NCBI GenBank assembly: GCA_964384085.1
Contig: CAYLJZ010000007.1
Span: 3,340 to 67,339, forward strand
Reading direction: 5' to 3'
DNA: 64,000 nt
Origin: an uncultured Desulfobacteraceae bacterium
GTDB taxonomy: Bacteria > Desulfobacterota > DSM-4660 > Desulfatiglandales > Desulfatiglandaceae
The notes under the pieces were generated by a model. The model made no database searches and had not been told where the DNA came from. It saw nothing but the letters and a program-made list of their open reading frames with translations. Position 1 is the first letter of the stretch, and every line of letters begins with the position of its first letter. Positions 1-64,000 of the stretch are shown here, piece after piece. Both the position numbers and the translations under genes were made by a program.

Positions 1-914
1 CGAATCAGTTCGAAGTGATTGGAATGGGTCCGTATTTTCCACCAGATCTGCCCCTGGTTTTCTATCTTCCATGGAGGGGACCACCCGTTTCTATCATTTT
101 TAAGAAGCGCTATGATATTTTCAATCCCCCTTCCGGAAAAAGGTCCTTTGTCCGTCCCGCCCAGCCAGTTTTCCGGAACCGCTGCCTCTACGGACCAGGA
201 GAAAGGATCGGAGAAGAGGAACTGGGCATTCCGTTCCCTGGCCAGACGATGGATCTCTTTCATATGGCGGAGCGGGGCCGGGACCTTGTCGACCAGATTC
301 AGGGAGGCAAGGAACGAAAACGTACCGGATGGAAACGGAAGGGCCTGGGCGTCTGCCACAATAAATTCAATCTTGCGGCTGTTCCAGCCGTCAGGGAGAG
401 TCAGGGTGTGTTCCCTTTGAAGCAGCCCCTCCTCATTCAACTCAATTTTCATGCGCCGATTCATCATCAACTCCCTGGCGCATCCAATAAAGGCCGTAGA
501 ATTGTCCACGCCGATGACAAAGTCGCTCTTGAGACTCATTTCAAAGGTAAAACGCCCTACAGCCGATCCTGCGTCAAGGGCCATTCCGGCATGGGGTCGC
601 ATCAGGTCCGCCCACTCGCGATAGGCAGAGGTCGCCTCCGGATCACCCAGAATATCCCCGTAATGGCTCCACAGATAGGACGAAAGGACCGGGGCGGTCT
701 CATATTTGGAGCCGGATTTTCCCCCCTGTTCCACATGTGCCGGGTCCAGAAATGCTATCCCCTTTCGAATCGGGTAGGCACGGCCGCATCGCGGGCACAC
801 TAACGAACCCTCCAGAATATCGTCTCCCTCCTTTTCGAAAATCGTGCCGTCGAGGATTTTTTCATTCGGAAGGCAGGCAGGGCAGATCAGTAAGTCTAAT
901 AGAATTTGTTTCAT
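1..914 (-). CDS. Trm112-like zinc ribbon fused to a class I SAM-dependent methyltransferase (C-terminus runs off the left window edge)
   Basis: Absent from the ORF track because there is no stop in the window. My reverse translation from the ATG at 914 gives MKQILLDLLICPACLPNEK...LVCPRCGRAYPIRKGIAFL (two CxxC pairs). This is followed by ALDAGSAVGRFTFEM (motif I-like) and FIVADAQALPFPSGTFSFLASLNLVDKV. The listed + ORF 15..803 is its antisense shadow. Confidence 0.7.
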   Translation of the reverse strand, partial: MKQILLDLLICPACLPNEKILDGTIFEKEGDDILEGSLVCPRCGRAYPIRKGIAFLDPAHVEQGGKSGSKYETAPVLSSYLWSHYGDILGDPEATSAYREWADLMRPHAGMALDAGSAVGRFTFEMSLKSDFVIGVDNSTAFIGCARELMMNRRMKIELNEEGLLQREHTLTLPDGWNSRKIEFIVADAQALPFPSGTFSFLASLNLVDKVPAPLRHMKEIHRLARERNAQFLFSDPFSWSVEAAVPENWLGGTDKGPFSGRGIENIIALLKNDRNGWSPPWKIENQGQIWWKIRTHSNHFELI

Positions 915-1104
915 GGCACCTTCTTATCCCAACTGGGTATGACGGAGGGCTTGTCACCTTCGGGGATGAGTATGATTTCAATCAGTTGGTCGATCGTTCT
1001 GCCTGGGTTTTCTTTCCCCAACCCAGAACCTTGAAGGATGAACCTCGAAACCCATTCTCACGGAAAAAATACCAAGAGGATCGATCTCGAAACGCGCCTG
1101 CAAC

Positions 1105-1665
1105 CTACCCCCGCATACCCCTCAGTTCATCGGCCCCTAACCGACTCTTTAATTTAACCGCAATAAGGACGGCGCCCCCGATTTTGAGGGCGTCCCCGAT
1201 CAGAAAGGGGAAGACCCCTACGGTAATGGCCTGGTTCATGGAAAACCTTGCAATCAGTATCAGTTGCACCACGCCGAGGATGTAAATCACGACCGTGCCT
1301 GAACTCATCGCGAACGCGAACCAGACAGGCCCCGGGTCCTTTTTCAGGTCCACCAGTCTCCCGATGACATAGGCCCCGGCAACAAACCCGAGAAGATAAC
1401 CGCCGGTAGGGCCGAGCAAGACCCCCATACCTCCCTTGCCGCCGGCGAACACCGGAAGCCCAATCATCCCGATCAGGAGGTACACTACCTGGCTCAATGC
1501 CCCCAGCCGGGCGCCCAGAAGCGCCGCGGCCAGATACAGAAAAAAGGTCTGAAGGGTAATGGGCACCGGAGGCACGGGGATCATCATATAGGCCCCTGCC
1601 GCGGTCACCGCGCCAAAGACCGACGCATAAATCATTCCCCGAGGCGATAACCCCTTTTGTTTCAT
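1105..1665 (-). CDS. bioY: Biotin transporter BioY (ECF S-component)
   Basis: 186-aa polytopic membrane protein. MIPVPPVPITLQTFFLYLAAALLG and GPTGGYLLGF are typical BioY motifs. It lies immediately downstream of birA. Confidence 0.85.
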   Translation of the reverse strand: MKQKGLSPRGMIYASVFGAVTAAGAYMMIPVPPVPITLQTFFLYLAAALLGARLGALSQVVYLLIGMIGLPVFAGGKGGMGVLLGPTGGYLLGFVAGAYVIGRLVDLKKDPGPVWFAFAMSSGTVVIYILGVVQLILIARFSMNQAITVGVFPFLIGDALKIGGAVLIAVKLKSRLGADELRGMRG

Positions 1666-1674
1666 GCAGTTGAC

Positions 1675-2469
1675 TCACAGGAGAGCGACATCGCCCGACA
1701 CTATCCGGTGAGATACCCCTTCTCTGTCTTTGAGAATCAGAATGCCTTCCGGATCAATATCTTCAACCCATCCGACATAGGTTTTATCCATCATCTCGAC
1801 CCTGACCTCCCGGCCGATACTGTCTGCGAGTTCTTTCCATCGGTCCAGAATCGGCTTAAACCCGGATGACCGCAACCATCTGAGGCATGCCTCCTGCCGC
1901 CTCAGGTATTCTCTGAGGAGACCGGCTCTGGAAAACCGTTTCCCTGTTTCGATCAGAATGGAGGTAGCCGTCTCTTCGATATCATTCGGAAAGGCCGGGG
2001 TGTTGACATTCATCCCGAGGCCCACTACGGCGTAATCCACAGCCCCTTTTTCTGCGCTGATTTCCGTCAGAATGCCGGCAACCTTCTTCCCGTTGATAAG
2101 GATATCGTTGGGCCACTTGATCCTCACATCCTGGTCTGTGGAATGGAGCAGCGTCTCGGCCGCAGCAACCGCGGTCAGAAAGGTTATCCTCGTTGCCTCG
2201 CTGGCCGGAATGGCCGGTCTCAGGATGAGGGAGGCGTAAATGCCGGCGCCGGAGGGGGAAAACCAGGTTCTTCCCTTCCTTCCCCTTCCTCGAGTCTGAC
2301 TTTCGGCGATCACAAGGGTCCCCTCGGGCGCCCCCTTCTCAGCCAGATCCCTGGCCCTGGCATTGGTAGAGTCTGTTTCTTCGAAGTGGACGATCTCTTT
2401 CTTTCCGAAAATATCTGTAGTGAGCCCTTCCACGATTTCAGAGGGGAGGAGCATATCGCATTCGCTCAT
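1675..2469 (-). CDS. birA: Biotin--[acetyl-CoA-carboxylase] ligase, group I (no N-terminal HTH)
   Basis: Contains the GRGRKGRTWFSPSGAGIY biotin-protein-ligase signature (GRGRxGRxW). At 264 aa it has no room for a repressor HTH domain. Confidence 0.9.
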   Translation of the reverse strand: MSECDMLLPSEIVEGLTTDIFGKKEIVHFEETDSTNARARDLAEKGAPEGTLVIAESQTRGRGRKGRTWFSPSGAGIYASLILRPAIPASEATRITFLTAVAAAETLLHSTDQDVRIKWPNDILINGKKVAGILTEISAEKGAVDYAVVGLGMNVNTPAFPNDIEETATSILIETGKRFSRAGLLREYLRRQEACLRWLRSSGFKPILDRWKELADSIGREVRVEMMDKTYVGWVEDIDPEGILILKDREGVSHRIVSGDVALL

Positions 2470-3054
2470 TCTGTGCTGTCCTTTTCAATGAAGCAAGTGG
2501 TTCTGAGCCCCTTGGGCGGCTCGAAAACAATTAAAATCCATTTTAACACCTTTCTTTGGGATCGTCAAAGCCCGAGTTGTTGGAGGGATTTGCGCTGTAC
2601 CGTTTTTTCAGTCAGACAATACAAACTAAATATAATAAATAATAGTATATACTGCATCAATATAGATCACTGCAAAATTGGGCATTCGTTTAAAAACCAT
2701 GGAAATCGACGGGAAAAAGTGGGGTGAAATTGTTTTGGGCATCCCACAAACCTTAATCATTCCAAATGGTTAAGTACAGCGCAAACCCCTCTGTTGCGGG
2801 GGGCGGCATTCCGGCCGGAACCGAAACCCTTGGACCTTGTGTCCAGCAGGGTGAGCTTCCCTGGTTTTCTGTCGCGGAAAGCAAGAGGACCTAGCTCTTT
2901 GTGGCTTTTCTGTGAAACCTTTATTGCTGTCATTTCACTGAGGTGTCTTTGTTTGAGATATTTTTTGGTTGTGGTTGTACCTCGTTAGGATATAAAGTAG
3001 ACAACATACCACGAAGTCATTGACATGAACTCATTCAAGAAAGGAGGCATAACC

Positions 3055-3768
3055 ATGTTAGTCAAAAACTGGATGAGCAAAGAGGTCATCACGGTCGATG
3101 TAAACGACTCTATGTCGGACGCTTTCAGTCTTATGAAACAACATCATTTCAGAGGGCTGCCGGTTATGAAAAACGGAAAGATGGTAGGCATAGTGACGGA
3201 CAGGGACCTGAAAAGGGCGTCAGCCTCCGATGCCAATACTCTGGATATTCACGAACTGTTGTACCTGATCTCCAAAATAAAGGTCCGGGATATTATGACC
3301 AAAGACCCGATCACCATTCCTGTTGACTACACGGTTGAGGAGGCCGCCGAAGTTCTCCTGGAGAATAAGCTGTCGCGGGCGCCGGTGGTGGACGCCGATG
3401 GTAAATTGGTGGGCATGATCACCCAGTCGGATATTTTTCGAGTGCTGGTTTCCTTGACGGGCGTCCGCGAAAAGGGCATCCAGCTTGGCTTTCTGCTGGA
3501 AGACCGGTCAGGCTCCATTAAGGAGGTGGCGGATGTGCTTCGCAGCTATGGGTGTCGCGTGGGCAGCATCATGAGTTCCACGGCGAGCCCTGGAAGTTCC
3601 AGACATGTCTACATAAGGGTGTTCGACTGCGACAGGGGACGAATGGAGGAGATGAAGGCGGCCTTGAAGGCCAAGGGGAATCTCCTCTACCTGGTGGACC
3701 GCCGGGAAAAGACCAAGGAGATTTTTCAGGATTACGCCAGACCTCGCGGCGCCTGGATCGTTGGATAA
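3055..3768 (+). CDS. CBS-pair plus ACT-like domain protein (AcuB-like)
   Basis: Two CBS repeats (VITVDVNDSM...GLPVMKNGKMVGIVTDRDL and ITIPVDYTVEEA...APVVDADGKLVGMITQSDI) plus a C-terminal ACT-like region. I prefer the ATG at 3055 because AAAGGAGG lies 8 nt upstream; the ORF track starts at 3025. Confidence 0.8.
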   Translation: MLVKNWMSKEVITVDVNDSMSDAFSLMKQHHFRGLPVMKNGKMVGIVTDRDLKRASASDANTLDIHELLYLISKIKVRDIMTKDPITIPVDYTVEEAAEVLLENKLSRAPVVDADGKLVGMITQSDIFRVLVSLTGVREKGIQLGFLLEDRSGSIKEVADVLRSYGCRVGSIMSSTASPGSSRHVYIRVFDCDRGRMEEMKAALKAKGNLLYLVDRREKTKEIFQDYARPRGAWIVG

Positions 3769-3782
3769 GGGGACGCAAAGAA

Positions 3783-5414
3783 ATGGATCAGGATAGAGAT
3801 TCAACCCAGGAGGTAAATACTCCTCCCTTGATTCGAAGAGGGGCCCAGTCGCGGGTCCCTCTCAAGGCGGCCATCATCGGTGGCGGCAAGGCCTGTGACG
3901 ACCTCCTGATCCTTTTGAGTCAGGAGCGACTGAAGCGGTTGAACATGGAGATTGTGGGCGTTGCCGATCGAATCCCCACTGCCCCGGGCATCTCCCGTGC
4001 CCAGCGGATGGGGATATTCACGACCATTGATTTCAAGAAGTTGTATGACATCCCTGGCTTAAATCTCCTCATTGAACTGACAGGATCCAACGAGGTCCGG
4101 GCAGAGCTCATTCGCACCAAGCCCCTGGATATCAGCTCCATCGACCACCGAGGGGCCCGCCTGCTGTGGGACCTGGTCCAGATTGAGACAGAGAAACAGC
4201 AGGTGCAGCGAGAAGGCGAGCAGAAACTTCATCAGTTCTTGGAGTCAGCCCAGGATATTATCTGCATCAAGGACCTTGAAGGCCGCTATCTGTATGTCAA
4301 TCCTGCCACAGTTCACTACATCGGGATGCCCACGGAAGCGGTGATCGGCAAGACCGATGCAGAGATATTCAAGGCGCCTCTGGCCAGGGCCATGGCGGCC
4401 CACGATCAGCAGGTCCTTGACCAGAAACGGACCCTCTTTTTTAATGAGAAAATGCGGGTCAATGGACAGACCTTTCACTTTCACACGGTCCGCTTCCCCA
4501 TTCTGAACGACCAGGGGGAGATGGTGTCGTTCGCCATTATGGCGAGGGATATGACAGAGGAAATCGATCTTCAGGAAGCGGTGCGGCAGAATAAAGAATA
4601 TTTGGAAAACATTCTGGCCAATTCCTCTGACATGATCATCACGACTGATCTCAAGGGCCGCGTCGTCACCTTCAATCCGGCAGGGGAGCGACTGCTGGGC
4701 TACAGTCGGGATGAAATCATCGGCGCCGGCATTGACAGATTGTGGAAGGCGCCGGATGAGCGCAAAAAGCTCATGACCGAGGTGAAAACACGCGGCGCGG
4801 TCAATAATTTCCCTGCGACGCTCATGTCAAAGTCCGGCAACGAGGTGGAGATCAGTCTTTCCCTGTCACAGTTGAGAAACAGCGAGGGCCGCGTATTGGG
4901 GACGGTGGGCATCAGCAGGGATGTCACAGAGGAAAACCGGTTGCGTCGGCAGTTGATGGAGCAGGAACGCCTCGCCACAGTGGGGGAAACCGTTGCCGGG
5001 ATCACCCACTGCATCAAAAATGTCCTCAATGGACTCAAGGGCGGTTCCTACATGCTGAACGTGGGCCTGAAGCGGAAAGACGACCAACTGGTGAAGGAGG
5101 GCTGGGGGACTGTCGAAAACGGGATTGAACGGATCAGCAGGCTCAGCCTGGACATGCTCAACTATTGCCGCGACAGAAAGCCGACGCGAATACCCACAGA
5201 CCCTTTAAAGCTGGCGAGTGAGACCGTTGCCCTGGTTGCCGCCGCTGCGGAACAGGAAGGGATTCGCATTTCCTGCCAGGGTAATGCGGCGGCTCCGGTT
5301 AAAAATGCAGGCCTCAGAAAATACCCCTTCTCATCGAAGCAGCTCTTGAAAAGATCTATGAGGGTCCTCGCATCTTCGGCCGTAATGCCGAAATCCTCGG
5401 CAATGGTTTCATAG
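3783..5414 (+). CDS. PAS/PAC sensor histidine kinase, apparently truncated: the HisKA H-box is present but no HATPase_c domain
   Basis: N-terminal Rossmann-like module (AAIIGGGKACDDL), two PAS-like blocks and the H-box ERLATVGETVAGITHCIKNVLNGL. Family-like sequence stops near ...EQEGIRIS (about 5270). The remaining 48 codons are antisense to ORF 5162..5701. Start moved to the ATG at 3783, after the CBS gene stop. Confidence 0.65.
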   Translation: MDQDRDSTQEVNTPPLIRRGAQSRVPLKAAIIGGGKACDDLLILLSQERLKRLNMEIVGVADRIPTAPGISRAQRMGIFTTIDFKKLYDIPGLNLLIELTGSNEVRAELIRTKPLDISSIDHRGARLLWDLVQIETEKQQVQREGEQKLHQFLESAQDIICIKDLEGRYLYVNPATVHYIGMPTEAVIGKTDAEIFKAPLARAMAAHDQQVLDQKRTLFFNEKMRVNGQTFHFHTVRFPILNDQGEMVSFAIMARDMTEEIDLQEAVRQNKEYLENILANSSDMIITTDLKGRVVTFNPAGERLLGYSRDEIIGAGIDRLWKAPDERKKLMTEVKTRGAVNNFPATLMSKSGNEVEISLSLSQLRNSEGRVLGTVGISRDVTEENRLRRQLMEQERLATVGETVAGITHCIKNVLNGLKGGSYMLNVGLKRKDDQLVKEGWGTVENGIERISRLSLDMLNYCRDRKPTRIPTDPLKLASETVALVAAAAEQEGIRISCQGNAAAPVKNAGLRKYPFSSKQLLKRSMRVLASSAVMPKSSAMVS

Positions 5415-5856
5415 TCGCTGGCATCGAAGTCCACCGAATGGTGAATCATCTGGCGCATCTTTCGACGGGTCCCGAACCGGTGCTTGAAGAAAGAGACCAT
5501 TCCCCGGAGTTTCTCGTGGAGCCTTCGTCCCCTCGAATCCTCTTTGCCAGGCTGGCCCTTGTCCACGGAATCTTCAATGCTCAAACGGTCAAAGACCTCA
5601 TCCGGGACCTGGTCCAGCCGCTCACGCATACTCCCCAGGACCTCTTTCTCGACCCTTGGGTCCTCGCCGTCAGGTTCGATTTCATCGAGAAAATCCGTCA
5701 CCCGTTCCAGTCGGGCATCGAGGGCGTCGCACCCAGTGCGAAGGAAAGGTCCCCCCCGTCGCGACCGCTGGCGATGACACGGGCCGATGTATCGATGCCG
5801 CCCAGGGCCTTGAAGAGATTCTGGGCCGCCTCGTCGAGTACAATCTCCTTTTTCAT
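5162..5856 (-). pseudogene. Hypothetical protein gene disrupted by a frameshift at a C7/G7 run and overlapping the kinase 3' end
   Basis: A 52-codon ORF (ATG at 5856, stop at 5698..5700) and ORF 5162..5701 are joined by a 1-nt shift inside the homopolymer at 5751..5757. The shifted frame reads ...RGGPFLRTGCDALDARLERVTDFLDEIEPDG... I recognise no family. Confidence 0.4.
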
Positions 5857-5972
5857 AGCATGGACGGCGACCCCTCAGATGCGTGTTTTTGGCGTGGCAA
5901 TACGTTCAAGGTTCAGAGGTTCAGGGTTGAGTGGCGCCATGGTTTTGAGTCTCTTTTCACAATAAACGATTG

Positions 5973-6764
5973 TTATCGTATTTTCAATTCTGGTATGGGC
6001 GCATCACCAGAGATTCGGCCAATCGCCCCTGCTGTGACCCAACCCCGGTTCTTATCCGACACCCGGATCAGGGACCATCCATCCTCTGATCGTTCCTGGT
6101 GGACCAGCGTTCCCTCATGGAGCTTGAAAAGGACGGTATCGGCCGTGTCGGGTCCGGCCAGGATATCGACCTCTTTCTGCAGCACGACTGCCCGGTCGTC
6201 GCTGGTGATCCGGTAATATTTCAGTCCGAAAGAGAGGCCTGCGACAAACCAGAGCGAGGTGGCCAGGAGGAGGAGATAAAAGAGCCATTCCGACCGGTTG
6301 AAAAGACGAATGAGGAGAAGCGACCAGAAAAGAAGGTTCAGAAGGGCAAAGGCCGCGAACAGCTCGCCGAGGCTGAATGACCTCAGCCAGAAAAATGCCG
6401 TCTCGATGGCGCCCCGAAGGTCTCCGATGGCGTCCCGGGTCTGGTCCCGGGCATGGGAGAGATTGAAGCGGAGATCCGGGTCCCTCGGTATCCGTAATAG
6501 GGCCCGTTCATAGGCCCAGATGGCCCGGCCGAGCTGGTCGGACTTGAGATAGGCGTTCCCCAGGTTGTAGTAGACCGCACCCCCGTCATTCCCCGAGCGG
6601 ATGAGACGGAGATAGCCCTCGATCGCCTCCTGAAAACGGCCCTCTCCATACGCCTGGTTTGCCTTGTAAAACGTCTCTTCCCGGCCGGTTTCGCCCGAGG
6701 CGACTGACAGGACCGAAAGCCAGGCCGCCAGAACAGCTATGGTCAACCAGATCCTTTTTCTCAC
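5973..6764 (-). CDS. batE: BatE-like TPR / transmembrane / SH3 protein
   Basis: Signal peptide, TPR repeats (YNLGNAYLKSDQLGRAIWAYERAL), TM helices and a C-terminal SH3-like domain (GWSLIRVSDKNRGWV). It is the last gene of the Bat operon. Confidence 0.7.
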   Translation of the reverse strand: MRKRIWLTIAVLAAWLSVLSVASGETGREETFYKANQAYGEGRFQEAIEGYLRLIRSGNDGGAVYYNLGNAYLKSDQLGRAIWAYERALLRIPRDPDLRFNLSHARDQTRDAIGDLRGAIETAFFWLRSFSLGELFAAFALLNLLFWSLLLIRLFNRSEWLFYLLLLATSLWFVAGLSFGLKYYRITSDDRAVVLQKEVDILAGPDTADTVLFKLHEGTLVHQERSEDGWSLIRVSDKNRGWVTAGAIGRISGDAPIPELKIR

Positions 6765-8521
6765 CGAATCTCCCTCTCGATTTCCCGAACGATTCCGGTG
6801 AGCTCCTGGCCGATGCCGTGCGCTACCTGGCCCTTGCCGGCATAGATAGCGTTTTCGATCCTTCCCATGGCGTCCCGCAGATTTCCAGCCGTTTCCTTGC
6901 GCACCCCTTTCGACGTCAAAATACCGGCCGCATCCTCAGGCGTGAGGGAGGCCAGGGTCAGACCGAAACGGTCGTTAAAATACTCCCTCACCATTCGGCT
7001 GAGGCCTTCCGGATCGGTTTCCCCGCAGTGTCGGCACTCTCGAATCAGATGCCTGGCCGCCCGTTTTGCCCGCTGGGCAGGGAGGGTCTGGAGCGACCGC
7101 TGTTTAAGCCGCCAGCCCACAAATGTGGACGCATAGACAAACGGCGGCAGGAGGAGGAGAGCCCAGAGAAACAGGCCCCCGTTTCGTGCCCACGACCTGG
7201 TTTCCAGGTCCTTGAAAGAGGCATGAAGGGGGAGAATATCGTGCCCAATCTCTCGAATCTCCTCCTTTTCGAGTCGCTGAGTCCCCTCCTCTTTTTCTCC
7301 TTCGGCCTCTACCATGATCATTTTTCCCTTTCCGGGTATAACGGCCAGGGAGTGCGCCGGGCTTTTGAGGACCTGATACTCGCCTGCCTTGGGATCGAAA
7401 AAGCTGATAGACACCGGGGGAATTTGATAATCGCCCGGCAGTTCGGGCACAATGGCCCATTTCATGGTCTTCGCGCCGGCCAGACCGTTGAGGTCGTGGG
7501 CTGCCGCAAAAACCGGCTGGTCTGCATAGATCTTCATTGAATCGATCGAGGGCAGCTTGAGGTCCGGTATTCGATGGACGTTTCCCCTGCCGCTTACCTG
7601 CACGGTCAGGGTGGCGGATTCGCCCGCCCGGACCTTGGGCGGCGCCAACTCGGAGGCTATGGTGAAGCTTCCCACGAGCCCGCTGAAATTCTTCGGTTTA
7701 CCCTGAGTGGGAAGGGACACAACCTTCAACTCAAGTGGGTCACTGGACACGCTCACCGGCCGGCCCGTTCTGAAAAAGGGATCCGAAAAAAAAGGATCAT
7801 CAAAAAATCCCCTTCTGGACTGTTGACCGGACCCATAGGAGGTCATATCCATTCGAGCGGGCTGAATGACGTGATCCCCCTCCTTCAGGACCATGATGGC
7901 ATACGTTGCCTCCACGATCTGGCAGGGGTGCCCATCCAGCACCCCCTGGTACTCCCGGGGCTTGTCCAGTTGCTGGAAGGTCAGATGGTCCTGCTCCGGA
8001 AGCTGAAGCGAAATATTGGATACCCGGGTCCTCAGATATAACCTGAGGGTGTAGAGGACCTGTTCCTCGACATATGCCTTGTTCGACGAGAGGGTGGCTG
8101 TCAGGAAAATGGGTCCCCTGGCCGGAGAGTCGGAAGATGTGCCCTTGCCAACGGTCAACTGGGCCGTCTTGCTTTGAAAGGCCTTGCCATCCACCTGGAC
8201 CGTGGCAGGGCCGACCTGAAAGGTCCCCGTCTGAGACGGCGTGAGATAATAGGTATAGTCGACCCCTGAACGGATGGTTCCGTTGATGATCTCCACCCGG
8301 CTCGAACTTCCGCCCTGGGTCACTCGAAACCGATCCAGCCCGTCGATGACGGGCGGCGCGTCGCATCGCTTGGCGCCGGACACACCGACAACCATTCGTA
8401 TGGAATCGGAGAGCGTCGCCTCCTGGCGGTCCAGCGTCAGTGAAACCGAGACGTCCGCGTAGGCCTTCGATAACACCGGAACTGCCAAGAAAAACGCCAC
8501 CAACAGGGCAAGCTTTCTCAT
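6761..8521 (-). CDS. batD: BatD-like oxygen-tolerance protein
   Basis: Signal peptide, large repeated beta-rich periplasmic region, a TM segment (LFLWALLLLPPFVY) and a C-terminal helical tail. Operon position fits BatD. Start set at the ATG at 8521 (MRKLALLV), 1 nt after the batC stop. Confidence 0.75.
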   Translation of the reverse strand: MRKLALLVAFFLAVPVLSKAYADVSVSLTLDRQEATLSDSIRMVVGVSGAKRCDAPPVIDGLDRFRVTQGGSSSRVEIINGTIRSGVDYTYYLTPSQTGTFQVGPATVQVDGKAFQSKTAQLTVGKGTSSDSPARGPIFLTATLSSNKAYVEEQVLYTLRLYLRTRVSNISLQLPEQDHLTFQQLDKPREYQGVLDGHPCQIVEATYAIMVLKEGDHVIQPARMDMTSYGSGQQSRRGFFDDPFFSDPFFRTGRPVSVSSDPLELKVVSLPTQGKPKNFSGLVGSFTIASELAPPKVRAGESATLTVQVSGRGNVHRIPDLKLPSIDSMKIYADQPVFAAAHDLNGLAGAKTMKWAIVPELPGDYQIPPVSISFFDPKAGEYQVLKSPAHSLAVIPGKGKMIMVEAEGEKEEGTQRLEKEEIREIGHDILPLHASFKDLETRSWARNGGLFLWALLLLPPFVYASTFVGWRLKQRSLQTLPAQRAKRAARHLIRECRHCGETDPEGLSRMVREYFNDRFGLTLASLTPEDAAGILTSKGVRKETAGNLRDAMGRIENAIYAGKGQVAHGIGQELTGIVREIEREIR

Positions 8522-8522
8522 C

Positions 8523-9446
8523 CTACCAATCCTTTCCCGACATGGGCCCACGGCGACCCCCTTCCGGCATTTGAAGCTGCAGGAGCTTGGAACGATCCTC
8601 GGTTACATTGTCCAGAAGGGCTTCCGCCTTCTTACGGTCCATGGATGACACGGACGCAGAACCGCCGTCCGGATCTTCGGACGGTTCAGGCAAGGCCTCG
8701 CGGGGCTTCAAGTCTCCTGACAGGTCCTGGGGGGCGCCGCTGTCGGCCTTCTGTTCCTGGCCCTGCTCGGACCGTTGCCCCTCGTCCTCCTGCTGTTTCG
8801 CTTGTTCAGATTCGTCTTCAGCGCCTTTTTGGTCCGCGTCCTTTTTCGAATCGCCATCCGTTTTGGACGCATCCGCCGACGCGGGTTTTTCCTGGGCCTT
8901 ATCCGGTTCCTTTTCCCTCTCTTCCTGGGACTCCTTCCCCTCCCCTTCTCTGCCGGAGGACGTCTCTTTCTCCTCTTTTTCCTTTTTCTGGGCCTCCAAT
9001 TTCCTGAGGGCGAGTTCCAGATTGTGACGCGCATCCGCCTGGTTTGGATCGATTCGAATGGCCTGCCGGTAATACTCGGCTGCAGAGGCTGCGTCGCCCT
9101 GGGTGAAGGCGGCATTGCCCAGATTGTAGGTGGCTCTGAAACGAATCTCCTTGTTTTCAGCCCTTCGCAAAACGCTGGAAAATGCAGCCGTGGCCCCCTT
9201 GTAGTCGCCAGCCTGATAATCGGCGCATCCCCGGTTGTAGCGATACCGCAGGTCCTTGGGCTGATTCATGTCCGATTGGGCATAGATCTTTTGCGCCTCG
9301 GCAAACCGACCCTCTTTGTACAGCGCATCCGGGTCCTCTGCCCCATGTGCCGAGGAGCCAAAGAATAGTCCGGCCCACGCAACCACAAGCATCCAGCGTC
9401 TCTTTCCCCCTGCCGTATTCCGCCTTCCGCGTTCCGTATTCCCCAT
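8523..9446 (-). CDS. batC: BatC-like TPR protein with a long acidic low-complexity tail
   Basis: TPR repeats (YNRGCADYQAGDYKGA, YNLGNAAFTQGDAASAAEYYRQAIRIDP) followed by an E/K/D/Q-rich tail. Operon position fits BatC. Confidence 0.75.
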   Translation of the reverse strand: MGNTERGRRNTAGGKRRWMLVVAWAGLFFGSSAHGAEDPDALYKEGRFAEAQKIYAQSDMNQPKDLRYRYNRGCADYQAGDYKGATAAFSSVLRRAENKEIRFRATYNLGNAAFTQGDAASAAEYYRQAIRIDPNQADARHNLELALRKLEAQKKEKEEKETSSGREGEGKESQEEREKEPDKAQEKPASADASKTDGDSKKDADQKGAEDESEQAKQQEDEGQRSEQGQEQKADSGAPQDLSGDLKPREALPEPSEDPDGGSASVSSMDRKKAEALLDNVTEDRSKLLQLQMPEGGRRGPMSGKDW

Positions 9447-10451
9447 TCAGGTACGCTCCTTTCCCACCTCGCGAATCAGGCCCTCGAGGAGGAGCAGGAC
9501 ACAGGCGGCCAGCACGAAGAGGGGAAAGCGTTCCTCATAGACCTTTATCTTTCCGCTCTTCAGTTGGGCGGCCTCCGTCCTCTGTTTGATCCCTTCGAAA
9601 TAAAGGACATCCAGATCCAGGTCCCCTGCCACCGACCGTACATAGGTCCCACCGGTCGCCGAGGCGATCTCCTTCAGTCCCTCTTCATTCAGCTTGGACA
9701 GGACCAGTTGTCCCTCGGCGTCCTTTTTGAAACCGCCCTTTCCGTCATCCGAGGGGATGGGGCCCCCGGATGGGTCCCCGATCCCAAAGACAAAGATCTT
9801 GATCCCTTTTTTGGCCGCCTCACGGGCCGCCTGAAGTCCCCGGTCTTCGTTGTCCTCGCCGTCGGTGATCAGGAGGATGACCTTGTCGGTCTCGGATGCA
9901 GCATCGAACGAAGAGATGGCGGTCTGAAGCGCCGCACCCAGGTCGGTCCCCGGCACCGGCACCATCGTCGGGCCCAGGGAGGTCAAAAACATAGCCAGGG
10001 CGCCATAGTCCAGGGTGAGGGGACACTGGGTAAAGGCTGCCCCTGCAAATGCCACCAGTCCCAGCCGGTCGCCCTGAACGACGCTGATGAAGTCCGAGAT
10101 CTCCCGCTTGGCCCTTTCCAGCCGGTTCGGTTCCACATCTTCCACCAGCATGCTTCGAGAGACATCCAGGACAATCAGAATATCTACCCCCCTCTGACTG
10201 ACCTCCTGGTAGTGGCTTCCCCACCGCGGTCCGGCCAGGGCCAGGATCATGAGGATGAGGGCGGCCAACAGGCATGCGGACCGAAGGACCCGCCTTCCCC
10301 TTCGAACGTCTCCTGTCAACCGCTTTAGGAGTTCCGGTTCGGCAAACCGTTCCATGGCCCGCGTCTTCTGCCGGTTATGGACGATAAAGAGGAGGGCCAT
10401 GAGCGGCGCCAGCCATAGAAAATGGAGGATCCATGGGTGCGCAAGGTTCAT
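9447..10451 (-). CDS. batB: BatB-like von Willebrand factor A (VWA) membrane protein
   Basis: N-terminal TM helices, MIDAS motif DVSRSM, VWA fold and a C-terminal TM. It overlaps the batA stop by 4 nt. Confidence 0.85.
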   Translation of the reverse strand: MNLAHPWILHFLWLAPLMALLFIVHNRQKTRAMERFAEPELLKRLTGDVRRGRRVLRSACLLAALILMILALAGPRWGSHYQEVSQRGVDILIVLDVSRSMLVEDVEPNRLERAKREISDFISVVQGDRLGLVAFAGAAFTQCPLTLDYGALAMFLTSLGPTMVPVPGTDLGAALQTAISSFDAASETDKVILLITDGEDNEDRGLQAAREAAKKGIKIFVFGIGDPSGGPIPSDDGKGGFKKDAEGQLVLSKLNEEGLKEIASATGGTYVRSVAGDLDLDVLYFEGIKQRTEAAQLKSGKIKVYEERFPLFVLAACVLLLLEGLIREVGKERT

Positions 10452-11443
10452 GGAATCACCCTCAGAATCCAGGTGTTGAGCAAAATCTCCAGACCGAACA
10501 GGAGGAGTGCGGGGACAAGGAGCCAGGCATAGAGTTCCTTGAAATGAAAGAACTCCTTGACCTTGACGTCCGTCTTTTCGGCCCGGTCAATCATATCGTA
10601 GATCTTCGACAGTTCCCGACTGTCGGCGGCACGGAAATACTTCCCCTCTCCGGTTTCGGCCACCTTTTTCAGCGTCTCTTCGTCCAAGTCCACTTGCTGA
10701 TGCACCAGGCGGGTCCCGAAAGGGGTCTTTACTCGAAAGGGCGCGGGTCCCTTTCCGCCCACTCCGATCGTATAAATCTTGACCCCCATTGCCCGGACCG
10801 CCTCCGCCGCCGCCAGGGGCGATATCTCCCCCGCATTGCTGCGGCCGTCCGTCAGGACGATGAGGATCTTGGACTTGGCCTTCAGGTCCTTCAACCGCTT
10901 TCCGCCGATGGCGACGGCCGACCCGATGGCCGTTCTATCGCCGGCCATCCCGATCTCCATCTTTTCCACCAGTCCCAGCAGGAGGCCCTTGTCAATCGTA
11001 AGGGGCGACTGGGTGAAGGCCTCGTCGCCAAAAACCACCAGCCCGATTCGATCGGTTTCCCTCTTTTTGATAAAATCGCTGACCACCTTTTTGACAGCGG
11101 TCAGCCGAGTGACCGGTTCATCCCCCAGTTTGAAGTCAAGGGCCTCCATGGACCCTGAGGTATCCAGGCAGAGCATGATGTCCACGCCCGGCGACCGGAC
11201 ATCCCGCGATACGTTGTAGAGCTGGGGCCGGGCTGCGGTGAGGACCAGGAGGGCCAGGATGCACCCCCTCAGAACCATGGGGAGTCTCACCAGAATCCGG
11301 CTGCGCGTTCCGGCCATGCCGACCATTCTGGAGGTCATGGAGTAGGTGATGGCAGCCGGCCGCCGCCAGAATGCAAAGACCATCCCTGCGGCTACGGCCA
11401 TCAGGAGGAAAAGCACGATCGGGTAGGCAAACCGAAACATCAT
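10448..11443 (-). CDS. batA: BatA-like VWA membrane protein
   Basis: N-terminal TM helices, MIDAS motif DTSGSM and a VWA fold. Translationally coupled to its neighbours through 4-nt overlaps. Confidence 0.85.
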   Translation of the reverse strand: MMFRFAYPIVLFLLMAVAAGMVFAFWRRPAAITYSMTSRMVGMAGTRSRILVRLPMVLRGCILALLVLTAARPQLYNVSRDVRSPGVDIMLCLDTSGSMEALDFKLGDEPVTRLTAVKKVVSDFIKKRETDRIGLVVFGDEAFTQSPLTIDKGLLLGLVEKMEIGMAGDRTAIGSAVAIGGKRLKDLKAKSKILIVLTDGRSNAGEISPLAAAEAVRAMGVKIYTIGVGGKGPAPFRVKTPFGTRLVHQQVDLDEETLKKVAETGEGKYFRAADSRELSKIYDMIDRAEKTDVKVKEFFHFKELYAWLLVPALLLFGLEILLNTWILRVIP

Positions 11444-12429
11444 AGGCCCGACTCCTCGGCCTGAATGGTTGGCCGCCTGCCAAATTTGATGCCGCGACCC
11501 TGGACCTTGTGCGCTTCATGATCCCTCTCAACGGCAGATCCGGTCTTCCGAATATAGGCAAGGGCCTGCTCAATCTCATCGCTTTTTTTGGCGGACGTCG
11601 GGTTGAGATCCGCAAATTTGACCAGGTCCGCGTCGTGCAGCAGGGGGAGGATCTGCCGGTCCTCGGGGGCCTGAATCGACAGGGCGATCTCCTGCGTGGT
11701 ATACTCCGCGGCAGGAAACCCCCTGAGGGCTTCCAGATAGCGTCTCAAGATTTCAGAAAACCGAAAGTAAAATTCCTTGATCTGGCCTTTTTCAAAAATG
11801 TTCTGAGACGCCAGTTCATGGATCTCCTGTTCTGCCGCGACGTGCGGGGGTACCTGCACCCGATGGAGGCCTTCCCTGTTACGGCGTCTTCTCAGCCACA
11901 GAAACAGAACAACCCCTGCCGCACAGACTATCACGGCCAGAAGACCCCATTGCAGCGGCTTTATGAGGCCGGACCGGGTGGGGATAATCCCGGCGATCGG
12001 TTTGATCTGGGCCTCTTCAGGCCGTTCCCCAAGGTTTGACAGGACCGTCAGGGAAACCGGGTCGGTTCGCAGAGATTCCGTCTTCCCTTCAGGGGTCAGA
12101 AAGGCCAGGGAGAGGGACCCCGTCTTAAGCTCGCCGAGACGATCCGCCAGTATCCGTACGCGAATCTCCTGGCCATTCTTCTGAATGCCCTCCACCCCAA
12201 GGCCCTCCAGTCCCTGGATCACCAGCTTTTCGGGAAGTTGACCCCCTTTCGGGAGGCGGTGAGCGAGTGCGAGTTCGACCATGCTCCCCACCTGGGTCGA
12301 ATCAGGAACAAAGCGTGCCTTTAACCGGGTCTCGGGGCGGTCCGATTCGCCAGCCCAAACCGCATGGGGCCAGAGAAGAAAAGAGACCAGGACCATAACC
12401 TTCAAACAGGCGCCTCTTGCCCCCCTCAT
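11440..12429 (-). CDS. Bat-operon membrane protein (signal peptide, periplasmic domain, one TM, DUF4381-like tail)
   Basis: Signal peptide (VMVLVSFLLWPHAVWA), TM segment (LLAVIVCAAGVVLFLWLRRRR) and a tail FYFRFSEILRRYLEALRGFPAAEYTTQE...DLVKFA that resembles the BatD C-terminal tail. It sits between DUF58 and batA. Confidence 0.6.
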   Translation of the reverse strand: MRGARGACLKVMVLVSFLLWPHAVWAGESDRPETRLKARFVPDSTQVGSMVELALAHRLPKGGQLPEKLVIQGLEGLGVEGIQKNGQEIRVRILADRLGELKTGSLSLAFLTPEGKTESLRTDPVSLTVLSNLGERPEEAQIKPIAGIIPTRSGLIKPLQWGLLAVIVCAAGVVLFLWLRRRRNREGLHRVQVPPHVAAEQEIHELASQNIFEKGQIKEFYFRFSEILRRYLEALRGFPAAEYTTQEIALSIQAPEDRQILPLLHDADLVKFADLNPTSAKKSDEIEQALAYIRKTGSAVERDHEAHKVQGRGIKFGRRPTIQAEESGL

Positions 12430-13316
12430 TGTCGCCGTCTCCTCATCTCAAAGAGCCGGGTCAGGGGTTCCACCACCGGGCCGTCGGTGGTCAGCTCCAC
12501 ATAATCGACCCCCGCCCGCCTCAGGAGGTCGGTCAAATACGCCCGCTGCTGGGCGCGGTAGGCCCGCCACCTTTCCCTGAGGCGTTTGCTGCGGGTGTCC
12601 AACAGGGCAATCTCGCCGGTTTCAGGGTCTTTGAGGGTTATCAGACCCACCTCGGGAAGGACCTCTTCGGCGGGATCCGTCACTCGAATGATGGTCAGAT
12701 CGTGTTTTCGAGCCGTGAGTCTCAGGGCCTTCTCGAAGCCGGTGTCCATGCAATCGGATATGAGAAAGACAATCGAGTGGCGCTTGGCCACCCGGTTCAG
12801 ATAGGTGAGGACCGCGTCGATGTCAGTCTTCGGGTCCCTGGGTTCATAGGTAAAGATTTCTTTAATCAGGCGCCAAACATGAGACGCCCCCTTCTTGGGA
12901 GGAATATATTTCTCCACCCCGGAACTAAACAGGATGGCCCCGACCTTATCGTTGGTCCGAATGGCTAAAAAGGCCAGCATCCCTGCCACCTCGGCCAGCA
13001 GCTCCCGCTTGAATTTCGCTCTTGTTCCAAACAGATGGGACCCGGAGAGATCCAGGATGAGGATAACGGTCAGTTCCCGCTCTTCATGAAAAACCTTGAC
13101 AAAGGGGTGGCCGAACCGTGCGGATACATTCCAGTCGATAGTCCGAATATCATCGCCGATCTCATATTCCCTGACCTCGGCAAACTCCATCCCTCGACCC
13201 TTGTATGCACTCTCATACTGGCCTGCAAAGAGATCGTTGGCCCTGCGCTTTGTGGTAAAGTGGAACCGCTGGATCTTTTTGAACACCGCCTCTGAAAGCA
13301 TATCAGGGGACCTCAA
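12426..13316 (-). CDS. DUF58 domain protein (MoxR partner, VWA-like)
   Basis: FAEVREYEIGDDIRTIDWNVSAR is the classic DUF58 motif. It lies directly after moxR. Confidence 0.85.
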   Translation of the reverse strand: MRSPDMLSEAVFKKIQRFHFTTKRRANDLFAGQYESAYKGRGMEFAEVREYEIGDDIRTIDWNVSARFGHPFVKVFHEERELTVILILDLSGSHLFGTRAKFKRELLAEVAGMLAFLAIRTNDKVGAILFSSGVEKYIPPKKGASHVWRLIKEIFTYEPRDPKTDIDAVLTYLNRVAKRHSIVFLISDCMDTGFEKALRLTARKHDLTIIRVTDPAEEVLPEVGLITLKDPETGEIALLDTRSKRLRERWRAYRAQQRAYLTDLLRRAGVDYVELTTDGPVVEPLTRLFEMRRRRQ

Positions 13317-14283
13317 TCCGGTCTAACACGATCTTTATCAGATCGTCGGCACACTTCTCTTCGGCCTCTGCCTCGTAGCTGAGAATGATTCGGTGGCGCA
13401 GGACGTCCGGGGCCATCGACTTGACGTCCTGAGGCGTCACATAGCCGCGGCCGCTCAAGAATGCATGGGCGCGAGCGGCCATGCCGAGCCAGATGGAGGC
13501 CCTGGGGGAGGCCCCGTAGCTGATCATGGGAGCGATATCGAGGCCGAACTGTTCCGGTCGGCGGGTGGCAGCGGCCAGTCGCACAATGTAATCCATGATT
13601 CGGTCCTCCATATGGATCTGTTTCATGGTCTCCTGGGCGGAATGAAGCTGCTCCACGTCTACTACCCCTTCCACCTCCTCGTCCAACCCTGCATAGACCC
13701 TCGCCATGATCTCCTTTTCTTCCTCTGCCGATGGATAGTCCACCTTGATCTTCAGCATGAACCGATCGATCTGGGCCTCGGGGAGGGGATACGTCCCCTC
13801 CTGTTCAATCGGGTTCTGTGTGGCCAGGACCAGAAAAGGGCGGGCAAGGGGAAAGGTGGTCTCCCCGATGGTGATCTGCCGCTCCTGCATTGCCTCCAAA
13901 AGCGCGCTCTGGACCTTGGCCGGGGCCCGGTTGATTTCGTCCGCCAGAATGATGTTGTGAAAGACAGGCCCCTTTCGAATCTCGAAGCCGCAGGTATCCG
14001 GCCGGTAGAACTGGGTCCCCAATATATCGGCGGGAAGAAGGTCGGGGGTGAACTGGATCCTTTGAAATGTGGTCCGAATGGAGGCGGCCATGGTCTTGAC
14101 GGCCGTGGTCTTGGCCAGCCCCGGAAGACCCTCGAGCAGCAGATGGCCATCGCATAAGAGCCCGATCAGCATCCGTTCGATGAGGCTTCGCTGGCCCACA
14201 ATCACCCTCTCGATCCCTGCCATGACCTGCCTGACCATCAGGCTCTCTTTTTCAACCCTTCGCGTGATTTCCTGTATATCCAT
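13303..14283 (-). CDS. moxR: MoxR-family AAA+ ATPase
   Basis: Walker A GLPGLAKT, Walker B ILADEINRA and FLVLATQNPIEQEGTYPLPEAQIDRF, which are typical of MoxR. Confidence 0.9.
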   Translation of the reverse strand: MDIQEITRRVEKESLMVRQVMAGIERVIVGQRSLIERMLIGLLCDGHLLLEGLPGLAKTTAVKTMAASIRTTFQRIQFTPDLLPADILGTQFYRPDTCGFEIRKGPVFHNIILADEINRAPAKVQSALLEAMQERQITIGETTFPLARPFLVLATQNPIEQEGTYPLPEAQIDRFMLKIKVDYPSAEEEKEIMARVYAGLDEEVEGVVDVEQLHSAQETMKQIHMEDRIMDYIVRLAAATRRPEQFGLDIAPMISYGASPRASIWLGMAARAHAFLSGRGYVTPQDVKSMAPDVLRHRIILSYEAEAEEKCADDLIKIVLDRIEVP

Positions 14284-14699
14284 CCGTCCTTCTCCTTCTG
14301 ATCGCGTCGGGATGGTTCCAACTCTCCCGCCGCCTGATGTTTCGGACCCTTTTCCCGTAAGGGATACATGTAATTTCTCAATAAGTTTGAGTGGAAGTTA
14401 TCCGTCAGGCTTTTATAAAAAGGCTTGCGCCTAAACTCCACTATGTCATGCGTATCTCTTTCAATCCATCTTACGCATCGTCGTAGTGCGCGTATTCGAA
14501 CCGATTGAGAAGTTGCGCAAAAAATTATATAACCATCTGATATGATTATCTTAAAATATATTCCGGAAAAATAAACACCCTCTTCGGCTTGTCAAGGTCA
14601 TCGATCCTTGAAGGTCAGAGGACCCCTGGGCCTGCGCAACCTGTCCCTGCAGCAGAAAAGGGAAATGGCCGAATGCCGAGAGCGGGGGGAGATGCGGAT

Positions 14700-16706
14700 T
14701 CACATCTTGCCGACCAGGGACAGGGCCGTTTCAACCACGTGATCGGGGGTAAATCCGAATTCCTTGTACAAAACCGCGCCCGGGGCCGATGCCCCGAACC
14801 GGTTCAGGCCGATGACGGCGCCCGAATCCCCCACATAACGGCTCCACCCCTGGGTGACCCCTGCCTCGACGGCGATCCGGGCCTTGGTGTCAGGGGGAAG
14901 GACTCGACGACGATACGCATCGTCCTGGCCGTCGAACAGCTCCCAGGAGGGCATGCTCACGACCCGGACCTTCTTGCCCGTTCCGGCCAGGCGTTCGGCC
15001 GCTTGAAGGGCGATGTGGACCTCGGACCCCGTGGCGATCAGGATGATGTCCGGAATGCCGTCGGGGGCATCTTTCAATATGTAGGCGCCCCGGGTCAGGT
15101 TGTCGGCCCCGGCATAGAGAGAGCGATCCAGCACCGGCAGGTCCTGCCGGGTGAGGGCAAGGGCGACCGGTCCGGTCAACTGAAGGGCCGTCTTCCAGGC
15201 CTCGGCGGTTTCATTGCTGTCGCAGGGACGGATCACCGTCAGTCCCGGAATCGCCCTGAGGGCGACCAACTGCTCCACCGGCTGGTGGGTCGGCCCGTCC
15301 TCCCCTAGGCCGATGCTGTCGTGGGTAAAGACGTAGATGACCTTGAGCCCCATCAGGGCCGCCAGCCGAATAGCCGGCCGCATGTAGTCGGAAAAAATCA
15401 GAAATGTCCCTCCATAGGGAATGACGCCTCCGTGAAGGGCCATGCCGTTCAGGATGGCCCCCATCCCGTGCTCCCTGACGCCGAACCTCAGATTGCGGCC
15501 CCCGTAGGCATTCGCCTGAAAATCGGTTTCGCCTCCTATCTCCGTCTTGTTGGAAGGGGCCAGGTCCGCAGATCCTCCGATCAGGCTGGGGACATTGCGT
15601 GCAATGGCATTCAGTACCTTGCCCGAGGCGACCCGCGTGGCCATCCCCTTCGGGTCTGCGGGGAAAATAGGGATTTCCCTGTCCCAGGCCTCTGGAAGCA
15701 TCCCGTTTATGCACCCATCCCATTTCGTTGCCAGATCCGGGAATGCCTTGGCGTATGAACGCAATCCTTCTTTCCACAGTTCCTCGTTTTGGGCCCCCGT
15801 TTCCATCGCGGACCGAAAGCGATCCCGCACCTCACCCGGAACCAGGAAGGCCGGTTCAGCGGGCCAGCCGAGGTTTTCCTTGGTCCGGAGAAGCTCCTGG
15901 GCGCCCAACGGCTCCCCATGGGCAGAGGCCTTGTCCGCCTTGTTGGGACTCCCGTAACCGATATGGGTCCTGACGGCAATGAACGACGGACGGTCGGTCA
16001 CACGCTGAGCGGCTGCAATGGCCGCCTCAATGGCGTCCAGGTCGTTTCCGTCCGCCACCCGCTGAACGTGCCAGCCATAGGCCTCGAACCGAAGATCGCG
16101 CGCCTCGGTAAAGGCAATCTCCGTGGGTCCCTCGATGGAGATATGGTTGTCATCGTAGAGATATATCAATTTTCCGAGCCCAAGATGGCCTGCCAGAGAG
16201 GCCGCCTCGTGGCTGATCCCTTCCATGAGGTCTCCGTCGCTGACGATGCCGTAGGTGAAGTGGTCGACAACCGGAAATCCCGGTCGGTTGAAGCGGGCGG
16301 CCAGGGAGCGCTCCGCAATAGCCATGCCCACGCCGGCGGCAAACCCCTGGCCCAGGGGGCCGGTCGTTATCTCTACACCGGGAGTGAGGGGATATTCGGG
16401 GTGGCCCGGGGTCCGGCTGCCCCACTGCCGGAATTCCTTGAGATCGTCCAAAGAGAGATCATAACCCGTAAGATGAAGGAGACTGTAGAGGAGCATAGAA
16501 CCATGCCCTGCAGAGAGGACAAACCGGTCCCTGCCAGGCCATCGGGGATTACGGGGGTTGTGCCTTAGAAAACGGGTCCACAAGACATAGGCCATCGGGG
16601 CCGCGCCCATCGGCATGCCGGGGTGTCCCGAACGGGCCTTTTCTACCCCGTCCGCCGAGAGCATTCGAATGGTATTGACGCACAAGGCGTCCAGTTCTGA
16701 TATCAT
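14700..16706 (-). CDS. tkt: Transketolase
   Basis: 668 aa. Contains [21 protein letters not shown] and [13 protein letters not shown], the transketolase signatures. Confidence 0.95.
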
Positions 16707-16724
16707 ATTCTGGTCAAGCTCCTT

Positions 16725-17450
16725 TCAATGTGTGTTGAGACCTGACGTCGATCCCCGTAACCGCTTGAGAATCATCGGAATAAAAAATGACAAGACAAAA
16801 ACCGCCATGGCAAAACCGGCTTCCAGGGAGACCAGATCTTTCCAGTTCCCGGAAACCCAAACCGTTTTCAGCGTCCCGCCCATAAAGGTGAGGACGAAAA
16901 TAGAGGCGGTGACGCCCAAGCCGGTCCCGAAGAAAAAATCTCGAAAATGGACCTTTGTCAGACTCAGGCCGTAGTTCAACGGAGTGAAGGGGGAATTGAG
17001 GAGACGCAGATACAGCACCGTAGTAAATCCGTTTCTCTCGAGGGCGTTGTCATACCTGTTCAACCGGTCTCCAATAATGGAGGCGACAAAATCCCGCCCC
17101 AAGGTCCTCCCCACAAAAAAGGCCATACTGGCACCCGCCACAGCGCCCAGCCATCCGCAGAGAAAGCCCCAGTAGGCCCCGAAGAGCCCGGCCCCCAGGA
17201 GGATCGGGATGCTCGCCGGGACAAAAAGGGAGATGGCCACGGCCTCGATAAGGATGAATAAAACAGGCGCCCATCCCCCCATCGCATTCAAGATGCGGCC
17301 CAGAAAATCGGGCGTGGCAAGATCCTTCACCGCCGTAAACCGAAAGAGACAGGCCGCCCCAGCCAGAAAAAGGACAAGGATCAGAAACTTCGCTAATTTT
17401 TTCAGGGTGATGGTCCTCGCTTGATCAGGCATGTCCGTCATTATTACCAT
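16725..17450 (-). CDS. TVP38/TMEM64 (DedA-related, VTT domain) membrane protein
   Basis: Polytopic membrane protein with LLGAGLFGAYWGFLCGWLGAVAGASMAFFVGRTLGR, which is VTT-domain-like. Confidence 0.75.
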   Translation of the reverse strand: MVIMTDMPDQARTITLKKLAKFLILVLFLAGAACLFRFTAVKDLATPDFLGRILNAMGGWAPVLFILIEAVAISLFVPASIPILLGAGLFGAYWGFLCGWLGAVAGASMAFFVGRTLGRDFVASIIGDRLNRYDNALERNGFTTVLYLRLLNSPFTPLNYGLSLTKVHFRDFFFGTGLGVTASIFVLTFMGGTLKTVWVSGNWKDLVSLEAGFAMAVFVLSFFIPMILKRLRGSTSGLNTH

Positions 17451-17632
17451 AAGAATACTGTCTCCACGCTCCGGTTCAAACAGGTGAATTTCCGTGTGCC
17501 GACGAACCCTTGATCATGAGCACCCGTATCCGACATTCACCGCCCCCTCTTTACCAGCTTTTGAGTGGGCAATCAACGATCAAATTCCGAGGCACGATCT
17601 CAGCGAAGACGCCTCCCCTATCCAGTATCCAG

Positions 17633-18418
17633 TCAGATCTGCCCCCTCAGTTTTGCCCAGGCGAGACCCAGGTATTCGTGCACCGCAGCGGTCGAATCTT
17701 CCAGGGCGTCCACGTTGGGGAAAAACCATCCGGGTGTCACAACCGGTTCGCTGTCTTTTGTCACTCCGACCGGCGCGGGGATCGGGTCCATGCCCTGCCC
17801 GGTGAAAAACGCCACAGAGCGGCGCATATGAACGGCAGATGTAACCAGAACAAAGGGATGGTTCCCTACAATGGGGCGAATCAGACGCGCTTGGTCCTCA
17901 GTGTCATAGGAACCGGACTCCAGGATGATATCGCGTCGGTCCACCCCAAGAAAGCGAGCCACTTCAACCATGACATGCGTCTCAGGGACAGGATCAAAGG
18001 CCCCGCACCCGGACAGGAGGAGCCTGCTTCCAGGGTGCTGACGAAATATCCGGACGCCCTCCATGAGTCGCAGGAGCGAATTACAGGTCAGCCAGCCGGT
18101 GACGGGGATGGACGGATCAGCGGTATGTCCTCCGGCAAGGACCACCACAAACTTGACCTCCCGTGCGACACGTGAGTCCGCGCCCGATGCCCGCTCTGCC
18201 ATGTAGGGCTCAAACCGGTTTTTCAACGGATCATCCATGGTCCTCGACATCGGAAGATAGCTCATGACAGTAAGGGAAACCAGGCCAAGCGTTACCAGGA
18301 TTTTTCCGGTCATCTCTCTCCTGCCGCGCCACAGGAGAAACAGCCCCACGAAGGCGATCAGGAGGCACGCCGGCAGGGGGAGCAACATCGAACCGATGAT
18401 TTTTTTGAAAAGAAACAT
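17633..18418 (-). CDS. DUF218 (YdcF/ElyC/SanA-like) protein
   Basis: N-terminal TM plus a DUF218-like core (VVVLAGG...LLLSGCG...). Start moved to the ATG at 18418 (MFLFKKIIG). Confidence 0.7.
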   Translation of the reverse strand: MFLFKKIIGSMLLPLPACLLIAFVGLFLLWRGRREMTGKILVTLGLVSLTVMSYLPMSRTMDDPLKNRFEPYMAERASGADSRVAREVKFVVVLAGGHTADPSIPVTGWLTCNSLLRLMEGVRIFRQHPGSRLLLSGCGAFDPVPETHVMVEVARFLGVDRRDIILESGSYDTEDQARLIRPIVGNHPFVLVTSAVHMRRSVAFFTGQGMDPIPAPVGVTKDSEPVVTPGWFFPNVDALEDSTAAVHEYLGLAWAKLRGQI

Positions 18419-18532
18419 AGCCGAGATCCTTTGAATTGTCGATCGATGGGTGTTGATGGATGATTGAAAAAAACCGCTAATACCGGCAGAAAGCAAGCCG
18501 TAAGGCGTAGGGAGCAGGCAGCATCAGAACAA

Positions 18533-18576
18533 AGAGGTCGGAATTCAGAGGTCGGAGGTCGAAGGTCGGAAAAAAA
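18533..18576. repeat. Cluster of GGTCGGA-type short repeats (AGAGGTCGGA x2, then GGTCGAAGGTCGGA plus an A-run)
   Basis: Read directly. 18558..18574 is the exact reverse complement of 23316..23332. Confidence 0.6.
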
Positions 18577-18754
18577 CCCGGTCCGCAGCGTCTTCCATTC
18601 CAGCGTCCAGCATCTAAAATCCAGGATACAGAAACCAGCCCCCCATTGTAAAAAAGTATTGTAAAGCGAGACAAAAAAAGATACAAACAATTCCCGGCCG
18701 TTTGGGCCGAGTGCCGCGAGCCTTGCGCGGTCCAAGTATTTCGGGGGGATACTG

Positions 18755-18985
18755 ATGGACGATATCTTAGATTTTTTTGTTTGTGATGTCTGCTCGAATA
18801 AAGATTTTAACCTGGTTTATAATTTCTGCCTTCGGTTTCATGGGGTTAATTTCTCTGATGACCTGATCTACGACAAAATTGTGGAAGAGCGGTATCAGTG
18901 TACGGTGTGCAAAAAGACATTTACCAAAAAGGAGGTAGAGGAAGCCCTGTCCAGGCTTCGCAAAAAACGTAAAAGGACGACCTAA
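18755..18985 (+). CDS. Small zinc-ribbon-like protein (two CxxC pairs, basic tail)
   Basis: 76 aa with CDVC...CTVC, a G-rich SD-like stretch upstream and a KKRKR tail. I recognise no family. It is convergent with rng and overlaps it by 4 nt. Confidence 0.4.
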   Translation: MDDILDFFVCDVCSNKDFNLVYNFCLRFHGVNFSDDLIYDKIVEERYQCTVCKKTFTKKEVEEALSRLRKKRKRTT

Positions 18986-20523
18986 AGGTTTATTTCGTAC
19001 TGTTCCATGTGGAAATTCTCCTTTCCGATAATAGTGATCCTTCTCCCGATCCTTTTTTCCATGTCAATAATCGATTTCTGTTCCTCTTCCTTGAGGACCT
19101 TTTCTATTTCCGGGTTTACAAATATATGGACTTTCCCCCCCTCTTCTGGATTTCCGCACTCCCTTTCCAGGTCCCTGAATATCTCGTAGCAGACCGTCTT
19201 GGCCGATTTGAGGGTCCCCCGGCCCTCACAATAAAAGCAGGTGTCGGTCAACAACCGATTCAGACTTGCCCGGGTCCGCTTTCGCGTCATCTCGATCAGC
19301 CCTAAGTCGGACATGGGCAGAACATTGGTCTTTGCCCTGTCCTTGCTCAACGCCTCTTTGAGGGCCATGAACACGCGATGGCGGTTGGGGACCTTCTCCA
19401 TGTCTATAAAATCGATCACAATCAGACCCCCGATGTTTCTGAGCCGCAGCTGATAGGCGATCTCCTTGACCGCCTCCAGGTTGGTCTTCAGGATGGTTTC
19501 TTCCAGATTCCTCTTGCCAACGTAACTCCCGGTGTTCACATCTATGGACGTAAGGGCCTCGGTCAATTCAATGACGATATAACCTCCTGATTTCAGCCAG
19601 ATCTTGGTACCAAGAGCCCGGGAAATCTCTATCTCGACCCCAAAGGCGTCAAAGATGGGATCAGATCCCTCATAGAGCTCAACCAGGTACCTCAGCTTGG
19701 GGGCAAAGGTGTCGATAAACTCCATAACGGTTTCATATTCTTCCTCCGAATCGATAATCAGACGGTCCACTTCTCTGGTGAACAGGTCCCGCACCGCCCT
19801 CAGCGAAATGGAGAGGTCCTTGTACAACAGGCCGGGGCTCGCTCCCTTTTCCATTTTTCCCTGAATGTTGCTCCAGAGTTTGAGGAGGAAGTCCATCTCG
19901 GCCGCCAGCTTCTCTCTGGTACCGCCCTCGGCCACCGTTCTCACGATAAACCCCATCGAATCAGGCCTGATCTTTCGAATAATTCCCTTCAGCCTTTCCC
20001 TTTCCTCCTTGTCCTCTATTCTTCTGGAGACCCCGATATGGTTGACCGTAGGCATGAGGACCAGGTGCCTCCCCGGAAGGGAAATGTGGGAGGTCAGGCG
20101 GGCCCCCTTGTTTCCGAGGGGTTCTTTTGCCACCTGAACCATGATGTTTTGACCTTCGTGAAGCAGTTCCTCGATCTGCAAGGCACTCTCTTGGGGCATG
20201 TCCGCCTGGGAGTCATCGGAATCCGACGCTTCCCTCTCTTCACCGTCTTCCCCGTCCTGGCTGTTCTTGAGCATCATTTGTTCAACGTCTGAAAAATCCT
20301 TATAGACATCCGATACATAGAGAAAAGCCGTCCTGCCGAGCCCAATGTCGACGAACGCGGCCTGCATCCCCGGCAGAACCCTCGCCACCCGACCTCGATA
20401 GATATTTCCTGTCAATTCCTGTCCGGTGTCTCTTTCAATGTGAAGTTCTACCACAGTATTGTCTTCGACGAGGGCAACCCGCGTCTCGTAGGCCCTGGCA
20501 TTGATGATCAGTTCGTTGGACAT
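18982..20523 (-). CDS. rng: Ribonuclease G/E family (Rng/CafA-type)
   Basis: N-terminal S1 domain (GNIYRGRVARVLPGMQAAFVDIG), the RNase E/G catalytic core and 513 aa, all typical of RNase G. Confidence 0.9.
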   Translation of the reverse strand: MSNELIINARAYETRVALVEDNTVVELHIERDTGQELTGNIYRGRVARVLPGMQAAFVDIGLGRTAFLYVSDVYKDFSDVEQMMLKNSQDGEDGEEREASDSDDSQADMPQESALQIEELLHEGQNIMVQVAKEPLGNKGARLTSHISLPGRHLVLMPTVNHIGVSRRIEDKEERERLKGIIRKIRPDSMGFIVRTVAEGGTREKLAAEMDFLLKLWSNIQGKMEKGASPGLLYKDLSISLRAVRDLFTREVDRLIIDSEEEYETVMEFIDTFAPKLRYLVELYEGSDPIFDAFGVEIEISRALGTKIWLKSGGYIVIELTEALTSIDVNTGSYVGKRNLEETILKTNLEAVKEIAYQLRLRNIGGLIVIDFIDMEKVPNRHRVFMALKEALSKDRAKTNVLPMSDLGLIEMTRKRTRASLNRLLTDTCFYCEGRGTLKSAKTVCYEIFRDLERECGNPEEGGKVHIFVNPEIEKVLKEEEQKSIIDMEKRIGRRITIIGKENFHMEQYEINL

Positions 20524-20727
20524 AGAGACCGCCTCCTTAGGCCGTTAATCATCCGCATATCATCCTGACAAGCCATCAGGTGAAGACAACGGACCCTGTT
20601 TATAGGGCGCATGGGGTTGACGCCAGACCCCCCTGCACGGACCCGGTTTTGGAAACGCTGATGGCATACAATGCCGCGTTCAGGGAACTGCCAAGGGTTG
20701 GTGAAACCAGGGGGTTCAAGCCCCAGT

Positions 20728-23256
20728 CTATGCCAATATCTGACCCGTCTTCAGAACCCCCGTGCTCCGAATGTCCTCATCTTTCAGCTCGAAAATGCCC
20801 TTAATAACCTCTGTGGGTTTCAGCCCTGGACCTTCTCGCTCTTTGATGGTCAGGCTTACCTTGTCGGGCGCGACCAGGGAGATGTGGCTCACGATGGATC
20901 GAACATCGATCTCGTGCTCTCCGCTTTTCCCTTTCTTGATCAGGGGAAAATTGTCCGACCGAAGAAATTTGTCCAGCTTATCGTCGGGGTATTTCAGACC
21001 CTTGAGGGTTATCAAAAAACGGCTTTCGATGATGCGGACTTTTTTCCCGCCAACGGGGACCTCTTCCACAGAGCTCACGTCCACGCCTTCGGGAAGCTCG
21101 GCATTGAGTTTCTCCTTTACAGCGGTGATATCCACCGGATAGAGGAATTCCACCTGCATGAGCTCTTCCAGGCTTTCGGTCCCCACCGGAAGGGCCGTGA
21201 AAAATGAAACCTTGGGCATGGGATGATAGCCCTTGGAACAGGCCAGATCCAGTCCGGCCCTGCGAAATGCACGAATCAGAACCCTGACCAACTCCAGATG
21301 GCTGAGATGCCTGGCCTTTTTGAGCTTCCTGTAGGTGATGCGATATCTCTTGACAGATTCGGGAAACGGCCGAACCGTTCCGGCAGGCGCCGCATCCAAT
21401 GCTGTCCCGGAGCATGGATGGAGGACCGGGTCGACACCGTGATGATCGCATACGCCGCACTCCAGACAGCGGAGTCTGCAGTCGGGGGTCAGGTCCGCCT
21501 CCCCGGCCTTTATCCATTCTTTCCTGAGAAAAGCCTTGGTTACCCCCGATTGAATATGGTCCCAGGGGAGGGTCTCCTTCAAGTCCCTTTCCCGATAGAG
21601 ATAAAAGTCGGGATCCAGCCCGCACCGGGCGAAGGCCTCTTCCCAAACATCCTTTCTGAAGTGTTCTCCCCATGCATCGAATTTGGCCCCCAAACGCCAC
21701 GCCTCCATGACCGCAGGGGCCAGCCGCCGGTCGCCCCGTGAAAAAATCCCCTCCAGCCAGCTCAATTCGGGTTGATTCCACTTGACCCGAATGCGACTTC
21801 TCGAGAGCCCGTCCTGGATTCGGTGTATTCGACGCCTGCTTTCCTCCAGGGGGACCTGGGTCGTCCACATGAACGGGGTGTGGGCCTTGGGTACGAATGT
21901 CGAGATACTGACGTTCAGATTGTCCTTTCTCCCTTTTCTCCCGGCCATCTGAGTGATCTGTCTGGAAAGCGTGATAATGTCCAGAAGATCTCCTTCTTGT
22001 TCATAGGGGAGACCGATCATAAAGTAAAGTTTAATTAGATTCCAGCCGGCCCGGTAAACGGCCTGCGACGTTTCCAGAATATCTTTCTGGGTCAACCCCT
22101 TGTTGATGATTCGCCTCATCCGGTCATTGCCCGCCTCCGGGGCCATGGTAAACCCGGTCTTTCTGACCCTTTTGATTTCCTCCATCATTCCAGGATCCAG
22201 GCTGTCCACTCGAAGAGAGGGAAGACTCACGCCGATGTTCTTGGGGGAGAGTCTGTCCATCAGACGTTTGAGCAGGGGTCCGATGCAACTGTAATCGCCG
22301 GAACTCAGGGAGAGAAGCGACAGATCTTCATAGCCGGTCAATCCAAGGGTATTTTCCGCTTTTTCCATGATGGATTCAAGGCTTCGTTCCCGCACCGGAC
22401 GATAGATCATTCCTGCCTGGCAGAAACGACATCCTCGAGTGCATCCCCTTGTAATTTCGATGGAAACTCGGTCATGGACCAGCTCGGCGAACGGGACAAT
22501 CTGACGCTCAGGAAACGGGCAGGCATCAATATCCGGCACAATGGCCTTTCTTACCCCACGGTAATCCGCGTGAACCGGGACGATCTCCGCCACCGGGCCA
22601 TGCGGTTCATACTGTATATTAAAAAAGGAAGGGATGTATATTCCTCTCACATAACGCAGATCGTAAAGGAGGTCTTTTTTGCTGAGCCTTCCGCTGTGCT
22701 TGGCCTGGCGCACAGCACGGCATATCTCCAAGGCCACGGATTCGGCGTCCCCAACAACCATCAGGTCAAAAAATGCCGCGACAGGCTCGGGATTAAAGCA
22801 GGCCGGGCCGCCAGCAATGACAAGGGGGTCGTTGTCGGATCGCTCTCGCGCCAGCAGTGGAATGCGCGAAAGGTCCAGCATATTCAGGACGTTTGTGTAT
22901 GAAAGCTCATGCTGGAGGCTGAAGCCGACCAGATCAAACTCCCTGAGGGCGCGGTCCGATTCCAGCGTTGTGAGAGGAATCTTCAGCCGTCTCAGCTCCG
23001 CTTCCATATCCATCCAGGGACTATAGACCCTCTCGGCGGCCAACCAGTCTTCGGCATTCAGAATATTATAAAGGATTTTCAGCCCAAGGTGGGACATGCC
23101 CACCTCATAGACATCCGGGAATGCGAGGGCAATGGACACCTCTGTCTGCGAGGGACTTTTCCTCACGGCGTTGATCTCGCCGCCTATGTAGCGGCTCGGT
23201 CGGGAGATTTCGGCAAAACAACTCTGGTCTACGATGGACATGATATAGGTGCTCAT
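20728..23256 (-). CDS. Fused B12-binding-like radical SAM protein (TIGR03960-like) plus radical-SAM-linked DUF2344 (TIGR03936-like)
   Basis: Contains the CTRGCRFCQAG radical SAM CxxxCxxC cluster. 842 aa with an added C-terminal domain. Family names come from memory of the architecture, not from a search. Confidence 0.8.
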   Translation of the reverse strand: MSTYIMSIVDQSCFAEISRPSRYIGGEINAVRKSPSQTEVSIALAFPDVYEVGMSHLGLKILYNILNAEDWLAAERVYSPWMDMEAELRRLKIPLTTLESDRALREFDLVGFSLQHELSYTNVLNMLDLSRIPLLARERSDNDPLVIAGGPACFNPEPVAAFFDLMVVGDAESVALEICRAVRQAKHSGRLSKKDLLYDLRYVRGIYIPSFFNIQYEPHGPVAEIVPVHADYRGVRKAIVPDIDACPFPERQIVPFAELVHDRVSIEITRGCTRGCRFCQAGMIYRPVRERSLESIMEKAENTLGLTGYEDLSLLSLSSGDYSCIGPLLKRLMDRLSPKNIGVSLPSLRVDSLDPGMMEEIKRVRKTGFTMAPEAGNDRMRRIINKGLTQKDILETSQAVYRAGWNLIKLYFMIGLPYEQEGDLLDIITLSRQITQMAGRKGRKDNLNVSISTFVPKAHTPFMWTTQVPLEESRRRIHRIQDGLSRSRIRVKWNQPELSWLEGIFSRGDRRLAPAVMEAWRLGAKFDAWGEHFRKDVWEEAFARCGLDPDFYLYRERDLKETLPWDHIQSGVTKAFLRKEWIKAGEADLTPDCRLRCLECGVCDHHGVDPVLHPCSGTALDAAPAGTVRPFPESVKRYRITYRKLKKARHLSHLELVRVLIRAFRRAGLDLACSKGYHPMPKVSFFTALPVGTESLEELMQVEFLYPVDITAVKEKLNAELPEGVDVSSVEEVPVGGKKVRIIESRFLITLKGLKYPDDKLDKFLRSDNFPLIKKGKSGEHEIDVRSIVSHISLVAPDKVSLTIKEREGPGLKPTEVIKGIFELKDEDIRSTGVLKTGQILA

Positions 23257-23315
23257 TGCTGGTTACTGGTTGCTGGATACTCCGAATGCTGGATGGGAAG
23301 ACGCCGGTGATGGCG

Positions 23316-23332
23316 TTTTTCCGACCTTCGAC
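23316..23332. repeat. 17-nt inverted copy of the 18558..18574 repeat (TTTTTCCGACCTTCGAC)
   Basis: Exact reverse-complement match. A further AGGTCGGAA copy (reverse complement) lies at 23494..23502. Confidence 0.6.
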
Positions 23333-23356
23333 ATCTTGTATGAAGCTACGTGACCG

Positions 23357-23380
23357 GATGTCCGATGTCCGATGTCGGAG
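23357..23380. repeat. Tandem heptamer GATGTCC GATGTCC GATGTCGGA
   Basis: Read directly, in the intergenic region between the pilS stop and the radical-SAM start. Confidence 0.5.
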
Positions 23381-23512
23381 ATCCGCCTATTCAACATGAG
23401 AGCTCTTGTATGAAACTTGAATTATGTAAACCTAAAAACTCAGTTTGTTGGTTGATCAAACTGGGCGCTTTGGCGGCCGGCGGCAGAGCTGACTTCCGAC
23501 CTTTGTGTTCCG

Positions 23513-25219
23513 TTAACCGTTCCGCTGACTCGCTCGAACCGGGAGCACGATCGTAATCTCGGCCCCTCCACCGGGATGATTGCGGCCGGACGCCTTCCCT
23601 TGGAGTCGGTCGATGATTCGTTTCACAATAGCCAGGCCCAGGCCCGACCCCTTTTCTTTGGTGGTGAAAAAGGGGAGAAAAATGCGAGTGAGAGTTTTTT
23701 CATCAAACCCCTCTCCGGTATCTCGGATAACGACAGTAACCTGGGCCGACTCGAATCCTTCTGGTTCATCGCCCACCGATGTGGAGATGGTGAGGGTCCC
23801 CCCCTTGCCCATTGCCTCGGATGCATTGAGAAAGAGATTCCAGAAGACCTGCTTGAGTTGATCTGAATCCGATTCGATAACAGCGTGACCGTGAAAGTCC
23901 GTGACAATGTCAATTCCCTTATGGCAGGCATGGCTGTTTTTAAACAGCTCCAGGGACTCGATGATCAACTGATTCAAATCGAATTCCGTCAGCCTCGGCA
24001 TCTGCGCCCTGGCAAAAAGGAGAAAGTTCGAAACCAGGTCGTTCAGCCGCTCTGTTTCCCTCAGGATGATATCCATGAGCCGGCGGTTGGTATCGTTCTG
24101 CTCGATTTCATCTCTCAGCATTTCGATGGATCCGCTGATGGATGCCATCGGATTCCGAATCTCATGGGCCATTCCGGCTGCAAGCTCGCCGATGAGGGCC
24201 AGACCTTCCACCTCCTTCATCTCCTCCTGGATCTGTTTCATTTGGGTCACGTCCTGAAGAGAGAGGATCCGTCCTTTCTGTTCACCCGGTGAAAACTGAA
24301 TAGAAGAGGTGGAGACCTGCAAGTGCATGTTTTTCCCATCCGGCGTTGGGCAAGTGACCTCGCTCAGTTGCGCCGGGATTGCAGGCGGACCGATTGGAAT
24401 GGAAGAGGGACCGCTCAGGTGTCCGGCCAGCACGGGAAAGTGGTCGCGCATCGGATGTCTGAGGACCTGAGCGGCTCCTAAGCCGAACATCTTTTCTGCC
24501 GCCGGATTGAACAGGATGATCCTTTCCTCCTCATCCAGGACGATCAACCCTGACGTCAGGTTTCCGATAATGCTCTCGTGAAAAAACTCCAGCCGGGTCA
24601 GGTCGCATTCCTTGACCTGGAGGGCGGCCCGGCTTTTTCTCGCCTGCTCCGAGAGAAAACTGCTGAGATACCCAACCAGATAGAAGGCGGCCATGTTTGC
24701 CGCGATGGTAAAAAAGAGGTAGTAACTCTGGTACTGATCAGGGTAGCTCAACCGGCTCGACAAGGGATGAATGATCCCATAATAGTGAAGATCGAGCAGC
24801 ACTCCATAGAAAATGCTGCTGCTGGATGCCAGCATCATGCCCCCTCTTCGGTAGAGAAGGATGCTTCCGCTGAAGATGCTGAGGATATACAGAAAAGAGA
24901 ATATGCTCTCGATGCCCCCGGTCGTGTATATGAGGGCGGTGACAATAAGGGTGTCAACGAGAAGCTGAAGATGCGTCTGCAGTCGAATGTTCTTCGACTT
25001 CTTTAGCAGAAACACGTAGATGATGCTGACGAAATACACGGCGGCGAGCAGGAGGTAGTGGGAGGTGTGAATATCGCCGAAATAGGTTCGGCTCTCCTGA
25101 ACCTGGATAACGATGAGGGCGCCCAGGAGGAAAGAGATGAAAAGCACCCTCAAGAGCATCAGGATCTGAAGGCCCCTCAGAAGTTCATCTCGAGGTGTTT
25201 TCTGTTCGAGGCTGATCAT
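23513..25219 (-). CDS. pilS: PilS-like sensor histidine kinase (polytopic N-terminus, PAS, HisKA, HATPase)
   Basis: About 6 TM helices and PAS. H-box AAGMAHEIRNPMASISGS, N-box NLFLNASEAM and G-boxes DTGEGF / GSGLGLAIV. It lies directly downstream of pilC. Confidence 0.7.
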   Translation of the reverse strand: MISLEQKTPRDELLRGLQILMLLRVLFISFLLGALIVIQVQESRTYFGDIHTSHYLLLAAVYFVSIIYVFLLKKSKNIRLQTHLQLLVDTLIVTALIYTTGGIESIFSFLYILSIFSGSILLYRRGGMMLASSSSIFYGVLLDLHYYGIIHPLSSRLSYPDQYQSYYLFFTIAANMAAFYLVGYLSSFLSEQARKSRAALQVKECDLTRLEFFHESIIGNLTSGLIVLDEEERIILFNPAAEKMFGLGAAQVLRHPMRDHFPVLAGHLSGPSSIPIGPPAIPAQLSEVTCPTPDGKNMHLQVSTSSIQFSPGEQKGRILSLQDVTQMKQIQEEMKEVEGLALIGELAAGMAHEIRNPMASISGSIEMLRDEIEQNDTNRRLMDIILRETERLNDLVSNFLLFARAQMPRLTEFDLNQLIIESLELFKNSHACHKGIDIVTDFHGHAVIESDSDQLKQVFWNLFLNASEAMGKGGTLTISTSVGDEPEGFESAQVTVVIRDTGEGFDEKTLTRIFLPFFTTKEKGSGLGLAIVKRIIDRLQGKASGRNHPGGGAEITIVLPVRASQRNG

Positions 25220-25228
25220 GTTCTGGAA

Positions 25229-26440
25229 TTACGATCCCATGGCGGCAGCCATACTGAAGATGGGAAGGTACATGGCGATGACCAGCCCGCCGATAGATCC
25301 CCCCAGGAATACCATAAGGAGCGGTTCCAGCATGGAGGTCATTGCCTCCACGGCGGCGTCCACTTCGTCGTCATAGAAGTCTGCGATCTTTCCGAGCATC
25401 GTGTCTAAGGCGCCCGTCGCCTCTCCCACCGCGATCATCTGAACGACCATGCTGGGAAATATATCATTCTCAGAAAGGGGTTCGGCAATGGGCTGCCCCT
25501 CCGCAATGCTTGAACGCACATCGAGAATCACCTCTTCAAGCACCACGTTGCCCGATGTCTTGGCAACGATATCCAGGGCAGTTATGATGGGGACCCCGCT
25601 GCTGATCATCGTCCCCAAGGTCCTGGAGAACCTGGCTACCGCCACCTTTTTCAGCAGGGGGCCGAAGATGGGGAGTTTCAATGCCAGGGTGTCCGTGGTC
25701 TTTTTCCCGTTAGCCGTGGCCCGGTACCGTTTAAACAGGAACAATAGAACCACAAAGGCCCCAATCATGTAGTGGATGTTGTTTTTGGTAAAATTGCTCA
25801 TTGACACCACCATCTGCGTGGGCACCGGGAGGGCCTTGCCAAAGCTTGCGAACATCTCCTGAAATACCGGAATGACGAAGATCATGATCACGGCAATGAC
25901 GATGATGGCAATCGCGACCACGACAATCGGGTAGGTCATGGCCCCCTTGATTCGGGACTTGAGCTTTTCCGCTTTTTCTATATAGGCAGCCAGTCGCTGG
26001 AGAATGGTGTCCAGGATCCCACCCACCTCGCCGGCCGCGACAAGGTTGACAAAGAGGTCATCGAATACCTTGGGGTGTTTCTGCATCGCCTCGGCAAGGC
26101 TCGCTCCCCCTTCCACATCTTTTACAATCTGTTTAAGGATGTCCTTGAACGTCTTGTTTTCGGCCTGCTCTGCAAGGATCGTAAGCCCCTGAACCAGGGG
26201 AAGGCCTGCGTCGATCATGGTGGAAAACTGCCGGGTGAAGATAACGATGTCCTTGCTCGTCACCTTCGGCTTCATAAAAGAAAGACCTTCAAAAATATCC
26301 TTTGGCTTGACCTTCAGCTTCTTGAGCGTCAGATTGCGCCGCTTTAACTGGAGTGCCGCCGATTTTTCATCCACGGCCTCCAGTTCTCCCTTTATGACCC
26401 GACCTTTCCTTGTCTCCGCAACCCAGGTGTAGACTGGCAT
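25229..26440 (-). CDS. pilC: Type IV pilus assembly platform protein PilC (GspF family)
   Basis: 403 aa with two T2SSF repeats (FTRQFSTMIDAGLPLVQGL and FSRTLGTMISSGVPIITAL). Confidence 0.9.
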   Translation of the reverse strand: MPVYTWVAETRKGRVIKGELEAVDEKSAALQLKRRNLTLKKLKVKPKDIFEGLSFMKPKVTSKDIVIFTRQFSTMIDAGLPLVQGLTILAEQAENKTFKDILKQIVKDVEGGASLAEAMQKHPKVFDDLFVNLVAAGEVGGILDTILQRLAAYIEKAEKLKSRIKGAMTYPIVVVAIAIIVIAVIMIFVIPVFQEMFASFGKALPVPTQMVVSMSNFTKNNIHYMIGAFVVLLFLFKRYRATANGKKTTDTLALKLPIFGPLLKKVAVARFSRTLGTMISSGVPIITALDIVAKTSGNVVLEEVILDVRSSIAEGQPIAEPLSENDIFPSMVVQMIAVGEATGALDTMLGKIADFYDDEVDAAVEAMTSMLEPLLMVFLGGSIGGLVIAMYLPIFSMAAAMGS

Positions 26441-26534
26441 TGCCGTCCTCCCTTAACGGTTCTTAAAGCCAACAGGATGAGCTGGCGCCACCGCTGCTTC
26501 CGTTGTTTCCTTTATGCCTTGTAACTCCAGGCCG

Positions 26535-26563
26535 AGAATAGATAATGCAGCCCTTCCTGTCAA
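26535..26563 (-). promoter_or_regulatory. Candidate sigma70 promoter for pilC-pilS (TTGACA-17 nt-TATTCT on the minus strand)
   Basis: Read on the reverse strand about 95 nt upstream of the pilC ATG. AAGGGAGGA SD at the start codon. Confidence 0.35.
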
Positions 26564-26691
26564 GAGACTCACCCTGCGCCCTGAGCCGGGTCCTTGCCGG
26601 CGGACGAAAACGGCGACGACGCCATCGGCCATTGGATTTCTCTCGCTGTGCGGTCCACGGGCTGAGCATTTGGAACGCCCTCGCACCTGAA

Positions 26692-27771
26692 CTACCCAGG
26701 GCGGTTGAGTTTGAAATAGTCGACGACCTCATCCAGTGAGACACCCTCCCCTTTTCCAAGGAACCGGTCCTTTGCTGTCATCACCCTTCTCATGGCCTGA
26801 TGGAGCCGCTCCATCGGCACCTCCCCTCGAAGAAGGCTGTCCCTCAGTCGCTCCATCCCTTCCAAAACAGACCCCTGATCCTCGCATATCAACAGGATGT
26901 CGCATCCGGCCGCAAATGCAGCCACAGCGCCTGGGGCTGCCCCCCACCCTCTCTTTATGGCGCCCATCTCCAGATCGTCCGTGACCACGAGTCCGTCAAA
27001 CCCCAGCTCTTCCCGCATCAGCCCGGTGACGATCCTGTGGGAAAGGGTGCCCGGGTTTTCAGAATCGAGCGCCGGATAGATCGCATGGGAGGTCATGACA
27101 GCTGCAACGCCCTCCTCCATGGCTTCCCTGAACGGAGGGAGGTGGAATTCTTCTATCTCCTCCCTGTCCGCATCGATGGTAGGGAGGTCATGGTGGGGAT
27201 CGCGTGTCGCCCTCCCCAGCCCTGGAAAGTGCTTGGCAACCGCTATCACCCCGTTCTCCTGAAGGCTTTTCACCACGCACCGGCCGAGGAGAGCGACCTT
27301 ATGAGGATCGTCGCTGAAGATCCTGCCGTCCAGGTGCTGTTCAGGGGCCCCCATTCGGACGTCCACCACGGGCGCCATATTCATGTTGAGGCCTACCAGC
27401 CTCATCTCTCTTGCAGTTGTCTCTCCGAATTCCAAGGCCCTTTCTGTTGCATTCGGGTCGTTTCCAATCACGCCGTTTCCGGGGAACAGGGTGAACGGTT
27501 CCCGCAACCGGGCGACCCGGCCGCCCTCCTGATCAACGGCCAGGAAGAGAGGAATCCCCTGACTCTCCATGGACGCCTCTTGCAGACGGCTGCAGAGGGT
27601 AGCTACCTGGACGGGGTCTTCAATGTTCCTCTTAAACAAAATAACGCCGCCCAGGCCGCGATCCCGAATCAAGGACTCGGTCTTTCTATCCATCTCGAGT
27701 CCGGGGATGCCGGCCATGAAACATCTCCCGATCCAGGCATTCAGTTCCGACAGGTCCAAGGGGGAATGCAT
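26692..27771 (-). CDS. nagZ: Beta-N-acetylhexosaminidase NagZ (GH3)
   Basis: Contains KHFPGLGRATRDPH and VVTDDLEMGAI, typical of NagZ/GH3. Confidence 0.85.
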   Translation of the reverse strand: MHSPLDLSELNAWIGRCFMAGIPGLEMDRKTESLIRDRGLGGVILFKRNIEDPVQVATLCSRLQEASMESQGIPLFLAVDQEGGRVARLREPFTLFPGNGVIGNDPNATERALEFGETTAREMRLVGLNMNMAPVVDVRMGAPEQHLDGRIFSDDPHKVALLGRCVVKSLQENGVIAVAKHFPGLGRATRDPHHDLPTIDADREEIEEFHLPPFREAMEEGVAAVMTSHAIYPALDSENPGTLSHRIVTGLMREELGFDGLVVTDDLEMGAIKRGWGAAPGAVAAFAAGCDILLICEDQGSVLEGMERLRDSLLRGEVPMERLHQAMRRVMTAKDRFLGKGEGVSLDEVVDYFKLNRPG

Positions 27772-27869
27772 CTAACGGTTTTCCTCCGATTTTTTAAGGA
27801 ATATTCATTGACATGCATGTTTATGATGTATAATCACTTCAACAAGATAAATGCAACGGAAAAGATGTC

Positions 27870-28772
27870 ATGAAGGCAATGATCCTCGCAGCCGGTCTCG
27901 GGACGAGACTGAGACCCCTGACCCTGAAAAAGCCGAAACCCCTCATGCCGTTGGCGAACCGGCCCATGATTGACCGGGTCATCGAATACCTTCGGCAGTA
28001 CGGGGTTGAAGAATTCATCGTGAACGCCCATCATCATAGCGGGCAGGTGGCAGCGCATCTGGACGGAGGACGGCCTTTTGGTGTCAAAATAGAGGTCAGG
28101 GTGGAAGCCCGCATCCTCGGAACGGGTGGGGGCATCAAGAATACCGAGGGCTTCTGGGATGATGCCCCATTCATCATCATGAACAGCGACATTCTGACCG
28201 ACATCGACCTGGAACGGGCAGTCCATCTGCATCAGGAAAGAAACAATCTGGTCACCCTGGTCCTTCATGACTGCGAACCCTTCAACCAGGTCCGCATCAC
28301 CGACGATCTCACCATACGGGATATCGCTTCGAAGCCAGGCCCTGAAAGGCTGGCGTTTACGGGAATTCATATTCTGGAACCGGAACTCCTTTCCCATATT
28401 CCTGCCGGTGAATTCTCCAGCATTATCGATTGCTACTCAAAACTGATCGCGGAGGGGCGCCGAATTGGGGCCTGTGTCTCCAGGGGGCATTACTGGCGGG
28501 ATGTGGGGACCGTTCGAAGTTATCTCCTCGCCAACCAGGAGGCGTTGCACGGCGAACACCGGCTGTTCGGACCCGGCTGCCGAATCCATCCCTCTGCCGT
28601 TCTAACGGACTGGGCAGTGATGGGCCCTCGAACGGTCGTCGCGGCGGGGGCCGAGGTAGGTCGTTCCGTTCTCTGGGACAACGTGACCATCGAAAAAGGG
28701 ATCCGCGTCATGGACAGCGTGGTGACCTCATCCATAACCGTGAAAGAGGACCTTGCGGGAGAAATCCGATGA
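27870..28772 (+). CDS. murU: Sugar-1-phosphate nucleotidylyltransferase, MurU-like, with a C-terminal left-handed beta-helix extension
   Basis: Contains the ILAAGLGTRLRPLTLKKPKPL (GxGTRxxPxT) motif. Paired by a 4-nt ATGA overlap with an AmgK-like kinase. The symbol is by context only. Confidence 0.6.
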   Translation: MKAMILAAGLGTRLRPLTLKKPKPLMPLANRPMIDRVIEYLRQYGVEEFIVNAHHHSGQVAAHLDGGRPFGVKIEVRVEARILGTGGGIKNTEGFWDDAPFIIMNSDILTDIDLERAVHLHQERNNLVTLVLHDCEPFNQVRITDDLTIRDIASKPGPERLAFTGIHILEPELLSHIPAGEFSSIIDCYSKLIAEGRRIGACVSRGHYWRDVGTVRSYLLANQEALHGEHRLFGPGCRIHPSAVLTDWAVMGPRTVVAAGAEVGRSVLWDNVTIEKGIRVMDSVVTSSITVKEDLAGEIR

Positions 28773-29815
28773 ACGCCGGCCTGAAGGCAGCCATCCGGAA
28801 GTGGATGAAGGACAAAGGCCATGCCCCGGAGGAAGCGACCTTCCATCGCCTTGCAGGGGATGGTTCCAGACGCATCTTCTGGCGGATCTCCGCCCAGGAA
28901 CCAGGGGCCTCCCTCATCGCCATGTCCAATCCCCCGAATGATCCGGCCGTTCGGCGCGAGAATCTCGCGTACCTGAATATCGGGAAGCACCTCCGCCAGA
29001 AGGGCATTCCTGTAGCTGAAATCTATCGATACGATCTCACATCCGGGTGGTTCATCATGGAAGACCTGGGGCATATCAACCTGCAGGATGCGGCAAGCTC
29101 CGAAGATGAAACGGCTACCCTGTACGAAAAGGTAATAGACCGTCTTTTCCGCCTTCAAACGGATGGCGCGGAGGGCTTTGACCCTTCATGGTGCTGCCAG
29201 ACCGGGCACTATGACCGGACCGTGATGCTTCGATACGAGGCGGACTATTTCAAAAGCGCCTTTCTGGGCCGCTATCTTGGTCTCACTTCGGACAGGCCAA
29301 ACCTCGATCCGTGTTTCCGCCATCTGGCGGAAACCGCTTCCAGGGCCGATGCCGGCTTCTTTCTCCATCGCGACTTCCAGTCACGAAATATTATGATTTC
29401 AAATGGCAATATCGGGTTTGTGGATTGGCAGGGGGGGCGTTTGGGTCCCCTTGCGTATGATCTGGCCTCCCTGATCATCGATCCCTACACCCGCCTTTCC
29501 CCTGCCCAGCAGAAAACGATCTACGACCGCTACCTGGACCTGATCAAGGGCCACAACCCCACAGGTGCCGGGGCGTTCGAGAAATACTATCCCTATCTGG
29601 CTATTCAGCGTAACTTACAGATATTAGGGGCCTTTTCCTATTTAACACAGGTCATGAACAAGGCCTATTTCGAAACATACATACCTGCGGCATTACATAC
29701 CCTCAATGGCCTGCTCGATCAGGTTCGTGGCCGGGAAATCTCCCCGCTAAGGGATCTGGTAGCGAAATTGACGAGCCACCAAAAAATCCTCGACATACTC
29801 GAAAGAGCGGGGTAA
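28769..29815 (+). CDS. amgK: Aminoglycoside-phosphotransferase-fold sugar kinase, AmgK-like (anomeric MurNAc/GlcNAc kinase)
   Basis: APH-type catalytic loop HRDFQSRNIMI and DWQGGRLGPLAYDLASL. Start set at the ATG at 28769; the longer ORF-track start at 28430 overlaps murU. Confidence 0.65.
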   Translation: MNAGLKAAIRKWMKDKGHAPEEATFHRLAGDGSRRIFWRISAQEPGASLIAMSNPPNDPAVRRENLAYLNIGKHLRQKGIPVAEIYRYDLTSGWFIMEDLGHINLQDAASSEDETATLYEKVIDRLFRLQTDGAEGFDPSWCCQTGHYDRTVMLRYEADYFKSAFLGRYLGLTSDRPNLDPCFRHLAETASRADAGFFLHRDFQSRNIMISNGNIGFVDWQGGRLGPLAYDLASLIIDPYTRLSPAQQKTIYDRYLDLIKGHNPTGAGAFEKYYPYLAIQRNLQILGAFSYLTQVMNKAYFETYIPAALHTLNGLLDQVRGREISPLRDLVAKLTSHQKILDILERAG

Positions 29816-29858
29816 GGTTTTTGGAGACGACAGATACAATTGCCGGAAAGGATGAGCG

Positions 29859-30191
29859 ATGGAGAAGCGACGACTGTTTGAGGCAGGGGATATGGTAACC
29901 ACCTTTACGGGACAGCCGGGAATAGTGATTTCCGAGGCGGTGCTCGCAGCGGCCGAAGCGAGGCTGAAAGAGGGAAAACGACCGGGTCACTATTTTGCGC
30001 CCGGGTGCTGTCATCATCCTGATTATGTGGTTCAGGTCCCCGTCCTGTTCGAGGATGGCACCTATGATGTCATGAGAGCCATGAACATTCGAAAGGCCCC
30101 TTCCCTTGCCGAAGACAACATAGTACGGCTTCAAGGCCTGAGAAATGGCCTTATCGTGCAGCAGACGGCCGCTGACACGGAGAGAAAGTAG
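29859..30191 (+). CDS. Hypothetical protein (110 aa)
   Basis: Clean ORF with no recognised motifs. Its stop overlaps the GTG of the decayed HIT gene. Confidence 0.4.
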
Positions 30192-30396
30192 TGGACACGT
30201 GTGTTTTCTGCAAAATTGTAAACGGAGAGATTCCCAGCTTTAAGGTCTATGAAGATGAGAAGACCCTGGCCTTTATGGACATCAACCCAGGACTCCCGAA
30301 GGGCCTGAGCTTCCGGTAGCAACCTGGGAACTTAAAGAGGGAGACATGGAGGCGATCAAGGGGACCGGCGCCAGGATCGCCGGGGCCATCAAATAA
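30191..30396 (+). pseudogene. HIT-family (Hint-like) hydrolase remnant with a frameshift and an internal deletion that removes the HxHxHxx motif
   Basis: [35 protein letters not shown] is a textbook HIT N-terminus. It then reads GLPKGLSFR-stop. A second frame carries ...TWELKEGDMEAIKGTGARIAGAIK-stop. The total of about 68 codons compares with about 110-140 expected. Confidence 0.6.
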
Positions 30397-30412
30397 TGCC
30401 GGTGCAGTTCCT

Positions 30413-30937
30413 CTATTCCACCAGTTCCACGTTCCAGTAGAGATAGTCCCGCCAAGAGGTGGGGACCTCTTTAAACCCGATCGTGATCCTCAGGGAGGGG
30501 AGCCATGTGGGCCTGGCAGGCTGACGGATCAGGGTCATATTGGCCTCATGAGGGGTGCGGCCCCCCTTTTTCCGGTTACAGTCCATGCAGGAGGTGACAA
30601 TATTGGTCCAGAGCGTTCTCCCCCCCCGGGACTTGGGGATCACGTGGTCATAGCTCAGATCTTCCACGGGGAGTCTGCGGCCGCAATACTGGCACTGGTA
30701 TTTGTCCCTGGCGTAGATATTCTGCCGCGAGAATTTTACTGAATTCTTCGGCTTTTTCACCATCCTGAGGAGTCGTACGACGGACGGCAGCTTGATGGTG
30801 AAGCTGACCGAATGGATCTCCCGCCCATATTCCTCAAGCACCTCCACCTTCCCCAGCATGGAGAGGGTGACCGCCTTTTTCCAGTTGATGATCTTGAGCG
30901 GCTCGTATGTGATGTTCAAGAGCAAGACCTGTTCCAT
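30413..30937 (-). CDS. HNH endonuclease (small stand-alone McrA-like family)
   Basis: Contains CQYCGRRLPVEDLSYDHVIPKSRGGRTLWTNIVTSCMDCNRKKG, the HNH/zinc motif. Start chosen at M28 (MEQVLLLNITYEPL). Confidence 0.8.
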   Translation of the reverse strand: MEQVLLLNITYEPLKIINWKKAVTLSMLGKVEVLEEYGREIHSVSFTIKLPSVVRLLRMVKKPKNSVKFSRQNIYARDKYQCQYCGRRLPVEDLSYDHVIPKSRGGRTLWTNIVTSCMDCNRKKGGRTPHEANMTLIRQPARPTWLPSLRITIGFKEVPTSWRDYLYWNVELVE

Positions 30938-31217
30938 ATCCCTGCACCCGTCGAATCGGTCCCGATGCTGAAACGCAATCGTCGACCGTCCCTTGTCAGA
31001 CAGCGCCATGCAATACAAAACACGCCTGTACAGAACGTCTATTTGGTCTGAAGTTTGCTATGTTTAGCACAAATGAAAGCAAGACGCAAGCATAAAATTG
31101 ATGTCCCGGCAATTCTCGTTTTGGAAAAATGACCTTTTGGGAGCGGCTTTCCATTCCCGCCTACGAGCGCGACGGCAAGATGCCACTCGCACCGCATGGT
31201 GACTCCAGGTCCACTTC

Positions 31218-33047
31218 CTAATGAGAATCGCTTAATGTCTCCGTCGTTTCAGGTTGAGTGTCATCTGGCAGGCAAGAGGTTTTATCAAGCCTTTCCCTGT
31301 GCCACTGAGCCGAGGGTTTGAGCAGTCTTCCTTGCTCTTCCTGGCTCAAAAGGCGCATCCCCTTGACTGCCGGGGGCGACGGGACCGTGAGGACCGTATC
31401 TATCGTCAGCTCGTCCTGGATTCCGAGACCGGCGACCAGGCGGTTCATGTGACAGGCCGTACAGGCACGTCCGAACGGAGCGATGGTATGGGGCACATAG
31501 GGCATGAAGGTCCAGCCCTTTCCGGAGCCGTCGCCCCTTTCGGGGGCCACGCTGTCTAGGGGAACTTTCCCTTCCCGATCCACATGGGTGACGAGATACT
31601 GGTAAAGGGGGCGCAGGATGGCGTATCTGCCAGCGGGGTCCACGCCCAGAGGCATGGGTTCCCACGGCCTGAAGCGCCATCCCATAGACCAGATCCCTTC
31701 CCTTTGAAGGCCAGACAGATAATCGACAGACATCGGATAGGCTGTCTTCGGGCTGTCGGCACAGACCTTCAATTTCTCCTGAAGCCAGGGGTCCCCCTGG
31801 AGGGTGAGATCCCGCCACTTGTAGTCGTGGATCCGGTCTTCGCGCATGACGCTCATGCCATAGTCCTGAAACGACCACTGGGCATGACAGGCGCTGCACC
31901 GGACCCTGGCGTGGGCCTTGATCCGGTGACCGGCTGTCTCCGGGCCGAATTGGGGCAGCCGGTGTTTTTTTCTGCCGTCCCTCGAGACAAAAACGAGACC
32001 AACGGAGTCCTTCTGGATCGACGGCCCTGTCATATCCGGGGCCTTTCCGTCAAATCCGCCGTGACAGTCACTGCACGACCGTTTCGGGACCTCCATCTGA
32101 AAGCCGTAAACGCGACCGTCTCCCATGACATCTCTCCGGCTGTGACAGTCGATGCACCAGAGGCCCTTTTCCGCGTGAATATCCCTGGCGAGTCGGTGAT
32201 GATCCAGACCGTAGAGCTTCGGCCCGAGACCTCCATTTATCATGGGCGATCGGTACACATCGCTCGTGTCATGCTGGAACAGCCCCTCGTAATCGGCTCC
32301 CACATGGTTGTTGTTGTGGCAGTGAAGGCACTGAAGGTTCGGGATCCTGATGGTAAATGCGTGCCTCGCAGGGTACCCCGTCCTGGAGCGATCAATAGCC
32401 CGGTCTCCCCCTTCGTAACGGCCCTCGTTAGTGTACAGCACATGACAAGCGGCACAGCCGGTCGACCTGTAGAGCCCAGGGCCCTTCGGGCCTTTGCCGT
32501 GGACATGGCACCTGAGACACCGCCTTCTCAAAAAATCATCCACCAGCATGGCCGGGGTTTCCGCATGGATTTCCGGTTGAGGCGTCGGCAATGGCTGAAG
32601 GGGTCCGCTTAGCCCATAAGTGGCTGGGGCCGCCGCCGCCTGTGCGCCCCAGAGGTATCGTGTCTGGTTGATGATTCCAGCCATGGTGGAATGAAGAGAA
32701 TGGCGAACCTCCCTGATTTCAGTTTCGTGGCATGCCCCGCAGAAGGCATCTACCTGTTCGAGAGCGGAAGGATTTCGCACGATTTTTTCATGGCTCGTGA
32801 GGGAGTTGGAGTTGGCCTTTCTGTCCTTCGGCAGGAGGTGACAGTCGGCGCATGGAAAGGGATGACGGGCGCTAATGGATTCGATCCCCTGATGACATGC
32901 CAGACAGTCGGCATAGTTGATCTTTTCCGAGGCCAGGGCGCGGATGGCCATCAGTCCGATACAGACAAGGATCCCCACGGCCAAAAGGAGGCGGGCATCC
33001 GTGACAATCCTGACAGGCGCACGCTGAGGCCTCCTCACTTCAGGCAT
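31218..33047 (-). CDS. Multihaem c-type cytochrome, 10 CxxCH motifs, N-terminal membrane anchor or signal
   Basis: I counted CLACH, CADCH, CGACH, CLRCH, CAACH, CLHCH, CIDCH, CSDCH, CSACH and CTACH. 609 aa. Paralogous to the upstream gene. Confidence 0.85.
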   Translation of the reverse strand: MPEVRRPQRAPVRIVTDARLLLAVGILVCIGLMAIRALASEKINYADCLACHQGIESISARHPFPCADCHLLPKDRKANSNSLTSHEKIVRNPSALEQVDAFCGACHETEIREVRHSLHSTMAGIINQTRYLWGAQAAAAPATYGLSGPLQPLPTPQPEIHAETPAMLVDDFLRRRCLRCHVHGKGPKGPGLYRSTGCAACHVLYTNEGRYEGGDRAIDRSRTGYPARHAFTIRIPNLQCLHCHNNNHVGADYEGLFQHDTSDVYRSPMINGGLGPKLYGLDHHRLARDIHAEKGLWCIDCHSRRDVMGDGRVYGFQMEVPKRSCSDCHGGFDGKAPDMTGPSIQKDSVGLVFVSRDGRKKHRLPQFGPETAGHRIKAHARVRCSACHAQWSFQDYGMSVMREDRIHDYKWRDLTLQGDPWLQEKLKVCADSPKTAYPMSVDYLSGLQREGIWSMGWRFRPWEPMPLGVDPAGRYAILRPLYQYLVTHVDREGKVPLDSVAPERGDGSGKGWTFMPYVPHTIAPFGRACTACHMNRLVAGLGIQDELTIDTVLTVPSPPAVKGMRLLSQEEQGRLLKPSAQWHRERLDKTSCLPDDTQPETTETLSDSH

Positions 33048-34864
33048 GGCAGTCCGGCCTCCCTTTCGAATCGCTTCCTGGACTCCTGAAAGTTTAGGTA
33101 AATCGGGTCATCATATCCCGTGTGACATCCGAGGCAGGGGGCTACCCCGAGGATACGGTCAATTTCCTCTCTCGTAAAGGGCCGCACACCGTTCTTAAAC
33201 CCTGTCTGAAGGGGTTCCCCATCCAGGTTCACATAGGCGTCTAAAGGATGCGAAAGCCCAAGGCCTGAGCCAGCGGCATCATAGGTCGGCCTGAAGTTGC
33301 GTCTCCCCTCTTTCTGATGCAAAATACCCTCTCCCAGTCCGATGACCTTGGGGTCTTCGTGGCAGTCGATGCAGGCCCTTGATGTTGCGGCAGTTGTATG
33401 AGGATCAAATGCCGACAGGTTCATGACGCTGAAGGATCGCCCCTTCCGGTATTCATCTGATTCGTCAAAGACAGAGACAAACATCTGGCATGGAGAAAGG
33501 GTAACGACCTTACTGTCATCTCTGATGCCCAGGGAGGGCCTTGAAAAACGAATATAGGAACGGGCCTCTTTCCATCTGCCGGGCGATGTTTCCCTGGTCA
33601 GCCAGTCTCTCTGCTGCTCCGACTCCCTGTATGTCAGGTGACACCCGTAACACTGGGGTATCCATGCGGTGTGACATGCCTGGCAAGTAAGACGTTCATG
33701 TCCCCTCAGACGATGGTGGGGCTTCTCCGCCGCCGGCACAGTCATTTCAATGGGCAACCCATCCATCTTTCGATAAAAAATGACCTTCCCGTCCTCCTTC
33801 CGCAGGTTATAGACGGGGGTCCCCTTTTTGGTGAGGCCCACCGATTTTCCGACAGCGCCGGGTACCCGTCTGTTGAGGGAGGTCAGTCGCATTGCCAGAG
33901 AGTCATTCGTCTCAACCGGCGAAAACCTGGGGGCATGACACGCCTGACAGGTGATATCGATCTGATCTTTCATCTGATCATAGGCCTGCCCATCCCCCAT
34001 CAGCCCGGTGGCCGTATGACAGTCGATGCATTCCATCCCGAGCTTTCTGAAGTGGACATCTCCCTGAAGGTCCATAAAAAAACGATTCCCGGACAGCCTC
34101 CTTCGGTTCAGCCCGCTCCCTTCATAAGGCGTCCCGTAGCCATCGGATTCGAACCTGCCGAAGTAAGAAAGGCCGATCCTCGCAGACCGGTTGTGGCACT
34201 TGGTGCAGTTATCGGATGGAATCCTCGTTGTCATGACGGGATGTTGAATCATTCTGGACTCTTGATCTTTTCTTTTCTTTTCATCCAGGACGTGACAATC
34301 GCTGCACCCACCTCCCCGTCTGGCCACTTCCCCCCTTCCGCTCCCCCTTGGCTTCCAGAGATGGCATCCTCCACACAATTTTCGATAATGGTCTATGGCA
34401 AGGTTCTGAGGGGGGTTTTCTTTGTAGAGGTCGCTGACATGCACGCCTCTGACCAGCGCATCTTGGCCATTCGCGCCACTCGGTCGAAGCCATTGCTCCT
34501 GAAGGATTCTGATCATCCCGCTGTTCGTGGCCATAACGCTCTTTTTCACCCGGTCCGCCATATCCGGATGACAGCCGAATTTCCCGCAGGTCTTGTCCAC
34601 GATGCGCAGATCGCCCGGATTTTGAACCATGCTGAAATGGGCCCTTTCACGGTCCAATGAATACCTGTTTCCCAGGTGGCAGACAGCGCATCCAAAGGCC
34701 GAAACAGGGTGGGACGGATCCGGATCTTTCATCGCGTCGTGACAGCCGAGACAGCCGTCCTTCGCCGCTCCCGAACGTCGCTCGATGCCTTCCTCCTTAA
34801 GGACCAGCAAAATCCCTATCAGGCAAATTGAAATCAGCGCGAGGGCTTTTTTCATCGATTTCAA
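33035..34864 (-). CDS. Multihaem c-type cytochrome, 11 CxxCH plus one CxxxxCH motif
   Basis: I counted CLGCH, CAVCH, CGKFGCH, CGGCH, CSDCH, CTKCH, CIDCH, CQACH x2, CYGCH, CIDCH and CLGCH. Signal or anchor MKKALALISICLIGILLVL. 609 aa. Confidence 0.85.
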   Translation of the reverse strand: MKSMKKALALISICLIGILLVLKEEGIERRSGAAKDGCLGCHDAMKDPDPSHPVSAFGCAVCHLGNRYSLDRERAHFSMVQNPGDLRIVDKTCGKFGCHPDMADRVKKSVMATNSGMIRILQEQWLRPSGANGQDALVRGVHVSDLYKENPPQNLAIDHYRKLCGGCHLWKPRGSGRGEVARRGGGCSDCHVLDEKKRKDQESRMIQHPVMTTRIPSDNCTKCHNRSARIGLSYFGRFESDGYGTPYEGSGLNRRRLSGNRFFMDLQGDVHFRKLGMECIDCHTATGLMGDGQAYDQMKDQIDITCQACHAPRFSPVETNDSLAMRLTSLNRRVPGAVGKSVGLTKKGTPVYNLRKEDGKVIFYRKMDGLPIEMTVPAAEKPHHRLRGHERLTCQACHTAWIPQCYGCHLTYRESEQQRDWLTRETSPGRWKEARSYIRFSRPSLGIRDDSKVVTLSPCQMFVSVFDESDEYRKGRSFSVMNLSAFDPHTTAATSRACIDCHEDPKVIGLGEGILHQKEGRRNFRPTYDAAGSGLGLSHPLDAYVNLDGEPLQTGFKNGVRPFTREEIDRILGVAPCLGCHTGYDDPIYLNFQESRKRFEREAGLPCLK

Positions 34865-34927
34865 GAAATCTCCACAGTCCAGATGACTCTTATCGTATGG
34901 ATATGATTAGATGTACAACTTCCACCC

Positions 34928-35031
34928 CGTCATTCCTACGAAAGCCGGACTCCAGCATGGTTTTAGTAGGGTACACGTTCTGGATGCCGGATCAAGCCTG
35001 GCTCGTACCCGATACGAGGTCCGGCATGACG
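34928..35031. repeat. About 104-bp imperfect palindromic element (CGTCAT...CCGGACTCCAG / CTGGATGCCGG...CCGGCATGACG) with an internal hairpin CTCGTA-N5-TACGAG
   Basis: The inverted termini were read directly. Located 64-167 nt upstream of the cytochrome operon start. Confidence 0.45.
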
Positions 35032-35273
35032 AGAGAACTTTGGACGCTCAAGAAGCAATGTAATTTTCAGAACACCAAGGCTATTATGCCTGTCGATTGA
35101 GCATAAGTCTACACTTCTAAACCCGGCCGATCTCTCTCCACGCAGTGACAGAGCTGTCCTGAGGGGAAACGGCGCCAACCCGGTGCCATGCCAACACCAT
35201 GATGCAGGCCTGAACGTCGAAACAGAGGCATCACTCCACCCTGAGGCGGACCGATCGAAGCCAGCCGTCCTTC

Positions 35274-35317
35274 AAAAAAAAGAGGCATTCCATCGTTCAA
35301 TGGAATGCCTCTTTTTT
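35274..35317 (-). terminator. Rho-independent terminator of cspA (13-bp perfect stem, bidirectional A/T runs)
   Basis: AGAGGCATTCCAT-cgttca-ATGGAATGCCTCT, flanked by A7 on one side and T5 on the other, 20 nt after the cspA stop. Confidence 0.75.
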
Positions 35318-35337
35318 AATAAAAATGACTTTCGAGT

Positions 35338-35538
35338 CTATACTACCGTGACATTCGCCGCAGCCGGCCCTTTTTGACCCTGCTCTACATCAAAGGTAAC
35401 GCGATCGCGCTCATTGAGGGACTTGAAACCTGACGCATTGATCGCCGAATGATGGACAAAAACATCCGGTCCATTTTCCTGCTCGATAAATCCAAAACCC
35501 TTTTGGTCGCTAAACCACTTTACAGTTCCATTAGCCAT
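35338..35538 (-). CDS. cspA: Cold-shock protein (CspA family)
   Basis: [33 protein letters not shown] carries the RNP1/RNP2 motifs. 66 aa. Confidence 0.95.
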
Positions 35539-35665
35539 TGTGACACCCTCCTTTCAAAGAATTTTCATAGTTCCAGACTTCAGGCTGCCACTTTAGCAAA
35601 TGGAGCTTTCCTTCAGAGCGAAACCGACCTGCCACCCAATGACAGGCCATTTATGATTGTGGGGT

Positions 35666-35693
35666 ATAATAATCGGTTTTCGAGAAAAGTCAA
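35666..35693 (-). promoter_or_regulatory. Candidate cspA promoter (TTGACT-16 nt-TATTAT), which implies a long 5' leader of about 120 nt
   Basis: Read on the reverse strand. A long csp leader is typical of the family. Confidence 0.4.
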
Positions 35694-35812
35694 GCGGAAA
35701 GCGCCCTTTTTTCTTTTTCACTGCAACGGTGGGCCGAATGGTGGTCAGGAGCCACTGAAGGCTGCTGGCACCGATTGTGCGGGCGGGGGGACGGCCCTCC
35801 TCACATTCGTGC

Positions 35813-35842
35813 TTGACATGCCCTTCGAATTCACACCATATT
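35813..35842 (+). promoter_or_regulatory. Candidate promoter for the ABC operon (TTGACA-18 nt-CATATT)
   Basis: Read directly. An AAAGGAG SD lies 7 nt before the ATG at 35879. Confidence 0.3.
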
Positions 35843-35878
35843 AGGCGCCATCCAAACCCAGTTTAAAGGAGTGCCCCC

Positions 35879-36589
35879 ATGGCCCGACCGGATGGTGAAC
35901 CATCTGTCATCGAAGCCAAGGTCTTGACGCGCATATACCCCCTGGAGAACGGGGGCGTTGTCGGGATCCGCGATATCGACCTGGACATTCGGAACGGTGA
36001 GATGGCTGTGATCAAGGGAAACAGCGGATCCGGCAAGAGCACCCTTCTGGCCCTCTTCGGAGGTCTTGACAGGCCCTCCAGCGGTCGCCTGGTGGTTAAA
36101 GGATGGGACCTGACCACGGCAACGCCTGAGGAATTGACCGAGTATCGAAGGACCACCGTGGGGATGGTTTTTCAGGCATTTAATCTCCTCCCTACCCTGA
36201 CTGCCCTGGAGAACGCGTGCCTCCCTGCACTCCTGGCCGGAAGTCCCTATGAGCCAACACGGGAGCGCGCCCTGACACACCTGAGGGAGCTGGGCATAGA
36301 GGCACTTGGAGACCGCTATCCCTCCCAGCTCTCGGGGGGAGAGATGCAGCGCACCGCTATTGCCAGGGCCCTCATCAACAATCCTTCGATCGTGCTGGCG
36401 GACGAGCCCACCGGGAACCTGGACAGTCGGAACGGGGAGATCGTCATGAGGCTCCTGGCGGACCTCAACCAGCGGCAGGGGCGTACGGTCATCGTCGCCA
36501 CCCACAGCACCCTGGCAGACCCCTATGCAACCCTCCACATCACCCTTCGAGACGGAATGATCGCCCGGAGGACCCTGTGCAACATGTGA
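35879..36589 (+). CDS. ABC transporter ATP-binding protein (MacB/LolD/AttE-like)
   Basis: Walker A GNSGSGKST, signature LSGGEMQR, Walker B IVLADEPTGNLD. Confidence 0.9.
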   Translation: MARPDGEPSVIEAKVLTRIYPLENGGVVGIRDIDLDIRNGEMAVIKGNSGSGKSTLLALFGGLDRPSSGRLVVKGWDLTTATPEELTEYRRTTVGMVFQAFNLLPTLTALENACLPALLAGSPYEPTRERALTHLRELGIEALGDRYPSQLSGGEMQRTAIARALINNPSIVLADEPTGNLDSRNGEIVMRLLADLNQRQGRTVIVATHSTLADPYATLHITLRDGMIARRTLCNM

Positions 36590-39171
36590 TGATCTATCTT
36601 CGCCTGTTTGTCTGGCTCGATGTTCGGCAGCTCCGCAGACACCCGTGGCGTCTCGCCGCGGTTATTCTGGGGATCGCCCTCGGCGCGGCCGTTTTCACGA
36701 GCGTGCGTCTCGCCGTCGATGCATCCCTGGACGCCTTCACCCAGAGCATGGACCTGATCTCCGGAAAGGCGGACTGGTCCGTCATCGGCCAGGGCGCCCG
36801 CGTGCCGGAACACCTTGTAGCTCAAACAAAAAAGGACCCGGCCGTTGAGACCGCATCCCCCTTTATCTCCACCTATGTGGAGGCACACGGCACAAACCTT
36901 CCTCCCTTTCTACTGATCGGCATTGACCCCATCCTCGACCATCCGCTGCGGACCTGGGAGGAGGACTCCCCAGACGGGAAGGGGGCGTTTGTATGGCTGG
37001 ATCTCATTCGAGTGCCCAACACGTGTCTGATGACCCGAAGCCTGGCACAGGCCCTTCACCGAGCCCCCGGCGATCTGCTTCAGCTTTCCCATGTGCATAC
37101 CATCGCCCCGTTTCACATCCTCGGCATTCTGAAACCCCACGGTCTCGCGCGGATCGAGGGGGGCGGCATGGCCATCACGGATATCGCCACCATTCAGGAA
37201 TTCATCGGTTGCCAGGGGTGGGTGGACCGCATCGATCTCAAGCTCAAGGCGGGGGCGACCGAGGCGGACCTTCAGCGAATTGAATCCTCGCTGCCTGAAG
37301 GTTTCGGGTTGGAGCGGCCGGTCGAGACCAAGGAAACCGGTGAGGCCATGATCCGGGGATATCAGCTCAACCTTTCGGTGTTAAGCCTGGTCTCCCTCTT
37401 TGTGGGCATGTTTCTCGTCTACAGTCTTGTTTCTCTGAATGCTGCTGCCCGACGCAATGAGCTGGCGAACCTGAGGGCCCTCGGGGCGTCCACGGGCCTG
37501 ATCTTTCTGCTGATCCTGTCGGAGGGCATGGCCCTGGGGGTTGCCGGGTGGATTGCAGCCATTCCCATCGGATCCCTCCTGGTTCACTATCTCCTGGCAG
37601 CGGTGAGCGGGACCATCGACAGCCTCTTTGTACGGGTGCAGGCCGTGGCCCTGCGACCCGATGCGTGGGAGATCATCCTCTCTTTTGCGATCACCGTCGG
37701 TACGTCGCTCATCGCGGCCTTCAAGCCGGCCAGGGACGCCATCCGCATCTCCCCGAAGGAGGCCATGATCATTCACGGGTCGGTAAGCCAGCCCCGGTTG
37801 CGGGGAGTGACCCCGTTGGCCATCGGCCTCCTCCTCATCGCCCTCTCCTGGCCCCTGGCTTCGCTGCCCCCGGTAGGCCCGTTCCCACTGGCCGGGTATA
37901 TCTCGGCGAGTCTCCTCGTGCTGGGGTTTTCCGCCCTTTCACCACCTCTCCTGAGGATCATGGGGTCCCGCCTGGCGGGGCCGCTTCGGCGCGTTGGAGG
38001 AGAGCCGGCCTTCCTGGCAGGACGATATGTGCGGGACGCAGGGGGGCGAACGGCCATCTCTGTGGGCGCCTTGATCACGGCCGTGGCCCTCTTCGTATCC
38101 CTTGTGATCATGGTGAACAGCTTTCGGTATACGGTGTCGCTCTGGATCGAGCAGACCCTGGCCGGCGACTATTTTCTTCGGCCCAGCATGGCCGGTCTCA
38201 ATGAGTACCGCGATGCCTTGCCCGAAGAGGTGGTCCGGGCGATTCAGGGCATGGCAACGAAGGTGGATATCCTCCCCTATCACCGCCTTCACCTTCGGTA
38301 TAACAGGGCGCCCTACGAACTGGAGGCGGTAGACCTTGAAAAGCTCACGGATTACGGCGGCTTTATCTTCCTTGAGGGGCGAATGGAAACCGTCAGACTG
38401 CTCCTTTTTCGAGGAGAAGGCGTCCTGGTTTCCGAGGTATTCGCCAACCGGAGCGGCCTCGGGCCAGGGGACCGGTATCGTGCGCAGATCGGCAGCGCGG
38501 TGATTGACCTTCCGGTCCTCGGAGTCTTCAGGGATTATCGTACCAACGGGGGTGCGGTTTACATGGATCTGAAGGCCTATCAGACCCTGACCGGAAATAC
38601 CGCGTGGGGAGGCGTCCGTTTCTTTTTCAAGGACCGGGACCAAGACCTGGAAGCGGCGACCCAGGCCCTCGAGACAGAGATTCGCCGCTGCTGTGCACAG
38701 AACCATCCCCTGGAGATGGCATCGGGGTTGGAACTCCGTAAGGAGATCCTGAGAATCTTTGATGAAACCTTTGCCGTAACCACGGTCCTCCTTCTCATCG
38801 CCCTTCTCGTGAGCGCACTGGGAATCGCAACCACTCTGACGGTGCTGGTACTGGAGCGCTTCCGACAATTGAACACCCTCGCGGCCATCGGCGCGAGTCA
38901 CGGACAGATACGCTCCATGGTTTTCTGGGAAGCGCTTCTTATGGTCGCGGCAGGGGAAGTCATCGGCCTCGCATGCGGCTTTTTCCTTTCCTCTTTCCTC
39001 ATCTTCGTGATCAACAGGCAGTGTTTTGGATGGACGTTTCTCTACCGGATAGACATGGGGACCTTTGCCATTTCGCTCCCCCTGATTCTGGCCACGGCCG
39101 TCGCCGCTGCAGTCCCTGCGGCGAGGCTGGTCCTGCGCGCATCGCCGGCCCAGGCATTGAAGGAGGCATGA
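36577..39171 (+). CDS. ABC transporter permease with two FtsX-type modules (AttF/G-like fusion)
   Basis: 864 aa with two repeats, each a large periplasmic loop plus a 4-TM FtsX-like block. Confidence 0.8.
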   Translation: MQHVMIYLRLFVWLDVRQLRRHPWRLAAVILGIALGAAVFTSVRLAVDASLDAFTQSMDLISGKADWSVIGQGARVPEHLVAQTKKDPAVETASPFISTYVEAHGTNLPPFLLIGIDPILDHPLRTWEEDSPDGKGAFVWLDLIRVPNTCLMTRSLAQALHRAPGDLLQLSHVHTIAPFHILGILKPHGLARIEGGGMAITDIATIQEFIGCQGWVDRIDLKLKAGATEADLQRIESSLPEGFGLERPVETKETGEAMIRGYQLNLSVLSLVSLFVGMFLVYSLVSLNAAARRNELANLRALGASTGLIFLLILSEGMALGVAGWIAAIPIGSLLVHYLLAAVSGTIDSLFVRVQAVALRPDAWEIILSFAITVGTSLIAAFKPARDAIRISPKEAMIIHGSVSQPRLRGVTPLAIGLLLIALSWPLASLPPVGPFPLAGYISASLLVLGFSALSPPLLRIMGSRLAGPLRRVGGEPAFLAGRYVRDAGGRTAISVGALITAVALFVSLVIMVNSFRYTVSLWIEQTLAGDYFLRPSMAGLNEYRDALPEEVVRAIQGMATKVDILPYHRLHLRYNRAPYELEAVDLEKLTDYGGFIFLEGRMETVRLLLFRGEGVLVSEVFANRSGLGPGDRYRAQIGSAVIDLPVLGVFRDYRTNGGAVYMDLKAYQTLTGNTAWGGVRFFFKDRDQDLEAATQALETEIRRCCAQNHPLEMASGLELRKEILRIFDETFAVTTVLLLIALLVSALGIATTLTVLVLERFRQLNTLAAIGASHGQIRSMVFWEALLMVAAGEVIGLACGFFLSSFLIFVINRQCFGWTFLYRIDMGTFAISLPLILATAVAAAVPAARLVLRASPAQALKEA

Positions 39172-39172
39172 G

Positions 39173-40324
39173 ATGAAAGGGCGGGGTCGTCGCCGGGTCT
39201 GTCGAATCTGCGCGATCGTGGTGTTTGGCGCTGTCGTCCTCTGGGGAGGCGGCGCGAGCGCCGGGTCTGACTATCTGTCGGTTGAGGGACCGTGTGCGTT
39301 TTCGTTTCCGAATGACCACCAGGCCCATCCGGGGTATCAGACAGAGTGGTGGTACTATACGGGGAATCTGACTGGGAAGGGCGGACGTCCCTTCGGGTTC
39401 CAGCTAACCTTCTTTCGACGACAACTCATTCCTTTCGAAACTGAACAGGGATGGCCGTCCAATCCGTCGTCATGGCGTGCCAAAAACCTGTTTATGGTCC
39501 ATGCGGCTCTTTCAGACGTGACGGATGGCCGCTTTTACTGGGATGAGGAATTGGCCAGAGAAGCGGTCGGCCTTGCCGGCGTCCGGAAAGCGGAGGACAC
39601 GATCGAGATCTTTCTGGGCCGATGGAGTTCTGTAATACTGGCATCTGAACACCGTCTAAAGGCAGCGACGGACCTCTTTTCCTTTGACCTTATGTGTAAG
39701 CCTCTAAAGGCGCCGGCGGCGCACGGACGGGAAGGGTACAGCCAAAAGGGCTTGAGGCCTGAAAGCGCCAGTTGCTACTATTCGATCACTCGGCTCGAGG
39801 CCTCGGGAACCGTGGCTGTGGGAGGCAGGACCTTTGATGTAAAGGGAACGGCCTGGATGGACCACGAATACAGCACGGCCCCCTTGGAGGCGTCGCTCGT
39901 TGGCTGGGACTGGTTCAGCCTCCAGTTTTCGGACAACACGGAGCTGATGCTGTACATTCTGCGCGAAAAAGACGGCTCGTGGAGTCCCGCCTCCAGCGGG
40001 ACGTTCATTCCTGCCACGGGCCCGCCGCAACACCTTGGCAGGAATGACTTTCACGTGGAAGTGGTCGACCGATGGCGAAGCTCCCGTTCCGAAGGCGAAT
40101 ATCCTTCGCGATGGCGGATTCACGTGTTCCCTTTGGAGCTCGATCTGGAGATCTCCCCCCAAATGAGGGACCAGGAATTGACGCTGACCCGGTCCATGAG
40201 GGTGAGCTACTGGGAAGGAAGCGTGAAAATAGACGGACATAAGGCCGGTCGCGCTGTGGAGGGCATGGGCTATGTGGAACTGACCGGATACGCTGTACCT
40301 TTCGATCTCCTCGGCCAGGATTGA
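39173..40324 (+). CDS. AttH/CrtC-like (hydroxyneurosporene-synthase-fold, lipocalin-like) secreted protein
   Basis: Signal peptide, then HPGYQTEWWYYTGNL and WMDHEY motifs typical of the CrtC/AttH family. It follows the ABC genes as in the attEFGH arrangement. Confidence 0.65.
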   Translation: MKGRGRRRVCRICAIVVFGAVVLWGGGASAGSDYLSVEGPCAFSFPNDHQAHPGYQTEWWYYTGNLTGKGGRPFGFQLTFFRRQLIPFETEQGWPSNPSSWRAKNLFMVHAALSDVTDGRFYWDEELAREAVGLAGVRKAEDTIEIFLGRWSSVILASEHRLKAATDLFSFDLMCKPLKAPAAHGREGYSQKGLRPESASCYYSITRLEASGTVAVGGRTFDVKGTAWMDHEYSTAPLEASLVGWDWFSLQFSDNTELMLYILREKDGSWSPASSGTFIPATGPPQHLGRNDFHVEVVDRWRSSRSEGEYPSRWRIHVFPLELDLEISPQMRDQELTLTRSMRVSYWEGSVKIDGHKAGRAVEGMGYVELTGYAVPFDLLGQD

Positions 40325-40598
40325 AGACAACGCGCACTGGACCAGGGGAAAAGAGGTCGGGCCGGCAAGGCTATTTTATCGGTTGCAAAATGGCTATAAT
40401 GTAGTTACAATCCGATCATGAACGCCAGGCTGTATAATTTCAATACGGAAGGGCCCTTACGGCTGAATTCCTTTTCCGAACTTCAGTCGTCAGCCGTTTC
40501 ACCCTGCCGATACAGGCGGGAAAATCGATGTATTGTTGGCCCGATTTATGGACAGCATACGCCCGGTTTGTGGAATTCCAAACGCAAGGAGATATCTC

Positions 40599-43500
40599 AT
40601 GTCTGACGGTGTAACGGGAGCTGTTGTGGTCGCAGGCGCGGGAATTGCCGGCATGCAATGCGCCCTTGATCTGGCCAGCTCCGGATATTACGTGTACCTT
40701 CTCGAAAAAGGGCCCGCAATCGGGGGGGCCATGGCCCGGCTGGATAAAACCTTTCCCACCAATGATTGTGCCATGTGAATCCTCTCTCCCAAGCTGGTCG
40801 AGGTCGACCGGCACCTGAATATCGAACTGATCACACTGGCAGACATTGCCGCCATCCACGGCGAGGCCGGAGATTTTGAGATAGAGGTTCTGAGACATCC
40901 GCGTTATGTCGACATGGACCGGTGTATTGCATGCGGAACCTGCTCCGAAAAATGTCCGAAAAAGGTGGATGACCTCTTCAACGGGAATCTCATTCAGCGC
41001 AAGGCCATCTATGTGGAATATCCCCAGGCGGTCCCGCTTAAATATGTCATTGACCAAGACAACTGCATCTTCTTCCAAAAGGGGAAATGCCGGGCCTGCG
41101 AAAAATTCTGCCCCACAAAGGCCATTCGCTTTGATGAAAAGGAGGAACGACGGACCATTCGAGCGGGCGCCCTTATCCTCGCCCCTGGATTCAAGCCATA
41201 CGACCCTAGCCCTTATAAGACCTACGCCTACAGCAGATATCCCAATGTCGTTACGAGCGTGGAGTTTGAACGGATCCTGAGTGCCACCGGACCGTATCAG
41301 GGGCATCTCCAACGGCCCTCCGATGGAAAATTGCCTAAAAAAATCGCATGGCTCCAGTGCGTCGGATCGAGGGACGTCAACCAGTGCGATCATGCGTATT
41401 GCTCATCCGTCTGCTGCATGTACGCCATCAAGGAGGCGGTCATCGCAAAAGAACATGCAGGGGAGGGTCTGGACTGCGCTATTTTTTACATGGACATGCG
41501 GACCCATGGAAAGGATTTCGAGCGCTACTACACGAATGCCAGAGAAAAGCATGGCGTCCGTTTCATACGGTCGCGCGTCCCTACGGTTGATGCCCTGAAA
41601 GACTCGGGCGACCTTCTGATCCCCTATGTCAACGAGGCCGGAGAGGTGGTGGAAGAGACCTTTGACATGGTCGTCCTTTCTGTGGGGATGGAGACCTCGT
41701 CCGAATCGCTGGAACTGGCGCACCAACTCGGCATCGAGCTGACCGAGGGAGGGTTCTGCAAGACAGAATCGTTTCATCCGGTAGCCTCATCCAAACCCGG
41801 GATTTATGTGTGCGGGGCATTTCAAGGGCCCAAGGATATTCCCCAATCCATCATTGAAGCCAGTTCTGCAGCCGCAGAGGCAGGCGCCCGCTTGAGCCCG
41901 GCAAGGAACACCCTGACAAAACATATGGAGGTTCCGGAAGAAAAACAGATCGCTGGAGAAAGGCCCCGCATCGGCGTATTTGTCTGCCACTGCGGCATCA
42001 ATATCGGAGGAGTGGTGGATGTCCCCGGAGTGAGGGATTACGCCAGATCTCTTCCCTACGTGGAATATGCGACCGACAATCTATTTACCTGTTCTACAGA
42101 TACCCAGCAGATCATCGCCCAGATTATCAAAGATAAAGGCCTCAACCGCGTGGTGGTGGCCGCCTGCACGCCCAAGACCCATGAGCCGCTGTTTCAGGAA
42201 ACATTGGTCGATGCAGGGCTGAACAAATACCTCTTTGAAATGACCAATATTCGAAACCAGGACTCCTGGGTTCATAAGGATTCTCCCCAATTGGCGACCG
42301 AGAAGGCCAAGGACCTTGTCCGCATGGCCGTTGCCAAGGCCGCCCTGATGGAGCCCCTGGCGGAAACCGAACTGGGAATCAGCCAAAAGGCCCTTGTTGT
42401 CGGAGGGGGGATCTCTGGAATGGCGGCGGCAAAAAGCCTTTCAGACCAGGGGTTTCCGGTCTGTTTGGTGGAACGGTCGTGTTCGCTGGGCGGTCAGGCC
42501 CTCAACCTTTTCAGGACCTGGAAGGGAGAGGACATTCAGAAGAATCTGTCTGAGTTGGTTGACTCCGTTCAGAATGACCCGCATATCGAGGTGCGCCTCG
42601 AGACAGAGCTGGGCGATGTGGAAGGGTTTGTGGGAAATTTCAGGACCCGGCTTGTCTCAAAGGGGAAAGATTCTCTGATTGAGCACGGCGTTGTCGTGCT
42701 GGCTACCGGCGCAAGGGAATCGAGGCCTCGCGAATACCTGTATGGAGAGGATGCAAGGGTGCTCACCCATCTCGAGCTGGATCGAAAGATGATTGGAGGC
42801 GACCCGGCCCTGCGAGAGGTTCGGACCGCCGTTTTTATCCAGTGCGTGGGGTCCCGGGAGCCTGAACGGCCCTATTGCTCCAGGGTTTGCTGCAGCCATT
42901 CCATCGAAAGTGCACTCCACCTGAAAGCGTTGAATCCCGACATGAAGGTCTATGTCCTCTACCGGGATATCCGTACCTATGGGGAACGGGAGCGTCTCTA
43001 TCGGGATGCCCGCCTGGCGGGGGTCCTGTTCATTCCATTCTCGGTGGATCACAAGCCGCGGGTCTTCCCGGACAAGAACCGTCTCAGAATTGAGGTAGAG
43101 GACACGGCGTTGGGTGAAACGGTCACGTTCGGCGCCGACCTGGTGGTGCTGGCAGCCGCCATTGTCCCTTATGAAGACGAGAAACTGGCACAATTGTTCA
43201 AGGTACCTATGAACGAAGACGGGTTTTTTGTTGAGGCCCACGCCAAATTGGGACCATCGGAGTTCGCCACCGACGGGGTATTTCTCTGCGGCATGAGTCA
43301 TTATCCCAAACCGATAGATGAATCCGTTGCACAGGCACTGGCCGCCTCTTCCCGGGCCGTGACGCTCCTGTCCAAAAAATCCGTTCGAATGACCGGAACA
43401 GTGGCCCATGTGGACCCCCGCGCGTGCAGCGGGTGTGGCGTGTGTGCGACCATCTGTCCCTATTCAGCCCCTGCGGTCATCACGACGGGGCCCTTTGCAG

Positions 43501-43628
43501 GCAAGATGGAAATCAATCCTGCCCTATGCAAGGGATGCGGCTTGTGTGTAGCCTCGTGTCGTTCGGGCGCGCTGAACCTCAAGGGCTTTGGCGAAGATCA
43601 AATCATAGCCATGATTAATGAGATATAA
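40599..43628 (+). CDS. hdrA: Heterodisulfide reductase subunit A-like flavoprotein, tandem-module form, with in-frame TGA (selenocysteine) at 40776..40778
   Basis: ORFs 40533..40778 and 40914..43628 share a frame with no other stop between them. The junction reads FPTNDCAM-[TGA]-ILSPKLVE, a conserved HdrA Cys position. Two GxGxxG FAD modules ([11 protein letters not shown] and [10 protein letters not shown]) and several CxxCxxCxxxCP ferredoxin motifs. SD AAGGAGA before the ATG at 40599. Confidence 0.85.
40793..40812 (+). promoter_or_regulatory. Candidate bacterial SECIS hairpin for hdrA (8-bp stem GCUGGUCG/CGACCGGC, apical loop AGGU)
   Basis: Starts 15 nt after the UGA. All 8 pairs are Watson-Crick or GU. 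The loop contains GGU-like bases. Confidence 0.5.
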
Positions 43629-43773
43629 AGAAATGTGGTGATTGAGAGAATGAAGGATGCCGGAATTGAGGGATACGGATGTTCCTGAACTTCATAGAGA
43701 GACATCAGAGTGTTTTTAAACGTTTTTTCAATCATCAATCAACAATCATAAATCCTAATATCAAGGTGCATAT

Positions 43774-44277
43774 ATGGGAACCATAGACCTGGATCGGAGC
43801 GATTCGAAGTTTATAGAGGATCTGGCCGGACAGCCCGGAGGAGAGATGATACGGGCCTGTTTCACCTGTCGCAGTTGCGTGGCAGGCTGTCCGATCGCCG
43901 CGGTCAACCGGGAGTTCAGCCCAGCCAAAATCATTCGAATGGCCCTTTATGGACTCAAAGATCACGTCCTGAAAAGCGATTTCGTATGGCTGTGTTCCAC
44001 CTGCTATACCTGTCAGGAGAGATGCCCCCAGGGGGTAACCATCACAGATTTTATGACCCTCCTGAAAAACAGGGCGATCAAGGAAGGATTCGCGCCCCCC
44101 GGGATCCGGGCCCAGTTGAAACTGGTCACCGGCGATGGCCGGATCTATCCGATCGATGATTTTGACAACAAAAAGCGGTCAAAGGCAGGGCTACCAGTGT
44201 TGCCGACCTCATGCGAGGAGATCAAGAAGTTATTTCACGGACAGGATGCCGCTACAGATACGGATATCCCGGTTTGA
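43774..44277 (+). CDS. hdrC: Heterodisulfide reductase subunit C-like (2x[4Fe-4S])
   Basis: Contains the CFTCRSCVAGCP and CSTCYTCQERCP cluster motifs. 167 aa. Confidence 0.85.
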   Translation: MGTIDLDRSDSKFIEDLAGQPGGEMIRACFTCRSCVAGCPIAAVNREFSPAKIIRMALYGLKDHVLKSDFVWLCSTCYTCQERCPQGVTITDFMTLLKNRAIKEGFAPPGIRAQLKLVTGDGRIYPIDDFDNKKRSKAGLPVLPTSCEEIKKLFHGQDAATDTDIPV

Positions 44278-44342
44278 CCTTTCATCGTACTGAAAAGGAC
44301 GCTACGGCGTGTTCAGTTAACCAAACCTCAAGGAACCGACGA

Positions 44343-45218
44343 ATGAAATACGCATTTTTTTTGGGCTGTACCATTCCCGCCAGGGCCAGAAATTATGAGC
44401 TTTCTGCGAGAAAGGTGGCCGAGACGGTAGGGATCGACCTGATAGAGACAGACAGGTTTATGTGCTGCGGATTTCCCATAAAGGCAGCGGACAGGGATGC
44501 TGCAACGCTCATGGCCGCTTACAATCTCGCTCTGGCCCAGGAGAAAGGCCTGGATATATGCTCCCTGTGCAGCTCTTGTGCCTCTCAACTGGCTGAGTCC
44601 GCACATCATTTGTCGTGGGACGAGGATGAAAGGGCCCGCGTCAATGAGCGACTGTCCGCAGTGGGTCTGACATATAATAAAGGCCCAAGGGTCAGGCATT
44701 TTGCCCGTATCCTGTTTGAAGAAGTGGGGGCCGAAACCATCAAGACCCATTTAAAAAAGGACCTGACGGGCCTCAACATCGCCGTTCACTACGGTTGCCA
44801 TTACCTCAAGCCCTCTTCCATCCACGATCATTTCGACGATGTGGAAGACCCTGAATCCATTGAAGATCTGGTAGCCCTCACCGGGGCTAAGATAGTTGAT
44901 TACCCGGGAAAGAAGATGTGCTGCGGCGGCCCCGTGCTTCCTGTGGATGAAAAGCTGGCCCTCTCTGTCACGAAAAAGAAGCTGGATACCCTTGTGGAGG
45001 CCAAGGCAGATGCGCTGTGCCTCGTTTGCCCCTTCTGCTCGGTCATGTACGACGGAAACCAGAAGAGTATTGAATCGGAATTCGGCGTGACCTATAACCT
45101 TCCGGTCCTCTACCTGACCCAGGTCCTGGGTCTGGCCATGGGCTTTGACACAAAAGAATTAGGGTTAACTATGAATGTGGTGAAGACCAAGGAATTGGCC
45201 GCCAGGATAGGGCTTTAG
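44343..45218 (+). CDS. hdrB: Heterodisulfide reductase subunit B-like (two CCG domains)
   Basis: MKYAFFLGCTIP..., CCGFP and CCGGP CCG-domain motifs. Start at the ATG at 44343 rather than the ORF-track 44211. Confidence 0.9.
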   Translation: MKYAFFLGCTIPARARNYELSARKVAETVGIDLIETDRFMCCGFPIKAADRDAATLMAAYNLALAQEKGLDICSLCSSCASQLAESAHHLSWDEDERARVNERLSAVGLTYNKGPRVRHFARILFEEVGAETIKTHLKKDLTGLNIAVHYGCHYLKPSSIHDHFDDVEDPESIEDLVALTGAKIVDYPGKKMCCGGPVLPVDEKLALSVTKKKLDTLVEAKADALCLVCPFCSVMYDGNQKSIESEFGVTYNLPVLYLTQVLGLAMGFDTKELGLTMNVVKTKELAARIGL

Positions 45219-45233
45219 TCCCTCCGATTATGC

Positions 45234-46397
45234 TTAAGGGAGGTTACGCAAATAGATCGCCTTACTCGTGGATTTCCTTTTCTTTATGAGAAATAGAATC
45301 ATCAGCAGCAAGAGGATGCCCGAGACGATCCCCACGAACACGAGAATCGTGCTTTTCTTGATTTGGATTACGTCGCCTGTTTGCTCCGCGACCTCGGCCT
45401 TCATCTCCTCCCGGGCTTGGGTCGTGGGTTTTATCGGTTGAACAACGGGCGCAGGCGCCGAAGGTGGTGTTTTGGCCACAAGTTGCATCAGCCCCTTGGA
45501 AAGAAGCTCGCGGGCCTTGGCATCCCGGACCTTCCGGTTGACAGATCCGAGAACCACAGCAATGGCACGGACCCCCTTTTTTTCGGCCGTTGCAGCAATG
45601 GAAAACCCCGCCAGGCTGAAATAACCTGTCTTGAGCCCATCGCAACCCTCCATGGCCCCCAGCAGATGATTGTGGCTCCGCATCAAAAACGGCTGTTTGG
45701 CATCCGCGCGGAAAGGCCGCTCTCTGGTTGAGGTATACCGAAGCGTCTCCGGGTATTTCAACAGTTCCCGGGAGAGTTTTGCAAGATCTCGGGGTGTGGA
45801 AACATCCGGCTGTTGACCTTTCGCCGGAGGGAGACCATGCACGGAATGAAAGACGGTGTCCGTCATACCGATCTCCTGTGAGCGTTTATTCATCATATCG
45901 ACAAAGGCCTCCTTGCTTCCCGCATAGTGAAGCGCAAGGGCGGTCGCCGCGTCGTTTGCAGACTGGACAATGGTCGCAAACAGCAAATTCTCCACCGGAA
46001 ACACCTCATGTTCCTTCAAATAAACCTGCGACCCGCCGATCCGGGATGCCTCTGCAGTAACGGTGACCGGATCCTCGAGATGGAGCCGTTTGGATTCGAT
46101 GGCCTCAAGGATGATGAGGAGGACCATCAGTTTGGTGATGCTCGCAGGATATCCTTTGGTATCGCCATTGTCCTCAAACAAGACGTCCCCGGTCTTTGCA
46201 TCGATCACGATGGCCCCCGCGTAAGGTTCTTTTGACATGGCGCCGGGCCTGGGCTTCTGTTTCGCCTGGGCTGAGTCAGTCTGACCTGATGGGGCTTCAC
46301 GTCCCCTGCTTCTTTCTTTAGCGGCATGGGTGGATGAAACGATGAAGACACTCAAAAGAAGAGCAACCCCAATAATCCGAAATAGATCCCTTTTCAC
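45234..46397 (-). CDS. D-alanyl-D-alanine carboxypeptidase (PBP5/6-type, S11) with a C-terminal membrane anchor
   Basis: SxxK (ASITK), SxN (SAND) and KTG (LKTGYF) motifs. Start set at the GTG at 46397, preceded by GGGAGG; the ORF-track start at 46559 adds 54 unlikely residues. Confidence 0.85.
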   Translation of the reverse strand: MKRDLFRIIGVALLLSVFIVSSTHAAKERSRGREAPSGQTDSAQAKQKPRPGAMSKEPYAGAIVIDAKTGDVLFEDNGDTKGYPASITKLMVLLIILEAIESKRLHLEDPVTVTAEASRIGGSQVYLKEHEVFPVENLLFATIVQSANDAATALALHYAGSKEAFVDMMNKRSQEIGMTDTVFHSVHGLPPAKGQQPDVSTPRDLAKLSRELLKYPETLRYTSTRERPFRADAKQPFLMRSHNHLLGAMEGCDGLKTGYFSLAGFSIAATAEKKGVRAIAVVLGSVNRKVRDAKARELLSKGLMQLVAKTPPSAPAPVVQPIKPTTQAREEMKAEVAEQTGDVIQIKKSTILVFVGIVSGILLLLMILFLIKKRKSTSKAIYLRNLP

Positions 46398-46622
46398 GAT
46401 GCCTCCCAATAATCTTTGGTTGTTAGCGAAGAATAATGACGGAGTATAGGGACATTGCCTTCTCGGTGTCAAGCGGAGGCAAGGGCTTTCTGAAAAAAAA
46501 CCGACCTGTACGGTCAGGGCGTGCGGATCTCTTGCCAACTGCTGCAATCCCGCTTTCATCAGGATGGACGCGCCTCAGGCGTTGGGTGTCTGGTGGTTAC
46601 CACGATGTTGAACAAGGAGGCT

Positions 46623-49600
46623 TCATGCGGCGATGATGGCGGCACTCACAGCGTCAAACTTTTCAGCAATGAGGTGCTCGAATTCTTTTCCAAAGTAGCG
46701 ACGGTTTCTCTGCAGGTACCATTTGATGCTCCGCCAGTAGTCTTCCAACTCATCCATGTCGGAGACATTTCCAAGAAAGCCCTCAATTTCATTTAGTTTT
46801 TCCCTCTTCAAAACATCCTTTCTTATCTCGTAGAGATCATTCAGCCGATGCTTCTGTTCAGAAGAAAAACCGATATCCCATGCACGGTCCAGAAGATCGT
46901 TGACCAGGTCATGGAGGCCCTCGAAATCCTTGATCAGGCCCATCTGTTTGTCTGTCCGACTCAGGATCATATCGGTAATTTCGGCCATCCTTTTTTCAAA
47001 TGCCTCCTCCAGACGCCGTTCGTAGTCATCCGTGTAAAAGGGATACTTTCTGAGGGACCTCAGGCTGTAATGAAAGTAATTTTTCAACTGTTCGAGATCA
47101 GTGATGGATGACAGATACGATATTTTCTGGGAGATGGAGATGCGGTCCTGAAACTCAACGGAAAGGAGGTTTGGAAAAGCGCCCTTTCTGAGCAGGATGC
47201 CTGTCTTCGCACTCAAGAAATGGGCCAAAGGATATCTCCCCTCCCAGAGTTTCTGTAGAGAGAGGTCATTCAGACAATCGTTGATCGCTTCATACCGTCG
47301 GTCGACTTCCTGGATCATCCCCAGAAAGCTGAGCGAGGTCGGATGGGCATTCGACTCCATTTCCCGTATGCCCAGCAGCCCTATGAAGAGGATTTTGATC
47401 TGGTTTTCGTAGCTCAGAAAGCCTCTGATTTTCTCGTAACCAAAGATGCGCACCCTGTCTCCGATGAGCTGATCGAGAATGAAGTGCCGCATCGGTTCTG
47501 GCAGGGTTTGAAGGGTCTTGTAGATACGAAAGGCCTCGTAGACCTCTTTTTCGAATGTGGCATAGCCCACATTATGAAATCTTCTTTGCTTGTGAATATA
47601 TTTCAAAGGGACCTTCAGGTTCAGGTTTACGAGATCCTGAAACTCAACGTATCGAATGCCGCTCAACCTCAGAAGCCTCTCCGTGGCGAAAATCATCCTT
47701 CCCGCCTTGAGGATCTTTGAGCGCTCGGCCTCATTCCACTCAGTGGATTCCAGGCAGTCAGCCAATGAAACTCCCTCAGGAAGACCTCGGGCCTGGTGCC
47801 TTTCCAGAATGGAAAAAAGGGAGCCCCTCTCTTCGAAAATTTTGTTCAACTCTTCATCGAGCGATGTTTTTCCATCAATGATCTCATGGCACATGGCCCT
47901 TATCTCGAAGAGGCGAATGGCTAAATCCTCAAGGATGAGATCTTCCCGGATTGCAGATAGCATGATGAATGAAGAGACCAGAAAGGCATCAAAGCGTTCC
48001 TTATCCCGAGGGTTGAGGACCGATTGAAGGGCAGCGAAGGAGATCTCTCCGCAGACCGTATGGTGAAGCAGTGCGTGATTTCCAATTAAGAAAAGGAGGT
48101 GGGATTTTCCCTGTCTGGTGAGGTTGTATCTCTCCGCAATTTTTTCTCTCTCCACCAAAAAGGCGTCGGCGTCGGCGAGATCCGCAGGGTTGATCTCTTC
48201 CCTGTACCTTTCCCTGAGGGCCGGAACTCTTCCGATACCCTGAAATATGAAAGACTTGGCGAGGGCGTCATACAGATCCGGATTGAGCTTGAGCCTTTCC
48301 AGGATTTTCCAGAGGGTCTCCAGTTGCAATTCGCTGACGCCAACGATTCCCGCAGCCATTGGCCCGAACTCCTTCTGGGCCAACCGGTGGAGAAATTCTA
48401 TGTCGTAAAAGTTCTGTCTGTCATGAGTGATCAAGGCCTGAAATTTTCGGGTTGCCGTGATAATGTATTCGGTGACCGGGGACGTCAGATAGACATGCTC
48501 GGAAACATCGACGTCTTTAAGGGCCATGAATTCCGGAATCAAGAAATTCAAGAGGGAGGGTGCATTGCGATAGAGCGAATCTAAATCGGTATGAATGGAT
48601 TCAGGACGAAACATCACCCTCAGAAAATTGGATTTCAGCCTGGCCCTTAGTTCCTCCACTTTCTGGAACCACGTCCTCTGTCTGGAAGGGACCCTCAAGG
48701 TCTGGTCTCCCTCTTGAATAACCCTGATGTGGCCTTGAAAAAACGTTTCGAGATTTGAAAAAAGGGTCTCCATCGTCTTGAGAAAACTCACCGGGATATC
48801 GGAAATGAGGCTACCCATGATCCTTCGGATCAGGGCACTCAGGCGGTCGATGTCTCTATCGACATCTTTATAGGATATCTCCAATGCCTGGGTTCTTGAA
48901 GATGCCTTCAGTTGAAATCCGGTGCCCATGATAAATGATATGTTTTCCCGGCTTAGCTGATCGCTGAACTCCTTGAGTGCGGGGAAATTCAAATGCTCGA
49001 TATTGATGGACCGCACATCTTCCTCCACCTTTTTCACCCGTTTTTCTATGTCAAGGGGTTCCGCGTCAGCCAAAATCGGGTTGAAGTTGATAATTTCCCC
49101 CTTTGCCACATTGACGGCGATCCAGAGAAGCACAAAGACATTTTCAGGGGCCATTCGTTCAAAGAGATGCCACGTCCCATGGAAGGTTAGATTAAGAAAT
49201 TTTCGATAAAAAACAGGGAGCTGAAGTGGATCGAAGTTGAGATACATCCCCTCGAAGTGCTCCATCGTATTCACCAGACTGATGACATTTTCTATCCTTG
49301 CCAGCCGCTGTTCGTCATAATCAGCTAACGATTCCTTCTCCATTCGACCCTTTTGCCTCAGTTCAGACCAGTTGTCGAGGAACTCAAAATAATTCATCAT
49401 CATAAATATTTTTTGGACGATCCGGTTATGAATACCCCCCATAGCGGCGATCTTTTCGTCCAGGAGTTGATCCCAATCCAGCTCCCGGTTGACGACGACC
49501 CGGACCGCGGATTCGTAGAGTTCAAAGAGCTGTTGAAGTTGTTCGTGGGTGAGCTCCGCGCCACGAGCTGCCTCCGTTTCGGCCAATGTCATCAATCGAC

Positions 49601-51332
49601 AGTAGCGGAGGAGGTTGAGGGCCTGTTGGGAGTCATAGGTTTGGGCCAGATCAGAAACCGGTTTCAATGCCTTCTCTGTGACCTTGCCCGAAATGATTCG
49701 GCCCATGGCGGTGTGCCCCAAGGCAATGAGGATCATCTCTCTGAGTTCATTGTGGGCAAACCCGAAGAGGGCCAGGGCCTCCAAATTTTCAAAGATCGGG
49801 GTTCTAGGTCCCTCCATCCCGCCAGGGTTCAGGTAGCCCTGTATCCGTTCGAGGGAGTGGATCCTTTTGGTGAGTTTGATCACATCGTTGAGAGCGCTGA
49901 ATCTTCTGGTTTTGCTTTCCAGCGGGAGCGTTAAGCGGTCAATAAAAACCTGGGGCATCGCCCGATAGCTTTCCCGCCTGAGTCTCCCCGCCAAAATCTT
50001 CAGCGTCCGGATCAAGTATTCAAATGAATTCCGGTAATCAGCCACGAATTCAATGGGACAGCCCATCAGGTTGGATTTGACGACATCCATTTTGACATCG
50101 GACACCGTCGTCTTCACCTGCCTTATTTGGCCCAGGTAGATCAGCATGTATTTGGGAGAATAATCCTCGCATGAAAATCGCTTTTTCCATTCTCTTCCCA
50201 CCGGATCGGGCACCACAGGCTTGAGCAATACCTTGTCAAAAAATGGCGCCAGAAGCCTGGGCCATGCCTTTTCCTGATCAATAAAGAAAGGCCAGTCCTC
50301 AAATGGCGTATTGAGATAGGGGAGATCATGGATCTTGTCGAGAGACAACTCCTCAAAAGATTTTCCGCTCAGCAACTGATTGATGCCTTCCTGTTCAACG
50401 TAGAATGCACTTAGATACTTCTGAAGATCGAAGATATTGACCCTGGCCCTGTGCTCCTTGATCTGATATCGCTTTCGAGTGGCGAAGAGATGGGTGAACA
50501 ACAAAAAGTTCTTTTCTTCGTGCTCCGTCCTAAATGTCAGCTCGACGCTCTGGCGGGTCCTGGCCGTGACGTGGTCGGCAAGGATAAAGATCTCTCCTTC
50601 CTCCGGCTTCAGTACGTTGCGAATTTTCCAAAGGAGATAGGTGCAATACTGGTCGAGACGTCTTTTTGAGAGGGCTTCCCGGGCAAGCGGGCTGAATTTC
50701 TCCATCAGGACAATCTCGTACATATCGCTGGGCAATATGACAAGATCCAGCGCCTGATTCAGGTTCAACAACTTTTCAGCCGAATCCAGGACAATGAAAT
50801 GGTGTTCCTTGAGGCGAAAGGTCAACTCTTGAAGAATCAGATCATCTGGCCGACAAAAGACGCCGATCTTATGATACTCTTTCAGAAACTTATTCCGGTG
50901 GAACCTAACGGTTTTGCTGATTTCGTCCACCTTGGCTGTGACATGGATAAGGGAGTTCGACATGAGATGGACAGGAATCAAATAATACCGTTTTCCATAG
51001 CTGGAAAAGCGGATCAGCAGGCCCATTTTGCGGTAAATTTCATTAAGTTCTTTGTAGTGGCATCGAATGTCGTCTGCATTTTCGAGATTGACGCTCTGAA
51101 GCTGTTCGATCTCATTTGGGTTGAGACGGTCATAATCCTCAAACAGGCCGAACCCATAGGCATTGCCACCGAATCGGCTGCGAAGTTGCGAGGGGTGTTT
51201 GAATGAAGCAAATGTCCCCAATGGGACAGATGAGGAATCTATCCCTAAGGACGGAAAATCATCGGGGTTGATGAATTGAAAAGGGCCTTCTTGCCAGAGG
51301 GTCTGTTCCGGAAGGGGATTGGTGGAACCCAT
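46623..51332 (-). CDS. Very large (about 1569 aa; 1592 aa if started at 51401) soluble protein of unknown function
   Basis: Single uninterrupted ORF. By eye I found no TM helices, no P-loop (GxxxxGK[ST]) and no Cys clusters. Helix-rich L/E/K/R composition. Only weak GlnD/HD-repeat-like stretches. Confidence 0.7.
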   Translation of the reverse strand: MGSTNPLPEQTLWQEGPFQFINPDDFPSLGIDSSSVPLGTFASFKHPSQLRSRFGGNAYGFGLFEDYDRLNPNEIEQLQSVNLENADDIRCHYKELNEIYRKMGLLIRFSSYGKRYYLIPVHLMSNSLIHVTAKVDEISKTVRFHRNKFLKEYHKIGVFCRPDDLILQELTFRLKEHHFIVLDSAEKLLNLNQALDLVILPSDMYEIVLMEKFSPLAREALSKRRLDQYCTYLLWKIRNVLKPEEGEIFILADHVTARTRQSVELTFRTEHEEKNFLLFTHLFATRKRYQIKEHRARVNIFDLQKYLSAFYVEQEGINQLLSGKSFEELSLDKIHDLPYLNTPFEDWPFFIDQEKAWPRLLAPFFDKVLLKPVVPDPVGREWKKRFSCEDYSPKYMLIYLGQIRQVKTTVSDVKMDVVKSNLMGCPIEFVADYRNSFEYLIRTLKILAGRLRRESYRAMPQVFIDRLTLPLESKTRRFSALNDVIKLTKRIHSLERIQGYLNPGGMEGPRTPIFENLEALALFGFAHNELREMILIALGHTAMGRIISGKVTEKALKPVSDLAQTYDSQQALNLLRYCRLMTLAETEAARGAELTHEQLQQLFELYESAVRVVVNRELDWDQLLDEKIAAMGGIHNRIVQKIFMMMNYFEFLDNWSELRQKGRMEKESLADYDEQRLARIENVISLVNTMEHFEGMYLNFDPLQLPVFYRKFLNLTFHGTWHLFERMAPENVFVLLWIAVNVAKGEIINFNPILADAEPLDIEKRVKKVEEDVRSINIEHLNFPALKEFSDQLSRENISFIMGTGFQLKASSRTQALEISYKDVDRDIDRLSALIRRIMGSLISDIPVSFLKTMETLFSNLETFFQGHIRVIQEGDQTLRVPSRQRTWFQKVEELRARLKSNFLRVMFRPESIHTDLDSLYRNAPSLLNFLIPEFMALKDVDVSEHVYLTSPVTEYIITATRKFQALITHDRQNFYDIEFLHRLAQKEFGPMAAGIVGVSELQLETLWKILERLKLNPDLYDALAKSFIFQGIGRVPALRERYREEINPADLADADAFLVEREKIAERYNLTRQGKSHLLFLIGNHALLHHTVCGEISFAALQSVLNPRDKERFDAFLVSSFIMLSAIREDLILEDLAIRLFEIRAMCHEIIDGKTSLDEELNKIFEERGSLFSILERHQARGLPEGVSLADCLESTEWNEAERSKILKAGRMIFATERLLRLSGIRYVEFQDLVNLNLKVPLKYIHKQRRFHNVGYATFEKEVYEAFRIYKTLQTLPEPMRHFILDQLIGDRVRIFGYEKIRGFLSYENQIKILFIGLLGIREMESNAHPTSLSFLGMIQEVDRRYEAINDCLNDLSLQKLWEGRYPLAHFLSAKTGILLRKGAFPNLLSVEFQDRISISQKISYLSSITDLEQLKNYFHYSLRSLRKYPFYTDDYERRLEEAFEKRMAEITDMILSRTDKQMGLIKDFEGLHDLVNDLLDRAWDIGFSSEQKHRLNDLYEIRKDVLKREKLNEIEGFLGNVSDMDELEDYWRSIKWYLQRNRRYFGKEFEHLIAEKFDAVSAAIIAA

Positions 51333-51505
51333 GACGCTTCGATCTCCAGTAGTGGATGGATTGACGCAAAGGCCGGGTCCAGGCCGTCTGAAACTCAGCA
51401 ATGGAGAGTCGCATCAACATTCACGGACACGTGAGCGGTTTTGTGTGACAATAGAAATTGATTCCTCAAAGAACAGTTCGAACTCTTTCCGACAAAAAAA
51501 TAAGG

Positions 51506-52309
51506 TTAAAGCCACCGTTTGCGACGTTTGTAGGCCTTCACATTTTTATAGGATTTGAGTGCCCCTGAGGCTGCCGTGCCTAAATAAAACTCCTTTACAT
51601 CGGGATTTTCCCTAAGCTCTTCAGCACCGCTCTCCATGACGATCTTCCCGTTTTCCATCACATATCCGTAATGGGCGATCTGAAGGGCCATATTGGCGTT
51701 CTGCTCCACCACCAGAAGGGTGGTTTTCTTCTCCTGATTGATTCGTCGAATAATCTGGAAGATCTCCTTGACCAAGAGGGGGGCAAGGCCCAGCGAGGGC
51801 TCGTCTAACAGCAACAGCTTCGGGTGGGCCATGAGGGCTCTTCCGATAACCACCATCTGGAGTTCGCCGCCGCTGCAGTACCCTGCCATAGACTTTTTCC
51901 TTGCAAGGAGGGCGGGAAAATAGCTGTAGACCATCTCCAGATCTTTTTGGTAGGGCTTTCCCCATCGGGTCGCCGTGCCGACCCTCAGATTTTCTTCCAC
52001 AGTCAGATACTTGAACTCCTGACGCCCCTCCAGCACCTGAATGATCCCTTTTCGCGTGATCTCTTCCGGAGACGAATTCTGGACCGGCTTACCGTCATAT
52101 TCGATCGAACCTTCGGTCACCTTGCCGTTTTCGGGCTTGAGAAGACCGGAAATAGCCTTAAGTGTCGTTGTTTTTCCAGCCCCATTGCTCCCCAAAAGAG
52201 AAACAACCTGGCCTTCCCGAATGGTGAGGGACACTCCCTTCAGTACCTGTATGACGTCGGAATAGACAACGCTGATGTTATTGATCAACAGTCGGATATT
52301 ATCCTGCAT
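51506..52309 (-). CDS. livF: Liv-type ABC transporter ATP-binding protein (LivF-like)
   Basis: Walker A GSNGAGKTT and signature SGGELQM. Substrate unknown. Confidence 0.85.
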   Translation of the reverse strand: MQDNIRLLINNISVVYSDVIQVLKGVSLTIREGQVVSLLGSNGAGKTTTLKAISGLLKPENGKVTEGSIEYDGKPVQNSSPEEITRKGIIQVLEGRQEFKYLTVEENLRVGTATRWGKPYQKDLEMVYSYFPALLARKKSMAGYCSGGELQMVVIGRALMAHPKLLLLDEPSLGLAPLLVKEIFQIIRRINQEKKTTLLVVEQNANMALQIAHYGYVMENGKIVMESGAEELRENPDVKEFYLGTAASGALKSYKNVKAYKRRKRWL

Positions 52310-52324
52310 GGTGTAAGGAGCCTC

Positions 52325-53395
52325 TCAGTAAGAAAACGGCCACAACCTGAAGTTTGACCTGACAATGCGCCACACCTCGGCCAGCCCTTTCGGTTCAAAG
52401 ATGATAAAGAGGACAATGGCCAGGCCGTAGACAAACTCACGGAGCGGGGCAATGGTGATGCCGACACCAGTGGAGGCGCCAACATTCATCAGGTATGTTG
52501 TAATATGACTCAATATTTCATTCAGTGATACGATGAATACCGCTCCGAAGACGGAGCCGGGAATGCTCCCCAGTCCCCCGATAATGATCATGGCGATATA
52601 TTCGATGGACAGCCACAAATTAAAGGGCTCCGGCGTGATGCTCATAGTTAAATAGGCAAACAGGGCACCCGAGAAACCCGCATAAAAGGAGCTGATGGCA
52701 AAGGAAAGGAGTTTATAGGAAAAGATCGGAATCCCCATCCCCTCGGCCGCCCGGTCATTATCCCGAATGGCGATAAAGGCCCGGCCGATCCGTGTGCGGA
52801 TCAGATTGACAGCGATCCATGTCATCAGGACAAAAGACAAAAATATGACATAAAAAAAGGCACGGTCGCTCCCGATATTGATTCCGAAGAGCGTAGCGCG
52901 TGGGACAACGATGCCCTCCGCACCCCCTGTGAGGCCTTCCCACTGGACCAGAACATATTCGATGATGAACTGCCCTGCAAGGGTTGCAATACAGAGGTAG
53001 AGGTGTTTTAGCCGGGCTGAGGGGAGACCGAAGACCATTCCTACGGCTGCAGATACGACTCCGGCAATGGGGACTGCCAGGAAAAAAGGAAGCCCCCCCT
53101 TTGTGGCCAAAATGGCTGCGGCATAGGCCCCCACGCCGAAAAAGGCCCCGTGACCCAGTGAGATCTGACCGGTGAATCCGATGAGCAGGTTTAGACCGAC
53201 TGCAGCGATGGCGTAAATCCCCATATTGTTTAAGACATACAACATATAGGAATTGCTGATGAACGGCACGACACCGAAGAGGAGAACAATGCCGATCCAC
53301 ATCCAGAGTCGGCCGAAATCGGTGCTAAAGATATGCAAATCTTGATGGTAGCTTGTCTTGAAGCTGCCACAAGGATGAAACTGGAGTTTACGCAT
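52325..53395 (-). CDS. livM: Liv-type ABC permease (LivM-like)
   Basis: 356-aa polytopic protein. GFTGQISLGHGAFFGVGAY is typical of LivM. Confidence 0.85.
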   Translation of the reverse strand: MRKLQFHPCGSFKTSYHQDLHIFSTDFGRLWMWIGIVLLFGVVPFISNSYMLYVLNNMGIYAIAAVGLNLLIGFTGQISLGHGAFFGVGAYAAAILATKGGLPFFLAVPIAGVVSAAVGMVFGLPSARLKHLYLCIATLAGQFIIEYVLVQWEGLTGGAEGIVVPRATLFGINIGSDRAFFYVIFLSFVLMTWIAVNLIRTRIGRAFIAIRDNDRAAEGMGIPIFSYKLLSFAISSFYAGFSGALFAYLTMSITPEPFNLWLSIEYIAMIIIGGLGSIPGSVFGAVFIVSLNEILSHITTYLMNVGASTGVGITIAPLREFVYGLAIVLFIIFEPKGLAEVWRIVRSNFRLWPFSY

Positions 53396-53485
53396 GTCTA
53401 TGTCTTTTCCTCATTCCGAGAATGTCTCGCGCAAAGACGCAGGGTTAAAAAACAGTTTCTTCTATAGTGTCCAACCTGCAATCTA

Positions 53486-54364
53486 CTAAACCCTTTCAAT
53501 TTCCACCAGGCCGAAGAGTCCATACGGTTTTACCATAAGGATAAAAATCAGGACAATATAGGGAATGATTTCCCTGAGCGAGGTGGAGATATAGCCGCCG
53601 GTAAAGGTCTCCAGCAGGCCGATGATGACGCCCCCCAAAATTGCACCGCCAATACTGTCCAACCCCCCTAAGATCACGACAGGAAAAACCTTGAGACCGA
53701 TGGAACTCAGTTCGTGAACATTGATCCCGTTCATGATGCCTAAGACGATGCCGCTTATGGCGCAGACCAGGGCGGCAATGGCCCATGAGAGGGCAAATAC
53801 CCTTCTCACGTGAACGCCGAGGGAGAGGGCCGCGGGCTGGTTGTCGGCCACAGACCTCATGTAGATCCCCTGGGACGAGTATTTAAAAAAGAGGCCGAAC
53901 AGGACCAGGAACAGGATCCCGATAATGAATGCCGCCACATAAACGGCCGGAATCTGAATGGCCCCCCACTTCAAGGAGAGGGCCTCGGGCAGGAAATCGG
54001 GATAATCGTGGATATCTCCTCCGAAGATAAAGAGGAGCAATCCCCTGAACATCAAGGCCAGCCCCAGGGTCAGCATGATGACCTGGATAAGGGCCTCTCC
54101 GATCAGTGGCCGCAGGAAAAATTTCTCGAGGATAAAGCCAAGGATAAAACTTCCAGCCAGGGTCAACGCAAACGCCAGGACAATCGGAAGATCTGCCCAG
54201 GCGGAGAGAGCAAGAAAAAGAAATGCCCCGATGGCCATCAGTTCCCCATGGGCAAAATTGAGGACGCTGCTCGATTTGAAGATCATGACAAAACCGAGCG
54301 CTGAAAGGGCGTAAAGAAACCCCAATGAAATCCCACTCACCAGAAGCTGAAGAAAAAATTCCAT
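53486..54364 (-). CDS. livH: Liv-type ABC permease (LivH-like)
   Basis: MEFFLQLLVSGISLGFLYALSALGFVMIF...NFAHGE is typical of LivH. Confidence 0.85.
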   Translation of the reverse strand: MEFFLQLLVSGISLGFLYALSALGFVMIFKSSSVLNFAHGELMAIGAFLFLALSAWADLPIVLAFALTLAGSFILGFILEKFFLRPLIGEALIQVIMLTLGLALMFRGLLLFIFGGDIHDYPDFLPEALSLKWGAIQIPAVYVAAFIIGILFLVLFGLFFKYSSQGIYMRSVADNQPAALSLGVHVRRVFALSWAIAALVCAISGIVLGIMNGINVHELSSIGLKVFPVVILGGLDSIGGAILGGVIIGLLETFTGGYISTSLREIIPYIVLIFILMVKPYGLFGLVEIERV

Positions 54365-54380
54365 ACCAGCAGATGCCCCC

Positions 54381-56333
54381 TTACACCGTCAATATCCGTA
54401 CGGTTGTTTCGATGGTCCCTATGGTTCCATCCCTGTATCGCACCTCGCCCTTTATCGGCAGTTCCGTCTTGTCCGAATACATGGCGTCGATGAGGGCCTT
54501 GTATTGTTCGAAGACAAACTTACGCCTCACCTTGCCCGTTCGCGTCAATTCCTCATCGTCTGCGTCCAGAAGTTTATACAGGAGAATAATTCGGACCAGT
54601 CTCATCGGCTCCGGCAGCTCGGTATTGACCTTGGCCACCTCGCCCTTAATCATTTCCTCCACAGCCGGCTGCTGGGAGAGATCGGTGTACGTGGTATAGG
54701 GAATCTTTCGGTCTTCGGCCCAGTTTCCCACGTTGCCAAAGTCGATATTGATAAAGGCCGTGAGATATTTTTTGCCTTCTCCCCAAATGACGGCCTCTTT
54801 GATATACGGGCTGAACTTGAGCCTGGTTTCAATAAAATCAGGCGAGAAGGCCTCTCCATCCCGGGTCCGCATGATATCCTGCTTTCGACCGATAATGAGG
54901 AGGTGCCCGTCATCGTCGTAATAGGCGGCATCCCCGGTATGAAACCACCCGTCTTTGAGTGTCTCGGCAGTGGCCTCCGGGTTCTGATAGTAGCCGACAA
55001 AATTTGATTTACTACGAACCAGGACCTCCTGGTCTTCGGTGATCATGACCTCTGTTCCGGGAAGTGGTTTCCCTACAGTCTCGGGTTTGACCTCCTCGTC
55101 AGGCTGTACCTGAAAAATTCCACAGGTTTCCGTCAGCCCGTAACATTGCTTGAGGTTGAGGCCATTGGCTCTGAAAAACCGAATCACATCAGGACTGATG
55201 GGATGCCCGCCCGTGTAGGCTGCACGAAAATTGAGGCAGCCGACGCGATCCATCAGCGGCCGCGACACGAGCCGTGTCCCCAGCCACCTTAACAGTTTCA
55301 ATCCGTTCGAAATCCCTTTTTTCTCTGATTCCAGATCGACAATCTGCCTGCCGATATTCTGCGAAACATCATAGAGCCGACGTTTGATAAAACCGGCGTC
55401 GTTGATCTTGACCCGGATTTTGGATGCGAGGTCCTCCCAAAATCTGGAAGATGTGATGATGACGGTCGGTCCAATCTCCCGAAAGTCTTCCACTGCGGTC
55501 TCAAAGGTCTCAGGAAAATTCATGACCATGCCCCCGCAGAGCGTAATGCCAATGCCCCACATCTGGTCAACGATCCAGGCCGTCGGGGTAATAGAGATCC
55601 AGTTGTCCTCAATCCCGATGGGGGCCGTCTTGAGCCACTTGGATGCCATATCGGTAAAATTGCCGTGGCTCAGCATGACCAGTTTGGGAACCCCGGTGGT
55701 GCCCGATGTCATGAGCATGAGCGCCACATCCTCGGGCTTTCCCTCCCACAGCTCTTTGTTATAGAGTTCGGGCTGTTCCTTGTCCAGCTCTTCTCCCAGA
55801 TCCAGGAGCTGACTGAAGCTGATCAGCCACGGATTATCCTCGTAGGTCCGCATGCCTGTGGGATCGGTGTAGATGACGCGTCTCGTGTGGGGTAGATCTC
55901 CCTTGCAGGCAAGAAGTTTATCCACCTGTTCCTGATCCTGGGCAAAGACATAGGCCGCTTCGGCCCGGTTGAGGCCCCCAACCAGTTCCTTGGCCACCGC
56001 TGATGTAAACAGGGGAAGCGCTACCCCCCCCACAGACTGGGCGCCCAATTCTGCAAAAAGCCATTCCGGGTCATTGTCAAGGATCAGACCCACATTTTCA
56101 CCCCGCTTGAGACCGAGGGAAATCAGGCCCATTCCAATAAGCTTTGTATACCGGAAGTAATCTTTCCAGTGATAGGTCTGCCATATGCCGTAGGCCTTTT
56201 CCCGCAGGGCGATCCGTTCAGACCCCAGCCGCTCCGACTGTCTCAGCAGGATCTGAGGCAAGGTAAATTGCTCTAAGGAGGATAGCGTCTCCGGATCAAT
56301 ACGTTCTATCTTATTGTTGCCGTTTACGGACAT
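54381..56333 (-). CDS. AMP-dependent synthetase/ligase (acyl- or aryl-CoA ligase) embedded in the ABC operon
   Basis: AMP-binding motif MLMTSGTTGVPKLVMLSH, plus YGLTETCG and WFHTGDAAYYDDDGHLLIIGR. Confidence 0.85.
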   Translation of the reverse strand: MSVNGNNKIERIDPETLSSLEQFTLPQILLRQSERLGSERIALREKAYGIWQTYHWKDYFRYTKLIGMGLISLGLKRGENVGLILDNDPEWLFAELGAQSVGGVALPLFTSAVAKELVGGLNRAEAAYVFAQDQEQVDKLLACKGDLPHTRRVIYTDPTGMRTYEDNPWLISFSQLLDLGEELDKEQPELYNKELWEGKPEDVALMLMTSGTTGVPKLVMLSHGNFTDMASKWLKTAPIGIEDNWISITPTAWIVDQMWGIGITLCGGMVMNFPETFETAVEDFREIGPTVIITSSRFWEDLASKIRVKINDAGFIKRRLYDVSQNIGRQIVDLESEKKGISNGLKLLRWLGTRLVSRPLMDRVGCLNFRAAYTGGHPISPDVIRFFRANGLNLKQCYGLTETCGIFQVQPDEEVKPETVGKPLPGTEVMITEDQEVLVRSKSNFVGYYQNPEATAETLKDGWFHTGDAAYYDDDGHLLIIGRKQDIMRTRDGEAFSPDFIETRLKFSPYIKEAVIWGEGKKYLTAFINIDFGNVGNWAEDRKIPYTTYTDLSQQPAVEEMIKGEVAKVNTELPEPMRLVRIILLYKLLDADDEELTRTGKVRRKFVFEQYKALIDAMYSDKTELPIKGEVRYRDGTIGTIETTVRILTV

Positions 56334-56415
56334 CTTTTTCCCGATACCATTACTGAATCCCTCAATTTCTCAATCCCCAGATTCGCAATGCCGGTTAGGG
56401 TGTTTATGTGACTGA

Positions 56416-57246
56416 CTATTCGATCTTGGAGGTATCCCCGAGATAGGCCTTAATGACCTGCGGATGATTCTGAACAAAATCGGGAGATCCCTCGGCAATT
56501 TTGATGCCGAAGTCAAATACCGCCACTCGCTTCGAGATGCTCATGACAATGGACATGTCATGCTCCACCAGTATCATGGTCTGGTTCCACGCCTCATTCA
56601 GCTCAACCAAAAACCGCACCATGTCCTCCTTTTCCTCCAGGGTCATCCCTGCAAAGGGCTCATCGAGAACCAGGAGCCTTGGTTGGAGTGCCAGGGCGCG
56701 GCCTAATTCGACACGTTTTCTCATGCCATAGGGAAGTGAGCCTACGAGGTGCTTCCGGATCGATTGCATCTCTAAAAAATCGATGAGTTCTTCGAGTATC
56801 CGCCGGTGGCGAACCTCTTCTTCTCGAACGCTTTTCACGAAGAAAGCGGCCTTTCCCAGGTGATATCGGCAGTGAACATGCCGCGCCAGCAGCATGTTGG
56901 AGAGCACTGTCATACCGGGGAAAAGTTCGATATTCTGATAGGTTCGACCGATGCCGATCTTGGTAAGATGATGTGTTGAGAGACCAGTGACATCTTTTCC
57001 ATTAAACGATATCTGGCCTTCCTGTGGTTTGTAATAGCCGGTAAGGCAGTTTAACAAGCTGGTCTTGCCGGCGCCGTTAGGTCCGATAATAGAGACAAGT
57101 TCACCGTTACGGACATTCAGATCAATCTTGGTCAGGGCCGTAATCCCACCGAACTTGAGGGTCAGATCTTTCACCTCCAGCTCGGCCCGTCGTTCCTCAG
57201 GCCGAGCGGAGGTGAAGATACTGGGCTCACCGCGAAAGGCTTTCAT
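56416..57246 (-). CDS. livG: Liv-type ABC transporter ATP-binding protein (LivG-like)
   Basis: Walker A GPNGAGKTS and LivG-type signature LPYGMRKRVELGRAL. Confidence 0.85.
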   Translation of the reverse strand: MKAFRGEPSIFTSARPEERRAELEVKDLTLKFGGITALTKIDLNVRNGELVSIIGPNGAGKTSLLNCLTGYYKPQEGQISFNGKDVTGLSTHHLTKIGIGRTYQNIELFPGMTVLSNMLLARHVHCRYHLGKAAFFVKSVREEEVRHRRILEELIDFLEMQSIRKHLVGSLPYGMRKRVELGRALALQPRLLVLDEPFAGMTLEEKEDMVRFLVELNEAWNQTMILVEHDMSIVMSISKRVAVFDFGIKIAEGSPDFVQNHPQVIKAYLGDTSKIE

Positions 57247-58451
57247 TTTACGATCGTTACCTTTTCTTTTTCCGGGTTCCAGAATTTTGTAAGAGGCTTA
57301 AATGTCTGATCCTCATTAATTTTCACAATTCTGGCGGAAAAAGACCCTCCATGGTCGGTCTTTGTATAGGTGACGTTGGGAATCAGCCCGCCGAAATCTT
57401 CGTTCTGGAAGGTCTCCAGGGCAAGATTGATGGTCTCACTGTCTATTTTACCCAGTTTGTCATGGGCTCTTTGGAAGGCCTTTGCCATGATAGCGCCGAT
57501 AACAATCCCTTCCCAGTAGGAACAGTCGAATTTGTCTACAGTCTTATACTTCGCCATGAGGTCTTCAATCAGCTTGATCCCTGGATTGCCGTCACCCGGC
57601 AGGCACCCCGGAAACTGCATGTACATCCGGTCTCGAATAAGGCCGGCCCCCCGTTTGAAGAAATCAGGGTCTGTCGACGTCCAGGTCCCGAAAAAGGGGA
57701 CATTATAACTCACGCGGTCGGCGGATTGAAGGGCCATAATAATGGCGGAAGGGAGGACTTGCATAAAGATATACTCAGCGCCCTTTTCCTTGAGTCTCAA
57801 AAGTTCGGTCTTCAGATCCAGGCTCTTGGGTGGAAATTCTTCAATGGCAACGATCTCAATCTTGTTTTTAGAGGCATATTCCTGGCTGGGTTCGTGAATC
57901 GATTTTCCGTAAGCATTGTTGTAGGTAAGGAGTCCTACCTTGGGCGGTGAACTCCCTTTATGGATGGCCTTGATGTATCCGAGGACCGCGTAGGAGTCCA
58001 TCACGTAACTCCCAAAGGGGAGATAGGCGTAGTCGACCGGGGGCTTGAGGATGCCCTGGTAAGTGGAATAGTTGATATTGGGAACCTTATACTCCTGAGT
58101 GATCGGCTTTGAACTGACCCCGGAGCCTGCGTCCCAGGTGGCAATCATGTCCATCTTGTCAGACGTACAGAAATTCTTGACATATTTCAGGGCCTCGGGG
58201 ACCTTGTAGGCATGATCAACCACCGTCAGGTCGATCTTGTTGCCGGCGATGCCGCCTTTTTCTTCGTTAATATATCGGAAATAGTCTTGATGTCCCTTGG
58301 CGTGAAATTGACCCCACGTTGATGCGGGACCGGTGAGGTTAATGACGGCCCCTACCTTGATGTCCTTTGCGAAAGCGCCCATTGGAAAGCCGATAGCGAC
58401 CAATCCTGCCATAACCAAACAAACAGTTGCCAAAACGAATAATTTGCGCAT
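57243..58451 (-). CDS. Periplasmic substrate-binding protein, Leu/Ile/Val-binding-protein family (type I PBP)
   Basis: Signal peptide MRKLFVLATVCLVMAGLVAIGFPMGAFA followed by KDIKVGAVINLTGPAS. Start set at the ATG at 58451, 7 nt after AAAGGAG. Confidence 0.85.
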   Translation of the reverse strand: MRKLFVLATVCLVMAGLVAIGFPMGAFAKDIKVGAVINLTGPASTWGQFHAKGHQDYFRYINEEKGGIAGNKIDLTVVDHAYKVPEALKYVKNFCTSDKMDMIATWDAGSGVSSKPITQEYKVPNINYSTYQGILKPPVDYAYLPFGSYVMDSYAVLGYIKAIHKGSSPPKVGLLTYNNAYGKSIHEPSQEYASKNKIEIVAIEEFPPKSLDLKTELLRLKEKGAEYIFMQVLPSAIIMALQSADRVSYNVPFFGTWTSTDPDFFKRGAGLIRDRMYMQFPGCLPGDGNPGIKLIEDLMAKYKTVDKFDCSYWEGIVIGAIMAKAFQRAHDKLGKIDSETINLALETFQNEDFGGLIPNVTYTKTDHGGSFSARIVKINEDQTFKPLTKFWNPEKEKVTIVK

Positions 58452-58941
58452 AGTCGTCTCCTTTATCAACTAAAGAGTTTGTTCGCTACATCCACAAAAC
58501 CTCACGCCTGATCACGACTAAAGTGAATCACCTCCCTTTCTTTCCTTGGATTAATAAATATGCAGCAATATGGGTAAGGCCCCTCTTGGCCCCCTGATAA
58601 CGGTTAGAATACGCTTAACTTTCAAGACAGTTACTCCCTTAACCGCCGTGCCCTTGCACTCTAATTCAACTTAGAATTTTTTGTCAAGAAGTTATTGCCA
58701 CCCGATTTTCTATTATTTTTCTGCTCCGGCGCTTTGCTCAACCCATTCGTATTCTCCGTGCCCGCCGCTTTTTGGTATGGCAGAGGCGGATTCACCTGCT
58801 GCACTGCATTATCCCCGCTTCGTAAAAGACACTCTTCAGACATAAAATCTGGCACATTCAAAAACAAGGTTTCGCCTTCCCTAAAATACCTGAATGAGGC
58901 CTTCCTTTCTAAAAATTCAGTCACAAAATACAGAAAAAGGC

Positions 58942-58970
58942 TTGACACCGACCGCACGCAATGGTATCAG
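58942..58970 (+). promoter_or_regulatory. Candidate tetR promoter (TTGACA-17 nt-TATCAG)
   Basis: Read directly, 40 nt upstream of the tetR ATG. Confidence 0.35.
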
Positions 58971-58977
58971 ATTTTTG

Positions 58978-58995
58978 AATGAATAGTCATTCATT
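58978..58995. promoter_or_regulatory. Perfect 7-4-7 inverted repeat AATGAAT-agtc-ATTCATT, a candidate TetR operator
   Basis: Read directly. Lies between the candidate -10 box and the tetR start codon. Confidence 0.45.
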
Positions 58996-59009
58996 AACGG
59001 TGCGAACTG

Positions 59010-59627
59010 ATGGCAAAGAGAAAAAACAACGAAAAATATCAGAGGATTATTGCGGCGGCCACCAAGGTTTTTGCCAGGAAGGGTTTCTATCAGTCCAGGA
59101 TATCGGAGATTGCGAAAGAGGCCCAGGTCGCGGATGGAACCATCTACATCTATTTTGAAAACAAGGATGATATCCTGATCTCCCTGTTCGAGGAGCAGAT
59201 GCAGGCCGTACTGGATAATATGACCTCCCGGTTGGTGAACCTGACCGATCCGGCGAAAAAACTCGAAGAATTCGCGTGGACCCACCTGAGCCTTATCCAT
59301 AACAATAAGGACATGGCCGAGATCATTCAGGTCGAGCTGCGTCAGAGCGGCAAGTTCATGAAAGAATATAAGAATGAAAAATTTACTCAATATCTCAACA
59401 TTATTGAAGACATTATTGTGGAAGGTCAGAACTCGGGCCTTTTCAAGAAAAGTGTAGTGCCAAATGTAGCCAAAAGGGCATTTTTTGGAGCCCTGGACGA
59501 GGTGTCGAGGGTTTGGGTGTTGTCAAGCCGCAGACAATATGATATCAAGACTGTCGCCAAGCAGATCAGCGAATATTTTTTGGATGGAATAGTGGCTTGC
59601 CCCGGCTCTACGGGTATTCAGGCATAG
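59010..59627 (+). CDS. TetR/AcrR-family transcriptional regulator
   Basis: HTH region AATKVFARKGFYQSRISEIAKEAQVADGTIYIYFENKDDIL. Confidence 0.85.
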   Translation: MAKRKNNEKYQRIIAAATKVFARKGFYQSRISEIAKEAQVADGTIYIYFENKDDILISLFEEQMQAVLDNMTSRLVNLTDPAKKLEEFAWTHLSLIHNNKDMAEIIQVELRQSGKFMKEYKNEKFTQYLNIIEDIIVEGQNSGLFKKSVVPNVAKRAFFGALDEVSRVWVLSSRRQYDIKTVAKQISEYFLDGIVACPGSTGIQA

Positions 59628-59793
59628 GCCGGCATTTTCGAACCTATGTCAACCGGAGACGCCTGGAACATGATGCGTTGGAGTTTTCATGCAGCATGAT
59701 TCGTAGGTTGAAGGGAGATGGCTCATCATATTGTCGACCCTTCATATTGTCGACAAATTAATCTTTAACGGAGTTGGAAGAAAGGAGGATAAC

Positions 59794-60588
59794 GTGAACA
59801 TTATTGTTTGTCTGAAACAGGTGCCGGATACAGAGACCCAGATCAAGATCGGATCGGACCGCCAGTCCATTGTGACCGATGACATCAAATGGGTCATGAA
59901 TCCCTATGATGAATATGGCGTAGAGGAGGCCTTGCGCCTGAAGGAAAAGCATGGGGGCGAGGTCACCGTGGTGGGGCTCGGTCCGAAAAGGGTCACCGAG
60001 TCTATACGCACCGCCCTGGCCATGGGCGCGGACAAGGGGATTCTCATCAGCGACGAAGCCCTGAATGGAAGTGATTCGCTTGCCCATGCAAAGGCACTCG
60101 TTGCGGCCATCAAAGACACTGAATACGATCTGATCTTCACCGGGCAGCGGGGCGTAGATGACGATTTGGGCATTGTCGGCGCTACCCTCGCGGAGCTGTT
60201 GAACATTCCACAGCTTTCACTGATTATCAAGGTGGAAGTGGCGGAGGACGGTAAGTCGGTCAAGGTGGAACGGCCAATTGAGGGGGAGACTCTGGTCATC
60301 ACATCCCCGCTCCCGGCCCTGATCACTGCTCAGAAGGGTCTGAACGAACCTCGATACGCCTCATTGCCCGGAATTATGAAGGCAAAGAAAAAGCCACTTG
60401 TAGAAAAGTCCCTTGCAGATCTTGGGCTGAACGTTGCCGATTTTGGAGCTGGCGCGAGAAAAATGAAAATTCTGGAGCTGACTCCGCCTCCCGGCAGGCA
60501 GGCAGGCAAGATTATCGAAGGGGAGACGCCGCAGGAAAAGGCCGCACAATTGGCGAAGTTGCTCCACGAGGAGGCAAAGGTTCTCTAA
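59794..60588 (+). CDS. etfB: Electron transfer flavoprotein beta subunit
   Basis: The sequence (V)NIIVCLKQVPDTETQIKIG...NPYDEYGVEEALRLKE is typical of EtfB. The GTG at 59794 is preceded by AAAGGAGG. Confidence 0.9.
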   Translation: MNIIVCLKQVPDTETQIKIGSDRQSIVTDDIKWVMNPYDEYGVEEALRLKEKHGGEVTVVGLGPKRVTESIRTALAMGADKGILISDEALNGSDSLAHAKALVAAIKDTEYDLIFTGQRGVDDDLGIVGATLAELLNIPQLSLIIKVEVAEDGKSVKVERPIEGETLVITSPLPALITAQKGLNEPRYASLPGIMKAKKKPLVEKSLADLGLNVADFGAGARKMKILELTPPPGRQAGKIIEGETPQEKAAQLAKLLHEEAKVL

Positions 60589-60664
60589 AGCTTGAGCCGG
60601 CGTGATATCGCACTGGCGCTAAATTTGAGCATGAAATCAATACAGAACAGGTAAGGAGATAAAA

Positions 60665-61648
60665 ATGGCACAGGGAGTTTGGACAATTGCTGAGCAAAGG
60701 GACGGAAAAATCCGTAAAATTACTTACGAACTCGTCAGTGAAGGGAGGCGTCTGGCCGATGCCTTGGGTCAGGAACTGACAGTGGTGCTGCTCGGCTCCA
60801 ATGTCAAAGACAAGGCTGCGGAATTCGGCCCTTATGGAGCGGACAAGGTCCTGGTGGCTGACGATTCAAGACTCGAACCCTACACCACCGATGCGTATGT
60901 CTCCGTTATCTCGCAGTTGGTGAAGGCCAACGAACCGGGCATACTCCTTTTGGGCGCATCTGTTGAGGGAAAGGATCTGGCCGGCAGATTGGCTGCCAGA
61001 TTGGATGTGGCCATGGCGCAGGACTGCACAGCCTTTGCCATTGAGAACGGGAGCCTTGTGGCGACCCGCCCCATCTATGCAGGCAAAGCGTATGCGAAGG
61101 TGACATTTGAAAACAGCTGGCCCCAGATGGCTACTGCCAGGCCAAAGGTAATGAGCGTCAGGGAGCCCGATCCTTCCAAATCTGCGGAGGTGATAGATGC
61201 GGCTTTCACATTGAACGATGCGGACCTCAAGACAAAGGTCGTCAATGTGGTCAAGGATGAAAGCGGCAAGGTTGACCTGACCGAGGCAGACAAGATCGTC
61301 TCGGGGGGCCGTGGCATGAAAGGACCTGAAAATTACACTATCTTAGAAGCGTTAGCCGATGTGATCGGCGCCAGCGTGGGGGCTTCGCGTTCGGCCGTGG
61401 ACGCGGGCTGGCGGCCCCATGCAGATCAGGTGGGACAGACAGGGAAGGTGGTGTCGCCAAACCTCTATGTGGCGTGCGGGATTTCAGGGGCGATTCAGCA
61501 CCTGGCGGGAATGAGCACCTCAAAGGTCATTGTCGCCATCAATAAAGATGCGGATGCCCCCATCTTTCAGAAGGCCGACTATGGGGTGGTCGGCGATCTC
61601 TTTGATGTGGTTCCGGCCTTGACAGAAGAGGTTAAGAAGTACGTGTAA
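60665..61648 (+). CDS. etfA: Electron transfer flavoprotein alpha subunit
   Basis: Contains the FAD-binding region IVSGGRGM...VGQTGKVVSPNLYVACGISGAIQHLAGM. Confidence 0.9.
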   Translation: MAQGVWTIAEQRDGKIRKITYELVSEGRRLADALGQELTVVLLGSNVKDKAAEFGPYGADKVLVADDSRLEPYTTDAYVSVISQLVKANEPGILLLGASVEGKDLAGRLAARLDVAMAQDCTAFAIENGSLVATRPIYAGKAYAKVTFENSWPQMATARPKVMSVREPDPSKSAEVIDAAFTLNDADLKTKVVNVVKDESGKVDLTEADKIVSGGRGMKGPENYTILEALADVIGASVGASRSAVDAGWRPHADQVGQTGKVVSPNLYVACGISGAIQHLAGMSTSKVIVAINKDADAPIFQKADYGVVGDLFDVVPALTEEVKKYV

Positions 61649-61658
61649 AGAGGAGTTT

Positions 61659-61687
61659 GGGGATTGAGGGCATTGCCCTCAATCCCC
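61659..61687 (+). terminator. Perfect 13-bp hairpin after etfA (GGGGATTGAGGGC-att-GCCCTCAATCCCC); no U-run
   Basis: Read directly, 10 nt after the etfA stop. It lacks a T tract, so its terminator function is uncertain. Confidence 0.35.
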
Positions 61688-61748
61688 CCATCCCGTATCC
61701 CGTTTAATTCCCTTCAAGCGCCGATGTGAACCCGCTGGCATTATTTGG

Positions 61749-61776
61749 TTGACAAAAAACAAAATTTCGATAAATT
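61749..61776 (+). promoter_or_regulatory. Candidate sigma70 promoter for the tRNA (TTGACA-16 nt-TAAATT)
   Basis: Read directly. The -10 box ends 20 nt before tRNA position 1. Confidence 0.5.
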
Positions 61777-61796
61777 ACCAAGTCTGAAAAACAGAC

Positions 61797-61873
61797 GGCG
61801 GTGTAGCTCAGTTGGTCAGAGCATACGGCTCATATCCGTAGAGTCACTGGTTCAAATCCAGTCACCGCCACCA
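61797..61873 (+). tRNA. tRNA with anticodon CAT: elongator tRNA-Met (or lysidine-modified tRNA-Ile2), CCA encoded
   Basis: Cloverleaf folded by hand. Acceptor GGCGGTG/CACCGCC, D arm GCTC..GAGC, anticodon stem TACGG/CCGTA with loop CTCATAT, T arm ACTGG-TTCAAAT-CCAGT. The paired 1-72 position argues against an initiator. Confidence 0.9.
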
Positions 61874-61900
61874 ATAAAAATCCCGATCAGATATTGACAA

Positions 61901-62518
61901 ATGCCGGGTCGGCCTTATTTTCTGCCAGAATTATACCCAATTCACGAGCCTTTTAAGATGGCCTCTTTCAGGCAGAATGAACTCATTACGGTAAGCGATG
62001 CCCTCGACATTGCAGAGGACGCGACAGGGAATTTCTTCAAGACGTCGATCGCGCAATCTAACAGGTATGGGTATGATGTGAAGACCCTTTCCTCTCTGAA
62101 CCAGGGGGAAATCAGTAATTTTGCCCTTGCAGTTCTAAGCAAGGGGATGAGGGTATTGAACGATTTTGAACCCAGAACCAAAACGCGTGATTTTTATTTC
62201 ATCTGCCTCCAAGACCATCTCATTCTGAAGGCGCTCAGAAGGGATAGAGATCTGGCGCTTCTGCCGTTTTTGGTGTATATCTTCACCCACGAACTGGTTC
62301 ATATCGTCAGATTCTGTAAGTTTTTTCAGAGATTCGATGTGACGGATAGAGAGCGGGCCGAGGAAGAGGAGGTCGTGCACTCGCTGACCTTTGACATATT
62401 GAAAAAATTTTCCCTGGCCCAACTGGATTATGTTCTGGATTCTTACCAGGGCCACAGGATCTGTCAAATCAGGAGTGACATGAAGGAGGAAAATAGGAAT
62501 GCCGATTTACGAATATGA
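61901..62518 (+). CDS. Hypothetical protein with an HExxH motif (FTHELVHIV), a possible small metallopeptidase-like protein
   Basis: ORF with a single HExxH and no family recognised. The start is uncertain (ATG at 61901 or 61958; neither has a good SD). Confidence 0.45.
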   Translation: MPGRPYFLPELYPIHEPFKMASFRQNELITVSDALDIAEDATGNFFKTSIAQSNRYGYDVKTLSSLNQGEISNFALAVLSKGMRVLNDFEPRTKTRDFYFICLQDHLILKALRRDRDLALLPFLVYIFTHELVHIVRFCKFFQRFDVTDRERAEEEEVVHSLTFDILKKFSLAQLDYVLDSYQGHRICQIRSDMKEENRNADLRI

Positions 62519-62807
62519 ATGTGACGCATGCGGACGTCATATGGAAGTCTTGCAAAAATTTTCAGATCCGCCGCTTACTGAGTGTGAGGCGTGCCATTCT
62601 GGCAAAGTCAAGAGGGTCATCTCTCAAAGTACCTTTCACCTGAAAGGGAGTGGTTGGTACGTCACTGACTATGCTTCCAAGTCCGGCTCCACCTGCAGCA
62701 GGGGCGCTGAAAAGGGTTCTGACGGGGGCAAAAAATCAGACGTCCCATCTTCCACAGACAACAAACACAAGAAGGAAGTCCCGGTGACTTCCAACGCCAA
62801 GGAATAG
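62499..62807 (+). CDS. FmdB-family zinc-ribbon protein (CxxC_CxxC_SSSS type)
   Basis: MPIYEYECDACGRHMEVLQKFSDPPLTECEACHSGKVKRVIS is the canonical FmdB-family N-terminus. Confidence 0.8.
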   Translation: MPIYEYECDACGRHMEVLQKFSDPPLTECEACHSGKVKRVISQSTFHLKGSGWYVTDYASKSGSTCSRGAEKGSDGGKKSDVPSSTDNKHKKEVPVTSNAKE

Positions 62808-62823
62808 GCCGAAAAGGTTTTCC

Positions 62824-63369
62824 ATGTACACACGAGATTCCGGAAGGGTCCAGGATAAATTGATTAATAAACTTGAGAGGCAGGAAAAGCAGAGGGCCTT
62901 TCAGCAGGGACGGTTTTTCAGATTTAAGCTCCCAGAAATTCACAACAAGCTGCGTCAGACACTCCTGGAGGAAAAGATTATTGAAACCGACAATGCGGCG
63001 GCTGTTTCCGATTCTATCCTCAAAGGTCTGAAAATGGCGCTCAACAGCTCCGAATTCGATTTCAAATATTTTGTTTCACCCATCCGCGATCTCGTCCCGC
63101 ATCCGAATCCCTATTCTCTGTATATGACCCAGTATTTGATGGAGGTCCTTATCAATGATCCGGACGTGATCGAGATATACGGCACAGATGAGGACATCTA
63201 CCACTCCATCGACCGAATTGTCACACAGAGCCGTAACCAATTCGAGAAGGTGGAAAAGGACATTTTGGACCAGTTGGCCCAGAAAAAGACGCTGACGCCC
63301 GGGTCTGCCGAGTACAAAATCGCCATGGACCAGCTTCTCCGAGAAAAGCTGGGGGAACCGCAAAAATAG
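62824..63369 (+). CDS. Hypothetical protein (181 aa, helical, charged)
   Basis: Clean ORF. No family recognised with confidence. Confidence 0.5.
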   Translation: MYTRDSGRVQDKLINKLERQEKQRAFQQGRFFRFKLPEIHNKLRQTLLEEKIIETDNAAAVSDSILKGLKMALNSSEFDFKYFVSPIRDLVPHPNPYSLYMTQYLMEVLINDPDVIEIYGTDEDIYHSIDRIVTQSRNQFEKVEKDILDQLAQKKTLTPGSAEYKIAMDQLLREKLGEPQK

Positions 63370-63518
63370 TAGGCGAGGATCGCTAAGTGGGCGCGCAACA
63401 ATAAGCTGACCAGTTTTAGCTGTTTGGTGCTGTAGTATAATGGTTTGAGTTCTGTCATATTCATGATAGCGTATATCGCACAAACCCCAAATGTGGTCAT
63501 GTTATTTCTGCGCGACTC

Positions 63519-63995
63519 CTAAGAATCCGCCTCATAGTCCAAAAGATACCGCTTCACATCAAGCCCGCTTCCAAAACCGCCGAGGCCCCCGGCAGCCACC
63601 ACGCGATGTCACGGAAAAAGCAATGGAAAGGGATTTCTCCTCATGACCTGACCGACGGCCCTGGCGGCCAATGGTTTTCCCATCATTGAAGCGACCGCCC
63701 CATACGTCCGCGTATGGCCAAAGGGTATGGTCGCGATGGCCTTCAATACGGCCCATTGAAACGGGCTGAATGAGACATCCATGGAGAGGGCTTTTTCTGC
63801 AGGCGTATTTCGCAAGGCCGCCTCCACGGCCTCGGCAAGGTGTTGATTCAGACGGTCGTTCTCGCTAAGATTTGCCGTCGGAAAGAGACGCCTGAAAAAG
63901 TGTACGGGATGGCTCGACCGGTTCAGCTCCAACCCGATTCGAAACGCCCCTTTCCGTGTAGATGCCAGATAGACCGTCAGACGGCCCACTTTCAT
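63519..63995 (-). CDS. ogt: Methylated-DNA--protein-cysteine methyltransferase (Ogt/MGMT) with TGA at the active-site Cys codon (candidate selenocysteine; alternatively a nonsense pseudogene)
   Basis: The reverse frame reads ...FSPFQWAVLKAIATIPFGHTRTYGAVA...AVGQVMRRNPFPLLFP-[TGA 63609..63611]-HRVVAAGGLGGFGSGLDVKRYLLDYEADS-TAG (63519..63521). The flanks match the family signature NPxxxxxPCHRV...G.LGG...K..LL..E. Confidence 0.75.
63576..63596 (-). promoter_or_regulatory. Candidate SECIS-like hairpin downstream of the ogt UGA (stem GCUGCCG/CGGCGGU, loop GGGGCCU)
   Basis: Starts 12 nt after the UGA. 7 bp including two GU pairs. Hand-folded only. Confidence 0.35.
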
Positions 63996-64000
63996 TTTCG

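Follow-up and report, generated by a model that had tools for sequence, protein, structure and literature searches.

A UGA at the catalytic cysteine codon of a Desulfobacterota O6-alkylguanine-DNA alkyltransferase gene is probably read as selenocysteine

On the minus strand of the window (the whole stretch of 64,000 nucleotides analysed here), near its right-hand end, a gene of the MGMT/Ogt alkyltransferase family is interrupted by TGA at the codon for the alkyl-acceptor cysteine, the residue on which the activity of the protein would depend. The question raised by this locus is whether that TGA ends the protein, is an error or a recent mutation, or is decoded, and, if decoded, whether as selenocysteine (Sec). 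The minus-strand frame runs ...GQVMRRNPFPLLFP, TGA (63611..63609), HRVVAAGGLGGFGSGLDVKRYLLDYEADS and TAG (63521..63519), with RRNPFPLLFP as the last residues before the TGA and 29 sense codons after it. Both elements of the original prediction, a TGA at the catalytic-Cys codon and an open tail of 29 codons up to the TAG, are therefore present in this frame. A full length of 158 aa had also been proposed, and this has to be revised. Relatives at 91-96% identity start earlier, carrying MAGKTFPDIYCSK ahead of MKVG, and hence the full protein has 171 aa (141 + U + 29) and the gene runs off the window. With the sequence past position 64000 inferred from a 96%-identical contig (L006) and from other orthologs, the start codon appears to lie ~39 nt beyond that position, and the ATG at 63995 would be the internal Met14. 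The features of the locus, with the evidence for each in parentheses, are as follows.

63612..64000, minus strand: 5' part of the alkyltransferase coding sequence, residues 13-141 of 171 aa, cut by the window edge
63609..63611, minus strand: UGA at the catalytic alkyl-acceptor position (P-U-H-R-V), probably read as selenocysteine (14 orthologous DNA sequences with TGA)
63575..63597, minus strand: candidate bacterial SECIS hairpin, optional G-U pair included (fold, conservation, bSECIS criteria)
63522..63608, minus strand: 29 post-Sec codons, with the His and Arg of PCHR, the GGLGGF loop and the K..LL..E helix with its conserved Glu (alignment, pN/pS)
63519..63521, minus strand: true stop codon TAG (frame)

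When U is read as C, residues 78-156 match the MGMT DNA-binding/active-site domain PF01035 with E=8e-29 and 99.7 bits (cutoff 27); the match spans profile positions 1-80 of 81 and crosses the TGA. With the ogt model TIGR00589 the score is 89.5 bits (cutoff 46.4). M. tuberculosis OGT aligns with residues 80-168 of the window protein (E=4e-21), with the UGA opposite its active-site Cys. This alignment bears out the claim that every motif residue of an alkyltransferase except the acceptor Cys is in place: the Tyr of TRTYG, the Arg finger of ARAVG, the N-P hinge within RRNPFP, P-U-HRV, and KRYLLDYE with the C-terminal Glu are all kept. In a Pfam scan the N-terminal half gave no match to PF02870. 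An AlphaFold model of a Cys-form member of the clade (P0015, 59% identical) was used as a stand-in for the window protein; it has a pLDDT of 92.2 and a pTM of 0.86, and the two-domain fold, an N-terminal alpha/beta domain and a C-terminal helix-turn-helix domain, is found in it. In Foldseek comparisons the model matched E. coli Ada-C (1sfe; TM 0.79/0.83, rmsd 2.4 A, 167 columns) and M. tuberculosis OGT (4wxc; TM 0.73/0.76), and it also superimposes on the Sulfolobus and human alkyltransferases over both domains. As the model fits in both domains, the N-terminal half, though missed by Pfam, is likely to be canonical as well. Judged from its motifs, profiles and the modelled fold, the gene very probably encodes a two-domain O6-alkylguanine-DNA alkyltransferase of the MGMT/Ogt family with Sec for the catalytic Cys, and DNA, rather than another nucleic acid, is its predicted substrate.

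The gene neighbourhood bears on this assignment of function. Directly upstream of the alkyltransferase is a radical-SAM gene of the MnmL/YtqA type, with ~20-65 nt of overlap between its 3' end and the start of the alkyltransferase. This overlap is present in every clade member with upstream DNA, in Sec and Cys forms alike, and an MnmL-type neighbour was found at 0 of ~65 other MGMT loci. The encoded protein scores 363 bits with the TIGR01212 equivalog (cutoff 180) and matches PF04055 and PF16199. At the window locus the gene would lie past position 64000, judging from the clade loci in which it is found:

L006, 1-570: MnmL/YtqA-type gene
L008, 1515-2504: MnmL/YtqA-type gene
L091, 5114-6043: MnmL/YtqA-type gene
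L093, 5114-6064: MnmL/YtqA-type gene
L086-L088, L094 and L095: MnmL/YtqA-type gene also present

An alternative is that the clade alkyltransferase is a functional partner of the MnmL/YtqA tRNA-modification enzyme and not a stand-alone DNA repair protein. It could, for example, be a Sec or Cys alkyl acceptor with alkylated tRNA, or the xnm5U intermediates of the tRNA wobble uridine, as its substrate, in which case the choice of Sec would reflect the chemistry of the MnmL pathway. We consider such a partnership improbable. Two papers on MnmL/YhcC were searched for an alkyltransferase linkage and no mention of it was found. The invariant overlap is an unexplained linkage that could be pursued.

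Whether the TGA is peculiar to this contig was examined among relatives of the predicted alkyltransferase. A search covered ~5.8 billion proteins, and the best 120 clusters were inspected. More than 50 of these 120 clusters are 141 aa long, with exactly 81% query coverage, and end in ...NP[LF]P[LI]x[FY]P; they stop at the residue directly before the catalytic position, while a smaller set with the same N-terminus goes on with P-C-H-R-V. Clustered at 90% identity, the clade contains at least 54 clusters stopped at the Sec residue and 11 Cys clusters, and the source names of the relatives are Thermodesulfobacteriota, Desulfobacterales and Desulfobacteraceae. At the DNA level, 22 distinct clade sequences were available from metagenome and genome loci, and the catalytic codon is TGA in 14 of them, TGC in 6 and TGT in 2; over all the MGMT loci retrieved there were 53 TGC, 15 TGT and 13 TGA codons, plus locus L001 with TGA. 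The TGA sequences stem from independent metagenomes and MAGs, and all 14 (48-96% protein identity) have an intact in-frame tail of 27-51 codons with the pattern HRVVAAGG[LP]GGF...K.[YL]LL..E.

Gene order shows that these TGA-bearing relatives are orthologs. Locus L091 (61% identity) has the order of window positions 59731..63995, with the MnmL-type radical-SAM gene followed by MGMT and, on the opposite strand, genes for DUF507, a Zn-ribbon protein, a hypothetical protein, EtfA and EtfB; L093 (48%) and L094 keep the proximal part of this order (MnmL to MGMT, DUF507, Zn-ribbon, hypothetical) up to the end of the locus. Within the same region of the window, a tRNA-Met gene (61797..61873, plus strand) lies between etfA and a 205-aa ORF (61901..62518, plus strand), for which no Pfam or NCBIfam match was found; L091 and L093 have an ORF of 174-176 aa at the same position, with no recorded Pfam match. 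A reassignment of TGA throughout the genome was also considered and is ruled out. TGA is the ordinary stop codon of 8 of the 24 Pfam-supported genes in the window, which indicates the standard genetic code.

The conservation of the tail is the evidence against a true stop. In the 14 Sec forms, the 25 codons that follow the UGA and the 50 that precede it have nearly equal pN/pS (0.275 and 0.280, respectively). The Sec frame is open in 14 of 14 sequences, and stops occur in both of the other frames of the tail. An open tail whose pN/pS equals that of the preceding part must be translated, and translation of the tail excludes a pseudogene, a sequencing error or a truncated main product. The tabulation of TGA against TGC and TGT among relatives that had been proposed as a check thus finds TGA to be other than sporadic, with intact tails under purifying selection equal to that upstream. 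The earlier argument that Sec recoding is likelier than a random nonsense mutation is strengthened accordingly by the occurrence of TGA with an undecayed tail in 14 orthologous sequences.

Were the TGA nevertheless a true stop, the product would be a protein of 141 aa lacking the nucleophile, the His, the Arg and the Glu, possibly acting as a non-catalytic damage sensor in the manner of the ATL proteins, and the downstream frame would be untranslated. Sec insertion is never fully efficient, so that some truncated product is to be expected. Gene callers and GenBank do annotate products of 126-141 aa, and ATL proteins are real non-catalytic relatives, one of which (3gva) is among the structure matches. 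However, the tail described above holds every catalytic residue, and a protein without it is predicted to lose the C-terminal helix of the fold. ATL proteins, moreover, are not truncated; they keep the full domain and have Trp or Ala at the site. An ATL-like truncated sensor is rejected because of the conservation of the tail, and we regard a true stop at this codon as very improbable.

If the UGA is decoded as Sec, a SECIS element is expected downstream of it. On the minus strand, the 5' arm GCUGCCGGG (63596..63588), the loop GGC (63587..63585) and the 3' arm CUCGGCGGU (63584..63576) form a hairpin that begins 12 nt after the UGA, with a possible additional G-U pair (63597/63575); the hairpin predicted for 63576..63596 is present as placed. 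All four features of the published bSECIS criteria are found in it: a 3-nt loop starting with GG, a stem of 9-10 bp, a UGA-to-loop distance of 21 nt and an energy of about -14 kcal/mol. Folded on their own, the 72 nt that follow the UGA yield the hairpin, with a stability no greater than that of GC-matched dinucleotide shuffles (z = 0.03). The proposed folding of the minus strand therefore gave a divided answer, in that the hairpin forms and satisfies the bSECIS model but on its own does no better than shuffled sequence, and it gains significance only when relatives are compared. No Rfam SECIS model had a match: searches of the window at the gathering threshold and of the surroundings of the site at E<=10 returned only tRNA-Met and noise.

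This comparison separates the Sec from the Cys forms. The apical loop is GGN in all Sec forms. Core pairs number 7-9 of 9 in the 14 Sec forms and 5-9 of 9 in the 8 Cys forms (Mann-Whitney p=0.008, kinship ignored); hairpin energies are -12.4 to -18.3 kcal/mol in the 14 Sec forms as against -4.8 kcal/mol in the Cys form with five pairs. The stem is also coding sequence, Ala-Ala-Gly being encoded by the 5' arm and Leu/Pro-Gly-Gly by the 3' arm, and each wobble position in the stem faces a fixed first or second codon position. The wobble sites of the arms are pairing-competent in 75 of 84 cases in Sec forms versus 34 of 48 in Cys forms (Fisher p=0.009, kinship ignored). Synonymous resampling, in which the peptide was fixed and codons were drawn by window codon usage in 5000 rounds, gave an expectation of 5.92 pairs for the Sec forms, compared with an observed mean of 8.36 of 9, and 0 of 5000 resamplings were as high. 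Similarly, the stem is 92% paired in register but only 30-56% paired after a shift of the partner strand by 1-3 nt. The Cys forms of the clade also exceed expectation, with 7.0 pairs versus 5.5, and part of the signal must therefore be due to shared ancestry or peptide constraint; the excess pairing of these Cys forms points to a SECIS relic or to common descent. No double-sided compensatory changes were found at any of the 9 pairs among 13 Sec-form sequences, in which the columns are near-invariant and the column-shuffle control is uninformative. Hence, the RNA evidence consists of conservation and of the contrast between Sec and Cys forms.

The window contains a second gene of this kind, as had been claimed, with a TGA at the classical CxxU site of hdrA. 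Its features are as follows.

40776..40778, plus strand: Sec-UGA of the hdrA-like gene, CxxU motif (C-A-M-U), in the context ...PTNDCAM-U-ILSPK
40793..40812, plus strand: hairpin after the hdrA UGA, a candidate SECIS with an 8-bp stem and an AGGU loop, 14 nt after the UGA (single-sequence fold, z = -0.48)

The gene (40467..43628, plus strand) encodes an HdrA-like flavoprotein/Fe-S protein of ~1050 aa that ORF callers would split, and a CCG-domain (HdrB-like) gene comes after it at 44211..45218. The GOS survey lists HdrA with CxxU among the selenoprotein families, and the Desulfobacterota lineage is described as selenoprotein-rich in the Olavius symbiont selenoproteome study. The Sec-UGA of hdrA thus supports Sec decoding by the organism. 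Elsewhere in the window, two adjacent 609-aa proteins with multihaem cytochrome c7/c3-type domains (31218..34864, minus strand) fit a Desulfobacterota-like anaerobe. ARAGORN found no tRNA-Sec in the 64-kb window, and none of the 20 larger window ORFs matched SelA, SelB or SelD in a Pfam scan, small ORFs being covered less than exhaustively.

It is also conceivable that the UGA is read through by some means other than the Sec machinery, by a near-cognate Cys or Trp tRNA or a suppressor tRNA, giving a full-length protein with Cys or another substitute at the site. The tail is clearly translated, as this explanation requires, and the tRNA scan and the 20 larger ORFs of the window revealed no Sec machinery. 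Sec-independent read-through would not, however, account for a SECIS-type hairpin whose conservation at the canonical distance is specific to the TGA forms, several Cys forms having a degraded one. It also fits poorly with the TGA at the Sec site of a classical selenoprotein, HdrA, in the same window, with the use of TGA as a normal stop by a third of the window genes, and with the selenoprotein-rich character described for Desulfobacterota, and we consider it about as improbable as a true stop. That a TGC or TGT codon became TGA by a recent nonsense mutation (giving a pseudogene) or through an error of sequencing or assembly has a probability close to nil: TGA is one nucleotide from either and a close relative (L089) has TGT, but 14 distinct sequences, obtained from independent metagenomes and MAGs and as low as 48% in protein identity, share the TGA, more than 50 of the best 120 protein clusters end at the same residue, and the tail is free of decay.

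The gene is thus very likely to be a genuine selenoprotein gene, a reading that draws on comparison of sequences. Of the conditions named beforehand as refuting it, those examined here, sporadic TGA with decayed tails and the lack of a hairpin at the right distance, came out on the side of Sec. In the mechanism that we propose, the hairpin 12 nt after the UGA, made by the Ala-Ala-Gly and Leu-Gly-Gly codons, would recruit SelB with Sec-tRNA(Sec), and the UGA at 63609..63611 would be decoded as Sec. The ribosome would then go on for 29 codons to the TAG, and the tail would supply the active-site His, Arg and Glu. The product would flip the alkylated base into its pocket, and the alkyl group of O6-alkylguanine would be moved irreversibly to the selenolate in a single turnover.

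Selenocysteine-containing alkyltransferases have been described before. CHY0809, a Sec form of methylated-DNA-protein-cysteine methyltransferase, was reported from Carboxydothermus hydrogenoformans in 2005, identified by Sec/Cys homology and with a stem-loop after its UGA; it was described there as the sole such case. The Olavius symbiont selenoproteome contains two Sec-MGMT sequences, the GOS survey lists one Sec sequence against 2,879 Cys sequences, and the family appears in reviews of 2022 and 2026. The doubt originally expressed about novelty, and the suggestion that MGMT-like sequences appear in metagenomic selenoproteome lists, were well placed, as Sec-MGMT has been catalogued since 2005, including in the GOS survey. 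A selenol as the alkyl acceptor, which had been called biochemically unusual, is workable in an engineered protein: Haruna et al. (2014; PMC4150793) showed that human AGT C145U gives an E. coli ada ogt mutant protection against MNNG in vivo, and that an N137A variant of human AGT is active only with Sec. Since both the kind of gene and the selenolate chemistry are known, the window gene represents a further member of a known family.

The window gene shares features with each of these systems and differs from each. Like CHY0809, it has TGA for the active-site Cys of an MGMT/Ogt protein and a stem-loop directly downstream of the UGA; CHY0809, compared here by its description, is from a Firmicute and was presented as a unique recent invention, whereas the clade of the window gene has a Sec majority and a conserved MnmL partner. 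With the Cys alkyltransferases (E. coli Ada-C and Ogt, M. tuberculosis OGT and human AGT/MGMT) the window protein appears, from the model, to have the two-domain fold in common, as well as the motifs IPxGxTxxYG, the ARAVG Arg finger, the NP hinge, P-[C/U]-H-R-V and K..LL..E. It differs from them in having Sec for Cys and an N-terminal half that PF02870 does not match. It also has a one-residue deletion after PCHRV (VVAA-GGLGGF, compared with VIGASGKLTGF in M. tuberculosis OGT), which falls exactly at the site that codes for the hairpin. In the engineered hAGT-U145 (PMC4150793), the selenolate is a stoichiometric alkyl acceptor, as is proposed for the window gene, but insertion there is artificial, UAG- and EF-Tu-dependent and SECIS-free, in contrast to a UGA with an in-frame candidate SECIS. 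ATL proteins resemble the window protein in their C-terminal DNA-binding domain (3gva is a weak match) and in the absence of a Cys nucleophile. Their site is a sense codon for Trp or Ala, and they have no N-terminal domain and perform no alkyl transfer, whereas the window gene has a conserved UGA with a candidate SECIS and two domains.

Exchange between Sec and Cys is evident within the clade and possibly outside it. A close syntenic ortholog (L089:227-229, protein P0025; 82% identical) has TGT for Cys, the same convergent DUF507 neighbour and a perfect 9/9 SECIS-type stem. It indicates Sec/Cys interchange at the catalytic codon and looks like a very recent switch from Sec to Cys (or from Cys to Sec) with the hairpin intact. 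A pair of Nitrospinaceae MAGs, with 95% identity across the 194 nt aligned around the site, have TGA (L004:3157-3159) and TGC (L003:3125-3127), respectively; a perfect 7-bp hairpin (CAAGUUC-UGGA-GAACUUG) lies ~15 nt downstream of the UGA in the TGA form, and in the TGC form it has one mismatch. This pair, of two sequences only, may represent a second, independent Sec-MGMT lineage without an MnmL neighbour, or an error.

In a rough NJ tree of the clade, the Cys forms make up 3-4 groups, some of them nested among the Sec forms, which are in the majority by the cluster counts given above. Within this Desulfobacterota clade, Sec is thus the majority state and has long been maintained, and Cys seems to have been regained several times, a picture that contrasts with the recent, isolated invention originally seen in CHY0809. 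The additions made here to a known family are modest: the clade-wide Sec majority, the truncated database entries, the MnmL overlap and the possible second Sec lineage in Nitrospinaceae. As to the database entries, MDQ1335441.1, MBN2034701.1, MBC8417778.1 and MFH1629564.1 (clusters P0016, P0064 and P0048) are annotated as methylated-DNA-protein-cysteine methyltransferases of 126-141 aa but are cut at the Sec codon and so have no active site. Dozens of Thermodesulfobacteriota and Desulfobacterales entries of this length in GenBank and IMG are better read as selenoproteins of 170 aa. With Sec as its prevailing state, the clade offers a natural system for asking why a protein with a single turnover would pay for selenium.
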